Shown here: piece after piece, positions 1 to 64,000 of the stretch
Layout: each line of letters begins with the position of its first letter
How positions within the stretch are numbered: position 1 is the first letter of the stretch
Assembly (NCBI GenBank): GCA_965602015.1
Contig: OZ271918.1
Location: forward strand, 3,040,001 to 3,104,000
DNA: 64,000 nucleotides
Source: Salinispira sp.
GTDB lineage: Bacteria > Spirochaetota > Spirochaetia > DSM-27196 > Salinispiraceae
Reading direction: 5' to 3'
The notes under the pieces: model-generated
Database searches by the model: none
What the model was told of the DNA's origin: nothing
What the model saw: only the letters and a program-made list of their open reading frames with translations
Translations under genes and position numbers: made by a program

Positions 1-1152
1 TTCTTCGTCGATGATCCAGTAGGCTTCCATGCTCTGAGCCCGAAGCACCCCTTCCACGGGTATTTCATAGGGTCCGTCTTTCCTCGAAAAATTGAGCTCA
101 TCGCTTTCTTCCGGATGGGGCAGGAGATCCTCGTTTACCGGCAGGTCGTCATCATCATCGATGAGAGTTTCATCATCCTCTTCAATCTCAGAGTCCCGGG
201 GAGGGATTTCCTCCGGAGGGGCATCGCTCACCGGCTCCGGCGCGTAGTTTGCCGGGACAAAATCATCGATGTCCAGATCGACCCCCGCCCGGGGCGTCTG
301 TATTTCGGGATTCTCCGTATGTACATTCTGATTCTGTCGCAGCAAATTCAGATAGATGATCTCATCTTCGCCTTCCAGCTCCTCCAGTTCCTCTTCAAAG
401 CTCGGAAGGTCAGGCTCGGCTGTTTGCCGGGAGAAACCCATGTCAATTTCCATGTCGCTTTCGTGCCGCCAGTTCGAACTCTCATTGACGGACACAGGAT
501 CTGCCTTTAGCTCATCGTCACCATCATCCTGGTGCAAAGGCGTAAATTCGGACATTTTTGCGCTGAACAGGCTTTCTACTCCGCTGCCCGGTATATGCTG
601 TTCCTCGGGCAGGGTCCGGTCCGGAAGAAGAATCTGCGGCCCACTGTCCGACACTGATTCCTCATGATCAGGAATCGATTCTTCAACGGCTTCAGCAACT
701 TCCGCCGCATCGTACAAGCTCAGGCCAAGCCTGAGCACCAAAATAAGGGCAATCAGGCTGAGGGTTGCGGCTATGGTTGCGGCCCCGGCGAGGGAGAAAT
801 TGGTAACCAGGAAACCGCCGATGAGGGTTTCGGAAAAACCCGGATCCAGAAGCAGGCGGAACACCGCCGCAAGACTGAGAGCGGGCAGCGATAGAAGGCT
901 GCTGCAGTACAGACTCATGCGGGTATCACGTTGGGTCGCCACCATTATGCCGTTGAATATAAGATAGGCGGGGAGGAAAAACGCCATCAGGGAAAACGTG
1001 GTAAACAGGAAATCCCCGGGAACTGCCAAGAGCCTGATAAGAAAACTCGACTGGAGACCAGGCACCATGGCACCAAAAACCGAGGCCAAAAGGTAGAATC
1101 CCGAGATGCTAAATATGCCTCCAAGGGCACCGGACTGGTATGTGCTGCGCAT
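1..1152 (-). CDS. ftsK: DNA translocase FtsK, N-terminal part (runs off the left edge)
   Basis: Frame is open from ATG 1152 (SD GGGAGG) to position 1. Translates MRSTYQSGALGGIFS..., several TM segments, a long acidic linker, then ...YEIPVEGVLRAQSMEAYWIIDEE, as expected just before the FtsK motor. Lies downstream of uppP. The motor domain is outside the window. Confidence 0.65.
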   Translation of the reverse strand, partial: MRSTYQSGALGGIFSISGFYLLASVFGAMVPGLQSSFLIRLLAVPGDFLFTTFSLMAFFLPAYLIFNGIMVATQRDTRMSLYCSSLLSLPALSLAAVFRLLLDPGFSETLIGGFLVTNFSLAGAATIAATLSLIALILVLRLGLSLYDAAEVAEAVEESIPDHEESVSDSGPQILLPDRTLPEEQHIPGSGVESLFSAKMSEFTPLHQDDGDDELKADPVSVNESSNWRHESDMEIDMGFSRQTAEPDLPSFEEELEELEGEDEIIYLNLLRQNQNVHTENPEIQTPRAGVDLDIDDFVPANYAPEPVSDAPPEEIPPRDSEIEEDDETLIDDDDDLPVNEDLLPHPEESDELNFSRKDGPYEIPVEGVLRAQSMEAYWIIDEE

Positions 1153-1183
1153 AGATTCCCTCCCGGTTTCACTATCGGTAAAA

Positions 1184-1990
1184 TCAGAGGAAAATTAAGC
1201 CGATGATCCCCAGGGGAATGAGATAGAAGGCAAAATAAAACAGCTTGCCCTTGCGCACCAATTTCATGAGAAATATCAGAGCAAGAAGTCCGCTTATGAA
1301 TCCGGCAGCCATTCCCGAGATGAGGGCCGGCAGCCCGATATCGCCGCTCAATTGCCCGATATCCCCGAGTTTTAACACTGCCGCGCCGAGAATAGCCGGA
1401 ATCGACAAAATAAAACTGAACTCCCCGGCCTCTTCGCGTTTTAATCCCGCAGCCAAACCGGCGGAAATGGTAATTCCCGAGCGGCTGATTCCCGGAAACA
1501 CCCCGAGTCCCTGGGCAATCCCGGCGAACAGGGCTCTGCCCGGTCCGATCCGGTCATAGCCCCGCTGGCCTTCGGTTATCCGGGATGTTGCAAGAAGGAT
1601 GAAGGCGGTGACGATAAACAAGGCGCTTACCAACGTGATATTTTCCGACGGTTGAATGACCTCTTCAATCCCCACTCCGAGGACCCCCGTCACTGCGGTC
1701 GCAAGAATAATGAGCCCTGCCAGCTTGACGTGAACCATATCCCCGTCATCGGCCCTTCTGGTAGTCCAGCGGAAGAGGCTGACCAGGATCATCCAAATCC
1801 GCCGCCGAAACACTATGACCACCGCCGCAAGAGTGGCAACGTGAAGTAAAATATCAAAGAGAATGGAAATATCCTGGTACCCCCAAATCTCCTTGAGCAG
1901 GGCAAGATGTCCCGAACTCGATACGGGCAAAAACTCGGTCAGGCCCTGTAAAAGGCCAAAAACAGCAGCTTCAATAACATTCATCTTCAC
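1184..1990 (-). CDS. uppP: Undecaprenyl-diphosphate phosphatase (BacA/UppP)
   Basis: QGLTEFLPVSSSGHL and PGISRSG motifs; polytopic membrane protein. Start may be ATG 1984. Confidence 0.97.
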   Translation of the reverse strand: MKMNVIEAAVFGLLQGLTEFLPVSSSGHLALLKEIWGYQDISILFDILLHVATLAAVVIVFRRRIWMILVSLFRWTTRRADDGDMVHVKLAGLIILATAVTGVLGVGIEEVIQPSENITLVSALFIVTAFILLATSRITEGQRGYDRIGPGRALFAGIAQGLGVFPGISRSGITISAGLAAGLKREEAGEFSFILSIPAILGAAVLKLGDIGQLSGDIGLPALISGMAAGFISGLLALIFLMKLVRKGKLFYFAFYLIPLGIIGLIFL

Positions 1991-2029
1991 TCCTCGCTTT
2001 ACGCGGAACCTTTGGCTCTGTCAGGCGGA

Positions 2030-4519
2030 TTATCGGGGAATAAGCGGCCGAATCAATTCCCGGCTTACCGCTGCCGTATCGCCGTCGTAGAGGTATTCGT
2101 ATACGAACCAGGATTGAAGCACCCGGGGAACATAGTCCCTGGTTTCCTCAATTGGCAGGTAGAGTAATAGCATAAAAACCTGTGCCGGGTCTGCCAGTCT
2201 TTCCAGATCGGCGATCCAGCGATCGGTTCGGCCCTGTCCGCCGTTATACGCCGCCAGGGTTTCGGGGATGCTGAAGAAGCGGCTTCGCAGATACGCGAGA
2301 TATGAAGCCGACATGGCTATATTGTCTTTGGGATTCGTCAGGTCGTAGCTGTCCAGACGCATGCGCCGCGCGATATCCACCGCAGTTTCGGGAATTATCT
2401 GGCCGAGCCCTATGGCCCCTGCATGACTGTCGGCGGACGCATCGAAGCGGCTCTCCTCCCGCATTAAGGCATAGAGCAGTCCGTCGGGCAAGGCGGCGTG
2501 ACGGGTTTCGCGCTCCACTACTTCCCGGTACGGCCGGGGATACAGGAGGGAAAGGACTGACTCAACATCTCCCGCCGCAGATATCCATGCATCCAGATTT
2601 TCCTCGTAGATCCGGCTGCGGTACACGGCGCTTTCCATGAGCCTCATTCCTCCGTACCAGTCGCCGAGTTCATAGGCTCTTCTTACCAGGGGGATGATGT
2701 CCGAAGGCTCCCAGCGATACTCCGGGGGGGCGGCGGCGAGGATATCCGCGGCTTCCCGATACATGGTGAAATCCCCAAAGCCCTGAACCAAAAAGGCCAA
2801 TTGGCTGTCGGGCTCCCGGCTTTGAATCAGGTTAGCGGTTTTTGATGCGGGTACGCTTCTGGTGAGGGGAAGCAGGTATTCCAGGTCTTGTGAATCCAGT
2901 TCCCCGGTAAAATCCCGGTTCACCATGGCCTGCACGACCTGCGGCGATTCGACTGAAGCCTTTCCCGCAAGGCGCTGCAGTTCCGCGCTGAGGTTGTCAT
3001 CGCCAAAATCCCGGATCCGTTCATCCAGGAGGCGGAGGCTCAGGGCATTCCACAGGGGAGGCAAACTGCCCTCGGCCCCGGTCACCAAGCGGGCAAGTTC
3101 AGGCCACCGGGAAGCGGAAACCAGACTGGCGATATGCTCCCGGCTGATATCCCGGAAATATGCGGGATTTCGAATCTGAGGAAAGGCCCGCCGGACATCG
3201 GGATTCAGACCGCCGTCAATGCGCATGGAAGCTGATATCCAGAGCCATAAAAGACGCTCGCGGGCATTATCCAGTTCGCGAATATCGGTATAGCTATCTG
3301 CTTCAATGCGGTCCGCGCTTCCCTCGGGCTTGAGAATAGTATCATATTCCGTGAGCAGTTCCTCAAGGCGGTAGAACTCCCGCTCAAAAATGAGGGAAGC
3401 GCTTCGCGGATCACCGGAAGCCATGGCCAGACGGCCGCGATACTCATGTATCCGGCTTCGGAAACGATCTTCGGCAAAGATTATCGCACCGCCGGTGCTC
3501 AGGTCTCGTGCGTCATTCCCGAGCCCAAGCTCTGTGGAGTCCATATCAATTTCGAGAATGCGGCTGAGAATTTCATTGCCGTCGTCAAAACGGCGGGTTT
3601 CCGAAGCGGCGATAAACACATCCCTGATAATCCCCTCATCGAGGCGAAGGGCACCCAGGCTCACGAGATCGGTCATGCTCGTCATGGTAAAGTCCGGATT
3701 CAGGCGGTCGGTCAGCTCAAGAGCAATGTCCAGGGCGCGGCCGTGGTCCGAGCGGATGCGTGCGGACTTACCATCAATCCACGCGAAGAACGCCGCATCC
3801 TCCCGGGACGGGGTTCCCAGAATCTCCCGGAGCTGGCTATGGCCGTTTCGCGCATCGGAAACAAACACATATGGCTCTATAAGCTCCCGGACTTCCCGGC
3901 TCGGATTTTGATGCGCAGCGATAATGGCCTGATAGTACATCAGGCCGTGGGAAAAATCCCCGCTCCGGAAAAAATCCGGAAAGTTGCTGCGAAGATCCAA
4001 TAATTCGGCGAATGCCCTATCGTACTGCCCGAGCCTCAGGCGGGCTTCGAATCGCTGTGAATAGTGCCAGTCATGTACAGCAGGATCCGGCGCCCGCCGC
4101 CGGGAGGGTTCAAAAGTCAGTGCTACAACTTCATTGTAGGCTCCGCGGGCCAAAAGCAGGCGGTTCAAGGAACGCAGGGCGGGAAAATACCAGGGACTCT
4201 TCTGAGAATCCAGGCTTTCGCGAAAAAAGAACTCCGCCTCATCGCCCCTTCCCCGGGAAACGAGAAGTTCGCCGATGATGTAGGTAGATCCGGGATAACT
4301 GTTTTTCAGCTTCTGCACATCGCGGCCCTCAGGAAGGGCTTCCCGGGACACATCCCATTCTCCGGAGTACAGCGCTTTCTGGAAACGGGGCAGACTCATT
4401 CCATAGACCGACGTTTCCCCTTCGCAGGAGACAATAAAAGCGGCCAGAATTAAAGCGGCCGGAAAAAATACAATGAGATTCCAGGCCGGTTGGAGACGAA
4501 AAGATTTATTGCGATTCAT
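2030..4519 (-). CDS. Lytic transglycosylase (SLT domain) lipoprotein with a long helical N-terminus
   Basis: C-terminal ALMREESRF, AIGLGQI, AAYNGG and ETRDYV SLT motifs; lipobox-like IVSC. Confidence 0.9.
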   Translation of the reverse strand: MNRNKSFRLQPAWNLIVFFPAALILAAFIVSCEGETSVYGMSLPRFQKALYSGEWDVSREALPEGRDVQKLKNSYPGSTYIIGELLVSRGRGDEAEFFFRESLDSQKSPWYFPALRSLNRLLLARGAYNEVVALTFEPSRRRAPDPAVHDWHYSQRFEARLRLGQYDRAFAELLDLRSNFPDFFRSGDFSHGLMYYQAIIAAHQNPSREVRELIEPYVFVSDARNGHSQLREILGTPSREDAAFFAWIDGKSARIRSDHGRALDIALELTDRLNPDFTMTSMTDLVSLGALRLDEGIIRDVFIAASETRRFDDGNEILSRILEIDMDSTELGLGNDARDLSTGGAIIFAEDRFRSRIHEYRGRLAMASGDPRSASLIFEREFYRLEELLTEYDTILKPEGSADRIEADSYTDIRELDNARERLLWLWISASMRIDGGLNPDVRRAFPQIRNPAYFRDISREHIASLVSASRWPELARLVTGAEGSLPPLWNALSLRLLDERIRDFGDDNLSAELQRLAGKASVESPQVVQAMVNRDFTGELDSQDLEYLLPLTRSVPASKTANLIQSREPDSQLAFLVQGFGDFTMYREAADILAAAPPEYRWEPSDIIPLVRRAYELGDWYGGMRLMESAVYRSRIYEENLDAWISAAGDVESVLSLLYPRPYREVVERETRHAALPDGLLYALMREESRFDASADSHAGAIGLGQIIPETAVDIARRMRLDSYDLTNPKDNIAMSASYLAYLRSRFFSIPETLAAYNGGQGRTDRWIADLERLADPAQVFMLLLYLPIEETRDYVPRVLQSWFVYEYLYDGDTAAVSRELIRPLIPR

Positions 4520-4531
4520 GGGTCCGGTATA

Positions 4532-5245
4532 TTACAGAACAATCCCGCTTGCGCGGGATACGGCGATGCGCATACCATCCTCGACAGCCGGCAGCATGCT
4601 GTCTATCGGAGGAATTTCCGAGCCCCTCATGAGCTGAAAAATAAGAAAGCTTGCTCCGACCGTCACGCTGCAGGCGACCAGGACCAGCGCCGCGACTATC
4701 CCGGGCTTCAAGCCCCGCCGTTGGGGTTCGGAGAACTGGTCATCCGGGGAGAGCTCCCATTCCGGAGCCTCGGATTCGCCAAGGGAACCCCCATGCAATG
4801 AGGCCTCCTGGTGAAGAGCTTCCATGTCTTCCTTGTCTCCGATGAAGTCGCCGGGGTCAGGGAGAGATACGTCGTCATCCAGGGAGAAATCATCTCCGGC
4901 AAAGAGGTTTTCATCTGTCATTGCCTCTGCGCGGGTCTGGAGAATCAATTGACGTTCATCGCCGCCGTCTTCGTCCCGGGCACTTACTTCAAGCTGATCC
5001 TGGTCATTTACCGATATAAAAATCGCGATGTTTTTTTCATCTTTGGAACCCGGGGAGAGGTGCTCGAGGTTCACGCTTCCCAGGTATTCGGGGCTGATAA
5101 AGGCATCGCTATCGTCCCGAAAAAACTGTATATGCACCGCTTGCTGGTTGTCATTTGCCGGGCCGAGCACCATGCGCTTTCTGGTTTTCCGAGTTTCATC
5201 CATCACCGGATAGTAGCTGCCGTCAGCGAGGCGGATTCCGATCAT
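4532..5245 (-). CDS. Membrane-anchored protein with an Hsp70 substrate-binding-like domain
   Basis: N-terminus resembles the DnaK SBD beta domain (NDNQQAVHIQFF...LGSVNL...LEVSARDE), followed by an acidic linker and one TM helix. Confidence 0.65.
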   Translation of the reverse strand: MIGIRLADGSYYPVMDETRKTRKRMVLGPANDNQQAVHIQFFRDDSDAFISPEYLGSVNLEHLSPGSKDEKNIAIFISVNDQDQLEVSARDEDGGDERQLILQTRAEAMTDENLFAGDDFSLDDDVSLPDPGDFIGDKEDMEALHQEASLHGGSLGESEAPEWELSPDDQFSEPQRRGLKPGIVAALVLVACSVTVGASFLIFQLMRGSEIPPIDSMLPAVEDGMRIAVSRASGIVL

Positions 5246-5267
5246 ATAGTACCCCCTGGTCTTATAT

Positions 5268-5320
5268 CAGTGTAGGACTCCGGGCATTTCTTGACAAGTA
5301 TTGCAGCTGTACAGAATAAT
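5268..5320. promoter_or_regulatory. Divergent sigma70-type promoters sharing the -35 heptamer TTGACAA (5291-5297)
   Basis: Minus strand TTGTCA-17-TACACT; plus strand TTGACA-18-AATAAT-6-ATG(5327). Confidence 0.55.
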
Positions 5321-5326
5321 TACCCT

Positions 5327-6700
5327 ATGAACTTGTTTCCCATCATAGTCGCCGGCCTGGCAGTCCTGCTGCTCGGACTTATTACACTTACTGTTCTGAT
5401 GCGGGGTCGCGGTGAGGATGATGAAGATAGGGCAAAAAAGAAGAAGAAATCAAAGAACCGGGACCAGATAATCAAGGAGGCTAACCGCAAACTTGCGGCG
5501 AACCCGAAGGATATCGAAGCGCTTCAAAGCCTCGGAGAGATTTATTTCAAGGACCAGGACTGGGAAAAATCTCTGAGAACAAACGCCATGCTCCTTGAAA
5601 TGGCCAGCAGCCATCCTGAAATCGATGAAAAAACCGTAAATCTCCGCCACGCGCTCTCAGCCTACAACCTGAATATGCTCGATGACGCCTATAAAGGCCT
5701 GCTGATCGCCCGCACCTTCGATTCGGATTTATTTGAGATTAACTATCACCTGGGTGTCATAGAATACAAACGGAAGAACTACGAAAAATCCGCAGGCTAC
5801 ATGAATAATGCCGCCAGGGTTAATCCTGAGCATTTGGACAGCGCCAAGTACCTTGGGCTCTCATTATTCAGATTGAAGCACCATAAAGAAGCGGTTATGA
5901 AACTGCGGAAAGTCGTCGACCAAAGACCCGACGAGAAGGAAGCGTTGTACTTCCTCGCCCAGAGTTACTATGAAATCGGACAGAATGACAAAGCGGTTCA
6001 GATTTTCGAGCATCTCCGGCCCGACCCGGGCTTCGGCCCCCATGCGGCGGTCATGGCGGGCAGCATTCACTTTAAGCAAAATCATCTCGATCAGGCCCAG
6101 CTCGACTTCGAAATCGGACTCCGCCACCAGAATATCAAGCCCGACCTGCAAATGGAGTTAAAATACCGCTTGGCGGCAACCCTGATGAAGCAGCAAAACG
6201 TCGCCGAGGCCCTGGGACATCTCAACGAGATTTATCAGGTAAACCCGAATTACAAGGATGTGGCGGCCCAAATTAAGCGAAGCAGCGAACTTTCGAAAAA
6301 CGAGTACCTGCAAACCTACCTGATGGCAAACGATGCGGACTTCGTGTCCCTCTGCCGACGCCTGGCAGGTCTGTTTTTTAAGCGCGCGAACACCAAGATT
6401 ACCGACATCCAGGTCAGGAAAGGCGAGTATTCGGACATCCTCGCAGAGGTCGAGACTGCCAGCTGGGCGGACATTGTTCTGTTCCGATTCGTGAGAACCA
6501 CCGGGGTCGTGGGGGAATTCGTTCTTCGGGACCTGCATTCCAGAATAAAAGAGACGAAGGCCGGTCGGGGGTTCTGCATTTGTGCGGGTACATTTTCCGA
6601 GACCGCCCAAAAATTCGTCGAGGCCCGGTTCATCGACCTGGTCGATAAGCCCGCGCTCCTCAAGACAATGCACAAGCTGGGCTTCAAAGGGCGTTTATGA
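5327..6700 (+). CDS. Membrane-anchored TPR protein with a C-terminal Mrr-like (restriction-endonuclease-fold) domain
   Basis: N-terminal TM, multiple TPR-like repeats, C-terminal GEFVLRDL...AGRGFCICAGTFSETAQKF...IDLVD resembling Mrr_cat. ATG 5327 preferred over the TTG 5291 in the ORF track. Confidence 0.8.
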   Translation: MNLFPIIVAGLAVLLLGLITLTVLMRGRGEDDEDRAKKKKKSKNRDQIIKEANRKLAANPKDIEALQSLGEIYFKDQDWEKSLRTNAMLLEMASSHPEIDEKTVNLRHALSAYNLNMLDDAYKGLLIARTFDSDLFEINYHLGVIEYKRKNYEKSAGYMNNAARVNPEHLDSAKYLGLSLFRLKHHKEAVMKLRKVVDQRPDEKEALYFLAQSYYEIGQNDKAVQIFEHLRPDPGFGPHAAVMAGSIHFKQNHLDQAQLDFEIGLRHQNIKPDLQMELKYRLAATLMKQQNVAEALGHLNEIYQVNPNYKDVAAQIKRSSELSKNEYLQTYLMANDADFVSLCRRLAGLFFKRANTKITDIQVRKGEYSDILAEVETASWADIVLFRFVRTTGVVGEFVLRDLHSRIKETKAGRGFCICAGTFSETAQKFVEARFIDLVDKPALLKTMHKLGFKGRL

Positions 6701-6728
6701 GCTCAGGGTAATCGGCCCGGCAAGGCGT

Positions 6729-7415
6729 TCAAAGCCCCCGGGCGGTCACCACGAGATGACGCTCATCATCCAGTCCCGGTACCTTTAACGGTATGATATC
6801 CGCATATTCAAACTCAGCACCCATCTCACTGCGAATGGTCTCCATGCGGCCCTTGTAGGCAATCACATAACCGCCGGGGCGAAGGAGGCGGCGCTGTACG
6901 GCAAGCTGTTCGGGAGTTAGATTTCTGAACGCCCGGGACGTGACCATATCAAAGCTCGACGGCGTCACATCCTCAATTTTTTTTTGATGAATGCTTACAA
7001 TGGAGTCAAGGCCGAGTATGGGGACAATATTCCGCAGAAACCCGCAGCGGCGCTGCTGTTTTTCAACCAAATGCACCTCGAGCGCCAGGGAATTCATCAT
7101 TGCCAGGGCGAGAATTAGTCCCGGCAAGCCCGAACCCGATCCCAGGTCCGCTACACACAGGGGATCGCCCTCCCGGTCCAGCTCCCTGCCCTGGATTATC
7201 TCATCGGCTTTTCGAAGAAAAACCGGCACGGCTGCGGCGCAATCGAGAATGTGCTTGAGAATAATGCCCCGTTCATCGGCTTCGATGAGACCGAGCTTTG
7301 GATTCCACAACAGCAGCTCGCTGTAATAGAGTTTGATTTTCGGAAGCAGATGGTCAGCCGGGAGACCTATAGAGTTCAAGCCGGAAACCAGCAAATCCTG
7401 CAATTCGCCTGTCAT
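6729..7415 (-). CDS. rsmG: 16S rRNA m7G527 methyltransferase
   Basis: [15 protein letters not shown] and SRAF motifs; follows mnmG. Confidence 0.95.
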
Positions 7416-9340
7416 ACCTTGCTGTCGTTCAGCATCTCCTCGCTGAGCGCCTTCTGTTCCTCGGTCTGACCGGGCCTTCTGGCTACCGCGACCATCAAAA
7501 TCGCGATATCCGAGGTTCGGGCACCGCTGATTCTGCTAGCCTGGCCGATGGAGAGAGGGCGTATATCTTTGAACTTTTCCCTGGCTTCGTTGGAAAGCCC
7601 CATTACTCCATCATAGTTGAAGTCTCCGGGAATTTTCATTTTTTCCATCTTGGCGAAGCGCAAAATCTGATCTTCCTGACGGGACACGTAGCCCTCATAT
7701 TTGATGTCGATTTCAGCCTGGCGCACCCACTCCAGGGGCATTCCGCTGAGAAGCCCGGAATCGATCCGCATAAGGTCTTCAATATTGGTGGCGGGATTCT
7801 TGAGGATCTGCATAAATGTCTTACCGGGAAGCCGTTGCACATGCTGCCGGGTATCGCTGAGAACCTCGGCAGCCAGGTCAAGCTCCTTCTCGGAAAGTCT
7901 GCGCCCAGCCAGACGCTGTTTTATTTCCTCGAGTCCTTCCTGCTTGGCGCGGAACTCCTCCCAGCGTTGAGGACTGTGAAGTCCCAGGCGCCAGCCTTTT
8001 TCGAACAGCCTCATATCCGAGGAGTCGTGACGGAGGCTGATGCGGTGCTCCGCTCTGGAGGTAAACATCCGGTACGGTTCCTTTGTGCCCAGGGTGACAA
8101 GATCGTCGATGAGCACTCCGATATATGCTTCAGCCCGGCTGAGGATAAGAGGCTCTTCCTCCCGAATGCTCAAGCTCGCGTTGATGCCCGCAAGAAGCCC
8201 TTGAGCGGCAGCTTCCTCGTAGCCGCTGGTGCCGTTGATCTGTCCGGCAAAGTACATTCCCCGGCAGCCTTTTGCCTCGAGGCTGGGGTAAAGCTGGCTG
8301 GGATCGATGTAATCGTATTCCACCGCATATCCCGGCCGCATGATAATGGCGTTCTCCAGACCGGGGATGCTGTGTATGAACTGTTCCTGGACATCTTCCG
8401 GAAGAGATGAAGAGATGCCGTTAAGATACATCTCCTTGGTTTCCATTCCCTCGGGTTCCACGAAAATCTGATGTCTGTCCCGCTGAGGGAACTTGACAAC
8501 CTTATCCTCGATGGAGGGGCAGTACCGGGGGCCCACACCTTCGATGGCTCCGCTGAAAAGCGGAGAGCGGTGCATGTTTTCGTTGATGATCCGGTGGGTT
8601 TCCTCTGTGGTGTAGGTGATATAGCAGGGTTCGTTGGGCCTCCCCTCACCTTCTCCGCTGAAAGAGAAGGGAAGCATCTCGTCATCACCGTATTGAAGTT
8701 CCATTTTCTCAAGGTCGAGGCTGTCCTTGTGTACCCGGGCGGGCGTACCGGTCTTCATGCGTCCCATGCGAAAGCCCAAAGCTCTCAAGGGCTTTTCCAA
8801 CCCCCGGGCAGCGGGCTCTCCGATCCGCCCGGCGCTCATGGAAAACTCGCCTACATGTATCTTCCCGTTGAGGAAGGTACCGGTAGTGATCACCAATTTT
8901 TTACAGCCGAACCTGCGCCCCCGTTCGGTGACAACTCCGCGAATCTCTTCCCCCGAGGCGTCGAGCACAAGATCGACAACGGTGTCCTGAAATAGATCGA
9001 GATTTTCCTGCAGTTCGAGGGTTTTTTTTGCCTCTATCTGATAGCGAATTTTATCGGCCTGGGCCCGGGGAGCCTGAACCGACGGACCCTTTCGGCGATT
9101 GAGTACCCGGTACTGAATCATCGTTTTATCAATAAGCCGGCCCATCTCGCCCCCAAGGGCGTCGATTTCCCGGACCATATTTCCCTTGGCGAGACCGCCT
9201 ACCGCAGGATTGCAGGAGAGCTTACCGATGGTGTCGAGGTTCATGCTGATCATGAGGGTTTTGAAACCTAGACGGGCTGGAGCGAGGCTCGCTTCTATTC
9301 CGGCGTGACCGCCGCCTATCACTATTACGTCAAAATCCAT
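7412..9340 (-). CDS. mnmG: tRNA uridine 5-carboxymethylaminomethyl modification enzyme GidA
   Basis: [32 protein letters not shown] and [16 protein letters not shown]. Confidence 0.99.
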
Positions 9341-9448
9341 ATTTTTTACCTACTGGGTTGTCCGATTCCATTCTTGCACGGTGTTTCTGACTGGGCAGCT
9401 CAACTATACGCAGGGCGGAATTATAGTACGTCTGATAAAAAAAATCAG

Positions 9449-10849
9449 CTATTTACCCACGCAGAAACCGGAAAAAACCCTGTCGAGAATATCTTCACTG
9501 CTGACCTCGCCGGTGATTTCCCCGAGGCAGCGGAGGGCATTTTGCAGATCAAGGGCCACCATGTCCAGAGGCTGGCCGCCGTTAATGCTTTCAGCGGCAG
9601 TCTTTAGACTCTCGCCGGCCTCATCGATGAGCTGCTTCTGACGCAGCGAGTCTATAACCACATCAGCCTCTCCGAATCGCGGTATGTCCGCTGTGAGCAA
9701 ACTGCTCATTGCCTCCTGAAGGGTCTCGAACCCCTGGGCGCTAACGGCAGAGATACCGATAAATCCCTCCGGCGGGTCGATTTTTTTCGGAGTGTCAATC
9801 TTCGTCCACAGCGGAATAGAGCTTATTCCAAGTTCGGCTATTCGCGCCAGTTGCCGGCGGTCAAACTCGTTAATGCCGCCTTCGGACGAACCGTCAACCA
9901 GGTAGAGAATAATGCTGGAGTTTTCGATTATCTGACCGCTGCGGCGGATACCCTCAGCCTCGATAATCTCATCGACATCGCGAAGCCCGGCAGTATCGAA
10001 TAAGCGCACGGGAATCCCGTCGAGATCGAGGGGCGCCTCAATATAATCCCGGGTAGTGCCGTGGATATCCGAAACAATCGACCGATCCTCCCGCAGAAAC
10101 AGGTTAAAAAGACTAGACTTCCCGGCATTTGTGCGGCCCGCAAGGGCGACCCGGACTCCTTCCTGGTACAGCCTGCCGGCGCGATAGCTGGATGACAGCC
10201 TTTCGAGGCCGATACGGGCATCCTCGAGAAACGCCGGATCGACGAGACCCGCTAAATATGCCGAATCGTCCTCTTCGCCGGGGAGTTCATCGTCGGGATA
10301 ATCAAGCTGAACCGTTACCGATGCCATGATGTCGACCAAACGGGATTTTACCCGATCGATTTCTTTATACACTCCTCCGGCAAGCCGGTTAATGGCCATG
10401 CTTTGGGCTTTCCGGCTTCTGCTTTTCACCAGCTCATGGACCGCTTCAGCCGAGCTTAAATCCATCTTGCCGTTCAGGAAGGATCTCAGGCTAAACTCCC
10501 CCGGCTCGGCCTGCCGAAATCCCAGATCGAACAGGAGGGCCATAATCCGCTGTATTCCCGGCAAACTGCCGTGACTGAGGATTTCTACACTCTCCTCACC
10601 GGTGTAGCTGCGGGGGGCCCGAAAAACCGCGAGGGTCACCTCGTCAACCTTCCCTTTTTCATCCTCCAACCACCCGTACACAAGACTGTGCCCCGGACTT
10701 TCCAACAGCGCTTCCGGCCGGGAGAACCCCCGGGCAAGCAGTTCAATAATTCCGGTTCCGCTGGTCCGGATCACGGCCAAGGCACTCTCGCCCGGAGGGG
10801 TTGCCAGGGCGGCGATTGGTTCTTCATACAAGGTTTGATGGGTGCTCAT
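9449..10849 (-). CDS. mnmE: tRNA modification GTPase TrmE
   Basis: GRTNAGKSS, GTTRD, DTAGLR and C-terminal FCVGK. Confidence 0.99.
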   Translation of the reverse strand: MSTHQTLYEEPIAALATPPGESALAVIRTSGTGIIELLARGFSRPEALLESPGHSLVYGWLEDEKGKVDEVTLAVFRAPRSYTGEESVEILSHGSLPGIQRIMALLFDLGFRQAEPGEFSLRSFLNGKMDLSSAEAVHELVKSRSRKAQSMAINRLAGGVYKEIDRVKSRLVDIMASVTVQLDYPDDELPGEEDDSAYLAGLVDPAFLEDARIGLERLSSSYRAGRLYQEGVRVALAGRTNAGKSSLFNLFLREDRSIVSDIHGTTRDYIEAPLDLDGIPVRLFDTAGLRDVDEIIEAEGIRRSGQIIENSSIILYLVDGSSEGGINEFDRRQLARIAELGISSIPLWTKIDTPKKIDPPEGFIGISAVSAQGFETLQEAMSSLLTADIPRFGEADVVIDSLRQKQLIDEAGESLKTAAESINGGQPLDMVALDLQNALRCLGEITGEVSSEDILDRVFSGFCVGK

Positions 10850-10946
10850 TGGTAAAACATATCAGACAAATAACGCAAAAAAAAGCATTCGAACCTCTGG
10901 CTGGCGGTCTCTTGGCAACGGAGAGTCAAGAGACTATTATTGAAAA

Positions 10947-11423
10947 ATGGATGCCGAGCAAAGTCAAAAGCAATATCTTCACGCCCTTCTCACCCAAAAG
11001 GTGAAGGATCAGCGCGTACTTCAGGAACTGGAAGATCAGCGGGAGCTGTGGTCAAAGAGACTCCAACTCGCCAAGGATCACGGCAGGGGAGACCTCATTA
11101 AGGCTGCCGAGGAGCGCCTTGCTGAAATTGAACTATCCATTCCGGAAATACAGGGCAGAATAGCCCTCGATCAGCGGGAAATTGATGCGGCCCGGAGCGA
11201 TTTAAGCGATGCGGAAATTGACGGAAGCAGGGCAATGAACAGGGCTCAAACAGAGGCCCTCGTCAATCAGCTTCAGAAGGCATCGGGCACCGGCGAACCC
11301 GACCCGCTGGACTTCGAAGCGGTGAAAAAGGCAGAACAGAAAGCGATTGAAGATGAAATCGCGGAAATCGAGTCAGACTCGGAGCTCGATGCCCTTCGCA
11401 AGCGGCTCAAGGAAGAGCGTTAA
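10947..11423 (+). CDS. Hypothetical coiled-coil protein, PspA/IM30-like C-terminus
   Basis: Helical and charged; ends ELDALRKRLKEER; upstream TTGGCA-17-TATTAT-6-ATG. Confidence 0.65.
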   Translation: MDAEQSQKQYLHALLTQKVKDQRVLQELEDQRELWSKRLQLAKDHGRGDLIKAAEERLAEIELSIPEIQGRIALDQREIDAARSDLSDAEIDGSRAMNRAQTEALVNQLQKASGTGEPDPLDFEAVKKAEQKAIEDEIAEIESDSELDALRKRLKEER

Positions 11424-12894
11424 TCGCCTCGCGCGCCAAATCACGCCCCAAATTAAAAAAAGCCGAACTGATCGCGCCTGCGCTGCCGGTGCCCCGGCTG
11501 TTTTTAATGCCGCTGCTTCTGAAGATTATCCGGTCCTCACGGTAGTCGTAGACGAGGATTTCTCCCCGTACCTTTACGATATAACCGTCCCGTTCATCCA
11601 CCTCGACAATAGATCCTCGACCGAAAACGAGACGGGGAATTTCGCCTTCATATTCCGACCGGAACCATTCGATGAGGGCCTGCTGACCTGATTCCAAGCG
11701 CTCTGCTTCCCGGGGATTTAGTTCCTCTATGATGAAGCCGGAAGCCGCGAGTTCCTGGAGAATTCCGTCACGAGTACCGCTGCCCTCAATGGGAAATCCC
11801 GCGATGTCGGTCTGAAGGTACAAAACAGCTGTGGGAATTTCCGGAGATAGTGATTGGACGGAGAATGAGACCCTGAGCCGCAATTCCGCAGACCGTTCCT
11901 CCACCGACCGCAGCCGGTTTTGGTCAGCCAACCCGGCCCGCCTGAGGTTATCAATAGCGGGTGTGGTATCGAGGCTGAAGCTGATAAACCCCTGCCCCAG
12001 TCTCCCGCTTATGCCCGGCAACAGGTCCCCGGAAAAAACCGCCGTACCATCGGCAGCGCTGAGCGCACGAACCTCCATCTGGCGGGCACCCGCCGGCCTG
12101 ATTTCCCGGTAGGAGGCGATTACCGCAGCCCGAGGTACCGGGCGGCCGTCGGAATTTGTAACGCGAACAGAGAACCCGTCCTCAAGGCTGCGCCCGAGAT
12201 ACATAATGTCCGGAGCGCCGGCAGGTTCGAGCCTGATTGCATCCAAAGCGCGCCGGGCGCCTTCAAGGTTCCGCGCAGTTCTCAGCTCGGCATTCGGCAG
12301 ATCGGACTCCCAGGCTGCCAGGGCGGCGTCCATGTAGGAAACGTAGGCGCTGTAGAGTTCACCCCGAGCCTCGGCTCTCTGACCGCTTTGCTCGGGGAGC
12401 AAAATTCTGTTTTCACGCTCTTGGAGAAGGGCACGTCTGGCATTCCGCTCGGCCTCGAGTTCGACCTTCTCGTAGGATGCCAGGAGATGGACAATTACGC
12501 CGCTTTCTCTCTCCTGAATATAGCGGTCGACTATACGGAAGCCCGCAACCCTGCCGGCCCCGGTTTCGCTGACGCTTTGGCGCAGCTCAGCTTCGAAATC
12601 CTCCAGACTGCCCCGGATCTCCGCGTCACTGACGACGCTGATATCGACGCCCAGAACCCTGTTTATTTCAGTAAGCAGGGAAGCAACGGCAGCTTCCTGG
12701 GCAGCCGGCACACTACCTGCAGAATCCTCTGCGGAAACCGCAAAGTATTCAAATTCCGCATCTGCCGCCGGGGGGTCCAATACCCACCCGGGGACCTCCC
12801 TGCTCGACCCTGTGGCGGTGCAACCCGACGCCGCAAGGATGACCGCCAGTGAAATGCCCAGCAAAATCTGTTTCGCATGGTCTAAAATTTTCAT
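11407..12894 (-). CDS. Lipoprotein with an LPP20-like N-terminal domain
   Basis: Lipobox ASGC followed by VPGWV and AQEAAVASL; last gene of a minus-strand envelope cluster. Confidence 0.7.
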   Translation of the reverse strand: MKILDHAKQILLGISLAVILAASGCTATGSSREVPGWVLDPPAADAEFEYFAVSAEDSAGSVPAAQEAAVASLLTEINRVLGVDISVVSDAEIRGSLEDFEAELRQSVSETGAGRVAGFRIVDRYIQERESGVIVHLLASYEKVELEAERNARRALLQERENRILLPEQSGQRAEARGELYSAYVSYMDAALAAWESDLPNAELRTARNLEGARRALDAIRLEPAGAPDIMYLGRSLEDGFSVRVTNSDGRPVPRAAVIASYREIRPAGARQMEVRALSAADGTAVFSGDLLPGISGRLGQGFISFSLDTTPAIDNLRRAGLADQNRLRSVEERSAELRLRVSFSVQSLSPEIPTAVLYLQTDIAGFPIEGSGTRDGILQELAASGFIIEELNPREAERLESGQQALIEWFRSEYEGEIPRLVFGRGSIVEVDERDGYIVKVRGEILVYDYREDRIIFRSSGIKNSRGTGSAGAISSAFFNLGRDLAREAINALP

Positions 12895-12936
12895 CGACGG
12901 TTCATCCTCCGCATCCCGGGTTTAGTATCTCAGTCT

Positions 12937-13572
12937 TTATAGACCGCTTTCGAAGATTTCCCGAACCCGTTGCTGGGCGGTCTGTTCCTCTTCTGTATTG
13001 GAAGGCTGACCGCTGATGGCTTCATCAATAAGACGATCGACTTCGCTCTGGTCTATGGTGTACAGGCTGTAATACACATATTCCTCCTGGCCGTTTCGGT
13101 TATCCACCCGGAATATCCAGAAATCATCGTATTTCCTGAAACCGCTGATGCGGGCGTCTGCGAGCACCCTGACCACATTCTCAAAATAGGTTTCGACAAA
13201 ATCGTTGTCTCCGACCTCGGCACCGGCAAATTTCTGCTGTACGCGGAAATTCACCTCCCGGGAAATAGTCGAAGACGCATCGAAGGTGTCGGCAAGCGTC
13301 CTGACGCCGTTCAAATCCTGTCCGACCCGCTCAAAACGGTACAAATACCTGCCTTCGAAGCGCGGTTCTGTTTCCAACGCGCCGATTGCCGTATAGGTCC
13401 ATACGGGGATGGGTCCGCCGAGCTGGGTATTTTTGTGTTCAATCACCGTATACGGTGAAGCCACATCAAGTTCGGCAACCTCGCTCTCCTCGGGTTCAGG
13501 GGGCGGAGTAACACAGGAAGCGAAAATGACCAGAATGAGCAGTACGGCGGTTAATGCGATGCGGATCTTCAT
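12937..13572 (-). CDS. Lipoprotein of unknown function (LPP20-like)
   Basis: Lipobox FASC, IPVW motif, SD GGAGG. Confidence 0.75.
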   Translation of the reverse strand: MKIRIALTAVLLILVIFASCVTPPPEPEESEVAELDVASPYTVIEHKNTQLGGPIPVWTYTAIGALETEPRFEGRYLYRFERVGQDLNGVRTLADTFDASSTISREVNFRVQQKFAGAEVGDNDFVETYFENVVRVLADARISGFRKYDDFWIFRVDNRNGQEEYVYYSLYTIDQSEVDRLIDEAISGQPSNTEEEQTAQQRVREIFESGL

Positions 13573-13583
13573 AGTTTATCCTC

Positions 13584-14933
13584 CTATTGAAGCAATCCAG
13601 CGTCAAATGTGAGTGTGTTGCCCCTGGTCAACACCAGGGTTATAAATTCCATACCGGGAAGCTCATCGGCAACCCGATATACCAAATCTTCAAGCTCGTC
13701 GTTTCTGCCAAAAAAAAATGCCTCGTAGCGGCTTTCCTCGGCGCTTTGGCTAATTGTCTCGAGACTCCGCATTTCTTCCCGAAGCCGGGTCCTAAAGCGG
13801 CTCATCAGACGGGGGTCCGCAGTGTTTATAAAATGCAGTTCATAGCGGATGCCTCCGGATATTACCTGCTCGAACTGTGTTCGGCTTTGACGGGTTGCGT
13901 AGGGCATTATCTGGAAAACCGAGCTCTGGAGGGCATTGGACAGCGCATCGTCTTGACTGCTCCTGCTGATAGTTTCGGGGCTGGTGTACGGTGCTGAGGC
14001 CAGGAGCTGTCCGTTGGAAGTTTCGTACATCCGGAGCGTCATTATCGCCTGAGCGAAATGACGTTGTCCGTCGCTGCGGGTGGTGGCACTGGCTCCGATT
14101 TCCACATAAATATCAGCGCGCAGTCTCTGTGCGATCCATCTGATTATCCCCGTTTCGCCGCCGCTTTGCTCCTCGAACACCAGTTCGGCATCCTGACGCA
14201 ATTCCTGGACCTGATCGAGGGCGAATACCCGATACCCCTCACTGGCAAGCCATGAGTTGGCCTGCCCCACCGCAGTGCTCAGAAGGAATGGATCAACCTC
14301 GCTGTCTTCGTCATAGAATACCAGATAGCTCAAATTTTCAACGTAGCGGCGGACGAACTCCCGCTCGCGGGGAGTGACATCCCGCTCTTGAGCAACCTCA
14401 GCCTCCTGACCCTCGGTATCGTCCTCCCTGAGCGCTGCAGCTGCGGCGTTGTCGCCCTGAGTACTCTGCTGCGCAGTTGCGGAGGATTCGGCGGCCGAGC
14501 CTGCGGCTGATATGCCGTTTGCATCCAGCACCCTCTGAACTGCCGGGAGATTTACCCGAATACGAATCTCGTAAATCATATCAAAACTATCGACGTCGCC
14601 GAGGTTTTCCCTGCGCAGGGTTTCCATGGTCTCGGGAAATACATAGCGATTGGGATTGGAGCTATTGTAGAGTACATCTTCCAGGAGTTCACGATTACCA
14701 GCCTCTGCCTGCGCTCCGATAAGACGGACAACGGCCTTACGGACCGCATCCATTTTCGCTTCATTCATAGCCTGAAGAAGGCTTTCGTCCCTGCCGACGC
14801 CTTCATATACCTCGGGGATGCCACCGCTCTCCACGGCTTGCGGCCCCCCGGCGCAGGCGGATACCAGCATTGCGAGCAACAGCACAATTATTCCCAGTGA
14901 TTTAGTCACACGTACACTCCCATAGTTCACCAT
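13584..14933 (-). CDS. Lipoprotein of unknown function (FlgT/LPP20-like N-terminus)
   Basis: Lipobox VSAC and EGVG...AMNEAKMDAVRKAV. Start set at ATG 14933 because the longer ORF overlaps the upstream gene. Confidence 0.7.
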   Translation of the reverse strand: MVNYGSVRVTKSLGIIVLLLAMLVSACAGGPQAVESGGIPEVYEGVGRDESLLQAMNEAKMDAVRKAVVRLIGAQAEAGNRELLEDVLYNSSNPNRYVFPETMETLRRENLGDVDSFDMIYEIRIRVNLPAVQRVLDANGISAAGSAAESSATAQQSTQGDNAAAAALREDDTEGQEAEVAQERDVTPREREFVRRYVENLSYLVFYDEDSEVDPFLLSTAVGQANSWLASEGYRVFALDQVQELRQDAELVFEEQSGGETGIIRWIAQRLRADIYVEIGASATTRSDGQRHFAQAIMTLRMYETSNGQLLASAPYTSPETISRSSQDDALSNALQSSVFQIMPYATRQSRTQFEQVISGGIRYELHFINTADPRLMSRFRTRLREEMRSLETISQSAEESRYEAFFFGRNDELEDLVYRVADELPGMEFITLVLTRGNTLTFDAGLLQ

Positions 14934-14949
14934 AGTTCTAACACCTGCC

Positions 14950-16353
14950 TTAGCGGAATCTGGCACCGATACCAAACACAATTCCCTGAATATTGCCCCC
15001 GGGGCCCGCAAGACCGAATTGAATTTCATAGCCGGTCTCGAGATACACTTCAGCCCCGTCATCCATGCCGGGCAGGAGATAGGAAATCCCGAGCATGCCG
15101 GTGGTCTTGATAGCCCGGAAGGAAAAATCTTCGCCCTCCTGGAATGGTATCTGTCCAATAATTCCAAGATAGGCCTGCGGGATAAACCGGAGCCTGCGCA
15201 GAAATACATTGTACTCCGCACCCAGGTTCACGCTCACCGGTAATCCTTCGAGGGGCCCCGCAGTACTCGCTTGAGAAAGGAGCACTTCGATGCCGACCAA
15301 TGGGCGGAACGCATAAAACCCCCTGTTGGGAGCCACTTTGACACCAAGCGCCAGACTTTCAATGAGGGGATCGGCCAGGGGTACCAATGCGGAGATGTAC
15401 GGAGTACTGTCCACTCCAATTCGGGGGACCTCCCGCACTTCATCGCCGATTACCGAGGAACTTTCTTCGTAGATAATTTGCGCAACAGAATACTCGCGAT
15501 TGACTTCACGTATCCTCAGCAACGCTATTCGGCGGGCATACTGGTACCCCGCCACTTCGGCAAATCGGGTGATTTCATACTCATCCCCCACCTGAATTCC
15601 CATGTTGCTGCCGAGAGCGAGAACCAGTCGCGATCCGTTCCGGTCCAAAACTGCAGTGCGAATACGGAACTCCTCAATGGAGCGGATCTCAAAATTAAGT
15701 TGACCCGCAATTCCGTCAACCGCATCTCTCATCGCTTCCCGGGGATCCGTGTCATACCCGCTGGATTCGACGGAAAATTCAGCCAGGCTCTCGTAATTCT
15801 GAACATTGACGATGCTGAAATTCGTCACGATCCCCGACTCCCAGTTGCCCGAATCATCGCGGTTGAGCTGGTAATAACTGACAGACGGAACGACGATGAT
15901 AAAACTGTCCACCAGCTGCCTCAGATCTGCTTCGGTGAAAGCCTGCTGACCGAGACGCACAGCCTCGGGTATTTCAACCTGGGCTTCCCGATAACGCTGA
16001 ATCTCATCGATAAACGCAGAAAGGCTCGAGCTTTCCAGGCGTTGGGGATAACTACGAATGGTGAATCGGCCGAGATTCTGAAAAACCTGTCTGATTTGAG
16101 CGTCCACCCCGCTGATCGTGTCCTGAAAGATTCTGTCGGTCTGCGGATTGCCGCTGCCCTGGAGTCGAATATCGAGCTTGCTGTCTCCAATCTGCGCGGA
16201 AATCTCAAGATTTACCCGTTCGGGGGCAGGGGGAGCCCCATAATAATTGAGCCTAAAAATCGAAAGTTCCTGTTTCTCAGATATCTCCTGGGCCGCAGCG
16301 GCACCTGCGAGGAGAGACATTGCCATGAATATGGCTATCACACGATTTTTCAT
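14950..16353 (-). CDS. Secreted/outer-membrane protein with a probable C-terminal beta-barrel
   Basis: Signal peptide MKNRVIA...AAAAQ; FlgT-C-like LGSNMGIQVGDEYEI; amphipathic strands ending FGIGARFR. Confidence 0.7.
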   Translation of the reverse strand: MKNRVIAIFMAMSLLAGAAAAQEISEKQELSIFRLNYYGAPPAPERVNLEISAQIGDSKLDIRLQGSGNPQTDRIFQDTISGVDAQIRQVFQNLGRFTIRSYPQRLESSSLSAFIDEIQRYREAQVEIPEAVRLGQQAFTEADLRQLVDSFIIVVPSVSYYQLNRDDSGNWESGIVTNFSIVNVQNYESLAEFSVESSGYDTDPREAMRDAVDGIAGQLNFEIRSIEEFRIRTAVLDRNGSRLVLALGSNMGIQVGDEYEITRFAEVAGYQYARRIALLRIREVNREYSVAQIIYEESSSVIGDEVREVPRIGVDSTPYISALVPLADPLIESLALGVKVAPNRGFYAFRPLVGIEVLLSQASTAGPLEGLPVSVNLGAEYNVFLRRLRFIPQAYLGIIGQIPFQEGEDFSFRAIKTTGMLGISYLLPGMDDGAEVYLETGYEIQFGLAGPGGNIQGIVFGIGARFR

Positions 16354-16456
16354 CAGCCTTCCTGTCTTTCCAATAGTAGTTCGGTAAGTATCACTTTTCA
16401 ATCGGAGGTGATAACAAATAACCTGTTAATGGGTTTTTCTGCGGCGATAGAATGTC

Positions 16457-18391
16457 TTATGGCGTGCCGGTTTCGGCCGGCAAGCCCTGAGGATCAGCGG
16501 CGCCGCCGTCGGCATCTTCATCATCGCCGTCGTCACTCTCGGGATTCTCGTCCAGTACTCCGAGAACCCGCTCGACAAACTCTCCGGGCACGTTCGCCGC
16601 AGCGGCTGAGTCCAGTCGGATGCGAATATCCGCAGCTTCGCCCTGTGAGATGACGAAGCGGAAGCGTCCGTCTTCCGGCGAGGGCAAGAGATATTCATTA
16701 CCGAGTATGCTGAGAAAAATACTTCCCTGAGCCCGAGTGAGTTCGAGATTTATGTTAGCCGGCAACGCAAGGTCGCTTGCAAGGATTTCATCGCCGGAAA
16801 TCAGTTCCCCGTTTCCCTCAAGACGGAAGACCTCGGAAACTTCTTCACCGAGCTGCTGCACAAGGATCATTGAACTGGCGGAGAGATCGTCAGCGGTATT
16901 AAAGCTGGTTTGAATTTCGACCAGGTACTCATCGAGGGCGAAATTCGGTAACTCAACCCATGCTCCCGGCGGAAGCTGAAGATATCCGTTAGCTACGCTG
17001 GCATCGTCGGAATAGCTAATGGCGGAATTGATAGATGAGGCAAACTCAAATCCCTCGGCATAGAGAATGAAGTTGCCGTATTTCTTCTGGAGAATGAGCT
17101 TGAACAAACTTTCCAGGGGCTGCCGGTCTGTTAAGGGTCGAACGGCAAACTCAGTGATCAAGCCGCTGTATATCTCAAGACTCTCGTTGGAATCGGCGCC
17201 CGGGGGAACTTCGGGGGCATCTCCGCTATTTGTGTTTGCCTCACCATCTGAATCGAGGGCGGGAAGGTTAGATACCCGGTCCGCCGACAAAAGGCTTTGG
17301 GCAGAAAAATCAGCATACGAAATCAATTCTCCGCTTAAAACCCGCTGACCGTCCATTATAAGAATGGTCACGTGGCTCTCGCCCTGTAATACATCGAGGT
17401 AGAATGGGCCGGAGGGGATTTGACCGTTGAAGTTTGACTCAAGAACCGCGGCTGATTCTCCCCGCGCAAGCTCAATTATGAGTGAATCCCGGCTAGCACC
17501 GGCAGATAGATGCAACTCCGGTCCCCGCAGTTCAAACAGCTTTTCCGATCCAGAAACTCCCTGGAGCTCGGCGGTAAATTCCAGACGGCTGGACACTCTT
17601 TCATCGAGGTAATACCAAAGATCTTCCTCGAGCCGAAAACCAGCTTCAGGTGAGACCCTCCGGAGTTCACTGTTTTCAAAATCGCCGGTTTCGGTAACCA
17701 GTACTTCGAGACTGTAGAAATCCTGAGAATAACTGTCCTCGTCTATCCGGTAATCGAACCAGGGATACAGATCCAGCCGGAGATCGTATACGCCTCCGTT
17801 GTCCGGGGCTTCCAACTCAAAGTTAAGAGCGCCTTCGGTAACCGTGTCCTCATAGACAACCATTCCGTTAAGCCGAAACTGCGCAAAAGGCGCTGGAGAC
17901 GACGAAGGATCGAGCTCGAGAGAAACAGCGATGGTCTCTCCCGGCAACACCGAATGGGGGTTTACGGTTATCTGGCTCAGCGACAGTGCCTCATTGGTAT
18001 AATAAAACCAGCTCTCTTTTTCCCCGAGGCTCTCACCCCGAGAGAAGAGCTCTATGTTCAGTTGGTAAATATCTTCATCGAGATTTTGAAACACAAGAGG
18101 CGGAAGCTCGGGAAAGCTCAGTTGCTCCCCCTCATAGCGGGCTTCGGCTATGATGCTGCCCAGACCGTCTGTCAACTCGACGGTGACCAGATCGACTTCG
18201 GAATTAAGAGCTTCGGCATCGATCACCAAAGGGATGTCCTGTCCCTCGGCAATCCGGGAACCCGGAGCAACAGAATCGACCGGGAGGTTCACTCCGGCGT
18301 TCTGGGAAAGAAAGGTGCTGCCGGCCCCGCAGGAACCCAGGAAAATAATGAGGATAAATAGGGATGTAGGGCGCAATGCAGGGTTTTTCAT
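16457..18391 (-). CDS. Large acidic lipoprotein of unknown function
   Basis: Lipobox LGSC; beta-rich; acidic C-terminal tail. Start uncertain (18391 or 18418). Confidence 0.7.
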   Translation of the reverse strand: MKNPALRPTSLFILIIFLGSCGAGSTFLSQNAGVNLPVDSVAPGSRIAEGQDIPLVIDAEALNSEVDLVTVELTDGLGSIIAEARYEGEQLSFPELPPLVFQNLDEDIYQLNIELFSRGESLGEKESWFYYTNEALSLSQITVNPHSVLPGETIAVSLELDPSSSPAPFAQFRLNGMVVYEDTVTEGALNFELEAPDNGGVYDLRLDLYPWFDYRIDEDSYSQDFYSLEVLVTETGDFENSELRRVSPEAGFRLEEDLWYYLDERVSSRLEFTAELQGVSGSEKLFELRGPELHLSAGASRDSLIIELARGESAAVLESNFNGQIPSGPFYLDVLQGESHVTILIMDGQRVLSGELISYADFSAQSLLSADRVSNLPALDSDGEANTNSGDAPEVPPGADSNESLEIYSGLITEFAVRPLTDRQPLESLFKLILQKKYGNFILYAEGFEFASSINSAISYSDDASVANGYLQLPPGAWVELPNFALDEYLVEIQTSFNTADDLSASSMILVQQLGEEVSEVFRLEGNGELISGDEILASDLALPANINLELTRAQGSIFLSILGNEYLLPSPEDGRFRFVISQGEAADIRIRLDSAAAANVPGEFVERVLGVLDENPESDDGDDEDADGGAADPQGLPAETGTP

Positions 18392-18443
18392 ATGGTTAAC
18401 CACCATAGATAATAGCACAAAATACCGAGATAACCAAGATTTC

Positions 18444-18472
18444 TTGCCCAGGGGCTACAGCGCCGGTACAAT
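18444..18472 (+). promoter_or_regulatory. Sigma70-type promoter; probable leaderless alr mRNA
   Basis: TTGCCC-17-TACAAT, then 6 nt, then ATG 18479; no SD. Confidence 0.6.
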
Positions 18473-18478
18473 GCACAA

Positions 18479-19612
18479 ATGGATGGAACCAGGGCCACAA
18501 TATACCTCGATAATTTGAATCACAACATAAAGGCGCTCAAAGCCGCATCGGGGAACCGGCGCTTTTGCCTGGCAGTAAAGGCAGACGCCTACGGTCACGG
18601 CGCAGTGGAAATTTCCAGGGCCGCGGCCCAGACCGGGGTGGAAAGTCTTGGAGTTGCCCGCATTGCCGAGGCCAGGCAGCTGCGATCATCGGGGATTAAC
18701 CTGCCCATCCTGCTCTTTAGCGCATTCGACCTGTCGGATGCGGCGGAAATCGTTGAGCTGGATATTCAACCCTTCGTGTCTTCCATTGATGCAATAAAAG
18801 CCCTGTCGGCCGCCGCGAACAGGAAAAAACCTGCTGCAGTTCACCTCAAAATCGACACGGGGATGGGCCGAATCGGTTGTACTCCGGAGCAGGCCGTCCA
18901 TGTAGCCCGGTACTGCGTTGCTGAACCGGAAATAATGCTTGAAGGCATAGCTACGCATTATCCCCTGGCCGACAATCCGGATGACCTGACGGCGAGAGGG
19001 CAAATTCGCGATATGGCGGATGTACGAGCCATGCTCGAGGCTGAGGGAATACGACCGCGGTATTATCACGCGGCCAACTCGGGAGGCATTTTTTTCCACG
19101 CAGATGACGGCATGGATATGGTCAGGCCGGGAATATCCGCCTACGGATACTCGCCTGACCGGCATTTCGCCGAGGCGTTGACCGCACGGGGCATTTCGCT
19201 CAAACCGGTAATGGAACTTTCGGCGCCGGTGACCTTTGTAAAAAAGGTAGCCAGGGGACAGGGGATATCGTACGGGCATATATGGCATGCACCGGAGGAT
19301 TGCTGGATAGCAACAATCAACTGCGGCTACGCGGACGGATATCCCCGTTTAAGCTCAGGACATAATTCCGTGCGTATCCGCGGCCGCGATTATCCCCAGG
19401 TGGGCAGAATTTGTATGGACCAGTGCATGGTCAATTTGGGAAGCGATAATCCGGGGGTTTCGCCGGGAGACCGAGCCCTGTTATTCGGGCCCGACGGTCC
19501 GGAGGATGCGGACAGCATCGCCGATCATGCCCAGACCATTTCATATGAAATTACCTGCGGCATCACAAGCCGGGTACCGCGGGAATATTCCCCCAGCACC
19601 GCAAAAAGTTAA
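18479..19612 (+). CDS. alr: Alanine racemase
   Basis: AVKADAYGHG, HLKIDTGMGRIG, GYADG and GRICMDQ. Confidence 0.98.
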   Translation: MDGTRATIYLDNLNHNIKALKAASGNRRFCLAVKADAYGHGAVEISRAAAQTGVESLGVARIAEARQLRSSGINLPILLFSAFDLSDAAEIVELDIQPFVSSIDAIKALSAAANRKKPAAVHLKIDTGMGRIGCTPEQAVHVARYCVAEPEIMLEGIATHYPLADNPDDLTARGQIRDMADVRAMLEAEGIRPRYYHAANSGGIFFHADDGMDMVRPGISAYGYSPDRHFAEALTARGISLKPVMELSAPVTFVKKVARGQGISYGHIWHAPEDCWIATINCGYADGYPRLSSGHNSVRIRGRDYPQVGRICMDQCMVNLGSDNPGVSPGDRALLFGPDGPEDADSIADHAQTISYEITCGITSRVPREYSPSTAKS

Positions 19613-19678
19613 TCGCGAGCATAAAAAATAGAGAGGGAATGACGAATGTTCCCAAAAAACCTCCGCCGGTCGGTACCG

Positions 19679-20926
19679 TTATTGGACCAGCCGGCTGATA
19701 ATATTCAGCACGACCTTGCTCGCCCGAACCATTGAAGGAAGGGCCACCCACTCGTACCTGCTGTGAAAATTCAGACCCCCCGCAAATATATTGGGCGTGG
19801 GCAGCCCCATCTCCGTGAGCCTGGCGCCGTCGGTGCCGCCGCGGATGCTTTTTTGTATCGGTTCCATTCCGGTGTCCCGAATTGCACCCTCGAGGGTTTC
19901 GAGGATTACGGGCTTTTTATCGAGAAAAGGTTTGAGATTCAAATACATCTGGGTGCTGCGGAATTTTACCTGGGAGCCGGGATTTTGCAGCTCCACGGTC
20001 TTAGCAAGCTGCTCGAGATATTCGAGGCGCCGATGAATCTGATCCTGGTCAAAATCCCTGATAAATATACCGAGGCTGGCCTTCTCCATTGTTCCGCTGA
20101 TCTCCTTTGCAGCGTAGAATCCGAAATCCCCGTCGGTGGCTTCGGGAGTCTCGTTGCGGGGGAGCATGCTGATATAGGTGGAGGCCATGGTAATTGCATT
20201 TACCATTTCGCCCCTGGCGTAGCCCGGGTGAATCATAACGCCGGTAAAATCGATGTCGACACTCCAGGCGTTGAAGCACTGGGCGTTGTATGACCCTTCT
20301 ACATCTCCGTCCAGGGTAAAGCCGAATTGGGAATGAACCCTATCTTTCGGGAATTTAACAGTTCCCCGGCCGATTTCCTCGTCAGGGGTGAAAACAATTT
20401 CGACTTCCCCATGGAGAAATTCCGGGTGCTCCATGATGTATTTTGCGGCGGTCATAATTTCAGCCATGCCGGCCTTGTCGTCGGCGCCGAGCAGGGTGCT
20501 CCCGTCGGTGGTAATTATGGTCTCGCCGATATATTGCTTCAGAAGCGGATTGCTCTCCGGGTCCAGCACATGTTCACCGTCCAGATCGATGGTCCCGCCG
20601 TCATAATTTCTGCGGATCTGGGGTTTCACGTTCTCACCGGAAAAATCAGGCGCGGTATCGATATGGGCGAGAAAGAGGACAGCCGGCGCCGCTGTATTAG
20701 CGGGTATACGGGCAAGAACGTTGCAATGCTCGGTCAGCTCCACATCGCTGATGCCCATCTGATGCAGCTCCTGTACCAGGAGTTTAGCGAGATCCCACTG
20801 ACGCTCGGTACTGGGCGTGGTATCGCTGTGGCTGTCGCTGGTAGTGTGTATTTTCACGTAGCGCTGAAAGCGCTCCAGCACATCGTTTTCAAACCACTCC
20901 CTGTCAATATCCATTGTCTGCGGCAT
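19679..20926 (-). CDS. pepT: Peptidase T (tripeptidase, M20)
   Basis: AHIDT, LLGADDKAG, FTPDEEIG, IRGGTDGA and NFHSRYE. Confidence 0.97.
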   Translation of the reverse strand: MPQTMDIDREWFENDVLERFQRYVKIHTTSDSHSDTTPSTERQWDLAKLLVQELHQMGISDVELTEHCNVLARIPANTAAPAVLFLAHIDTAPDFSGENVKPQIRRNYDGGTIDLDGEHVLDPESNPLLKQYIGETIITTDGSTLLGADDKAGMAEIMTAAKYIMEHPEFLHGEVEIVFTPDEEIGRGTVKFPKDRVHSQFGFTLDGDVEGSYNAQCFNAWSVDIDFTGVMIHPGYARGEMVNAITMASTYISMLPRNETPEATDGDFGFYAAKEISGTMEKASLGIFIRDFDQDQIHRRLEYLEQLAKTVELQNPGSQVKFRSTQMYLNLKPFLDKKPVILETLEGAIRDTGMEPIQKSIRGGTDGARLTEMGLPTPNIFAGGLNFHSRYEWVALPSMVRASKVVLNIISRLVQ

Positions 20927-20986
20927 GTCCTACTCCTCAAGGTAATCCTATTTGCCCGATGCTTCCGGACATCGTATATTAGTACA

Positions 20987-21934
20987 ATGCAAGGAATACC
21001 AGAATACCCCGAATTCTCAAAAATTGAGAGGGATTTCAAGGCAGAATTGTACCCGCTGCTCAACAAGCTTCCCGGAGGAATCTCCGAATTCACCTTTACC
21101 GGCCTCTATCTGTTTCGCAACACGTACAAATACGAGCTGAGCTGGCTGCCGGGGAAAAAGCTGCTGATAAAAGGCGAAAAAGAGGGAAAGAGCTTTTACA
21201 GTCTTCCCATGGGCTTCCCGGAAGACAAGCAACTTCGGGAAACCCTTCTTCATGAAGTCAACTATATAAAGAACCTCACGGAAAATCATGCGGACGACGC
21301 CCGCGTCTGGCTCGAGAGCATTGGCTACAACGTGTGCGAAGATCGGGACAACTTCGACTATCTCTACCTTCGTGAAGACCTGGCAACTCTTCGAGGCAAG
21401 AAATACCATAAAAAGCGCAATCAGGTTAACGCATTTATCAACAACTACTCCTATGAAGAACGGCCGCTATGCAGCGACAATATTGCAGACGCTTTTTCCG
21501 TTTTGGATGAATGGCGTCGTTTGAGAGAAGACGACGGGGACTATGAAGCGAGTAAAGAAGCCCTTGAGCAGAAGGATTTTCTTTCTCTGGACGGCTACAT
21601 TGTCTACGTCGACGGCAAACCGGCTGCCTACACCATGGGCGAAGGAATTGCCAACGGAAGTACCTATGTAATTCATGTTGAGAAGGCCATTGGTCACTAC
21701 CGGGGCATTTATCAATTTATCAATCAGGCTTATGCCTCGGTTCTTCACAAAAAGTATCAGTATATTAACCGCGAACAAGACCTGGGCGACGCCGGCCTAC
21801 GCCAGGCAAAAATGACCTATCGCCCTGCGGGCTTTATTAAAAAATACCGGGTGTGCACAATAGGTAGTGTGGAAGTGCCCTTTCACACAGTAAACGCCGG
21901 AGAAGTGCGCGAATATGCGGGAAACCCTCGTTGA
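20987..21934 (+). CDS. DUF2156 / MprF-like GNAT-fold protein (stand-alone)
   Basis: DRDNFDYLY, LRGKKYHKKRN, HVEKA and INREQDLGDAGLRQAKMTY. Start ATG 20987 follows TTGCCC-17-TATATT-6. Confidence 0.85.
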   Translation: MQGIPEYPEFSKIERDFKAELYPLLNKLPGGISEFTFTGLYLFRNTYKYELSWLPGKKLLIKGEKEGKSFYSLPMGFPEDKQLRETLLHEVNYIKNLTENHADDARVWLESIGYNVCEDRDNFDYLYLREDLATLRGKKYHKKRNQVNAFINNYSYEERPLCSDNIADAFSVLDEWRRLREDDGDYEASKEALEQKDFLSLDGYIVYVDGKPAAYTMGEGIANGSTYVIHVEKAIGHYRGIYQFINQAYASVLHKKYQYINREQDLGDAGLRQAKMTYRPAGFIKKYRVCTIGSVEVPFHTVNAGEVREYAGNPR

Positions 21935-24900
21935 TGAAATACTAGCGATCCACCCCGAACACTCCAGGGAAAAGCTCCAACTCATTCTGGCGGCATTTTC
22001 TCATGCAAAGACCGAAAGACTCCCCCGAAGAGATCTGGCAGAAATTATCCATTACGCCGCCTCCATTACCCCGGCTAATCCTGTGCGATGCCTGCTGAGG
22101 AGAGACAGCGGGCATCAAGACGGTCCCACATCGATATATGTAATCGGACACGATCATGCGATGCTCTTCAGCATTTTAACCGGCGCTTTGGCTTCCGCAG
22201 GCTTTGATATACGCCGGGGCAGCCTTATCACCTCTGAGCGGATCGGCGGAAAGCGTTTAATCATCGATCATTTCTCCGGTAATCTTCCCCGAAAGACCGA
22301 TTCCCCATCGTGGTTCCAAGGCTTCACAAAGACCATGGAAGACATGTATTTCATCCTCGAAAAGGGCGGAAGTCCCGAACAGAAACAGGAACTCATCCAG
22401 CAGCGAATCATCGAAATGGTGAGCACCTCCCTTGAGCAGCGAAGTACGCCAAAAGACAGCCTCTTAAATCCAATAAACCTTCGCATTGAGCAAAAACCCG
22501 ACTCTACCCTCATCGAAATAAAATCCAGCGACACCCCGCTTTTTCTCTTCAGCCTGAGCAGCGTTCTCAGTCTTCACAGGCTTCGAATCGAACAGGTCAA
22601 TATCGAGACTAAAAACGGGAGATTAATCGACAGCATCGAATTCACCGACAATCGGGGCAACCCGATTACCAGCGAGAAAAAGCTCAACCGCATCAAGCTC
22701 TCAATTCTCATCTCCAAGCAGTTCACCTACTTTCTCGACCAGGCTCCGGATCCTACCAAAGCCCTGACGCGCTTTGACGATCTTATTCAGGACGTGCGGC
22801 AGTTAAAAGCCGGGGAGGACATTCGGCAAATGCTGGCGTCCCCGGAATTCCACGGCGAGCTGGCCCGGCTTCTCGGCACCAGTGATTTTATTTGGGAAGA
22901 TTTTATCCGGATCCAGCGGGACAGTATTCTGCCGATGCTCAAAAACGTTAACCGCAGCAGGCTTTTGAGCTTTGAACCTGAGGAGATGGCCGATGCCCTT
23001 ACACGGCACCTGGAAAATTTCGACGGTCCGGATCTCGAACGGGAGCTCAATGCGTTTAAGAACAGACAGAGTTTTCTCATTGATATGGATCATATTCTCG
23101 TACGGGATCTGGATTTCTTCTTCCTGTCGCGAAGACTCAGCGCCCTCGCCGATGCGGTTATTAATGCCGCCTGCGAAATAGCCTATCGGAACTGCGTCGA
23201 TCTGTACGGGGTTCCCCGGACCGCCGGCGGTCTGGAACCACATTGGGCGGTTTTTGGCCTCGGCAAACTTGGCGGTCAGGCAATGGGATACGCCTCCGAC
23301 CTGGAGCTGCTGTTTATCTATTCCGACAGCGGTAAAAGCGACGGCAGCAAAGCCCTCGCGAATCGTGATTTCTTCGAGAAAATGTTCAAGCGGGCTGCGG
23401 GATTGATTTCCGCAAAAAAAGAAGGAATTTTCCAGGTGGACCTGCGGTTGCGGCCCCATGGAGAAGACGGCCCGGTGGCGGTGAAGCTCGACAAGTTCCA
23501 GGCTTATTACGGGGAAGACGGCAAGGCACACAGTGCAGAGCGCCTCGCCCTGGTCCGCCTGCGGCGCATCGGTGGTGAGCAGCGACTTGGAGAAGAAATT
23601 CTATCAATCAGAGACCACATCGTGTATGAAAGCGATTCCATCGATCTGCCGGAGCTGCGGGACCTGCGGCGTATCCAGCTGGAAGAAAAGCTGGAGGAAG
23701 GAAGAATAAACGCGAAGTTCAGCCCCGGAGGCTTGGTCGACCTTGAGTATAATGTGCAAATTCTTCAGGTGATACACGGCCGGGGCCACCCCCACATCAG
23801 AGGCCCGGGTATTCACACAGCGCTGCATGAACTTCAGCGCCTGGGTACCATCGACCGGGACGAAAGCCTGGCAATGATCCAGGCATACCGATTTCATCGA
23901 AACCTCATAAACGGACTGCGTATGCTTCGGGGAAATGCCGACGACCTCTTTCTTCCTGATGCGGCCCAGAGGGAATTCCGCCACCTTGCCCGTCGCATAG
24001 GCTACCGGCGAAACGGGGAACTCAGCGAATCTGATCAGTTAAAAATCGATTTCGAAACCCACAGCGCAAAGGTGCGGCAATTCGTCGAACGGCACCTCGG
24101 CAGAGATGCCATTCCCGGCGACAGGCGCATGACCGTGGTTGATCTGGTTCTCGGTGCGACCATAGACGACGAATCCCCCGGCGAGTTCACCGCCCTTTTT
24201 GCCAGTTCGGGTTTTTCCGAACCACGGAAGGCCCAAGTCAACCTGAAGCGCATTGCTGAGGGACTCGGTTCCCAATCAGATTTTATCAGGCTCATAATAC
24301 TGGCCTGGGAACGCATATGCCGGAGCGCCGATCCGGATATGGCGCTGAACAATTGGGAACAGTTCGTCGCCAATCTCTCGGACCCCCAAGAGCACATCCT
24401 GCAATTGCTGAGTCAGCCACGGCGCATGGACATTCTGTATCAATTGCTCGCCAGTTCCCAATACCTTGCGGACACCCTAATCCAGAATCCCGGGTTTTTC
24501 CTGTGGGCAACGGACCCCATGGTTGTGAACCGTCCCCGGACGCAGATCGATATGGAAGAAACGCTGGCTGCCGAAGCCGCCTCCGCGGTCGATCGACTGG
24601 ACTGGCAAAACCGGATTCGGCTCATGCGCAAGCGGGAAATCCTGCGGATAGGAGTACGGGACATCGCCCTCGGTGTCAAAATCGAAGAAATAATGGGGGA
24701 AATATCCTTTCTCGCCCGGGGCTGCTGCGAAGTATCTCTCAAAGAAGCATGGCGTCGCGAGCAGCAAAAATCCCCCGAGCAGGATATAAAAAGCGCTTCC
24801 CAACGGGTTTCAGTCCTCGCCTTCGGCAAGCTCGGAGGATGGGAACTCAACTACAGCTCGGATATCGACCTTCTGTGCGTATACGACGCCGATCCACATG

Positions 24901-25688
24901 CAAATCGGGACAATGAAAACCAGCTGTACACCCGGGTTTTTCGGGAAATGGTAAAAGATCTCAACGACTTCACCAGCGAAGGCCAGGCCTACCGGGTAGA
25001 TATGCGGCTCAGGCCGTACGGAGCCTCGGGCCCCCTTGTGTCTTCCCTGAGCTCGGCATTTTCCTACTATCAGAAGCAAGCCGAACCCTGGGAATTCCAG
25101 GCCCTGGTAAAGCTCAAACCCGTCGCGGGAAACCTGGTTCTGGGTGAACGGTTCCTGGAGAACCTCAAACCGGTGTTCGACAACGTTTGGGAAGTACACG
25201 ATCCCAGAGAAAACATCAGGAAGATGCGGGAAAAAAGCATTGCCCATCATGTGGGGGGCAGTGGATCGGATCTTAACGATCGGGACGCCGACATCATGGC
25301 GGGATTCGATGTGAAGAATGATCGCGGAGGCATCAGGGACATTGAGTTTTTCATCCAGGGGAAGCAGATGCTGCACAGCGCCGACTACCCGGCGGTACTG
25401 ACGGGGAACAGTCTCCGGGGCCTTCAGCTTTTGCTGCGGGCCGACCTTATTTCCTCCGAGCTCGCCGCCAGATTAAGCGAGTACTACCGTTTTTTCAGAA
25501 AGGTTGAGCATTATCTGCAACTCGCCCAGAATCGCCAGGAGCACCGTCTGCCGGACAAGCAAGAGGATCGGGCGAAACTCGCCCGCTGCATCCAGCCTCA
25601 AAGCACGACAGAGGGTTTTTTCCGATACTTCAGCTCCGCCCTCAAGGAAGTCCACGCGGTGTACCGGGGCTTTATCAGTCAGTCCTGA
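21915..25688 (+). CDS. glnE: Glutamine synthetase adenylyltransferase/deadenylyltransferase with N-terminal ACT-like domains
   Basis: Two nucleotidyltransferase modules: GKLGGQAMGYASDLE...VDLRLRPHG and GKLGGWELNYSSDID...VDMRLRPYG...GGIRDIEF. Confidence 0.92.
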   Translation: MRETLVDEILAIHPEHSREKLQLILAAFSHAKTERLPRRDLAEIIHYAASITPANPVRCLLRRDSGHQDGPTSIYVIGHDHAMLFSILTGALASAGFDIRRGSLITSERIGGKRLIIDHFSGNLPRKTDSPSWFQGFTKTMEDMYFILEKGGSPEQKQELIQQRIIEMVSTSLEQRSTPKDSLLNPINLRIEQKPDSTLIEIKSSDTPLFLFSLSSVLSLHRLRIEQVNIETKNGRLIDSIEFTDNRGNPITSEKKLNRIKLSILISKQFTYFLDQAPDPTKALTRFDDLIQDVRQLKAGEDIRQMLASPEFHGELARLLGTSDFIWEDFIRIQRDSILPMLKNVNRSRLLSFEPEEMADALTRHLENFDGPDLERELNAFKNRQSFLIDMDHILVRDLDFFFLSRRLSALADAVINAACEIAYRNCVDLYGVPRTAGGLEPHWAVFGLGKLGGQAMGYASDLELLFIYSDSGKSDGSKALANRDFFEKMFKRAAGLISAKKEGIFQVDLRLRPHGEDGPVAVKLDKFQAYYGEDGKAHSAERLALVRLRRIGGEQRLGEEILSIRDHIVYESDSIDLPELRDLRRIQLEEKLEEGRINAKFSPGGLVDLEYNVQILQVIHGRGHPHIRGPGIHTALHELQRLGTIDRDESLAMIQAYRFHRNLINGLRMLRGNADDLFLPDAAQREFRHLARRIGYRRNGELSESDQLKIDFETHSAKVRQFVERHLGRDAIPGDRRMTVVDLVLGATIDDESPGEFTALFASSGFSEPRKAQVNLKRIAEGLGSQSDFIRLIILAWERICRSADPDMALNNWEQFVANLSDPQEHILQLLSQPRRMDILYQLLASSQYLADTLIQNPGFFLWATDPMVVNRPRTQIDMEETLAAEAASAVDRLDWQNRIRLMRKREILRIGVRDIALGVKIEEIMGEISFLARGCCEVSLKEAWRREQQKSPEQDIKSASQRVSVLAFGKLGGWELNYSSDIDLLCVYDADPHANRDNENQLYTRVFREMVKDLNDFTSEGQAYRVDMRLRPYGASGPLVSSLSSAFSYYQKQAEPWEFQALVKLKPVAGNLVLGERFLENLKPVFDNVWEVHDPRENIRKMREKSIAHHVGGSGSDLNDRDADIMAGFDVKNDRGGIRDIEFFIQGKQMLHSADYPAVLTGNSLRGLQLLLRADLISSELAARLSEYYRFFRKVEHYLQLAQNRQEHRLPDKQEDRAKLARCIQPQSTTEGFFRYFSSALKEVHAVYRGFISQS

Positions 25689-25819
25689 TAAAAAGAGAAT
25701 CTATCAGAATGTCTTACCTTTTATGGGAATATCCTTTTAAATAGTCGAAAAGTTGAAAGATTGGTAACAGATTCAGGGTTTTGCCATGTTCTATACGTAG
25801 ATTCACTCGGGAGAATGGT

Positions 25820-26293
25820 TTGCAGATCGATATCGAAAAATACTATTCAACATACGCGCCGATGGTGTACCGCCGATGTCTGGCAATCGTCAAAAACGAC
25901 GATGCGGCATCGGACATCATGCAGGACGTGTTTGTTAATCTTCTACGATTCCAGGAGCGCCTGGAACACAAGGGACCGTCCAGCTTGTTGTACACAATGG
26001 CGACCAACTTGAGTCTCAATTACCTTCGTTCACAAAAGTTGAGGCAGTACACTCCGGTCGATGAATATGATCCGGGTTGGAGCGATCCCAGCGGTGAGAC
26101 CATTCTCGCCAGGCACTTTCTCGACCGTCTTTTCTCGATCGAGGATGAGAAGACTCAGACCATTGCCTGGCTGCATTATGTCGACCGCTTCACCCTGGAA
26201 GAAACCGCAGAACAGGTCGGCATGTCGGTATCAGGCATCCGAAAACGTCTGAGAAAGCTCCAGAGCCGGGGCAAATCCCTGAAGGAGGCCTAG
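25820..26293 (+). CDS. ECF RNA polymerase sigma factor
   Basis: Region 2 (DIMQDVFV...LLYTMATNLSLN) and region 4 (TLEETAEQVGMSVSGIRKRL). TTG 25820 has SD GGGAG; the ORF track starts at 25781. Confidence 0.93.
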   Translation: MQIDIEKYYSTYAPMVYRRCLAIVKNDDAASDIMQDVFVNLLRFQERLEHKGPSSLLYTMATNLSLNYLRSQKLRQYTPVDEYDPGWSDPSGETILARHFLDRLFSIEDEKTQTIAWLHYVDRFTLEETAEQVGMSVSGIRKRLRKLQSRGKSLKEA

Positions 26294-26299
26294 GAAACG

Positions 26300-27190
26300 A
26301 TGAAAGCCCAGACTGACCACATTAACGATTTGTATTATGAACAGGCAGCCGTGGATGAGTTGCCCGGCAAGGTACTCGACCGCTTAAAGGAGCAGCCTTC
26401 CTTCAGCGCTGAAGAATTTGAACGGCGGGTTGGCGAACTCCGTGAGGAAAACCGTCAGTTCCACCGGCGCAAAGACAGCCGAAAAATACTTGAGGCAATC
26501 AGGTCCCGGGCCTTTGCCGACGCTCATGACGAAAATCGCGTTTCGGTATTCGCCGATGAGTTTAAGCGCCGCGATGATGCTTCCGACGCAGCTCCCCGGC
26601 AATCAAAATTTCGTATTGCCGGTATGCCCCGCTGGGGAGCCGCCCTGGCGGCCGCCCTACCGGTATTTTTGGCCATCGGCATCATAATGCGGATGGGCAT
26701 CCCCGCAGGCCCAGAAATTCCCGGCGATATCGAGCCCGGCATCCGCACCAAGGGGCTAGAACCCCGGATATTCGTCTATCGCGATATGGGTGACGGCCAG
26801 GCTGAACTCCTGCAGGACAGCACCCAGGTACAGGAAAACGACAGGCTGCAGATTTCCTACCTGGCGGCCGGTATGAACTACGGCGCCATCCTCTCGATTG
26901 ACGGCTCATCGGTGATTACCCTTCATTATCCCGAAAATTCCAATATGCTCCCTCGATTACAACCCAGAGATGAGGTATATCTACCATATGGTTATCTGCT
27001 TGACGATGCGCCGGATTTCGAACGATTCTTTTTCGTAACCTCCAATGAAGCATTTGACGTCAGAGAGCTTATGGCCAGCCTCACCCCTCAATTACGGAGC
27101 AATGCATGGGCAGAACAGGGCACCCTGGAAATCCCGGGAGACTTTAAAGTCCATCGTATCAATCTGGTTAAACCCCGGGCACAACGTTAG
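26300..27190 (+). CDS. Putative single-pass anti-sigma factor with a DUF4384-like exported domain
   Basis: Directly after the ECF gene, SD AGGAGG. Soluble N-terminus, one TM (WGAALAAALPVFLAIGII), IRTKG, then QENDRLQISY...ILSIDGSSVITLHYP...LDDAPDFERFFFV. Confidence 0.75.
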   Translation: MKAQTDHINDLYYEQAAVDELPGKVLDRLKEQPSFSAEEFERRVGELREENRQFHRRKDSRKILEAIRSRAFADAHDENRVSVFADEFKRRDDASDAAPRQSKFRIAGMPRWGAALAAALPVFLAIGIIMRMGIPAGPEIPGDIEPGIRTKGLEPRIFVYRDMGDGQAELLQDSTQVQENDRLQISYLAAGMNYGAILSIDGSSVITLHYPENSNMLPRLQPRDEVYLPYGYLLDDAPDFERFFFVTSNEAFDVRELMASLTPQLRSNAWAEQGTLEIPGDFKVHRINLVKPRAQR

Positions 27191-27199
27191 GAGGCAGAA

Positions 27200-29812
27200 A
27201 TGAAAATAAATAAAATACTGCCCATACTTTTTATACTATTATCGGTTAGCATTGCAGCGGTCGCCCAAAGCGGCCCTAGCGAACCTCAGGGTGTGCGTCG
27301 ATTCGGTCTGTTTGTCGGTGTAAACGACGGTGGCAGCACTCGTCAGCAGCTGCGCTGGGCGGTAAGCGATGCCCGCAAACTCAGCGAAGTGATGTCGGAA
27401 GTGGGCGGAATACTGCCCGGCGATGCCCTCGTACTTGAAGATCCGGGCACTCGCAGCATTGCATCGGGATTCGACAGGGTTAACCGGCTCATCGAAATTG
27501 AAGAAGCCAATGCTCGCCGTGTCGAGTTTGTCTTTTACTATAGCGGACATTCCGATGAAACCGGTTTGCTTTTGGGCGATGATCACATGGCCTACAGCGA
27601 CCTGAGAGAGGCGATACAATCGGTAAATGCCGATGTCCGCGTAGCGATTCTCGACTCATGCGCCTCAGGGGCGTTTACCCGCTCCAAGGGCGGGGAACGA
27701 ACGCAGCCCTTCCTCATCGGCGACAGTTCGGATATGACCGGCCATGCTTTTCTCACCTCCAGCTCGGAGGATGAGCTGGCTCAGGAATCCGACAGGCTGG
27801 CGGCATCGTATTTTACGCACTTTATGATTTCCGGCCTTCGCGGCGCGGCGGACCATTCCGGAGACCGGAAGGTTACCCTAAACGAAGCTTACGAATACGC
27901 GTTCAACGAGACCCTCTCGGTTACCAGTAGCAGCGTCGCCGGCCCCCAGCATCCGTCATACAATATTGAACTCAGCGGTTCCGGGGACCTGGTCCTCACC
28001 GATCTGAGCAACCCGATTAGCTCACTGGTTCTCGACAGCGATCTGGCAGGACGGATGTTTATAAAGGACGGTCGGGGGAATATAATTGCCGAGGTCAATA
28101 AAGCTCCCGACAAGCTCATCGAAATCGCCCTCGATCCGGGCCTCTACTCTGTAGAGCTCAACGCCGCTAACGGCGGGTTTTACCAGTACCAGTTCAACCT
28201 CTCATACCGGAGTCAGCGTTTACTGGGCATGCGCGATATGAATCCCATTCAGCCAATCGCCAATCGAACCCGGGGCGGCAGCCCTATCGAACCCTTCCTT
28301 CAAAATCAGGACAGCGCTTCCGCAGAAAACCGGGAAGTGGAAGACGGCACCCTGGACGGACCGGAAGAGCCCGCAGCAGATATTGGGGGGCAGGAACTGC
28401 CTGACAGCTCCGATAGCGGCGAGGCGAATGACTTTTTTATCAATGAAGACGATTTTTTTACCGACGAAGAGGATTTCTTCTCGGATGAATCGGACTTTTT
28501 CGACGATCCCTTCTTTGCCGATGAAGGTGAACAGCCGGCCCGGGATCTGGTACCCGGCAGCGAAAATTCGAGCATCACCGATGCGCGGCCTGAGCAGGAT
28601 AAAATACCGTCGAACAACAGCGGATTAAAGCGGGAGGAGCCCCTAAGTGCCGATCCCCAGCAGTCGCCGGCATTTCGCTATGAGCCGTTTTACGCCACAG
28701 TAGTTCCCGGCATAAGCATTCCCTGGGGCGACGGAAGCGGTATGCACAATAACGTCGCCGTTTCCCCGCTCATTCTTGAAACCGGGATGATTACCGGCTC
28801 AGCGATGAGCGGCATTGTCAGCACTCATGAGGGCAGGGTCATCGGGGCTTCCTTCGCGGGAATCGGAATAGAATTCCGCGACAATCTGGTAGGCGCGGGT
28901 TTCGGCGGGATTTACACCATCGCTTCGGGTCGGGTATTCGGCGCACAGCTGGCCGGGGTGTTCAACATCGCCTCTGAACCGTCCGTAACATTCCAGGCAG
29001 CCGGAGTATTTAATATCGCCGAGGAGCCGATCAGCGGAGCGCAAATTTCCGGCGTGTTCAATGAGGCGGATCACAGAATCGACGGTGTGCAGCTCAGCGG
29101 TGTATTTAACGAAACCGGAACAGTGAACGGCGCTCAGATTGCTGGGGTATTCAACAACGCAGTACAGGTCAACGGGGCTCAGCTCGGTACGGTAAACATC
29201 ACCAAGAACGGCAACGGAGTACAGCTTGGTGTCGTTAACCTGGCCCGCGGCCGACTGAACGGCGTGCAGCTCGGTGTCATAAACGTCGCAGACGACCTGT
29301 ACGGCATTCCCATTGGTCTTATCAGCTGGGTCCGTCAGGGGATTCACGACATCAGCTACTGGACAGAAGACGAAACTACAAGCTTCGTCGGCACTGCCAA
29401 CGGCAGCAGGAATTTTTATGCCATACTCTATGCGGGAATAGACAACCAGGGAGAATTTGATCTGCTCCCTGAACTCACCGCTGGATTCGGATGGGGACTT
29501 CGGATCAGTCTCAAGCCGATATACTTCGATCTCGAGGCGACGGTTCGTCGGGGGACCCGGGGCGAAAGCGCCAACGACAGGATGGTCAGCCTGTTTGACC
29601 CGGAGAACCCTTACATCTATCCGACCGCGCGCTTCATGACCGGCCTTGAGTTCCTTGGGATTGGGTTCTTCCTCGGCTTGAGCATGGATCTCGAACTTGA
29701 GCAGTCCCTCACCGGCGGCCTCGTCAGATACAACGGCAAGGCGAGCGGTGCTCGGCCAATCGAAGGATTCGGAACGATACACCATCGGTTTATGTGGGGA
29801 GTCAGGCTATAA
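27200..29812 (+). CDS. Exported caspase-like (peptidase C14) protein with beta-solenoid repeats and a probable C-terminal outer-membrane beta-domain
   Basis: Signal peptide; RFGLFVGVN, LRWAVSDA, YYSGHS (His), ILDSCASG (Cys), GLRGAAD; GxQ(L/I)xGV(F)N repeats; ends FMWGVRL. Confidence 0.88.
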   Translation: MKINKILPILFILLSVSIAAVAQSGPSEPQGVRRFGLFVGVNDGGSTRQQLRWAVSDARKLSEVMSEVGGILPGDALVLEDPGTRSIASGFDRVNRLIEIEEANARRVEFVFYYSGHSDETGLLLGDDHMAYSDLREAIQSVNADVRVAILDSCASGAFTRSKGGERTQPFLIGDSSDMTGHAFLTSSSEDELAQESDRLAASYFTHFMISGLRGAADHSGDRKVTLNEAYEYAFNETLSVTSSSVAGPQHPSYNIELSGSGDLVLTDLSNPISSLVLDSDLAGRMFIKDGRGNIIAEVNKAPDKLIEIALDPGLYSVELNAANGGFYQYQFNLSYRSQRLLGMRDMNPIQPIANRTRGGSPIEPFLQNQDSASAENREVEDGTLDGPEEPAADIGGQELPDSSDSGEANDFFINEDDFFTDEEDFFSDESDFFDDPFFADEGEQPARDLVPGSENSSITDARPEQDKIPSNNSGLKREEPLSADPQQSPAFRYEPFYATVVPGISIPWGDGSGMHNNVAVSPLILETGMITGSAMSGIVSTHEGRVIGASFAGIGIEFRDNLVGAGFGGIYTIASGRVFGAQLAGVFNIASEPSVTFQAAGVFNIAEEPISGAQISGVFNEADHRIDGVQLSGVFNETGTVNGAQIAGVFNNAVQVNGAQLGTVNITKNGNGVQLGVVNLARGRLNGVQLGVINVADDLYGIPIGLISWVRQGIHDISYWTEDETTSFVGTANGSRNFYAILYAGIDNQGEFDLLPELTAGFGWGLRISLKPIYFDLEATVRRGTRGESANDRMVSLFDPENPYIYPTARFMTGLEFLGIGFFLGLSMDLELEQSLTGGLVRYNGKASGARPIEGFGTIHHRFMWGVRL
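28430..28525 (+). repeat. Acidic-aromatic ~7-aa coding repeat (DFF units)
   Basis: DFFINED-DFFTDEE-DFFSDES-DFFDDPFFADE; ~21-nt period. Confidence 0.8.
28796..29323 (+). repeat. About 12 tandem 14-16-aa GxQxxGVFN-type repeats (beta-solenoid)
   Basis: GAQLAGVFN, TFQAAGVFN, GAQISGVFN, GVQLSGVFN, GAQIAGVFN, GAQLGTVN, GVQLGVVN, GVQLGVIN, plus degenerate copies. Confidence 0.9.
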
Positions 29813-29839
29813 AGCCTTTAAGCAATCCCGGTTGAGAAT

Positions 29840-29880
29840 AAGCCCGGCGTGGCGCCGCATTGCCGCCACCGGGCTTTTTT
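29840..29880 (+). terminator. Intrinsic terminator of the ECF-caspase cassette
   Basis: AAGCCCG..GTGGCG / CGCCAC.CGGGCTT stem followed by a T-run. Confidence 0.8.
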
Positions 29881-30180
29881 ATGCCCGGAACAGGAATCAC
29901 GGGGCCAGGGTCTGAGCCTATTAGCGGACTGTCCTCATAGCTAAACAGGCCGTGGCCAGTTCTCGACACGCGAATCCCAACAGTCGACTCCATTCACACA
30001 GGGACCGGAATGTTGGCTCTCAACGGAAGTCTCTTAAAAGCCGGATATCACATGCAAGCTCTCGACGGGCCGCTCCCACAAACGAGCTCTCGACGGACCG
30101 CTTCCCGAAGCCGGTGCCACTCGCTCGGCATCAACGCAAATTGTGAAACGAAAAAAACCACAAGCTTCCAGGCACTCTAT

Positions 30181-30217
30181 AAAAAAAAGAGGCCGCCCGG
30201 CGGAGTACCGGACGGCC
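30181..30217 (-). terminator. glnA intrinsic terminator
   Basis: Minus strand GGCCGTCCGG-7-CCGGGCGGCC, then TCTTTTTTTT. Confidence 0.85.
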
Positions 30218-30248
30218 AAACACATACAAAACCTTACAGGAGGTCAGG

Positions 30249-31652
30249 TTACACGTCGTAATAGAGCTCAAACTCGACGGGAGTCGGCTGGAGCTTCTGA
30301 ATTTCCACCTCTTCCTGGAGCCGGTAGTCGGTATAGGCTTCAATAAAGCCCTCATCGAATACGTCTCCGGCGGTGAGCCAGTCTTTGTCAGCCAGCATTT
30401 CCTTGATGGCCTCTTCCTGGGTTGCACAGGTGGAGGGAATGGATGCGGCTTCTTCCGCAGGAAGATCGTAGATATTCTTATCCAGAGCGGAACCAGGATC
30501 GATCTTGTTCTTGATTCCGTCTATCATGGCCATCGTCATGGCTGCAAAACCGAGATATGGGCTTCCTGAGCTGTCGCCGCAACGGAATTCGAAGCGTCGG
30601 GCATTATCGCCGGTGACATAGGGGATACGCACTGCCGCGGAGCGGTTCGTCGCCGAGTACGCCAGCTTAACCGGAGCTTCGTAACCGGGAACAAGCCGCT
30701 TATAGCTGTTACCCGTAGGATTGGTAAATGCCTGGATGGATCGGCCGTGCTTTAACAGTCCGCCGATGGCATACAATGCAGTCTCGGAGAGGTTTGCATA
30801 TTCATCCCCGGCGAAGGTGTTTTTTCCGTCCTTCCAGATAGAAGTGTGGACATGCATACCCGATCCATTATCTCCAAACATGGGCTTGGGCATAAACGTC
30901 GCGCTTTTTCCGTACTGATAGGCGGTATTCTTAACTGCATACTTGTATTTGTGAACCAGGTCGCCGGCTGTGATGATTTCACCGAACTTCACGCCGATCT
31001 CTCCCTGGGCTGTGGCCACTTCATGGTGGTGCAGGAACACGGTTAAGCCCATGGATTCCATGTTCGCCACAATGTCGCCGCGCAGATCCATCAGGGTGTC
31101 CTGGGGAGTGGCGGGGAAGTATCCCATTTTATGACGAATCTTGTGTCCGAGGTTAACCCCCTCGTTTCCGGCAGTCCAGGGACCTTCACCGGTTTCAACT
31201 TCGAAAAAGCTCGAGTTTGCGGAATTGCCGATGCGAACAGAATCAAATATGAAGAATTCCGGCTCGGGCCCGAAATATATGGTATCGCCAATTCCAAGAC
31301 TCTTCATGTATTCCTGGGCTCGGTAGGCGATGTTCCTGGGTGCCCGCTCATAGCGCTCGCCGGTCCGGGGCTCGTAGATATCGCCAAAAAGAACCAGAGT
31401 TTTTCGTTCTCGGAAGGGATCCACGAATGCTGAACTCAGGTCCGGCTTGAATACCATGTCCGATTTATCAATGCTCTTCCAGGCCCGAATGCTGGAACCG
31501 TCGAAGGGAATACCGTCGGTAAGCTGCTCTTCATCCATATTCTTTGCGACAAAGGTGGTGTGCTGAAGCATACCGAACATATCGCCGAACTGGAGATCCA
31601 GATACTCGATTCCTTCCTTCTTAATCATTTCAAGAATGGCTTTGGCTGACAT
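30249..31652 (-). CDS. glnA: Glutamine synthetase type I
   Basis: FDGSSI, GPEPEFF, HHEVA, KPMFGDNGSGMH, NRSAAVRIP; adenylylation-site motif DKNIYDL. Confidence 0.99.
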   Translation of the reverse strand: MSAKAILEMIKKEGIEYLDLQFGDMFGMLQHTTFVAKNMDEEQLTDGIPFDGSSIRAWKSIDKSDMVFKPDLSSAFVDPFRERKTLVLFGDIYEPRTGERYERAPRNIAYRAQEYMKSLGIGDTIYFGPEPEFFIFDSVRIGNSANSSFFEVETGEGPWTAGNEGVNLGHKIRHKMGYFPATPQDTLMDLRGDIVANMESMGLTVFLHHHEVATAQGEIGVKFGEIITAGDLVHKYKYAVKNTAYQYGKSATFMPKPMFGDNGSGMHVHTSIWKDGKNTFAGDEYANLSETALYAIGGLLKHGRSIQAFTNPTGNSYKRLVPGYEAPVKLAYSATNRSAAVRIPYVTGDNARRFEFRCGDSSGSPYLGFAAMTMAMIDGIKNKIDPGSALDKNIYDLPAEEAASIPSTCATQEEAIKEMLADKDWLTAGDVFDEGFIEAYTDYRLQEEVEIQKLQPTPVEFELYYDV

Positions 31653-31703
31653 GAAAACTCCTTTTTCGTAGCCCTTGGCTCTCGTTAATACAATTTCGTA
31701 GTA

Positions 31704-31732
31704 AATATAGTTGTGACCTTCTTTTTTGTAAA
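31704..31732 (-). promoter_or_regulatory. Candidate sigma70 promoter of glnA
   Basis: Minus strand TTTACA-17-TATATT in an AT-rich intergenic region. Confidence 0.5.
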
Positions 31733-31900
31733 GCTAGTACACCGTAAATTTGCAAGTAAATACGCTTTTTTTTCGATAATTATTCATAATTCCTGATCAG
31801 CGGGCAGCATAGATCATGTTTAGGTCCGCCCAGGGATATCCCCCGGAGTATCTGGATAAATCCTGTTAGATTTACTATCCTTCCTGCCACAGGAGAAACC

Positions 31901-33517
31901 ATGGCAAATATAAACTACATAAATTTTGACAAGACTGAATCGATTAAACGCTTACAAAAACTCACAGCCCCCCGGCTTCAGGATGTTTTGGACGCTGAGC
32001 GTGTTGAGTCGATGGAATGCTCGGCTGATTTGGGAAATGGAGAAAAGCTGATTTTTAATTACTCTGCAAAACAGATTTCCGACGAGATTATCGATGCACT
32101 TTATTCGCTTGCTGAAGAGCAGCAGCTGCTAAATAAGTATGCTCTTCTGGCGGCAGGGGAATACATGAATACCGGAGAAAACCGCCGGGTGCTTCACCAC
32201 CTCACCCGGGGACAGCTCGGACCAGCTGTCATGCATGAGGGAAAGGATCTGGGGGGCTTTTACCGCGAACAGCAGAGCCGGATAGCCGACTTTTCCCGCA
32301 AGGTTCATGGCGGTGAAATTAGCTCGGAAGGAGGTGCCCCCTTCGATACGGTGGTTCAGGTAGGCATCGGAGGTTCTGACCTGGGGCCCCGCGCAATGTA
32401 CCTTGCCCTGTTGAACCATGTCGCTTCCCGGGCAGCCGACGGGAGCCGGGGAACCGGAAGCAAGCTCGATGCCCACTTTATTTCTAATGTTGACCCGGAC
32501 GATGCAGCGGATGTCTTAAGAAAAATCGATCCCAAAACCACGTTGTTTATCCTCGTTTCCAAGAGCGGTACCACCCAGGAAACCCTGACCAATGAAGCGC
32601 TGGTCATTTCGGCCATGAAAAAAGCTGGGATTTCGGCACCGAAAAAACACATCGTGTGCGTAACCAGTGAAACGAGCCCCCTCGCCAAGAGCGACGACTA
32701 CTTAGCCTCGTTTTTTATTGATGATTTTATTGGCGGTCGATACAGTTCCACTTCTGCAGTCGGGGGAGCGGTGCTGAGCCTGGCATTCGGACCGGAAGTA
32801 TTTGCTGAGTTCCTGGAAGGTGCACACGCGGCGGACAAATCAGCTATGGAAAAGGATATACGGAAGAACCCTGCGCTAATTGATGCACTAATTGGCATTT
32901 GGGAGCGAAATTTTCAAGGCTTTCCCGCCACGGCAGTCCTCCCCTACTCTCAAGCCATGAGCCGATTCCCCGCCCACCTTCAGCAGATGGACATGGAGAG
33001 CAATGGAAAGCAGGTGAACAGAGACGGCGAAATACTGGATTACCCCACCGGACCGGTTATCTTCGGCGAGCCGGGAACCAACGGACAGCACAGTTTTTAT
33101 CAGCTTCTTCATCAGGGAACCGATATCGTACCCCTTCAGTTCATCGGTTTCCTGGAGAGTCAGGACGGTCTGGATGTAGATTTTTCCGGTTCCACGAGTC
33201 AAAAAAAGCTCAATGCGAATTTGGCGGCGCAAATTATTGCCTTTGCAAAAGGAAGTGCAAACGACAATCCGAACAAGCACTTCCCCGGGGAGCGCCCTTC
33301 GAGCCTGCTGTATTCCACGCGTCTAAGCCCCCGGGTTTTAGGCGCCTTGCTTGCCCATTTTGAAAACAAGGTGATGTTTCAAGGACTTATCTGGAATTTG
33401 AACAGTTTTGATCAGGAGGGCGTGCAGCTCGGCAAAATACTCACCAAGCAGGTTCTCGGCTCCCAGGAACTGGATAGCTCCCTCGAAGCTTTTAGTAAGA
33501 AACTCGGAGTACGTTGA
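31901..33517 (+). CDS. pgi: Glucose-6-phosphate isomerase
   Basis: GIGGSDLGP, SKSGTTQET, GGRYS, QQMDMESNGK and FDQEGVQLGK. Confidence 0.98.
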   Translation: MANINYINFDKTESIKRLQKLTAPRLQDVLDAERVESMECSADLGNGEKLIFNYSAKQISDEIIDALYSLAEEQQLLNKYALLAAGEYMNTGENRRVLHHLTRGQLGPAVMHEGKDLGGFYREQQSRIADFSRKVHGGEISSEGGAPFDTVVQVGIGGSDLGPRAMYLALLNHVASRAADGSRGTGSKLDAHFISNVDPDDAADVLRKIDPKTTLFILVSKSGTTQETLTNEALVISAMKKAGISAPKKHIVCVTSETSPLAKSDDYLASFFIDDFIGGRYSSTSAVGGAVLSLAFGPEVFAEFLEGAHAADKSAMEKDIRKNPALIDALIGIWERNFQGFPATAVLPYSQAMSRFPAHLQQMDMESNGKQVNRDGEILDYPTGPVIFGEPGTNGQHSFYQLLHQGTDIVPLQFIGFLESQDGLDVDFSGSTSQKKLNANLAAQIIAFAKGSANDNPNKHFPGERPSSLLYSTRLSPRVLGALLAHFENKVMFQGLIWNLNSFDQEGVQLGKILTKQVLGSQELDSSLEAFSKKLGVR

Positions 33518-33521
33518 CACA

Positions 33522-33552
33522 AAACCCGCCGCCGGGTTAACGGCGGCGGTTT
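33522..33552. terminator. Probable bidirectional terminator between pgi and the hydrolase
   Basis: CCGCCGCCG-GGTTAA-CGGCGGCGG flanked by A and T runs. Confidence 0.75.
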
Positions 33553-33579
33553 ATTCTCAATAAACCTGAAGGGAAGCGG

Positions 33580-34569
33580 CTACAATCGATTCTCTATCCA
33601 TCGCAGACAGTCATCGAATGCCTTCGCCTGTAAAGCATCGTGGAAAACTTCATGCCTGCAGCCCTCATAAATTGCAGTTTCACATTGGTCCCAACCGAGT
33701 TTTTTATAAAATTCAGCCAGTAGACCGGGAGTTTTACCAAAACCCGCCACCGGATCGTCACTGCCGCAGAAAAACAGCAGGGGAATGCTCTGATCCGCCA
33801 GTTCACGCCGATACTGACGGGAATACACATAAATATTGATATCCACCAGGGCCGCATACGCGCCAAGGCGGAGAATATTTCCGCAGAGGGGGTCGGCAAT
33901 GTAGGCATCAACCTCATCCGGAATGCTGCTTATCCAATCCAGCTCGGTACGCATGCCCGAATATCGTTTATTCTTATGATAACGCCCCAAAACCAGATCA
34001 TCTATTGCAGCGCTGACGTGAGATTCACCGTGTCGTTTTATTTGGTGCATAATAAAGCGCAAGCCAAGCCTCGCCAGGAGCTTTCCGTTTTCCGGATGAC
34101 CGCTGAGAATGACTCCGCTAATCCGGCCGAGGTGGCCAGGTGGCAGGGTAGCAAGGGCGGCCCTGACAATCATCGATCCCATGCTGTGACCGAAGAGAAT
34201 AATTTTGCCCTCATCATAACGGGAGAATACATACTCCAGCACATGGCTCAAATCATCCAGGTAAAGCCGCCAGCCTTCGTCGAGGGGAATCAGCCCAAAA
34301 TCCGGATTATCGTACAGATGTTTTTTCAAACTGATGGGATCTTCGCTGTGGGAGCTATTAATCGCCGTATACCCGTGACCTCTCTGATCGTAGGCGAGAA
34401 CATTATACCCGTTATGGGCCAGAAATAGCGCAAACTGCTGGTACCGGGCGGAATGCTCCGCAATCCCATGCACCAAAACAACGGTCCCCCGGGCGGTACC
34501 TTTTGCATTCCAAAGCCGGGCAAAGGCCATGGAAGCTTTAACCGGTATATGTAGCTGTTCTTCCCGCAT
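33580..34569 (-). CDS. Alpha/beta hydrolase (lysophospholipase/monoglyceride lipase family)
   Basis: VHGIAEH, DQRGHG, GHSMG, GSDDPV and RHE. ATG 34569 follows TGGACA-17-TATGCT-6. Confidence 0.92.
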   Translation of the reverse strand: MREEQLHIPVKASMAFARLWNAKGTARGTVVLVHGIAEHSARYQQFALFLAHNGYNVLAYDQRGHGYTAINSSHSEDPISLKKHLYDNPDFGLIPLDEGWRLYLDDLSHVLEYVFSRYDEGKIILFGHSMGSMIVRAALATLPPGHLGRISGVILSGHPENGKLLARLGLRFIMHQIKRHGESHVSAAIDDLVLGRYHKNKRYSGMRTELDWISSIPDEVDAYIADPLCGNILRLGAYAALVDINIYVYSRQYRRELADQSIPLLFFCGSDDPVAGFGKTPGLLAEFYKKLGWDQCETAIYEGCRHEVFHDALQAKAFDDCLRWIENRL

Positions 34570-34635
34570 GTATCTAGCATATGTCCTCAAGAGGTCGTTG
34601 TCCAATGTATTTTTTTTCTATCATTTTTTATGTAC

Positions 34636-34786
34636 CCAGTGCCCCGAAAACAGCTGATTTAAAACAGCTAATCCGTTTGCTGTCCTGCAATTGCCGGCCT
34701 CTGATTACTATTGAGACATAAAATCATGCTATCCCACGCCTTATAAAGGTTTACCACAGACAAATCAGCTGTTTTCGGGGCACTGG
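34636..34786. mobile_element. 151-bp MITE-like element with perfect 25-bp terminal inverted repeats
   Basis: CCAGTGCCCCGAAAACAGCTGATTT (34636-34660) is the exact reverse complement of 34762-34786. The repeat is certain; mobility is inferred. Confidence 0.6.
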
Positions 34787-34806
34787 CTTTGGTTTACACT
34801 GGAGAC

Positions 34807-35352
34807 ATGAATACAAAAGGAAACACCCTGTCTGTCCTGCTGCGCATTCTGGACGTCGAGCAGAACAACCTGCAACGCTCGGACTCAAAGGCGACGGCCC
34901 TGCTCTCGACCCTCGGGGTCTTTATGGTCTTCTTCATCGTGCATTTCGATAAGATCACCATAAATGAAATCTCCCTGACGCTGGTCTTTTTTTATTTTTT
35001 CAGCGCACTGACCACGATATTCTGTCTGTTAAAGGTGATCAGTCCCAAAATGGTAAACGTTCCCGAAGAGCCTGATCTCAAGGATGCCCGATTCTCCATC
35101 AACCCGACGTTTTTTGGCGGAATTTCCCGATTCAAAACTCCCGGCAACTACGCCCGCTACCTCGAGGACCTAGCGGAAGATGATCATGCGGTATATACCA
35201 TGTTCAGCAAGCAGCTGTTTGCCATTGCAAAAATCAATATGCGAAAAAACAAGTGGCTCAAGCGGGGAATGAACTCGTTTATCGCCGCTATAAGCTTTGA
35301 GTTATTTTCGATAATCACTGTCTACGTGGATTTCGCATTCTCAAAAGCATAA
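34807..35352 (+). CDS. Pycsar-effector-like (DUF5706/PycTM) membrane protein
   Basis: QRSDSKATALL (xDxKA motif), two TMs, xFFGGI loop, IAKINMRKNKWLKRG, then a third TM. Confidence 0.75.
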   Translation: MNTKGNTLSVLLRILDVEQNNLQRSDSKATALLSTLGVFMVFFIVHFDKITINEISLTLVFFYFFSALTTIFCLLKVISPKMVNVPEEPDLKDARFSINPTFFGGISRFKTPGNYARYLEDLAEDDHAVYTMFSKQLFAIAKINMRKNKWLKRGMNSFIAAISFELFSIITVYVDFAFSKA

Positions 35353-35405
35353 AAAGATATTAGTATACAATCTCTTTTACCAGATCCGCATCATTAGGAG
35401 AAATC

Positions 35406-36488
35406 ATGGCACGCAAGTACAATTTTTACGCCGGACCTTCGACTCTGCCCGAGGAAGTGCTCAAGGAACTTGAGGCAGATTTCGTTGATTACAAGGGATT
35501 GGGTCTCTCCCTCGTTGAAACCAGCCACAGAAGTCCGGAGTACGATGAAGTGCATCAGTCGGTCATTCAGGGTGTCAAATCACTCCTCGGTTTGAGCGAT
35601 GATTATGAAGTGGTTATGATGGGAGGAGGAGCCACCCTTCAGTTTTCGGCTGTCCCCATGAATCTTCTGGGTGATAAAAAGCGGGCTGATTATGTAATCA
35701 GCGGTACCTGGGCAAAAAAAGCCCTGGCTGACGCCAAGGTATACGGCGAACCAGTGGTTCTTTGGGACGGGAAGGACGGTAATTATACCAGTCTACCGGC
35801 AGCGGATTCTGTCCGCCCCGGGAAAGACAGTGCCTATCTGCATATTACCAGCAACGAGACAATTAACGGGGTTCAATGGAAGGATTTCCCCGATGTGGAT
35901 ATTCCGCTGGTGGCAGACATGTCATCGGACATTCTCTCGCGCCCCCTACCTGTCGATCGCTTCGGTTTGATCTATGCAGGAGCTCAAAAAAACCTGGCCC
36001 CCGCCGGGGTTACCCTGGTCATTATCCGCAAGGATCTGCTTGATCGGGCAGGGGACAATGTGGGCGCCTACCTGAAATACAAGACCCACGCTGAGAAGGA
36101 CAGCCTCTACAACACGCCGCCGGTGTTCTCGATTTGGGCCATGAGCCGGGTACTTAAATGGATTGAGCGGAACGGCGGTCTGGCGGGCATAGAGAAAATC
36201 AATGCGGAAAAAGCCGATATGCTCTACCGGGCCATCGATGAGGCCGATGGTTTTTACAACTGCCCCGTTGATGCCTCGTACCGTTCAAGCATGAACGTGG
36301 TTTTCACGTTGGCCGACGAAGAGCTGCAGGGCGAGTTTCTCAAGGGCGCAGGTAACCTGGGAATGCTCGGCCTCAAAGGCCACCGATCGGTGGGCGGGTG
36401 CCGCGCTTCGATATACAACGCCATGCCGATTAGCGGAGTACAGGCCCTTGCGGAATACATGAAGGATTTCGCCGCGAAAAAGGGCTAA
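35406..36488 (+). CDS. serC: Phosphoserine aminotransferase
   Basis: NFYAGPS, SHRS, DMSSDIL, YAGAQKN, LYNTPP and GHRSVGGCRASIYN. Confidence 0.98.
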   Translation: MARKYNFYAGPSTLPEEVLKELEADFVDYKGLGLSLVETSHRSPEYDEVHQSVIQGVKSLLGLSDDYEVVMMGGGATLQFSAVPMNLLGDKKRADYVISGTWAKKALADAKVYGEPVVLWDGKDGNYTSLPAADSVRPGKDSAYLHITSNETINGVQWKDFPDVDIPLVADMSSDILSRPLPVDRFGLIYAGAQKNLAPAGVTLVIIRKDLLDRAGDNVGAYLKYKTHAEKDSLYNTPPVFSIWAMSRVLKWIERNGGLAGIEKINAEKADMLYRAIDEADGFYNCPVDASYRSSMNVVFTLADEELQGEFLKGAGNLGMLGLKGHRSVGGCRASIYNAMPISGVQALAEYMKDFAAKKG

Positions 36489-36547
36489 GCGACTCGGATA
36501 TCCATCGACTGACACAAAAAAGAATGTGATTTTCTTTCAGGGGAATC

Positions 36548-36576
36548 TTGACGACAGGTTCGGGCGGTATTAGAAT
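36548..36576 (+). promoter_or_regulatory. Strong sigma70-type promoter with no long ORF downstream
   Basis: TTGACG-17-TAGAAT. Confidence 0.75.
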
Positions 36577-36582
36577 TTAACT

Positions 36583-36837
36583 GTTGATGAAGATTTCATC
36601 AGGATTCCAGGTTCCCGGGAGAACCCGTAAGTTCCCCGAGGAAGGGTCCAGAACATACTGCAGGAGGGCTTATGGCAACTCCACCTAAAGCAGACGGGCC
36701 TGACAGTCCTTGATTCTCAATCGGGACTGCCGATGCCCCGTGTCAGACAAATCCATCAATGTCTGTGACATTGATTTAAGAAGCCCGGGAACATGATCCC
36801 GAGGTTAAGGCCGGCAGTTAGTGCCGGCCCTTTTTTT
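36583..36837 (+). ncRNA. Candidate stand-alone structured RNA (~255 nt), family not recognised
   Basis: Bracketed by a promoter and a terminator. Closing helix GTTCCCGGG (36611-19) / CCCGGGAAC (36784-92) encloses several hairpins. Confidence 0.55.
36809..36837 (+). terminator. Intrinsic terminator
   Basis: GGCCGGCA-GTTAG-TGCCGGCC-C-TTTTTTT. Confidence 0.9.
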
Positions 36838-36970
36838 GCCCGCATATCAATCTAAATTATCGCTAAACTATTGGCGCTGCAGTTCGAGCCTGGTGCATCA
36901 ACAGATACGGCAACATATAGCTATGCCAGCCAGTCTGACGGCATATACCCGTTACATCTATCCCCAGGCA

Positions 36971-38032
36971 TTATTCCGCAAGCAGTGGGCCGAGAAAATC
37001 CAAGTAGGTTTTCCAGGCATTGTCGCCGTAATTTCCGGCCTGGACCCAGGCAGCCGGTATGTCCCTGCTTCTGAGGAAATCCCGAACGAGGGTATTTCTT
37101 GCAAGCATCTGACGCCGGTTTAGTTTGAGAAGTTGGGTGGAGGGCAGCTGATCTTCTTCAAAAGGATCGGCTCCTGCTACGATAAACGCGATATCAGGGG
37201 TGGCTCGCCCCCACTGCTTTTCGCTTCGAGACACGAGCTCGCTCAGGCCGACGGCCAACCGCGAGTTGTACGTACCCTCTTCGCCGGCATCGACTGCAAT
37301 ATCGATATCGCTGGATATCCAGGCCGGATCCGAGTCATAGCCCGGAACCTGCCGCCGCTCGTCAAGCGGCCAACCTCGGGCCATATGGATGCTTAAGGCG
37401 ATGACGCCCTGGTCTCCCCCCTGATTCAGGCGCTTGACCAGATCTGCGGTTCCGTCACCCTTGTGGGCGTCAATATCAATAATCCATGCCGACGGCTTTT
37501 CCCCGCCTCCCGCTAGGCGCTCCCTGGCGGCCAGAGTGTCGCTGTAAAAGCAAAAACCCGAACCGAAGTCCCAGTGAGCATGGTGAAATCCTCCACCAAA
37601 ATACCAGGCTTCACCAGTTTCGAGAGCGAGCTCAGCGGCGCGGATAACCCCGCCGCCTCGCCGACGGACAATCTCGAATAGCTCGGATAATGGCCTGCTG
37701 GCTGCCGAGGGTGCATAGCGGTAATAGTCGCCGTTGCGGTCAATCAGCTCAAAGGTGCGAAGGATTTCGGTCTCCAGCTCGGCTCCGCCGGCGAGAAGCC
37801 GCCGTATGTAATTGGGGCAATGAACCGCGGCCAGCTCCGCTTCGCTGGGGGCCTTGGCCAAATCGGAGTGATACCAGGACGGCATGGATTCTCCGGAAGG
37901 CGGAATTGCGCTTTCCCCGGACATATGCAAGAGCTCCTTCATGGTTTTGAGCGCATTATTAAATGATATGGGGATATCTATACCGTAATCCGCCACATCC
38001 AGGCGGTCTGATGGATCGTAAATAATTTCCAT
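36971..38032 (-). CDS. Zn-dependent deacetylase (histone deacetylase family)
   Basis: GGFHHA, GFCF, DIDAHKGDG, GADPFEED and GNY. Start at ATG 38032. Confidence 0.92.
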   Translation of the reverse strand: MEIIYDPSDRLDVADYGIDIPISFNNALKTMKELLHMSGESAIPPSGESMPSWYHSDLAKAPSEAELAAVHCPNYIRRLLAGGAELETEILRTFELIDRNGDYYRYAPSAASRPLSELFEIVRRRGGGVIRAAELALETGEAWYFGGGFHHAHWDFGSGFCFYSDTLAARERLAGGGEKPSAWIIDIDAHKGDGTADLVKRLNQGGDQGVIALSIHMARGWPLDERRQVPGYDSDPAWISSDIDIAVDAGEEGTYNSRLAVGLSELVSRSEKQWGRATPDIAFIVAGADPFEEDQLPSTQLLKLNRRQMLARNTLVRDFLRSRDIPAAWVQAGNYGDNAWKTYLDFLGPLLAE

Positions 38033-38039
38033 GGGATTC

Positions 38040-39383
38040 CTATGTGCTTTTTTCCCCCGCTTCAGAAGACCACTGAACCGGCATACCGGTGGCGTCAATG
38101 AGATCGCGCCACAGACTGCTTTCCGGATCTACGTGATTCCGGGTTCCCGTGGCAATTCTCATGGGAACGTGTACGAAGTGGTTGTTCAGCAGGCTTACCA
38201 GTATCTTCGTTTTTCCCGCCATGGCCGCATGCACCGCATTTGTTCCCAGACGCGAACAGTACAAGCTGTCCGTCGGTATGGCCACCGATGACCGGATGAT
38301 ATAGCTGGGATCTATGTATTTTATGTTCACCGGGAAATTAATACTTGAGAAATGATCCGCCAATCGTTTTTTGAGGTACACGCCGATATCCCCCAGAAGC
38401 TTGTTTCCCGAGGCATCGGTTCCCTCCTGAGCATCCAACAGCCGCTGTCCGGCACCTTCGGCCACGACGATAACCGCATGGTTTCGCCGTTCAAGGCGCT
38501 TCTTCAAATGCTCGAAGAGCCCTCCGGGACCTTCGAGGGAAAACGGAACCTCGGGAATAAGTACATAATTGACATCATGACTCGCTATCGCAGTGTGGGC
38601 GGCAATAAAACCGCTCTCCCGGCCCATGAGTTTTACCAGGCCGATACCGTTTTGCGCTGAATGGGCTTCCTGATGGGCGGCGAACACCGATTCAGTAGCC
38701 CGGACCACCGCGGTCTCGAACCCAAAGCTCTTTTCGATAAAGCTCAAATCGTTGTCTATGGTCTTGGGAATACCGACCACGGCAATTTTGAGCCCGCGTT
38801 TCTCGATTTCCTCCGCCAGGGCAAGGGCCCCTTTTTGCGTCCCGTCGCCCCCGATGGTAAAAAGCATATTGATATTCAACCTTTCCAGGGCGTCGACCAG
38901 ATCTTCGGTGCGGTCCCCGCCCCCGCGCGAGCTGCCCAGCATTGAGCCGCCTATGCGATGAATATCATCCACCACATTGGGGTTTAATTCGATGATCGGC
39001 TCGCTGACAGTTCCCAAAAGACCGTTGTACCCGAACCGAATGCCGGTTATGCGCTGCACTCCGTAGCGGTACCAGAGGGTCCGAACCACCGAACGGATTA
39101 CATCGTTGAGCCCGGGACACAGGCCTCCGCAGGTCATGATTCCCGCCCGCACATGCGCCGGCTGGAAATAGATCATCTCCCGGGGACCCGCCTTCTGAAG
39201 CGTTCCGTAATCCTCGTAGTTTCTGCTTTCCCCGTCTTTCTCAACTTTAACATGATAGAGGATTTCCTCGTCATCGCTCACATAGTTTGCTATAGTGTCA
39301 CCATAGATCTTCGAAAAGACGATGGGCGACTGAATTTTCGTTTTTCCGAGATCGGGAACGGAAAAATCGTAGGTTTCTGCCAT
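38040..39383 (-). CDS. pfkA: 6-phosphofructokinase (probably ATP-dependent)
   Basis: TCGGLCPGLN, GGDGT, PKTIDND, MGRESG and IDPSY. Confidence 0.93.
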   Translation of the reverse strand: MAETYDFSVPDLGKTKIQSPIVFSKIYGDTIANYVSDDEEILYHVKVEKDGESRNYEDYGTLQKAGPREMIYFQPAHVRAGIMTCGGLCPGLNDVIRSVVRTLWYRYGVQRITGIRFGYNGLLGTVSEPIIELNPNVVDDIHRIGGSMLGSSRGGGDRTEDLVDALERLNINMLFTIGGDGTQKGALALAEEIEKRGLKIAVVGIPKTIDNDLSFIEKSFGFETAVVRATESVFAAHQEAHSAQNGIGLVKLMGRESGFIAAHTAIASHDVNYVLIPEVPFSLEGPGGLFEHLKKRLERRNHAVIVVAEGAGQRLLDAQEGTDASGNKLLGDIGVYLKKRLADHFSSINFPVNIKYIDPSYIIRSSVAIPTDSLYCSRLGTNAVHAAMAGKTKILVSLLNNHFVHVPMRIATGTRNHVDPESSLWRDLIDATGMPVQWSSEAGEKST

Positions 39384-39487
39384 CTGCGGACTCCAGATTT
39401 TTATGATGTTTCCATATTAGTCCAAGGACAGCTGCTACACAAGCTGAGCGGATAATCCGCAGGCCGCCTAGCCGCTGAGGAGAATTC

Positions 39488-40471
39488 ATGAAAGTATTGG
39501 TAATCGGCGGAGCAGGCTATATTGGTAGTCACGTATGTCTCGAACTTTTGAGCGGCGGTCATGAGGTGGAAATCTTCGACAATCTCTCCAGCGGCGTGAG
39601 GACCAACCTGCTTCCGGGATTCGGCTTTACCCACGGCGACATTTTACAGAAAGAACAGCTCTTGCACTGTATTGCCAGCAAGGGCCCCTTCGACGGGGTG
39701 ATTCACCTGGCGGCATTTAAGGCTGCCGGCGAATCAATGATTAAGCCGGAAAAGTACTCGGTGAACAATATTACGGGCACCATCAACATCCTCAACGCCA
39801 TGTCTGAAACCGGGATTCCGAATCTGGTCTTTTCATCTTCGGCGGCGGTCTATGGCGAACCCCAATACCTTCCCATCGACGAAAATCACCCCTGCGATCC
39901 GGAGAACTACTACGGTTTTACCAAACTTGAAATCGAGCGCTTCCTTCAATGGTACTCGAAGTTGAGGGGTATCCGCTTCGCAGCCCTGCGCTATTTCAAT
40001 GCCGCGGGTTACGATTCCCAGGGCAGGATCTACGGGCTGGAGCAGAATCCCGCCAACCTGCTGCCGGTAATCATGGAGGTCGCGGTAAACACGCGTCCTC
40101 AGCTGAAGATTTTTGGCAACGATTTCGCCACCGATGACGGATACGGTGTTAGGGATTACGTCCACGTCAGCGATCTCGCCGACGCCCATTTAAAGGCTAT
40201 GGATTTCATTCAGAAAAACGGCAGCGACTTAATTGTCAACCTGGGGTCTGAATCGGGAATTTCCGTTAAAGAAATGCTGGAAACCGCCCGGGAAATTACC
40301 GGTCAGGCGATTCCATCCAGTGTTACCGACCGGCGGCCCGGAGACCCGGCAAAACTAGTGGCATCATCAGAATTGGCGAGAAAAACCCTCGGCTGGACGG
40401 CTTCGCGGAGTGATGTGGGAAGCCTGGTCGAGACTACCTGGAAGGCATACACCAAGAACTTTTCCATGTAA
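39488..40471 (+). CDS. galE: UDP-glucose 4-epimerase
   Basis: GGAGYIGSH, SSSAAVYG, YGFTK, LRYFN and RDYVHV. Confidence 0.96.
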   Translation: MKVLVIGGAGYIGSHVCLELLSGGHEVEIFDNLSSGVRTNLLPGFGFTHGDILQKEQLLHCIASKGPFDGVIHLAAFKAAGESMIKPEKYSVNNITGTINILNAMSETGIPNLVFSSSAAVYGEPQYLPIDENHPCDPENYYGFTKLEIERFLQWYSKLRGIRFAALRYFNAAGYDSQGRIYGLEQNPANLLPVIMEVAVNTRPQLKIFGNDFATDDGYGVRDYVHVSDLADAHLKAMDFIQKNGSDLIVNLGSESGISVKEMLETAREITGQAIPSSVTDRRPGDPAKLVASSELARKTLGWTASRSDVGSLVETTWKAYTKNFSM

Positions 40472-40486
40472 GCAAATATCCGGGCG

Positions 40487-40678
40487 CTAAGCCCTGATCC
40501 TGGGGTTACGGGTAAAACTGGGGCAATTACGGCCGGTATTGCGCAAAACCTGGGTGCTGGGCAGCTCCCTGCTCTTTATTCCGAATTGCCGGCATCCCTT
40601 TGGGTAATTCTGATCCCAGGTCACAAAAAAATGTGCGCAGTTGTGACAGTTGGGAGGGGGGGCCGGACTCTGATCCAT
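40487..40678 (-). CDS. Small Cys-rich protein (CxxC...C...C)
   Basis: CHNCAHFFVTWDQNYPKGCRQFGIKS...CPSF; upstream TTCAAA-17-TAGAAT-5-ATG. Confidence 0.75.
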   Translation of the reverse strand: MDQSPAPPPNCHNCAHFFVTWDQNYPKGCRQFGIKSRELPSTQVLRNTGRNCPSFTRNPRIRA

Positions 40679-40783
40679 GCGCTATTCTACTTTTTTTTAT
40701 GTACTTTTTGAACGGTTGGCCCTAAGATTTTTATAGGGTTCGCGGGTTCGCGGATCTGCCAGAAGCATACTCGGAGGTACCCC

Positions 40784-41551
40784 ATGCAGACCTACTTTTA
40801 TCTGTCAATCTTTCCTACTCAGGCGTTGATCGCGAGCCAACTCGAGCCACGGCATTTCGGCAGCTATATGGCCACCGGAAAAAAGAACGGATCGTTTGAG
40901 CGCATTATTTTTATTGAGGTAGAGGGGGGCTTCGGGGAATACTTCGACTGGGAATATGCCCGGAAGCGCTGCGTCCTCCATGAGGACGGTCGCCCGAAAA
41001 ACTCCGTATGGCTCAGCGTATACCGGGCACTGGAGCACACGCCGCTCACAGCCCTGAAATCCCTCTATCTCGTCACCAAGGATGGCCGGTCGCTCGAAAT
41101 TCCGTCAAAGTCATACTCGGCACCGAAGAACACCCAGTATTACGTCTACAACGAGCTGTGCCCCATTAACCCTTTGGTGGTCAGCCGACTGGACCCCCAT
41201 GATTTCGGCGCGTATATGACGAATCCTAAGGTAAAAGTATCGGTTCCGAAGGTGGTCTTTGCGGACTTAAAAACCATCGATCTGGATAATCCCGAGCAAA
41301 CGGGAAACATCGGCCCGACCTATGACCGGAACCTGGAGCACTTCAAGGACTGCGTTCAGGCGGTTTCAGATGATCCTGAAAAAATGAATAAAAATGTCGA
41401 ACGCAGCCATTCGGAGAGCTTCTCGTACAATATCATCAACCGGGGAATTTATGTGTGCCAGGGAGAGGACACGGTGTTCTTCCCGATGCCCGACGTGGGC
41501 GTCCTTCGTCAGAAGCACTACGACTGGGCACGCTCTGCGATGATTCTCTGA
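40784..41551 (+). CDS. Hypothetical protein
   Basis: 255-aa ORF with SD GGAGG and globular composition. Confidence 0.8.
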   Translation: MQTYFYLSIFPTQALIASQLEPRHFGSYMATGKKNGSFERIIFIEVEGGFGEYFDWEYARKRCVLHEDGRPKNSVWLSVYRALEHTPLTALKSLYLVTKDGRSLEIPSKSYSAPKNTQYYVYNELCPINPLVVSRLDPHDFGAYMTNPKVKVSVPKVVFADLKTIDLDNPEQTGNIGPTYDRNLEHFKDCVQAVSDDPEKMNKNVERSHSESFSYNIINRGIYVCQGEDTVFFPMPDVGVLRQKHYDWARSAMIL

Positions 41552-41602
41552 CACCCGGCCGGCTCTACCCAGAAGCCGTCGGGCTCATTATACTTTGCGC
41601 CA

Positions 41603-42901
41603 ATGATTGAATACGAACAACTCGACATAGAACGGGCGGTCCTGGTAACCATCAGACCCCGGGAACTCAGCGAGCGCGAAGCCCGCAATCACCTCGAAGA
41701 ACTAGAGGGCCTGTGCAGAACGCTGGGCTTTGAGAGCGCCGGTGAGTTTATCATCCCGATTAAAGAGCCTCAGCCGAAATATCTCGTTGGCAGCGGTTGG
41801 GCCGAGGAAATATCTGTACAGGCGGAAGCCCTGGAGGCCGACTATATCGTGTTCGACGACGACCTCAGTCCTAGTCAGCAGCGAAACCTCGAAAAGCTCT
41901 GCAAAAAACCGGTTATCGACCGGCACCAGGTTATCATCGATATTTTCGCCGACCGCGCGCAAACGAGGGAGGCCAGCCTGCAGGTCGAACTGGCACGACT
42001 GGTGTACAGCCTTCCACGGCTGCGCCGGATGTGGACCCACCTTTCCCGTCAGCGGGGAGGCGCTAAGGGAACCCGGGGAGAGGGAGAAACCCAGCTGGAG
42101 GTCGACCGCCGGCTCGTGGAAGCCCGTATAGGCAAACTGAAGGCGGAACTTAAGCAGGTGCGCAGTCAGCGGGGCACCCTGAGAAAACACCGTGAATCCG
42201 TTCCGGTTCCCACCGCCGCCATTGTCGGCTACACCAACGCGGGGAAGTCCAGCCTGCACCACGCCCTGACGGCCTCTGAGATTCTCGTCGAAGACAAGCT
42301 CTTCGCCACCCTGGATCCGACCACTCGGCGCTATCGACTGCCGAGCGGCATGGAGCTTCTGGTCACCGATACCGTAGGCTTCATCAGAAAGCTGCCCCAT
42401 GACCTGGTAGATGCCTTCAAGTCCACCCTGGAAGAAACCGTCCTTGCCCACTTCCTCCTTCATTTGGTGGACATAACCAATCAGGATTTCCGCCAGCACA
42501 TCGAAACGACCCGGGAAGTGCTGGAAGAAATCGGAGCGGAAGACAAGCCGGAGATTCTCGTTTTTAATAAATGCGATCTGGCCAGTCCGGAGCATCGGAT
42601 GTACGTAATGCAGGAGTATCCCGACGCCTTGTATATCTCCGCAAAAACCGGCGACGGTTTCACTGAACTCTCCGAGGCAGTCGAACGGGAGATGATGAAA
42701 AATCTCTCCTCGGTCACCATTACCCTGCCTCACAGCCGAAGTGATGTGGTTGCCCTGGCTCACCGGGAGGGCACCGTGCTGGACACCGAGTATCTGGACG
42801 ACCACATCATTCTCAAAGCCCTGCTTCCCGGACGGGTAATTAATCGTCTCGCCGAATTCCCTGTTGAGTTCACCGCCGCCGTTCCCGCGGAGCCGGAGTG
42901 A
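41603..42901 (+). CDS. hflX: Ribosome-splitting GTPase HflX
   Basis: LSPSQQRNLE, GETQLEVDRR, GYTNAGKSS, LFATLD, DTVGFI and NKCD. Confidence 0.98.
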   Translation: MIEYEQLDIERAVLVTIRPRELSEREARNHLEELEGLCRTLGFESAGEFIIPIKEPQPKYLVGSGWAEEISVQAEALEADYIVFDDDLSPSQQRNLEKLCKKPVIDRHQVIIDIFADRAQTREASLQVELARLVYSLPRLRRMWTHLSRQRGGAKGTRGEGETQLEVDRRLVEARIGKLKAELKQVRSQRGTLRKHRESVPVPTAAIVGYTNAGKSSLHHALTASEILVEDKLFATLDPTTRRYRLPSGMELLVTDTVGFIRKLPHDLVDAFKSTLEETVLAHFLLHLVDITNQDFRQHIETTREVLEEIGAEDKPEILVFNKCDLASPEHRMYVMQEYPDALYISAKTGDGFTELSEAVEREMMKNLSSVTITLPHSRSDVVALAHREGTVLDTEYLDDHIILKALLPGRVINRLAEFPVEFTAAVPAEPE

Positions 42902-43869
42902 GGGAGCGGCTGCCCCGGCTGGACACAGCCCCGGAGCTCCGGGCACGGCTGCTGGCCCATTGCCGGCTACAGCCCGGTGAAACCTGGTACGACCCTAGCG
43001 GCCGCCATGCGGTAGCCGTCCTCGATGCCCGGGATGGCGATTCTGCCGATAAGGTTCGCAGAACCGGTGATTTTCCCCCGCCGGTCATGCTTATTGCCGA
43101 TCCCCCGTACAACTTCGCCGTGGGGGGCCGGAAGAGCACCCAGCTTTTCAGCGGGGACAGCGGACATTATATACGCTTCAGCAGGCAGTGGGTAAGCGCC
43201 GCCGTCCAAACACTGGCCGCAGACGCCCATCTATACATTTGGCTCGGCGCCGATCAGAACGACGGGTTCCAGCCTCTTCCGGAATTCATGATTATGATGC
43301 GGGAGTTCACCGGACTCAGGTCCCGAAGCATGATCACCATGAGGAACCAACGGGGATACGGAACCCAAAAAAACTGGATGAGCGTTCGTCAGGAACTGCT
43401 TTATTACCTCAAAGGCAAACCGGAATTCACGGCCCAATACACGGAAATCCCCAGGCTCCTCAGGGGATATTACAAGAACTCACGTTCCAATGACGACCGA
43501 AGTAAAAACAGAAATATAAGACCGGGAAATGTTTGGGTCGATATCCAGCAGGTCTTTTACCGTCTTGAAGAAAACGTACCCGGAAGCTATGCTCAAAAAC
43601 CGATAAAAGCCCTCGAACGGGTTATATTATCCGGTAGCGGGCAGGATGAGGTTATATACGATCCCTTCGCTCATTCGGGAACCACCCTGATCGCCGCCGA
43701 GCGGAGCGGTCGACGATGCATCACCGCAGACATCGATCCGCTGTTTGCGGAAATCAGCATTCGTCGCTTAGAATGGTACAGGAAAACCGGAAAAACCGGC
43801 TGGCAATGGAATAATCCCTTTCCCGAGTCCGATATGCCCCCGGAGGCAGGGAAAATTCAGCCGGAATAA
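42898..43869 (+). CDS. Orphan amino-DNA methyltransferase (N6A/N4C, beta-class motif order)
   Basis: DPPY precedes QKP...DPFAHSGTT; GTGA overlap with the hflX stop. Confidence 0.85.
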   Translation: MRERLPRLDTAPELRARLLAHCRLQPGETWYDPSGRHAVAVLDARDGDSADKVRRTGDFPPPVMLIADPPYNFAVGGRKSTQLFSGDSGHYIRFSRQWVSAAVQTLAADAHLYIWLGADQNDGFQPLPEFMIMMREFTGLRSRSMITMRNQRGYGTQKNWMSVRQELLYYLKGKPEFTAQYTEIPRLLRGYYKNSRSNDDRSKNRNIRPGNVWVDIQQVFYRLEENVPGSYAQKPIKALERVILSGSGQDEVIYDPFAHSGTTLIAAERSGRRCITADIDPLFAEISIRRLEWYRKTGKTGWQWNNPFPESDMPPEAGKIQPE

Positions 43870-43881
43870 GAGGTACGATAC

Positions 43882-44433
43882 ATGCTTCGAAAATTCATTC
43901 TCACAGCGCTAATCTTCGCACTTCTTTTGCCGGCCGGGCTTTTTGCCGAAGGCGGAGCCACGTCCTCCGGACTCAGGCTCGGGCAGCTCCAGAGCGAAGA
44001 AGCCCCTGAGGAAACCGATGAACCGATATACGACGGCGGGCTCAGCGGCATAACTGCAATAAGCGGCCGGGGCAAACTGGTTCTGGGACTGAGTCTCAGC
44101 GCCTTGGGAGCCGGGCTGGTAATTATGGGCGAAATTTACCGTCAGCCCTTCCTTGATGCCAGGGAAGCGTATAAATCAATAGATCCGAACAGTGCATCGG
44201 TTGCCGATATTACCGCAGCCCGGGATGATTTCGAGCAAAAGCGCTTGCTGCACTACATTCCGCTTTTCAGCGGCATTGCCATTAGCGGGGTGGGCCTGTT
44301 TATAACCATCGACGGGGCATTTTCCGTAGACATTTATGAACCGCGGCAATATACGCCGAACCCGGTTATCCCCCAGAGTGGCAGCGGTTTCCTCATTTCT
44401 CCGAATTTCAACGGATTAGTGCTGCGATTTTGA
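43882..44433 (+). CDS. Hypothetical exported/membrane protein
   Basis: SD GAGG, signal peptide, two Gly-rich hydrophobic segments. Confidence 0.7.
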   Translation: MLRKFILTALIFALLLPAGLFAEGGATSSGLRLGQLQSEEAPEETDEPIYDGGLSGITAISGRGKLVLGLSLSALGAGLVIMGEIYRQPFLDAREAYKSIDPNSASVADITAARDDFEQKRLLHYIPLFSGIAISGVGLFITIDGAFSVDIYEPRQYTPNPVIPQSGSGFLISPNFNGLVLRF

Positions 44434-44474
44434 AAGCTTGCGCCCCAGGGAGGGGCATCACTATAATACAAGCA

Positions 44475-45026
44475 ATGAGCCCCGACCTTGTTTCCCCGAC
44501 AATTTTCACCCACAGCATGACCACGCCCGTCGGCCCGCTGCACATCGCAGTTGACAGAAACGGCGCTGTTTTGCGCCTGAGTTTCCTGCCCCTGACGGAG
44601 TTTCCCGAAGGAGCGGAAGTCGAGAGCAACCGCTATGCCTGCGGCGAGGTCGCCTACCAACTGGATCAGTACTTTCGCAGCCGGCTAAAACATTTCGACC
44701 TTGATGTGGTTCTGGAGGGTACGGATTTCCAGCTGGATGTGTGGTCGAGGCTGCAGAAGATTCCCTTTGGCACAACCGTAAGCTATGGAGAGGTGGCCCA
44801 AAAGATCGGCCGGAAATACGCCGCTCAAGCGGTTGGCCGGGCCGTAGGGCAGAATCCCGTGCCGATAATTATTCCCTGCCACCGGGTGGTTCCAAAAAAC
44901 GGAGGCATCGGCGAGTACGTGCTGAATCAGCTTGATCCGGAGAGGGGACGGGAGATTAAGGAATTTTTACTCGAACTCGAAACCAGGCCTACGCAGCATG
45001 ATGAAACTGCAGCGAATTTAACCTGA
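44475..45026 (+). CDS. ogt: Methylated-DNA-protein-cysteine methyltransferase
   Basis: GTDFQ, IPFG..SYGE and NP....PCHRV. ATG 44475 lies 7 nt after TATAAT. Confidence 0.95.
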   Translation: MSPDLVSPTIFTHSMTTPVGPLHIAVDRNGAVLRLSFLPLTEFPEGAEVESNRYACGEVAYQLDQYFRSRLKHFDLDVVLEGTDFQLDVWSRLQKIPFGTTVSYGEVAQKIGRKYAAQAVGRAVGQNPVPIIIPCHRVVPKNGGIGEYVLNQLDPERGREIKEFLLELETRPTQHDETAANLT

Positions 45027-45037
45027 TAAGGCGGAGG

Positions 45038-46606
45038 TCAGACCTCCGGAGCGGTATCGGGGCGGCCGGGTTTTATAAACATCTGCATCAGCTGAATGAA
45101 ATAATAGATTTTTTTGTACGCATCAGCCATGCGAGTTTTTATTGGGATCTCGGACATTGATTCGAGCTCTTTCCAGTTGATAATCAGCTCATGATCCTTC
45201 CGGTCAACATCCTCCAGCAGGCTCTTCAGATTTTTGCCAAAAGAAATCAGGTTTCCCGCAGATTCATTGATGATGGTGATCGCCATCTCGTTAATTTCCT
45301 TAACCATGGTCTGGACATTTCGGGCAGATGCCGGTTCCTTCTCCACCACCCGGGCGAGACTGCGTTTCAGCCGGCCACCCAGCTCCCCTTCCTCATTTAA
45401 GCCGTCATCAAACTGGAGAAGCTGTTCGGACATTTCAAGAACCCGGTAGTAGGCGTCGGACATTTGCTGCGACATGACATTTGTCGACCATTTGCCTCTG
45501 ACCAGCAGCAGATCTTCCAGCTCTCGGATATCCTTTTTGAAGAAATCCAGGAGAAAGGTCTTGAGGTAATTCATCGGGGTCAGGTAGCGATATTCCACAT
45601 TCAGTTTTTTGCTGAACATCATATTGGCTTTCTCGGTGTAGTTTTTCATCCTGGGAGTCGGATTGGCGCCAAAAACCATTACGCAGAGCTGATCGACCTT
45701 GGCATTGCGCTTTTCCAGAAGTATCCGCTGCACCACATTCTCGGTTTTCACCTTGAGGGCGTCCAGATAGCTTTCGACGATGCGCACCCGGGTGAGCTCG
45801 AGCGGAGCCTTCCAATACGGGTCCTGATCGAGATGCTGAACGATCATTGAGAGAATATTCGAACCGACGATATTTTTCAGCGCATTCATCAAGCGGGTCC
45901 ATGCCTGCCGATTGACTACCTCCACTCCCTTGTAGGACGCAAGGATGTCGAACACGGGATTCCAATCGGCCTCCCGATCAAGGGGAAGCAGGACCTCGAG
46001 AAAATCTTTGATATCATCGCTAACATAGTCGCCGTTGATTTGCTCGAGTTTCGGCGCGTTACTGACGTTTCCTTCCTGAAATGAAGCATCGTATTTCTTG
46101 AGCACGAAATAATAATCGAAATTTACGAATTCTATGAACCGCAAAATCATGTTGTAGGCCTCGTCGACCCGATTCACCATTGAACTGTCGAAGCTGCTGA
46201 AAAAACTCACCATATTATCCTTGAGTTGTGTGGCATGCACTTTCGGATCCATGGTTTTGGCGTTTTCCCGGATTTTCGCCTCGTCAAAGCTCTCCGCCAG
46301 GGCTTTTTGCTCTTCAGTCATGTACTGATCAATGCACAGCCCCCGGAGCGCCTGGCTGCTGGAGGCGTTTTGCATGAGCGAACTTGCGCTGGCGGTGATT
46401 TTATAAATTTCAAAGAAGAATTTGCCGAGGCCAGGGAGCGCGACGTTGCCCCGCGGTCGATAGAACTTGTAACGGACCCTCGACAGGTCCTTGCCGATCT
46501 GCTTGAGCAGTTTCTTTTTCTCCCGCTCGGGATCATTGCCCCCGGTAAAGAAATTTAGCAGCCAGGAGATGAAGTTACCGCTATCGTTGGCAGAGTTGTC
46601 TGACAT
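45038..46606 (-). CDS. Conserved spirochaete-type helical protein (DUF5312-like)
   Basis: Long helical ORF with FDYYFVLKKYD; family recalled, not searched. Start ATG 46606. Confidence 0.7.
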   Translation of the reverse strand: MSDNSANDSGNFISWLLNFFTGGNDPEREKKKLLKQIGKDLSRVRYKFYRPRGNVALPGLGKFFFEIYKITASASSLMQNASSSQALRGLCIDQYMTEEQKALAESFDEAKIRENAKTMDPKVHATQLKDNMVSFFSSFDSSMVNRVDEAYNMILRFIEFVNFDYYFVLKKYDASFQEGNVSNAPKLEQINGDYVSDDIKDFLEVLLPLDREADWNPVFDILASYKGVEVVNRQAWTRLMNALKNIVGSNILSMIVQHLDQDPYWKAPLELTRVRIVESYLDALKVKTENVVQRILLEKRNAKVDQLCVMVFGANPTPRMKNYTEKANMMFSKKLNVEYRYLTPMNYLKTFLLDFFKKDIRELEDLLLVRGKWSTNVMSQQMSDAYYRVLEMSEQLLQFDDGLNEEGELGGRLKRSLARVVEKEPASARNVQTMVKEINEMAITIINESAGNLISFGKNLKSLLEDVDRKDHELIINWKELESMSEIPIKTRMADAYKKIYYFIQLMQMFIKPGRPDTAPEV

Positions 46607-46613
46607 GATACTT

Positions 46614-46664
46614 ACACTAAGAGAAATGTCAGCAGTTGTCAATTAAGTGCCAACTTGCTATGCT
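46614..46664. promoter_or_regulatory. Divergent sigma70 promoters sharing the -35 heptamer TTGTCAA (46636-46642)
   Basis: Plus strand TTGTCA-17-TATGCT-6-ATG(46671); minus strand TTGACA-17-TAGTGT-7-ATG(46606). Confidence 0.65.
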
Positions 46665-46670
46665 CTGGCT

Positions 46671-48008
46671 ATGAATGCCATTGCCCAAGAACTCAATAAA
46701 CAATTAACAGACAGCGTGGCGGCCCGCCTCCTATCGGATCTGGGAAAGAAGATGTTTTTCCCCAAGGGAATAGTTGCTCAGAGCGCTGAGGCTACTCAAA
46801 GGGCCGATAAGTTAAACGCGACCATTGGAATGGCATATAAAAACCGGCAGGCCTTCGCCCTTCCCTTGCTGGGTGAAATGCTCCCCGGTTTAAGCAACGC
46901 GGAGGCCGTGGCCTACGCTCCCACCGCCGGAGTTCCGGCCCTCCGTCGGCGCTGGAGAGAGCTGCAGATCGAACGGAACCCGGCTATGGCCGGCATGGCC
47001 TGCAGCCTCCCCGTGGTGGTGGCGGGATTGACCTCGGGAATTTTTCAGATTGCCGAGCTGTTCGCCAACCCTGGGGACCGGGTTCTTATCCCCGATATGT
47101 TCTGGGGAAACTACCGCATGGTTCTCAGTGAGCGCAGAGAAGCGGTCATTGAGAATTTCCGCTTTTTTAATGATAACGGCCGTTTTAACCTCGCAGATTT
47201 CGCACAACGGCTCGGCGAGTGCGCCGAAGCCTCCCGGGGTGCAGACGGCCGAGGCAAATTGATGGTTCTGCTGAACTTTCCGAACAACCCGACGGGATAC
47301 AGTCCCACGGAATCCGAGGCTCATGCCATCGCAAAAATCCTCGGGGAAACCGCCGACAAAGACTGCGACATCCTCACCGTGCACGATGACGCGTATTTCG
47401 GACTCTTCTATGAAGAGGATTTGTACCGGCAAAGCCTATTTACCTTATGCGGTAATCTCCATGAGAATATCCTTGCGGTAAAAATCGACGGCGCAACCAA
47501 AGAAGAGTACGCATGGGGATTCCGGGTCGGTTTTATGAGCTTCGCATCCAAGGGCACCTCCGCCGAGGGGTTCGATCCCCTCATTAAAAAACTCATGGGC
47601 TCCATTCGGGGAACCGTCAGCAATTGTCCGGGAATCAGCCAAAATCTCCTGTTAAAAATCTTTGATCATCCTGGGTACCGCTCGCAAAAACGTGAAGCCG
47701 AGGAGGATCTTACCCGTCGATACCTCAAAGTCAGGGCATTACTGGATGAGGCGTACAAGGGAAGCGAAGGAGAATCCCTCTCGAATATCATAACCCCGCT
47801 GCCCTTCAACTCAGGATATTTCATGGCATTTAGGATAGATACAATCTCCGCAGAAGACCTGAGGCTATCCCTCCTGGACCGGGGTATCGGCAGCATCGCC
47901 ATTGGAGAGAACTATCTGCGCCTGGCCTTTGCCGCAATCGACGAGGACGATTTGGCTGAATTGTACCGTGAAGTTTTTAGTGCGGCCCGGAATCTGGCAG
48001 ACGCCTGA
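46671..48008 (+). CDS. PLP-dependent aminotransferase, class I/II
   Basis: NFPNNPTGY, DDAY and KIDGATKEEYAWGFRVG. Confidence 0.92.
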   Translation: MNAIAQELNKQLTDSVAARLLSDLGKKMFFPKGIVAQSAEATQRADKLNATIGMAYKNRQAFALPLLGEMLPGLSNAEAVAYAPTAGVPALRRRWRELQIERNPAMAGMACSLPVVVAGLTSGIFQIAELFANPGDRVLIPDMFWGNYRMVLSERREAVIENFRFFNDNGRFNLADFAQRLGECAEASRGADGRGKLMVLLNFPNNPTGYSPTESEAHAIAKILGETADKDCDILTVHDDAYFGLFYEEDLYRQSLFTLCGNLHENILAVKIDGATKEEYAWGFRVGFMSFASKGTSAEGFDPLIKKLMGSIRGTVSNCPGISQNLLLKIFDHPGYRSQKREAEEDLTRRYLKVRALLDEAYKGSEGESLSNIITPLPFNSGYFMAFRIDTISAEDLRLSLLDRGIGSIAIGENYLRLAFAAIDEDDLAELYREVFSAARNLADA

Positions 48009-48011
48009 GTC

Positions 48012-49304
48012 GTGTTGAGAGCCCCATCCATCACAGCCCTGCTCCGGTTTCTGGCAAAGACCGTGGTGAGAAATACCGTCTTATTTCTCTCTCTTGCCGT
48101 GCTGACGGCGGCGGCTTTTAGCTCCTGCGATTCCCGGCCTCCCCTCCAAGTAGTCACTGATATTCCCGAAGTAATTGAATACGCCGAGTACCTGCGCAGC
48201 AGCACCGACACCAGCGATTTTTCCCTGCGCTTTATCCGTGAACCTGATCGCGCCATTGCCCTGGGAGAAATTTCTGCCGATGTGATCATTTCTCATAATA
48301 TCGCTCACGAAGGATTCTCGGGCTTTCTGCATCCCATTCCCCTTGTGCAGCTCAGGAGCGCCGCAAAAAGCCTGGACGACGGATTTGCTTTACAGGACAT
48401 GTATCCCGAATCCTATGAACCCTTTGTTGAAGACAACAGCGTACGGGTCATGCCCCTGGCATTCGACATTCCGATTGTATACCTGAGCGATCCGCTGCTG
48501 CGGGCGATCGGCGAGCGGGATTCGATAGACTATCGTTCGCTGCTTACTACAGCCGCTGAATTTAACCGCCGTTCACGAGACAACTATTCCGAAATGGGGT
48601 TCTCAAGTCTTCGAAATATCCGGTTCATCGAACTGTTGCTCAACGACCTGACTGGGATTCGTGGCGGGCTGCCCGACGAGGAAACATTGGGAGCGGCCCT
48701 GGTTGAACTGGTTAATCTCCTCAACGAAAGCGGCCAGGAACCCGATGCCCAATTATATTACAATCAGGTATTCGCCTATGCGCCGGACCACAGTGTGATT
48801 GAGTCGGGCCGGCTTCATGCATCCTTCGGCTCTCTTTCCGGTCGGAGCGCTGCCCACGAGTCGCTCATTGCCCGCCTTCCCTTCGTATGGCTCACCTCGT
48901 CGGACGGCCTTGAGCTCCAATCTCCTGGGATCTATGCCGGCGTTTCGCGGCAGAGTTCTCAACGGATGAGATCAATTCACTTCATCAGGGAACTTCTCAG
49001 CGCTCAGAATCAGGCGGGTTTTATGTCGGAACGTCCCTATGGCGATATCGAAGCCTTCCTCAACCGGCTCAGCACAAACAGGATCATTAATGAGAATGTT
49101 TTTCCCGAACGCAACACCGGCCTGGTGCTGCCCGGAGAAACCGAGCTCATTTTTCCCGGAGTTCCGGTAGAGCTTTGGGACCGGGTGCGGCGGGAGGCTT
49201 TGCATCCCTGGCTTGAAGATTTTCTGGCAGGCGTCTCCCCGGGGCCCGCAGAGCTGAACCGAGCGGTAGAGAACTTCTACCGGCTGAACGGCGGCTACAA
49301 CTAA
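48012..49304 (+). CDS. Lipoprotein, ABC solute-binding-protein-like
   Basis: Lipobox FSSC; VMPLAFDIPIVY resembles sugar SBPs; next to an ABC ATPase. Start may be later. Confidence 0.6.
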   Translation: MLRAPSITALLRFLAKTVVRNTVLFLSLAVLTAAAFSSCDSRPPLQVVTDIPEVIEYAEYLRSSTDTSDFSLRFIREPDRAIALGEISADVIISHNIAHEGFSGFLHPIPLVQLRSAAKSLDDGFALQDMYPESYEPFVEDNSVRVMPLAFDIPIVYLSDPLLRAIGERDSIDYRSLLTTAAEFNRRSRDNYSEMGFSSLRNIRFIELLLNDLTGIRGGLPDEETLGAALVELVNLLNESGQEPDAQLYYNQVFAYAPDHSVIESGRLHASFGSLSGRSAAHESLIARLPFVWLTSSDGLELQSPGIYAGVSRQSSQRMRSIHFIRELLSAQNQAGFMSERPYGDIEAFLNRLSTNRIINENVFPERNTGLVLPGETELIFPGVPVELWDRVRREALHPWLEDFLAGVSPGPAELNRAVENFYRLNGGYN

Positions 49305-49327
49305 ACCATTTCACCAGATGCTTTTAC

Positions 49328-49356
49328 TTGACAGGCTATTACTCTCCCCCTATCAT
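49328..49356 (+). promoter_or_regulatory. Sigma70 promoter of the ABC ATPase
   Basis: TTGACA-17-TATCAT. Confidence 0.75.
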
Positions 49357-49391
49357 TATCGAATAAGATAAAATGATGGAGGTCCCATCTT

Positions 49392-50492
49392 ATGGCAACA
49401 GTTGAACTGAAAAATGTCAACAAAGTGTATGATGGCGGTGTTCATGCGGTAAAAGACGCAAACATCACCATCCAGGACAAGGAATTTGTCGTCCTTGTCG
49501 GCCCTTCCGGCTGTGGCAAGACCACAACACTCCGCATGGTTGCGGGGCTCGAGGATATCTCCGGCGGCGAACTTTATATCGATGGCAAGCTCGTCAACGA
49601 TGTTCCCCCGAAAGACCGGGATATCGCGATGGTTTTCCAAAACTACGCCCTGTATCCTCACATGACCGTATTCGACAACATGGCCTTCGGCCTGAAGATT
49701 CGAAAATACGACAAGGAAGAGATACAGAAGCGGGTTGATGAAGCTGCTGAAATCCTTGAAATCAAGGAACTGCTCGAGCGGCGTCCGAAGCAGCTTTCCG
49801 GTGGTCAGCGCCAACGTGTTGCGGTCGGACGGGCAATCGTACGGCACCCCAAGGTATTCCTCTTTGACGAGCCCCTTTCGAACCTCGATGCAAAGCTTCG
49901 GGTTCAGATGCGCGCTGAAATTTCATCGCTGCACACCCGCCTTCAGGCAACCATGATTTACGTAACCCATGACCAGGTAGAAGCCATGACCATGGGCGAC
50001 AAGATTGTTGTTATGCGGGACGGTATCATCCAGCAGATCGGTGATCCTCTCACCCTCTACAACAAACCGGTGAACCGCTTCGTAGCCGGCTTCATGGGTT
50101 CTCCTCCGATGAACTTCATGACCATGGAAATCAAGGAAGAAGGCGGAAAGGTCGTAGCTGACGAAGGCACCTTCTCCCTCAACGTCGATGGAAAGAACGC
50201 CGACGCCATCAAGCCCTATGTAGGTAAGAGCATGGTAATGGGCTTTCGCGCTGAAGACCTGGTATTCTCCGATAAGCCCCAGCCCGGCAAAACAATGCCC
50301 GTGAGCATCGGCGTAATCGAGCCCCTGGGTGCTGAAACCCATGTATACGGAAACACAACAAAGCATCAAATGATTGCCCGGGTCGAGCCCCATATCACCT
50401 TCAATGTGGGTGATACGGCGAACTTCGCTCCGAACATGCAAAAGGTCATTTTCTTCGACATGGAAACCGACCAGGCAGTAAATCTCGACTGA
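49392..50492 (+). CDS. Carbohydrate ABC transporter ATPase (MalK/MsmX/UgpC family)
   Basis: [38 protein letters not shown] and a C-terminal TOBE domain. Confidence 0.96.
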
Positions 50493-50516
50493 TTGCTTGT
50501 CCAAGATCCAACTGCT

Positions 50517-50552
50517 AAAAAACGCCGTTCCGGTTTGGAACGGCATTTTTTT
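50517..50552. terminator. Bidirectional intrinsic terminator
   Basis: AAAAAAC-GCCGTTCC-GGTTT-GGAACGGC-ATTTTTTT. Confidence 0.85.
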
Positions 50553-50566
50553 ATGCCCGCTTGCGC

Positions 50567-51691
50567 TTACTCTCCAAAAAAATCTCTTTCGTTGGCAAAG
50601 CCCTCCTCTGCCAGAGCGCCCGGAATCCCCTCAAAGGGGGAAACGCCGTCGTTGCGAAGGGTATACAGTTTGATAATATAGCGAACCTCTCTCATGCGGC
50701 GACGGATTATTACCCTATCTTGCTCATACGTTCTGCGCAGGGTCCGTAAATCCAGGCCGGGCATAATTTCAGTGTTTCGGGGAGTGTCCCGGGACTCTTC
50801 GAGTAGCCGGCCAAGACGGATAAAAACCCGCTCCATCTGAATAAGCCGCATCCGCATATTCAATAGTCCGCCGATAACCTGCCGCTTCTCCCTCACACGC
50901 TCGGAAACGGTTCCGGTTATTCCGAGGCGGTCTTCATCCATCCATTTCTGAATAATATCGCGGTTATTGAGCAAACGTACGTAGGCTTGAATAAAGGGCT
51001 CTCTGAGTTCCACATAGCGGCGGCCGTAAAAACTCAGCAGCTCGACCGTCCGTTCTGATATCGATTGCTCCCTGGAGTTGTACCAGTCTATGAGAAACGC
51101 CTCGTAGAGAGTGGAGTCGAGACTGACGTTACGCCAGGGACTTCCAGAGATTTTTTCCACGATTTCCCCGGGGACACTATATAGGATTGTGTTGGATACG
51201 GTCCGGCATTCAACCCGACCTTCACGGACCGCCAGCAGAACATCATCGGCGATTGTGCTTATGACTGTAAACTCGGTTCCTCGTACAGCCATGGTTGCCT
51301 GTGCGGTTCGCAGCACAAGCTCGTTGCCGCCGGTGAGCCGTCCGGCGGTTATATCAACTCTCCCGGAAAGAAGCTCTATACTTCCCGGAACGCCTTCACT
51401 GAGTCCCGATATGTCGAAGTATAGGCTGGTATTGGGAGAGATGATGATCGCGGCGTGTATCCCGGTCTCGGGATAGAGGGCGATTTCCACCGTTGCTCCC
51501 GGTCCGGTTTCAAGAAAATCAAAGTTTTCTATTTGATCCCCGATTTGAGGACTGGGCATTCCCGCATTGTTTCTAACCAGCGAGACCGAGCCGCTGAGAA
51601 AAACGAGTTCGCCAATAATATCAGTCTCGGCAATAAGAGGCGTACCGAGCAGAACGATGAAAAGCACAGCAAGCCGGAACACTCTCCGCAT
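50567..51691 (-). CDS. Exported FecR-domain protein
   Basis: Signal peptide, LETG, TAQATMAVRGTEF and VREGRV. ATG 51691 with SD GAGGGG. Confidence 0.8.
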   Translation of the reverse strand: MRRVFRLAVLFIVLLGTPLIAETDIIGELVFLSGSVSLVRNNAGMPSPQIGDQIENFDFLETGPGATVEIALYPETGIHAAIIISPNTSLYFDISGLSEGVPGSIELLSGRVDITAGRLTGGNELVLRTAQATMAVRGTEFTVISTIADDVLLAVREGRVECRTVSNTILYSVPGEIVEKISGSPWRNVSLDSTLYEAFLIDWYNSREQSISERTVELLSFYGRRYVELREPFIQAYVRLLNNRDIIQKWMDEDRLGITGTVSERVREKRQVIGGLLNMRMRLIQMERVFIRLGRLLEESRDTPRNTEIMPGLDLRTLRRTYEQDRVIIRRRMREVRYIIKLYTLRNDGVSPFEGIPGALAEEGFANERDFFGE

Positions 51692-51815
51692 TTTCCCCCC
51701 TCGGCGGAAACCGTTACCGCCAACTCTCAATGTGGGCCTCAGCCATTGTACCATATGGCGCAAAGCTATCAAGCTCCCGGGTACCATGCCATAAAGTCAA
51801 GGAATGGAGCTCAGC

Positions 51816-51844
51816 TTGACAGTCTGAAGGTCTATGCATAGGAT
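51816..51844 (+). promoter_or_regulatory. Sigma70 promoter of hom
   Basis: TTGACA-17-TAGGAT. Confidence 0.65.
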
Positions 51845-51887
51845 GTTATGCAGTTTTTTTCGATAAATATGCAATCTCGGAGTACTC

Positions 51888-53243
51888 ATGAGCATAAAAA
51901 ATCCCTTATCCATGGCTGTGGCCCTAGTCGGCTGCGGAACTGTGGGAGGAAGCAGCGCATCCCTTCTTGTGGAGGACCGTGAAGAACGGCTCGGCCGCAG
52001 CGGAGTTGATGTGTATCTAAAATATATCGTCGATAGAAATTTCGACAATGCCAGGGCCCTCGGACTTCCTGAAGAACTGTTTACCGAGAACCTGGACATC
52101 GCCCTCAATGATGCCGACGTTGGAGTCGTAATTGAGTTGGTGGGCGGCACGGGTTTTGCCAAGGATTTGATCCTGCAATCCCTTAAGGCCGGGAAACATG
52201 TGGTAACCGCCAACAAGGCCCTGCTTGCCAAGCATGGAAATGAACTTTATGCCGCAGCCCGGAACGCCGGAGTTAGTCTCGCCTTCGAGGCCAGTTGCGG
52301 AGGCGGAATTCCGATTATTCGCGCCCTGGTCGACGGCCTCACGGCGAATAAAATCGACGCCATATTCGGTATTGTAAACGGAACCTGCAACTATATTCTC
52401 ACGGAGATGATAGAAAAGGGCCAGAGTTATGCCGAAGCCCTCAGTGAAGCTCAGGCTGACGGCTTGGCGGAGGCCGATCCGACCCTGGATGTAAACGGAA
52501 GTGATTCAGCACATAAAATCGCCATAATGGGATCCCTCGCTTTTGGCCAGGCTGCCGATCTGGATCTTATTCAAGTGGAAGGAATTGATACTCTGGAGGC
52601 CCAGGATGTTGCCTTCGGTTCTGAGATGGGCTACGTAATCAAACTTATCGCATCGGCGATTAAGACCCAAAAGGGGGTTTTCCTCCGGGTAGAACCGGCG
52701 TTTATTTCCCGGGATCATCCCCTTGCCTGGGTATCGGGATCCTTCAACGCCGTAAGCGTTTACGGGCACAGTGTCGGCCACACTATGTACTACGGAAGAG
52801 GCGCCGGGGGCAGCCCTACCGCCTCGGCAGTGGTCGCCGACGCGGTTAGCATCGCAAACGGCAGTTATCCGAGTATTTTCTCGACCATGAAAACCTGGCC
52901 GGACCTCACTGAGCCCGCCCGTCAGCTTCCCCCGGACAAAATACACCGCCGTTACTTCATCAGGCTCATACTCAAGGACAAACCGGGAATTCTGGCGCAG
53001 GCTGCGTCTATTCTTGCGGAGGAGGGCATCAGCGTCAGTTCCATTCTCCAGCATGAGGCCCCGGAAGAACCGCTTTCCGGACAGTCCCTCGACTCGGCGG
53101 TGCCCCTGGTTATTACCACGCACCGGGTACAGGAAGAGTCCGTCCGGAACGCGGCATCGAGAATTACGTCTCTGGACAATGTGGACCCGGCATGCAGCAT
53201 TATACCGATTCTCGACGAACATCCGGAATTTATCAGCTCCTAG
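51888..53243 (+). CDS. hom: Homoserine dehydrogenase with a C-terminal ACT domain
   Basis: GCGTVG, VVTANKA, EASCGGGIP, NGTCNYIL, AEADP and GAGGSPTASAV. Confidence 0.97.
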   Translation: MSIKNPLSMAVALVGCGTVGGSSASLLVEDREERLGRSGVDVYLKYIVDRNFDNARALGLPEELFTENLDIALNDADVGVVIELVGGTGFAKDLILQSLKAGKHVVTANKALLAKHGNELYAAARNAGVSLAFEASCGGGIPIIRALVDGLTANKIDAIFGIVNGTCNYILTEMIEKGQSYAEALSEAQADGLAEADPTLDVNGSDSAHKIAIMGSLAFGQAADLDLIQVEGIDTLEAQDVAFGSEMGYVIKLIASAIKTQKGVFLRVEPAFISRDHPLAWVSGSFNAVSVYGHSVGHTMYYGRGAGGSPTASAVVADAVSIANGSYPSIFSTMKTWPDLTEPARQLPPDKIHRRYFIRLILKDKPGILAQAASILAEEGISVSSILQHEAPEEPLSGQSLDSAVPLVITTHRVQEESVRNAASRITSLDNVDPACSIIPILDEHPEFISS

Positions 53244-53299
53244 GACCCTTCGGTTTATCGGAGATTCATCGGCCGCATTGGTCTGGACATCGGGCTTAG

Positions 53300-53328
53300 T
53301 TGACCGCGGATTTTGGCTATGGTACAAT
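53300..53328 (+). promoter_or_regulatory. Sigma70 promoter with an extended -10
   Basis: TTGACC-17-TACAAT, with TGG directly before the -10. Confidence 0.7.
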
Positions 53329-53386
53329 TTTTATCATTTCTTAGGGTAGCGCCACATCAAAACGACAAACGAGGCCGGTATACCGA

Positions 53387-53689
53387 ATGGAGTCCACAAA
53401 AGTGCATTGCGCAAACTGCCAAAACTGCAAAATCGTCGTTAATGATGAGCGGGATGCCAGGCGCCTGCGGGTGCGTTGCGCGGCCGGGATGTGGCTAACC
53501 CGCGGCGGTTCTGAAAAATACTATAAATATTTTACCGTTGCCCGTAGAGAACAGGAAGCATGCGCCCATTACAATCCCATGGGAGATCCTGAAGAGTACC
53601 TGCGCGACTTAAAAAGAAATTTGCCGATTCAGGATGAGCTCTACGATCCGAAAACCATGAAGGCCCTCGATACCGAGACCCTTCTGTAA
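53387..53689 (+). CDS. Small Cys-rich hypothetical protein
   Basis: CANCQNC...RCAAGMW...CAHY; own promoter and SD GAGG. Confidence 0.75.
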   Translation: MESTKVHCANCQNCKIVVNDERDARRLRVRCAAGMWLTRGGSEKYYKYFTVARREQEACAHYNPMGDPEEYLRDLKRNLPIQDELYDPKTMKALDTETLL

Positions 53690-53728
53690 CATGCTCTTCA
53701 AAACGGGGTTTGAAGCTACGAGGATAAC

Positions 53729-54127
53729 ATGAAAAATACAAAAACCATCGCCATACTGTTCGCGGTCATCATCACGGGTCTTCTTCTCGCTGCCTGCCAA
53801 ACTGTTCCCCAAGACATCCCGGAGGGAATCAGTCAGCAGGAGTTTTTTCAACGGGCCCAGGAGTTCACCGACGACCTCAATTATGATGCCGCACTGGTCT
53901 ATCTCGAGGAATTCAAGATCCGCTATCCGGAAGACCAATTCAACGGTCTGGCTGCGGATTATCAAATTGCCCTAATCAATTACAAGCAAAATAATTTTCG
54001 CGATGCCCTGACCCAGTTCCAGGACATTATTGAGCGGTACGAATCGGCTGAGGCGGGAACGTATCCCGAGTGGGTAAATGTGCTCAGCCAGAGGCTTTTG
54101 GAGAAAATCGAAGAAAACCAGGGGTAA
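53729..54127 (+). CDS. Small TPR lipoprotein (BamD/YbgF-like)
   Basis: Lipobox LAAC; FQRAQE...YDAA...F...YP TPR pattern. Confidence 0.75.
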   Translation: MKNTKTIAILFAVIITGLLLAACQTVPQDIPEGISQQEFFQRAQEFTDDLNYDAALVYLEEFKIRYPEDQFNGLAADYQIALINYKQNNFRDALTQFQDIIERYESAEAGTYPEWVNVLSQRLLEKIEENQG

Positions 54128-54159
54128 TCCCCGCACAAGAAGCAACCGTGTTTTTTGCC

Positions 54160-55317
54160 CTAATGCGGCAGAATAATAACGTGAACACCCACCGCGAGCT
54201 CTGCCGCCTTTACTTCTACCATTTCTGCGGTTACATTGCCCCTGGGTCGAGGATGGGGCGGCGCATCTCCGATGAGTATGATTTTCCGGTTATCAGCTAA
54301 CCAGTCGAACTCTGTCAGGGCGGCGTAAAGGGCTTCGTTAACGGCTTCTGGAATATCCCGTCCTCCCGCAGGGCGAATGCGGTCCAGTACCCACTGAATT
54401 CGATCAACCCCGGTTTCGAAGCGGCTGACCCGATAGAGGTACTCCTCCAGATAGTCCCGGTAATAGACGAATCCGACTCGAACCTGTTCGAAACCTGCAC
54501 TGTGCTCCTGCACCAGTGAAGTGAGATTCTCCCGGAGCCAGGGCATATCGTTTTTCATCGATTCCGTACTGTCCAGAGCCAATACCAGATCGAGCATCCG
54601 CCCTTCTTCTCCGTTCAGTATGTCTTCAATCTGGTTGAGGATGTCCTCTTCCCCTTCGGAGTACAAAACCCGACCGTCAGTGGATTCGGCGATTCTCGAA
54701 AAGCTGTCGACGGTCTCAGCCATGTAATTACCTTCGGGCGGACCCTCAGCGGGTCGCTGGGTTACCCGGATTATAAACGGATTGTCCTGGAAACCGCCCC
54801 GGTAATCGGCATAGGGGAACTCAAACGCCCGCACAGACAGGTAGGTGCCGTCAAGGACCTGTAGTTCCCCGTTTCGGGTCCATTCATATCCGAAAACGAC
54901 TACATAGGGAATAAAAATCCGAAACGCCTGCCCGAACTGCTCATCCGGAACTGGTGTGGAATCGATCAGAGAGTACAGTCCTTCATTATCGAGGATCTCT
55001 CCGTCCAGCATACGCAGCTCATCTCCGTTTTCCGGATGATATCCGGGGTTTCTTAGAGAGTAACTGGCGACTTCCCGTTCGGGGTCTTCGGTCGATTCTG
55101 TGAGGAGGATGGATTGCATCTCGGGCTTTTTTCGTACATAGAGGTAGTATCCGCCTTCAATGGTCTGCTCGATGCGCAGGTCATCGACCCGAACAGAGAG
55201 GTCTTGTGCGGAGATGGCGCTCCAGGCGGAAAGACTCAACAGAGCAATGAGGATGACTGTTCGAATAGCGGGGAATTTTTCGAGTGTCCGTTGTACATAC
55301 TGCCTTTCGGTCCTCAT
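54160..55317 (-). CDS. Exported von Willebrand factor A domain protein
   Basis: Signal peptide; LVLALDSTESM, YRDY, GGRDIPEAV and IGDAPPH. Confidence 0.88.
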   Translation of the reverse strand: MRTERQYVQRTLEKFPAIRTVILIALLSLSAWSAISAQDLSVRVDDLRIEQTIEGGYYLYVRKKPEMQSILLTESTEDPEREVASYSLRNPGYHPENGDELRMLDGEILDNEGLYSLIDSTPVPDEQFGQAFRIFIPYVVVFGYEWTRNGELQVLDGTYLSVRAFEFPYADYRGGFQDNPFIIRVTQRPAEGPPEGNYMAETVDSFSRIAESTDGRVLYSEGEEDILNQIEDILNGEEGRMLDLVLALDSTESMKNDMPWLRENLTSLVQEHSAGFEQVRVGFVYYRDYLEEYLYRVSRFETGVDRIQWVLDRIRPAGGRDIPEAVNEALYAALTEFDWLADNRKIILIGDAPPHPRPRGNVTAEMVEVKAAELAVGVHVIILPH

Positions 55318-55359
55318 ACTATTTACTATCGGCGATGTAATTATTTCTATAAGGGTATT

Positions 55360-55908
55360 TTACGGTGGAAGCGCGCCCAGAACCGCGGGGAACTGCTGCC
55401 GGCCGGGCCCAAGCTCCCGGTAAAAATATTCAGCCAAGGGAAAAAACACATCGAGAAACTCGCACAATAGTCCCTTTTCATCGCGATTGACCAGCAAAAC
55501 GGTGATATCCCGGGTTGCCGTTAGACTGTACAGATTCCGGCCCGCGCTTGTGGAGTAAACTCTTCGCCCGGGACAAAGGCCGTCGCTCGAGCGCCACGGC
55601 GGCAGTTCATTGCTTTGAAGAGCGCGATTGCGCAACAGCACGGTTATCGGCTGTTGGCGAAAAACATAATCAGCCCGGTACCAGGTGCCGCCCAAATCGC
55701 CGACGGCGGTGCGAATCGCCTCAGTGTTTCCGCCGGAACCCTCTCGGTCATCAGGCCCGCTAAACAGGATGGCTGCCGCCTCACCGCCGCCCGGGGCGAC
55801 GCTGGCCAAGAAACCCTGGATATTTTGAATTTCCGGCGGCGTGGAGTATAGCCCCGTGTCAAAAAGCAATAAGGTTACCAGAAGTAAAAACCGGGTGCTG
55901 CGTTTCAT
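55360..55908 (-). CDS. Hypothetical exported protein
   Basis: MKRSTRFLLLVTLLLF signal-like start after TTGTCT-17-TATACT-6; no recognisable domain. Confidence 0.55.
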   Translation of the reverse strand: MKRSTRFLLLVTLLLFDTGLYSTPPEIQNIQGFLASVAPGGGEAAAILFSGPDDREGSGGNTEAIRTAVGDLGGTWYRADYVFRQQPITVLLRNRALQSNELPPWRSSDGLCPGRRVYSTSAGRNLYSLTATRDITVLLVNRDEKGLLCEFLDVFFPLAEYFYRELGPGRQQFPAVLGALPP

Positions 55909-56001
55909 GATAGAAGTATAGCTGTTTTTTTCTATACAGACAAAATCCCGCATAATCGAATCAAATCCTTTCCTTCTGCAGTAATACAGCGGGAGGCATA
56001 T

Positions 56002-57090
56002 ATGAGTATCGCTCAACGCTGGAACTATATGATTCGTTCGTTATATCGTTCCAACATATCGCTCTTTTTTTTGACCCTCACGCTGTTTGGGGCATGCGTG
56101 CCACTGTATCAACGGCTTCAATCTTCTCATGATGTAAGCTCGCCGGTTTTATTGGAATACGCCCTCAATGGGGCGCAAACCATAACTATGGAGTTCTCCG
56201 AGCCGGTTATTCCCGGCGATGTCCAGGAGTATGAGATAAGCGGCGGACACGTCGTTAGTATAGATGCGGCAGAAACTGTGGTGAAATTTTCTTTCAGCGG
56301 ATGCAACGAGCCGGGAACCCGATATGCGCTAAGCGGACGGGTTGAGGACCTGAAGGGGAACGAGTTGTGGTTTTCCCTACCATTTTACGGATATAACGCG
56401 TCACCGCCTGAACTGGTAATCAATGAAATAATTGTTGAAAACAGCTCGTCACGATATGAAAAAATGGAACTCTATGTCCTACGCGGCGGAAACCTCGGAG
56501 GAATCACTATATACAACGGGTCCCCCGGGGAACACCGCAGCCGTATGATTTTTTTGCCGCAGGATGTCGAAACAGATGAGTATATGGTGATTCATTTTCG
56601 AAGCGATGAAGCTATTGATAACCTCATCACGGAGATTGACGAGTACGGGGAGTCGGAAACAGCCATGCTGAATACCGCCACCAGCGCTCAGGCGACGACA
56701 TCGGTTCGGGATTTTTGGGTCAGAGGGTACCAGGGGTTAAGCGACAGCAATGGCGCGGTGTGTATAGCTTTAAATCCCGATATTCGAAGCCCTATTCTCG
56801 ACGCCTTCCTGTGGAGTAACAGGAATTTCGATCCCGACGCCGTGCACGGGAGCTTCGGAACGGCCTTCACGTATAATGTTATGAGGGATTTGCAGTCCTC
56901 GGGGGCTTGGGAAATCGGCCATGAGGTTATTCGGCCGGAAGACTGCTACCGATCTGAAGACAGTACCTCCACCAGAAGCATCAACCGCGCAAGTCCGCAT
57001 AGAGACAGCAACTCAGTTTTTGATTGGCATATTTGCCCTACCGGGGAGAGCAGCTTTGGATGGGAGAATAGCACAGAAGAGTATCAGTGA
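56002..57090 (+). CDS. Lipoprotein with Ig-like and lamin-tail-like domains
   Basis: Lipobox FGAC; FSEPV...VEDLKGN; LVINEI...MELY; SINR...DSNS..DW...S.G..N. Confidence 0.7.
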   Translation: MSIAQRWNYMIRSLYRSNISLFFLTLTLFGACVPLYQRLQSSHDVSSPVLLEYALNGAQTITMEFSEPVIPGDVQEYEISGGHVVSIDAAETVVKFSFSGCNEPGTRYALSGRVEDLKGNELWFSLPFYGYNASPPELVINEIIVENSSSRYEKMELYVLRGGNLGGITIYNGSPGEHRSRMIFLPQDVETDEYMVIHFRSDEAIDNLITEIDEYGESETAMLNTATSAQATTSVRDFWVRGYQGLSDSNGAVCIALNPDIRSPILDAFLWSNRNFDPDAVHGSFGTAFTYNVMRDLQSSGAWEIGHEVIRPEDCYRSEDSTSTRSINRASPHRDSNSVFDWHICPTGESSFGWENSTEEYQ

Positions 57091-57094
57091 AAGT

Positions 57095-57122
57095 AAAAAA
57101 CCGCCTGCATTCGCAGACGGTT
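57095..57122 (-). terminator. Terminator downstream of trxA / trp operon
   Basis: Minus strand CCGTCTGC-GAAT-GCAGGCGG-TTTTTT. Confidence 0.75.
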
Positions 57123-57175
57123 CGGAGCTGCTGGAGCCTCAATGTCGTGGCCTGCGCTGTTGGCGTACGGCGAAT

Positions 57176-57499
57176 CTATAGCAGGTCGGAGACCAAAGCC
57201 TCAATGGTTGCCTTGGGGGCAGCGCCGACGTGCTGCTTTACCATTTGGCCGTCTTTAAAGAGCAGCAAGGTGGGAATACTGATAATATTATATTTCGTTC
57301 CGATTTCGCCATGATCGTCTACATTAAGCTTGCCTATTTTGAGACGACCATCGTAGGTCTCGGACAGTTCCTCGAGAACCGGGGCAATCATCCTGCAAGG
57401 CATACACCATTCGGCCCAAAAATCTACAATCACCGGTACATCGGACTTTATAACTTCGGCCTCGAAATTATCGGTGGTTAGCGTCACTTCCTTACTCAT
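57176..57499 (-). CDS. trxA: Thioredoxin
   Basis: VDFWAEWCMPC and SIPTLLLFKDG; SD AGGAGG. Confidence 0.97.
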   Translation of the reverse strand: MSKEVTLTTDNFEAEVIKSDVPVIVDFWAEWCMPCRMIAPVLEELSETYDGRLKIGKLNVDDHGEIGTKYNIISIPTLLLFKDGQMVKQHVGAAPKATIEALVSDLL

Positions 57500-57557
57500 G
57501 TACACCTCCTGGGTTTGCAGTTGACCCTTAGAAGGGTAAAGAATTACCGGTCTTAGG

Positions 57558-58322
57558 TCAATTGCGCCCGGCCCGCAGGTCCCGAATAAGCATTTTCACC
57601 GCATTCGGACCGATTTTGCCCTTATACCCCTGGTCATGAGCCCGCAGAAAAGCCGATCCGACCACCGCGGCATGGGCATTTCCTTGCAGCACCTTCACCT
57701 GATCCCCGCTGCTGATGCCGAACCCTGCAAGTATTTTTGCCCCGCCTTCAGCTGCTTTGTGCAGAAACTTTATATTGGCATCCCCGAGAGATGTTTTCTC
57801 TCCGGTGATGCCCTTCCGCAATGCGCAGTATACAAACTCGCTGCGGCTTTCCACGGCCAATGAAATCCTGTCCTCCCGCGAACTTGCGGCAAGAACGGGA
57901 ACCAGTGTGAGCCCGGCAGCTTCCGCCGCGGCCCTCAAACCTTCATCGCTATCCAAAGGGAGATCGGGCACAATGAGGCCCCTAACCCCCCTCTGCGACG
58001 CTTCACGGCAAAACGAGTCGATTCCTCGGGTGAATATAATGCTGGCATAGGTCATGACAAACAGCGACGCGCGATTATTTTTGAGGGATTCACTCCTTTC
58101 CCTGAGAGACCCGATGAAGTCGAATCCCCGGTCGACGGAGAATCCGCTTTTTAAGGCCTTCTGACATGCCGCCTCTATAACCGGACCGTCTGCTCCAGGG
58201 TCGGAAAAGGGGAACTGGATTTCGAGATACTCCGCCCCTTCCCCGAGCATCGCCAAGGCTATCTCGCGGCTGGTTTCTTCGTCCGGGTAAAAAGGAATCA
58301 TGTGCGCCATCAGTGAAATCAT
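57558..58322 (-). CDS. trpA: Tryptophan synthase alpha chain
   Basis: EIQFPFSDPGADGPVI, VPDLP, GFGIS and VVGSA. Confidence 0.96.
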   Translation of the reverse strand: MISLMAHMIPFYPDEETSREIALAMLGEGAEYLEIQFPFSDPGADGPVIEAACQKALKSGFSVDRGFDFIGSLRERSESLKNNRASLFVMTYASIIFTRGIDSFCREASQRGVRGLIVPDLPLDSDEGLRAAAEAAGLTLVPVLAASSREDRISLAVESRSEFVYCALRKGITGEKTSLGDANIKFLHKAAEGGAKILAGFGISSGDQVKVLQGNAHAAVVGSAFLRAHDQGYKGKIGPNAVKMLIRDLRAGRN

Positions 58323-59572
58323 ATCCGGCCTCCTTGTGCTTCAGCTGCACCGCGTATTTCGGTAAACTCCCTCTGCATAAAATCCGCCCATTCTTCGGGC
58401 TGGATCGCCTTTGCGGTAATAAAGATATCCTTGTCGCCCCGGCCGGACATGTTAATAATCACCGCCTTGTTTTTTGGCAAGTCGGCGGCGAGCCGTAAAC
58501 CGTACGCTGCGCCATGAGCCGATTCGAGGGCGAAAATCACCCCCTCTTTCCTCGCCAGGCTTTGAAGGGCTTCAAGGGCTTCGGCATCGCCTGCGGAGTA
58601 AAACTCAACACGTCCGGTGCTGCCCAGGTGGGCCAGCTGCGGGCCTATGCCCGGGTAATCCAGACCAGCGGAAATCGAGTGGGTGTGCTGGACCTGGCCG
58701 TCGTTATCCACCAGAAATTTACTCTTGTATCCCTGGACTATTCCGGTGCGGGCCTCGCCGGTCATCCTCACGGCATGCTCACCAATGCCCATACCCCTGC
58801 CGCCGGCTTCGACGCCGATGAGCCGTGGCCGTTCCCGCTCAATAAAGGGAGCGAAAAAACCCATTGCGTTTGAGCCGCCGCCCACGCATGCCACCAGAGC
58901 TTCCACATCGATGTCCCGTTCGCGAATTTGCTCATCGACTTCCCGGCCGATTACCGCCTGAAATTCCCTGACCATGTCCGGAAAAGGACTTGGACCCAGG
59001 GCGGAACCAATGAGGTAATGGGTATCATCAAAGCTCGCTGCCCAGTCCCTGAGTGCTTCATTTACCGCGTCTTTCAGGGTTCGGCTGCCGGTCTTCACCG
59101 GTTCGACCCGGGCGCCGTAGAGCTCCATGGAAAACACATTCGGTCGTTGCCGGGCCATATCGACCTCACCCATGTATACCGTGCAGGGCAAGCCAAGCTT
59201 GGCACACACCGCGGCCGTTGCCACGCCGTGCTGACCGGCTCCTGTTTCGGCTATGATGCGGGTTTTACCCATTCTTTTGGCCAGAAGGGCCTGGCCCAGG
59301 GCGTTGTTGATTTTATGAGCGCCTGTCGCCGCCAATCCTTCCTGTTTTATGTAAATCTGTGCGCCCCCGATTTCCCTGCTCGTATTTTCCGCATACAGCA
59401 GTGGTGTCGGCCGCCCAATGAACTCTTTTTGCAGAAGGCTTATCTCGTCGAGGAAGGCCTGGTCAGCCATGGCATCAAGATAGGCCTCTTCCAGATCGTC
59501 AAGGGCTCCTCTGAGCACTTCGGCCACATAGCGGCCGCCGAACTCTCCAAAATAATTATTATATATCTGCAC
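58319..59572 (-). CDS. trpB: Tryptophan synthase beta chain
   Basis: TGAHKINN, AETGAGQHG, GGGSNAMG, SISAGLDYPG and SGRGDKD. Confidence 0.99.
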   Translation of the reverse strand: MQIYNNYFGEFGGRYVAEVLRGALDDLEEAYLDAMADQAFLDEISLLQKEFIGRPTPLLYAENTSREIGGAQIYIKQEGLAATGAHKINNALGQALLAKRMGKTRIIAETGAGQHGVATAAVCAKLGLPCTVYMGEVDMARQRPNVFSMELYGARVEPVKTGSRTLKDAVNEALRDWAASFDDTHYLIGSALGPSPFPDMVREFQAVIGREVDEQIRERDIDVEALVACVGGGSNAMGFFAPFIERERPRLIGVEAGGRGMGIGEHAVRMTGEARTGIVQGYKSKFLVDNDGQVQHTHSISAGLDYPGIGPQLAHLGSTGRVEFYSAGDAEALEALQSLARKEGVIFALESAHGAAYGLRLAADLPKNKAVIINMSGRGDKDIFITAKAIQPEEWADFMQREFTEIRGAAEAQGGRI

Positions 59573-61034
59573 GTCCCATCTCCTCGAAATATCGTGTAAG
59601 CAAAGTATGATCCTTTACGCCCGGTGCTGACTCCAGCCCGCTCGAGGCGTCGACCAGCTCAGGCGCAAAATCCCTGATGACATTGCGGATATTGTCAGGT
59701 CCCAGGCCCCCGGCGAGCCAGAGGGGTTTTTGAAGCGTCGCCGCCCGGACGATGCCATCGTCTATCCGCTTTCCGGTTCCGCCTGCAGAATCCGGACTGT
59801 ATGCATCAATGAGCACTCTGGGTGACGGATAGTCCATTATCATGGCTGCATCCCCTTCACGGCGAAGACTCAGCGCCTTGTAGAATGGCAGACCTCTTTC
59901 CAGGCAAGCAGCAGGTGTTTCCCGGCCATGATACTGGAATGCGTCAATCAGTCCTGACCGGGCGGCATTCGCAAGGTCCTCAGACGGGATTTCGGTGACC
60001 ACGGCGATCTTCAAAACTGGAAGATCTGACAGCTCGCGCAACAGGGCGATGTCCGCCCTGCGGGGGCTGCCGGCAAATACCAACCCGATCATGTCAGCCC
60101 CCAACTCGACAGCCTTGACGGCGTCAGAGCGTCGTGTAATGCCGCATATTTTTACCAGGGGTCGTTTTCCGCCTCCGCCCGTATGCCGGAGCTCACGCAC
60201 CGCCCGTACCCGTTCCCAGAACCGTGCGGAGGACGCCGGATAACTTTCCGGTGATTTCAAAGCCAGCCCAAGCTGGGCCGCCAGCTCTGGTTTCCTGACA
60301 ACCGCTTCTCCGACCAGGACACCGGTGAACCCCCCTTCGGATGCAAGAGCTACCTGCTCAGGAGAAAAAATGCCCGATTCATAAACAACTTCACAAGGCC
60401 AATCGATGTGCCTTCGCAAGTTCAGGGGTCCTAATGGATCCACGCAGAAATTATTGAGATCTCGGGCATTGATGCCCATCACCTGCGGTTTTATACCCGA
60501 ACGACGCACGGTATCCAACTCACGGGCGTTATGCACTTCCACGAGACAGGCCATGCCCCGCTTTTCAGCGGATTCATACATTTCTCGAAGTTGCTCGGGC
60601 TCGAGAATTGCGGCAATGAGCAGAACAGCATCAGCGCCGGCCCGCCAGCTCACCTCAACGTCTTTGTTATCGAGAAGGAAGTCTTTTCGCAAAATCGAAC
60701 ACTGGGGAAATTCTCTCTTGATGCGCATGAGATCTTCTAATGATCCATTAAATCGCCGCTGCTCGGTGAGGACAGAAATGCTGTTTACCCCTGACTGCAC
60801 ATATATCGAAGCCTGTTTAACCGGATCGAGATGTTCACTGATACTTCCCCTGGACGGGCTGCTGCGTTTGATTTCGCAAATGACGAAGGGGTGCCGGGAA
60901 AAGCCCTCTTTTCCCCGCACAGGAAGGCTGCTAGAGCGCGCCTTCGGTATATCCGCCCCCATTTCATGACCCATCGCCCGAATGTCCTGTCTACGGACTT
61001 CAACAATGTCATGGAGGACCTTGGCGACGGTCAC
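59559..61034 (-). CDS. trpCF: Bifunctional indole-3-glycerol-phosphate synthase / phosphoribosylanthranilate isomerase
   Basis: [20 protein letters not shown] and ESGI, then VKICGIT, GGTG, LAGGL and DASSGLE. Confidence 0.95.
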
Positions 61035-62650
61035 CGCTGTCCCCCTGACTCCTTAACCTGATTGCTGAGAAACAGGGTCTCTTCGATTTTTCTCCCTACC
61101 TTCCCGCTTTTTATCGCCTCAAGCCCCATGGCATATCCCTCGGGGATGCTTCGAGCCAGCCCGTAAATGTACAGGGCAGCCCCGGCGTTGAGACAAACCG
61201 AATCGCGTATGGCATCGATGCCCTGACCGCCGATTATTTGGCGGGCCAGTTCGGCGTTTGTCCGGGCGTCCCCGCCCAATAGATCATCCACCACATGCTT
61301 TTTTATTCCGCAGCTCTCGAATGGATCGAACTCATACTCTTCGGTACTGCCGTCCTCCTTGAGCTCCACAATCAATGAAGTGTCGGTAACCGACAGCTCG
61401 TCCTCGCCGTCCCTGCCGTGAACCACCAGTCCCCGCTTCAGACCAAGCATTCCGGCGGCCTTGGCTATGACCGGCGCAAGGGCCGCATCGTATACCCCGA
61501 TGACCTGATATTCGGCTCCCGCAGGATTCGCCAGGGGTCCCAAGAGATTCATGATTGTTTTCACCTTGAGGGCCTTGCGGGCCGGAGCCGCATACCTCAT
61601 GGCCCCATGGTACAAGGGGGCAAACAGAAAAGCAAAGTCATTTTTCCGCAACAGTTTTTCGGTCTGTTCGGGGCTGATATCGATATCGATTCCCAGTTCA
61701 CGGTAGAAATCCGCGGAACCGCTCTTTGAGCTGACGGCCCGGTTACCGTGCTTTGCCACCACTGCGCCGCAGCTTGCGGCGACAATCGCCGCCATCGAAC
61801 TGATGTTGAATGTGCCAAGCCCGTCGCCCCCGGTTCCGCAGGTATCGAGCAGCGGCCTGTCGGAACTGATGGGAATGCGTTTTTTTTGCAGCACCCTGGC
61901 GCAACCGGCAATTTCATCGGGAACGATTCCCTTGGTGCTGATTGCCGTCAGGAAGCCGGCGATCTGAATATCGCTGAGGTTTCCTTCGGTCAGCTCGGTC
62001 ATAAACGCTTCAGCCTGGTCCGCGGACAAATCGGTTCCCCCGATTACCTGTTGAAGCACATCCTTCGCCACGAAGGGCTCCCGCCGATAATGGATGAAGT
62101 TTTTTAAAAGGCGCTTGCCGTCCTCCGAGGCGATTGATTCGGGATGAAACTGCACACCTTCGAGAATATACTCCCGGTGCCGTATTCCCATTATTTCACC
62201 GTCGGCTGTCCTGCTGGTAACCTCAAAGGCAGAATCGAGGGTGGATTCCTCGACAGCAAGAGAGTGGTATCTTGTGAAAGAAGAAGCTTTTGGAATGGAA
62301 CGGAATAGGCCTTTTCCATCGTGACTTACTTCTTCAGCCTTTCCGTGAACAATTCTCTGAGCCTGCACAATCCGAGCCCCGAACGCCTGGGCAATGGCCT
62401 GATGACCGAGGCATACGCCCAATATGGGTATCTTACCGGTGAAACGGCGAATAACCTCGAGACTAATACCGGCATCCTCCGGCCGTCCTGGTCCCGGACT
62501 GATGACGATATAACGGGGTGCAAGTTGTTCTATCCCCGCAATGTCAATTTCGTCGTGCCGGACAACACAAACTTCACTGTCTGTTATTTCTCGGAAATAC
62601 TGGTACAGGTTATGGGTAAACGAATCGTAATTATCTATAAGCAATATCAT
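61031..62650 (-). CDS. trpGD: Bifunctional anthranilate synthase component II / anthranilate phosphoribosyltransferase
   Basis: [20 protein letters not shown] and QFHPES, then DTCGTGGDG and KHGNR. Confidence 0.96.
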
Positions 62651-62651
62651 C

Positions 62652-64000
62652 TTACTCTCCCGTTCCGATGGCCCTTAACAGGGCGGACATTTTTTCATTG
62701 GTTTCTTCAAGTTCCCGCTCGGGTGTACTGTCGTAGACAATACCGCCGCCGGCCTGCAGGTTTAAGATGCCGTCGCGGTACAGGGCGGAGCGAATAGCTA
62801 TGCAGCTGTCCAGGTCGCCCCCCGGTTCAACATATCCGACAATTCCCGAGTAGAATCGGCGCTGCACGGGTTCCAGCCGGTCAATTGTTTTGATGGCCTG
62901 AATCTTTGGCGCACCGCTGACGGTTCCGGCGGGGAAGGTGGCCCGCAAAGCGTCGAGGCCGGACTTTCCGCTCTCTAAATCTCCTTCAACCTGACTTACG
63001 ATATGCATAACCCTCGAATAGCGCTCTATTACCATCAACTCGGAAACCTCAACGGATCCGGGCTTGCACACTCTACCGAGGTCATTTCTGCCAAGATCAA
63101 CAAGCATAAGATGCTCTGCCCTTTCCTTCTCATCGGACAGAAGTTCCCGCTCCAGCGCCTTATCCTCTGCCGCATCTGAGCCCCGGCGACGGGTTCCTGC
63201 AATGGGGCGTACAACGGCGCGGCCTTCTTTCACCTTGACATGGACTTCAGGGCTCGCACCGAAGAGCTGATACTCACCAAAATCGAGAAAAAACAGGTAA
63301 GGGGAGGGATTGGCGCTTCGCAGAGCCCGATATGCCTCGATGGCAGGCATTGATGTCTTGAATCGCCGGCGCCTGCTTGGCACTGCCTGCAGCAGATTAC
63401 CGGCGACAACCTCCTTCCTTACCGCTTCTACCATGTCGAGGTATTTCTGCTCATGTGAGGGATCACTCACCTCTTCCGCACGGTAATCCCGTTTTTCATC
63501 CTGAAGATAGTTGAAATTTAGATCATGTATCCTCTCCTCCATGCGATGAATCGCAGATTCGAGGTCGATGCTTTTTTCCTTGTAATTAAGAGCAATGAGA
63601 TACAACTGATCGGTATAGTGATCGAATACCACAAAGCTGTGTCCGAACATAAACGCTGCATCGGGAAGGTCCAGTTCATCGGGCTTGTCGAGTAAGTCTA
63701 TGGTATCGCAGAATCTGCTGAACTCGAAGCTGCAAAAACCCAAACCTCCCGCAGGGAAGGGAAAGTCCTGATGCATTGAGTTATGCTGATCCGAAAAATA
63801 CCTCAACACATCGAGAATGTCCCGAGCACGGCTTTTCACCCTCTTTTCAGGGGTTCTTCCTTCGGCGGCCGGAAAGCTTATGAACACTTCTGCTCCCCTT
63901 TGGACCACAGTGAATGCCTCATCGATCATCAAAAGGGAGTAACGTTCCCGTCCCTTTTGGTAACTGGATGATTCGAGAATAACCCGAGCACCGAGCTTCC
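62652..64000 (-). CDS. trpE: Anthranilate synthase component I (5' end outside the window)
   Basis: Frame is open to the right edge ([14 protein letters not shown]); [27 protein letters not shown] and GTVSGAPK. Confidence 0.97.

Follow-up and report, generated by a model that had tools for sequence, protein, structure and literature searches.

Known sensors of proline codons control the gene that lies behind them, and the dual-function small RNAs SgrS/SgrT, SR1/SR1P, and VcdRP carry conserved active peptides and seeds. Stalled ribosomes also have consequences for nucleases, in that Rae1 acts at them and RNase J is blocked by them. To the best of the authors' knowledge, few conserved regulatory RNAs are known in spirochaetes. 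EF-P has been described as acting with the second proline in the P site (PMC11611912, partial text), a stall at prolines as being able to favor a terminator or an antiterminator (PMC5021804, partial text), and the released attenuator RNA rnTrpL as acting in trans (PMC7968998, partial text). Here, a locus from a Salinispira genome (the source genome, G000) is compared with these systems. Positions refer to the window, the whole stretch of 64,000 nucleotides that was analysed; other genomes and loci of the comparison carry G and L numbers, respectively, and families carry f numbers.

The initial annotation of the locus had described an orphan structured RNA of about 255 nt, purely non-coding, with its own promoter and terminator and separate from the next gene. 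Much of this stood. The promoter TTGACG-17-TAGAAT and the canonical terminator were both recovered (Table 1), the HDAC-family gene downstream is convergent such that the RNA is not its leader, and the sequence is consistent with a stand-alone structured RNA gene. Two points required revision: relatives occur in 29 families of the class Spirochaetia, so the gene is no orphan, and a 13-codon open reading frame (ORF) had been missed. The statement that the RNA is not a tRNA, SRP RNA, tmRNA, or RNase P RNA was upheld, as all four were located elsewhere in G000. The Rfam search that had been proposed as a check gave no match at the gathering score in the whole window; six weak matches were all far below the cut-off, and no match above the cut-off lay over the element in 20 member loci. 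It should be noted that the source region contains two promoter-like sites compared to 1.7 in shuffled sequence, so that a single such site is no better than chance. Support for the source promoter therefore comes from its relatives: 91 of 95 family members yielded a promoter-like site, as did 23 of 24 in-frame loci chosen by the search tool versus 3 of 121 viral controls. Before serC, a 187-aa membrane protein is encoded at 34789-35352; it is also encoded in G001, has no NCBIfam match, and may resemble Pycsar-type transmembrane effectors.

Table 1. Predicted features of the source RNA gene and its flanking genes, in window coordinates.
Feature	Position	Strand	Remarks
serC, upstream neighbor	35406..36488	+	context only
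Sigma-70-type promoter, TTGACG-17-TAGAAT	36548..36576	+	10 of 12 consensus positions matched; predicted start near 36583
5' hairpin P1a	36585..36601	+	optional in family; similar hairpin in G001 and G002
5' hairpin P1b, closing loop CCGUAA	36602..36649	+	family-specific, optional; G001 and G005 have this loop on altered stems
Shine-Dalgarno GGAGG	36663..36667	+	can pair weakly with the Pro-Pro codons
13-codon minigene, MATPPKADGPDSP-stop	36672..36713	+	
Pro-Pro codons CCA CCU	36681..36686	+	predicted pause site
Hairpin P2	36696..36738	+	from the 10th base after Pro-Pro onward; 3' arm 36727-36737 complementary to terminator 5' arm
Hairpin P3	36755..36775	+	both strands of the stem differ in G001 and G002
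Bulged hairpin P4	36782..36806	+	directly 5' of terminator; GUGAG before P4 in many families
Intrinsic terminator P5	36809..36837	+	GCCGG stem (36809-36829), loop AGUNAGU in source order, U run
HDAC-family gene, downstream neighbor	36971..38098	-	convergent; context only

The predicted transcript folds with a z-score of -3.84, and none of 200 shuffled sequences was as stable. The 5' hairpin TGATGAA/TTCATCA reported earlier is present in the predicted fold as P1a. Of the four internal arms reported with it, the third and fourth are recovered as P2 and P3, the first pairs otherwise (in the hairpin with the CCGUAA loop), and the second is the start region of the minigene. A 9-bp helix closing the structure (36611-19/36784-92) had also been proposed and was rejected: the two stretches are complementary, but the ensemble probability of the helix is about 0.01, and a competing local hairpin (36787-36802) reaches 0.99. 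Further, G001 and G002 fold the corresponding stretch locally, and the leader is shorter than 30 nt, too short for such a helix, in 18 of 91 members. Forcing the helix costs the fold just 2 kcal/mol, and energy by itself therefore does not settle the matter. A tally of leader-to-3' pairing (32 of 91) takes in diffuse pairs and mis-called starts (L003, L263) and was set aside. As modeled, then, the family is a string of local hairpins, not a multi-arm fold closed by a 9-bp helix. The six GGA motifs that had been pointed out are in line with composition, which predicts 6.7, and all six are at least partly paired.

Among the 29 families that carry the element, 28 have a Pro-Pro member and one more has a Glu-Pro member. 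BLAST against 61 genomes recovered the element from two congeneric genomes and its terminator from another family, and each locus found in this way carries a Shine-Dalgarno, an AUG, and an in-frame Pro-Pro. A pattern built on the terminator matched 33 of 99 genomes of the source order and 42 records among 185,579 species; these included 36 spirochaete-titled records, one Bacteroidetes-titled record, and five unrelated records without the element. The Bacteroidetes-titled contig (L059, JAAAOB010000003.1) is near-identical to the G002 locus and is probably a binning error. Of 401 genomes in the class, 121 matched a pattern that required neither an ATG nor a terminator, some of them by chance owing to high GC content, and a covariance model added members with a different P2 sequence. 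The carriers include the cultured, free-living Alkalispirochaeta alkalica (L065). Nothing complete was found outside the class when model R2 was run over 151 genomes of the phylum: it gave 10 matches, the five outside the class being bare terminators or lacking the minigene, and a match in G203 was antisense within a long ORF. In metagenomes (2 of 64 parts scanned), 41 of 118 matches were in frame, which is the chance level, and only two loci, sharing one sequence, have every part. None of 121 viral matches combined an in-frame ATG with a promoter or terminator. Family f23 gave 0 of 44 by pattern and 0 of 7 by model, and f37 gave 0 of 3 by model; as the model scores few candidates in each genome, the counts do not signify absence. 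The gene is usually single-copy and has moved between loci without its neighbors. Two near-identical copies lie 5.6 kb apart in one genome (L273; G142:C1:1104238, 1109888), and a weak match to TD-1 RNA (L307:2073-2193; 44 bits, cut-off 64.5) lies near the element in G445.

Statistics on members refer to 95 of 98 examined; outside the 95 are L044, L308, and L313, which have no Pro-Pro, and L117 and L292, which have another terminator. Loci dropped as chance matches or non-members were L030, L043, L050, L057, L060, L076, L081, L094, L099-L103, L104, L109, L115, L116, L119, L120, L280, L281, L284, L285, L288, L290, L291, L294, L316, L321, L325, L326, L330, L331, and L334. Members are kin and raw counts overstate their independence; counting one member per family gives the same picture.

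On sequence evidence, the Pro-Pro minigene is the most conserved feature of the family and bears the signature of translation. From 5' to 3', members comprise a promoter, a variable leader (often with a hairpin), GG(A/G)GG, a start codon, 0-7 codons, CCR-CCN, 10 nt, P2, a linker with P3, P4, an A run, and the terminator; the conserved core is the order of Shine-Dalgarno, AUG, 0-7 codons, Pro-Pro, P2 10 nt on, two hairpins, and terminator. The predicted RNA measures 165-326 nt from its predicted start (median 216, 81 members). GG(A/G)GG lies 4-9 nt ahead of the start codon in 87 of the 95 members, and the start codon is ATG in 89, GTG in 5, and TTG in 1. Of 87 members, 81 have the AUG in the reading frame of Pro-Pro and 5 have an out-of-frame ATG; the intervening whole codons number 0, 1, 2, 3, 4, 5, or 7. 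For the first proline, 94 of 95 members use CCA or CCG, and none uses CCU. Among 30 loci chosen by the tool with the pattern that lacks an ATG, 24 are in frame, none is out of frame, and 21 have both a promoter and a terminator; viral controls for the same pattern (n = 121) have the ATG in frame in 2 and out of frame in 16. A further 29 loci were picked by eye, mostly for an in-frame start, and are thus a biased sample for frame. The search by terminator only gave Pro-Pro in frame at 36 of 37 spirochaete-type loci and Glu-Pro at one.

The encoded peptides (9-47 aa) are not conserved beyond Pro-Pro. Since the peptide is unconserved and the distance from Pro-Pro to P2 is conserved, the working state is presumably a ribosome at Pro-Pro. 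The stop codon lies inside P2 in 51 and between P2 and the terminator in 44 of the 95 members, and in none does the ORF run into the terminator. Most members have V, K, Y, D, or E directly behind Pro-Pro, and these are not the strongest stalling contexts. EF-P was present in 5 of 5 genomes tested; that of G000 has a PGKG loop, and an EpmA-like gene lies 1.2 kb away, both being named by sequence motifs. The Shine-Dalgarno can pair with the proline codons around a purine mismatch, with a flanking pair in 55 of 87 members versus 43.8 in shuffled sequence, and part of the conservation of the proline codons may lie at the RNA level via this pairing, perhaps tuning initiation. Two loci, L117 (G112) and L292 (G313), combine a Shine-Dalgarno, a Pro-Pro minigene, and P2 with another terminator, and P4 is lacking. 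They are the only two cases with CCU as the first proline codon, lie upstream of thioredoxin and recG, and may be cis versions or chance. In L272, L273, L274, L282, L283, and L258, the 3' half contains another Shine-Dalgarno-like word with AUA behind it in place of AUG, resembling a duplicated and decayed start module.

The spacing between Pro-Pro and P2 is a second signature. A hairpin begins 9-11 nt past Pro-Pro in 44 of 50 members that were not selected by a P2 pattern, compared to 22 of 200 control Pro-Pro sites in ordinary genes; counting a single member from each family gives 23 of 28. The 10-nt register persists where the sequence of P2 has been remodeled. In an alignment that had been fitted to the structure, 98% of cells retain the pairs of P2 and terminator, and 10 of the 12 pairs show changes on both sides. 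GCCGG occurs in 49 of 59 terminators and 28 of 50 P2s not selected by that pattern, and GCCGG stems are found in 23 of 229 terminators of the source genome. The terminator loop AGUNAGU is near-invariant across the source order and free elsewhere in the class, and is perhaps protein-binding. The P3-P4 stretch taken alone has a mean z-score of -2.44, with values below -1.65 in 26 of 32 (every third member), and GUGAG precedes P4 in 33 of 95 members versus 8.4 expected. A 3' domain with its own promoter and without the minigene occurs in G423 (L314/L328) and G222 (L317/L332), where a promoter, P3, a GUGAG-like P4, and a terminator are present and a minigene and P2 are not. A short version in G116 (L308) keeps the Shine-Dalgarno with a decayed ORF.

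Neighbors were tallied by hand at 62 loci whose next feature received a family or tRNA call. Downstream, 44 of the 62 are convergent and 18 are co-directional, the latter in 13 unrelated families. A magnesium transporter was found at none of the 62, and no proline gene was among the 18. Genes upstream include serC, pgi, uvrC, and gnd: serC also lies upstream in families f2, f7, f8, and f9, the gene often sits between pgi or serC and pfk in the source order, and in four other families the upstream gene is usually uvrC. In family f45 (L302, L306, L133, L256, L257), the element faces convergent tandem arrays of 3-6 tRNA-Val(UAC) genes. Owing to the A run in front of it, the terminator would function in both directions, and, taken together with neighbors that are mostly convergent and unrelated, this argues that the gene is free-standing.

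Because a downstream gene cannot be the output, the output is assumed to be the RNA itself, as for rnTrpL. The authors' tentative preference, held with some doubt, is for a leader-peptide attenuator without an operon, in which a pause of the ribosome at Pro-Pro decides whether the RNA is released. The parts established by comparing sequences are a promoter, an in-frame AUG, Pro-Pro, the fixed 10-nt register, the hairpins, complementarity of P2 and terminator, and the lack of a shared downstream gene. A ribosome would start at the AUG and, if EF-P activity or proline translation is poor, would pause with the second proline in the P site. Its leading edge would open the first pairs of P2, the P2 3' arm would capture the emerging arm of the terminator, and polymerase would then read through into a probably unstable, mostly antisense transcript. 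With efficient translation, the ribosome would run off, P2 would refold, the terminator would form, and a discrete RNA would be released. The 3' domain of that RNA (P3, GUGAG-P4, P5) would act in trans, for which a protein is a likelier target than a pairing RNA. This domain is the likely effector; G423 and G222 carry it without a minigene, and G116 carries it next to a decayed one. Capture is feasible because P2 and the terminator usually share GCCGG/CCGGC, which allows the P2 3' arm to pair with the terminator 5' arm. Provided that a running ribosome always leads to transcription termination, which the scattered stop codons imply, a fixed register is called for only if the stalled ribosome opens the P2 5' arm and leaves the 3' arm free, as in classical attenuation.

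Folding of the nascent RNA gave mixed results on such a switch. The pairing of P2 with the terminator arm exceeded 0.5 in 12 of 95 members when 10 nt after Pro-Pro were blocked and in 73-85 of 95 when 13-19 nt were blocked; it formed in 88% with the RNA's own arm versus 44% with the arms of other terminators. In the 22 members with a remodeled P2, the own arm pairs better than permuted arms (p = 0.016, uncorrected for kinship); over all 95 members the same comparison is not significant (p = 0.13). The rebuilt P2 of the source genome and of G001 keeps a 9-bp complement to the terminator (-14.6 and -17.6 kcal/mol, respectively), pairing is poor in several remodeled members (L309, L312, L315) and weak in G002, and the predicted antiterminator helix is mostly 5-6 bp. 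The abundance of GCCGG stems among the terminators of the source genome and a residue behind Pro-Pro that is not tuned for strong stalling likewise speak against the attenuator reading. With the second proline in the P site, P2 starts at +14, and the fold flips between 10 and 13 blocked nt. The ribosome channel is described as holding 11 nt from the first P-site base (PMC7282821, partial text). The interval of 10-13 nt coincides with the uncertain edge of the ribosome, and the direction of the P2-opening step would depend on where that edge lies. A switch operating in the finished RNA was rejected, as the terminator persists (mean 0.9) with the P2 5' arm blocked.

The main rival, a strong one though less probable in the authors' estimate, is that the finished RNA is a ribosome trap or decoy that loads and holds one 70S ribosome, the complex being the working unit. 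Three brakes would hold the ribosome in place, namely the Shine-Dalgarno close by, Pro-Pro, and a hairpin where the mRNA enters its channel, and the complex could store ribosomes, titrate EF-P or tRNA-Pro, or present a stalled ribosome to a factor bound to the 3' hairpins. Such a trap needs no downstream gene and no read-through, and so fits the neighbors. Pro-Pro follows the AUG by 0-3 codons in 87 of 95 members, and the terminator stays formed in the finished RNA in 86 of 95. Moreover, one codon past Pro-Pro, P2 stands at +11, within the 11-12 nt at which hairpins are described as blocking the A site (PMC7282821, partial text). However, a trap leaves the shared GCCGG stem of P2 and terminator unexplained, P2 is often just 5-6 bp, and versions without the minigene exist. 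Neither Rae1 nor RNase J was found in the five genomes searched for each, one of those searched for Rae1 being a non-carrier, making cutting by Rae1 and shielding from RNase J unlikely.

An improbable reading is that of a dual-function sRNA of the SgrS, SR1, or VcdRP kind, with an active M-x-x-P-P micro-peptide and base pairing to mRNAs. The strong Shine-Dalgarno and AUG, the frequent location between pgi or serC and pfk in the source order, and the AGUNAGU loop conserved across that order would be in keeping with it. Against this, the peptides have only Pro-Pro in common, and word counts gave no class-wide single-stranded seed, the best 5-mers between P2 and the terminator being UUUUU and GUGAG (about 33 of 95 each). 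Hfq was not found in 5 of 5 carriers tested, and pairing via Hfq is thus unlikely. The glycolytic neighbors are confined to one order, whereas uvrC is usual in four other families. Distinctly improbable, too, is regulation in cis or antisense, in which read-through would turn on a co-directional neighbor or repress a convergent one: the switch geometry and the 18 co-directional neighbors fit this, but most neighbors are convergent, the co-directional ones are spread over 13 unrelated families, and the element has left its neighbors behind in moving between loci.

A CsrA-binding or 6S-like non-coding RNA with an incidental minigene is very improbable: csrA occurs in 40 of 40 carriers versus 29 of 40 non-carriers, 58 of 91 members have a GGA in the leader ahead of the Shine-Dalgarno where 42.7 would be expected, and G000 has no Rfam 6S match (RF00013), but the reading-frame signature cannot be incidental, GGA is at chance (4.97 versus 4.46 per RNA) with a mean of 0.66 unpaired and at least three unpaired in 3 of 95 members, a rod with a central bubble is lacking (a rod-like isomer exceeds 0.5 in 6 of 95), and separate 6S matches occur in 16 of 40 carriers (14 over the cut-off) and in G166. 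The divergent 6S RNA and the CsrB-type sponge that the initial annotation had entertained both fail on these numbers. CsrA may, in turn, control the ribosome site of the minigene itself. RelA/SpoT, present in 40 of 40 carriers and 35 of 40 non-carriers, does not tell the two groups apart. The 6S site of G166, behind rplT and two short genes, is syntenic with G000:C1:2057256-2057408 (L343), where there is no room for 6S. In 13 genomes of the source order tested, no Rfam match to 6S was found, and 6S may be lost or much changed there.

The attenuator without an operon and the ribosome trap have a parked ribosome in common. Nearly an even call, in the authors' judgment, is that the family is a class-wide, operon-free RNA gene that parks a ribosome on Pro-Pro, acting either as a sensor whose own release would report on EF-P or proline translation in trans or as a store or titrator of ribosomes and EF-P, as 6S is for RNA polymerase. 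The RNA is by inference attenuator-like, yet a regulated operon, the defining feature, does not follow it, and a literature search found no precedent for an attenuator without one. The RNA has no Rfam family, and no description of it was found in the literature searched, subscription journals being mostly outside that search; in the available part of the PMC8632094 supplement, Leptospira biflexa was the sole match to four spirochaete names, and the main text of PMC11109978, also available in part, names no spirochaete. Either form of the parked-ribosome reading, if true, would be a kind of regulator found described nowhere. The retention of the gene across 29 families despite relocation suggests that it plays a basic part in spirochaetes, both free-living and gut-dwelling. 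Unlike known proline-codon sensors, the spirochaete RNA has no gene behind it to control; if the reading is true, the state of proline translation (EF-P, tRNA-Pro, perhaps magnesium) would be signaled by a free RNA or a parked ribosome.

Several described systems resemble the spirochaete RNA in part. In Bacillus subtilis, short ORFs in spyA (S1025) and bmrX also park a ribosome, behind which Rae1 cuts, and Rae1 is described as cutting at a Ser-Pro-Pro stall without EF-P as well (PMC12407103, partial text); in contrast, Rae1 (PF05991) was not found in the five spirochaete genomes tested. 6S RNA (RF00013) is of similar length, stand-alone, and usually present in one copy, but it has another fold, whereas the spirochaete RNA has a minigene and no match to the 6S model, and a true 6S occurs elsewhere in 17 carriers. 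Dual-function sRNAs likewise have their own promoter and terminator and a small ORF in the 5' half; the conserved peptide and seed found in them were not seen in the spirochaete RNA, and a review of such sRNAs includes, in its available part, no spirochaete and no proline case (PMC12310071). Closer in what is sensed are the MgtL and MgtP leaders of Salmonella mgtA and mgtCBR, in which proline codons of a short ORF sense proline translation or EF-P (PMC5021804 and PMC11611912, partial texts). These are cis leaders of magnesium-transport genes, and mgtL works via Rho access, whereas the spirochaete RNA has an intrinsic terminator and lacks a magnesium transporter among its 62 identified neighbors. 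Attenuators of the trpL/hisL type and rnTrpL of Sinorhizobium meliloti resemble it in having an intrinsic terminator, a short ORF in which control codons stand in tandem, a fixed distance from these to the first hairpin, and an antiterminator, which is a predicted one in the spirochaete RNA; translation of the spirochaete ORF is likewise predicted, from its sequence signature. They differ in that an operon follows, whereas the neighbors here are mostly convergent and unrelated, and in that peTrpL has a function of its own, whereas the spirochaete peptide is unconserved. In the spirochaete RNA, the control codons are Pro-Pro and two extra hairpins lie between P2 and the terminator; as in rnTrpL, efficient translation would release an RNA that acts in trans (PMC7968998, partial text).
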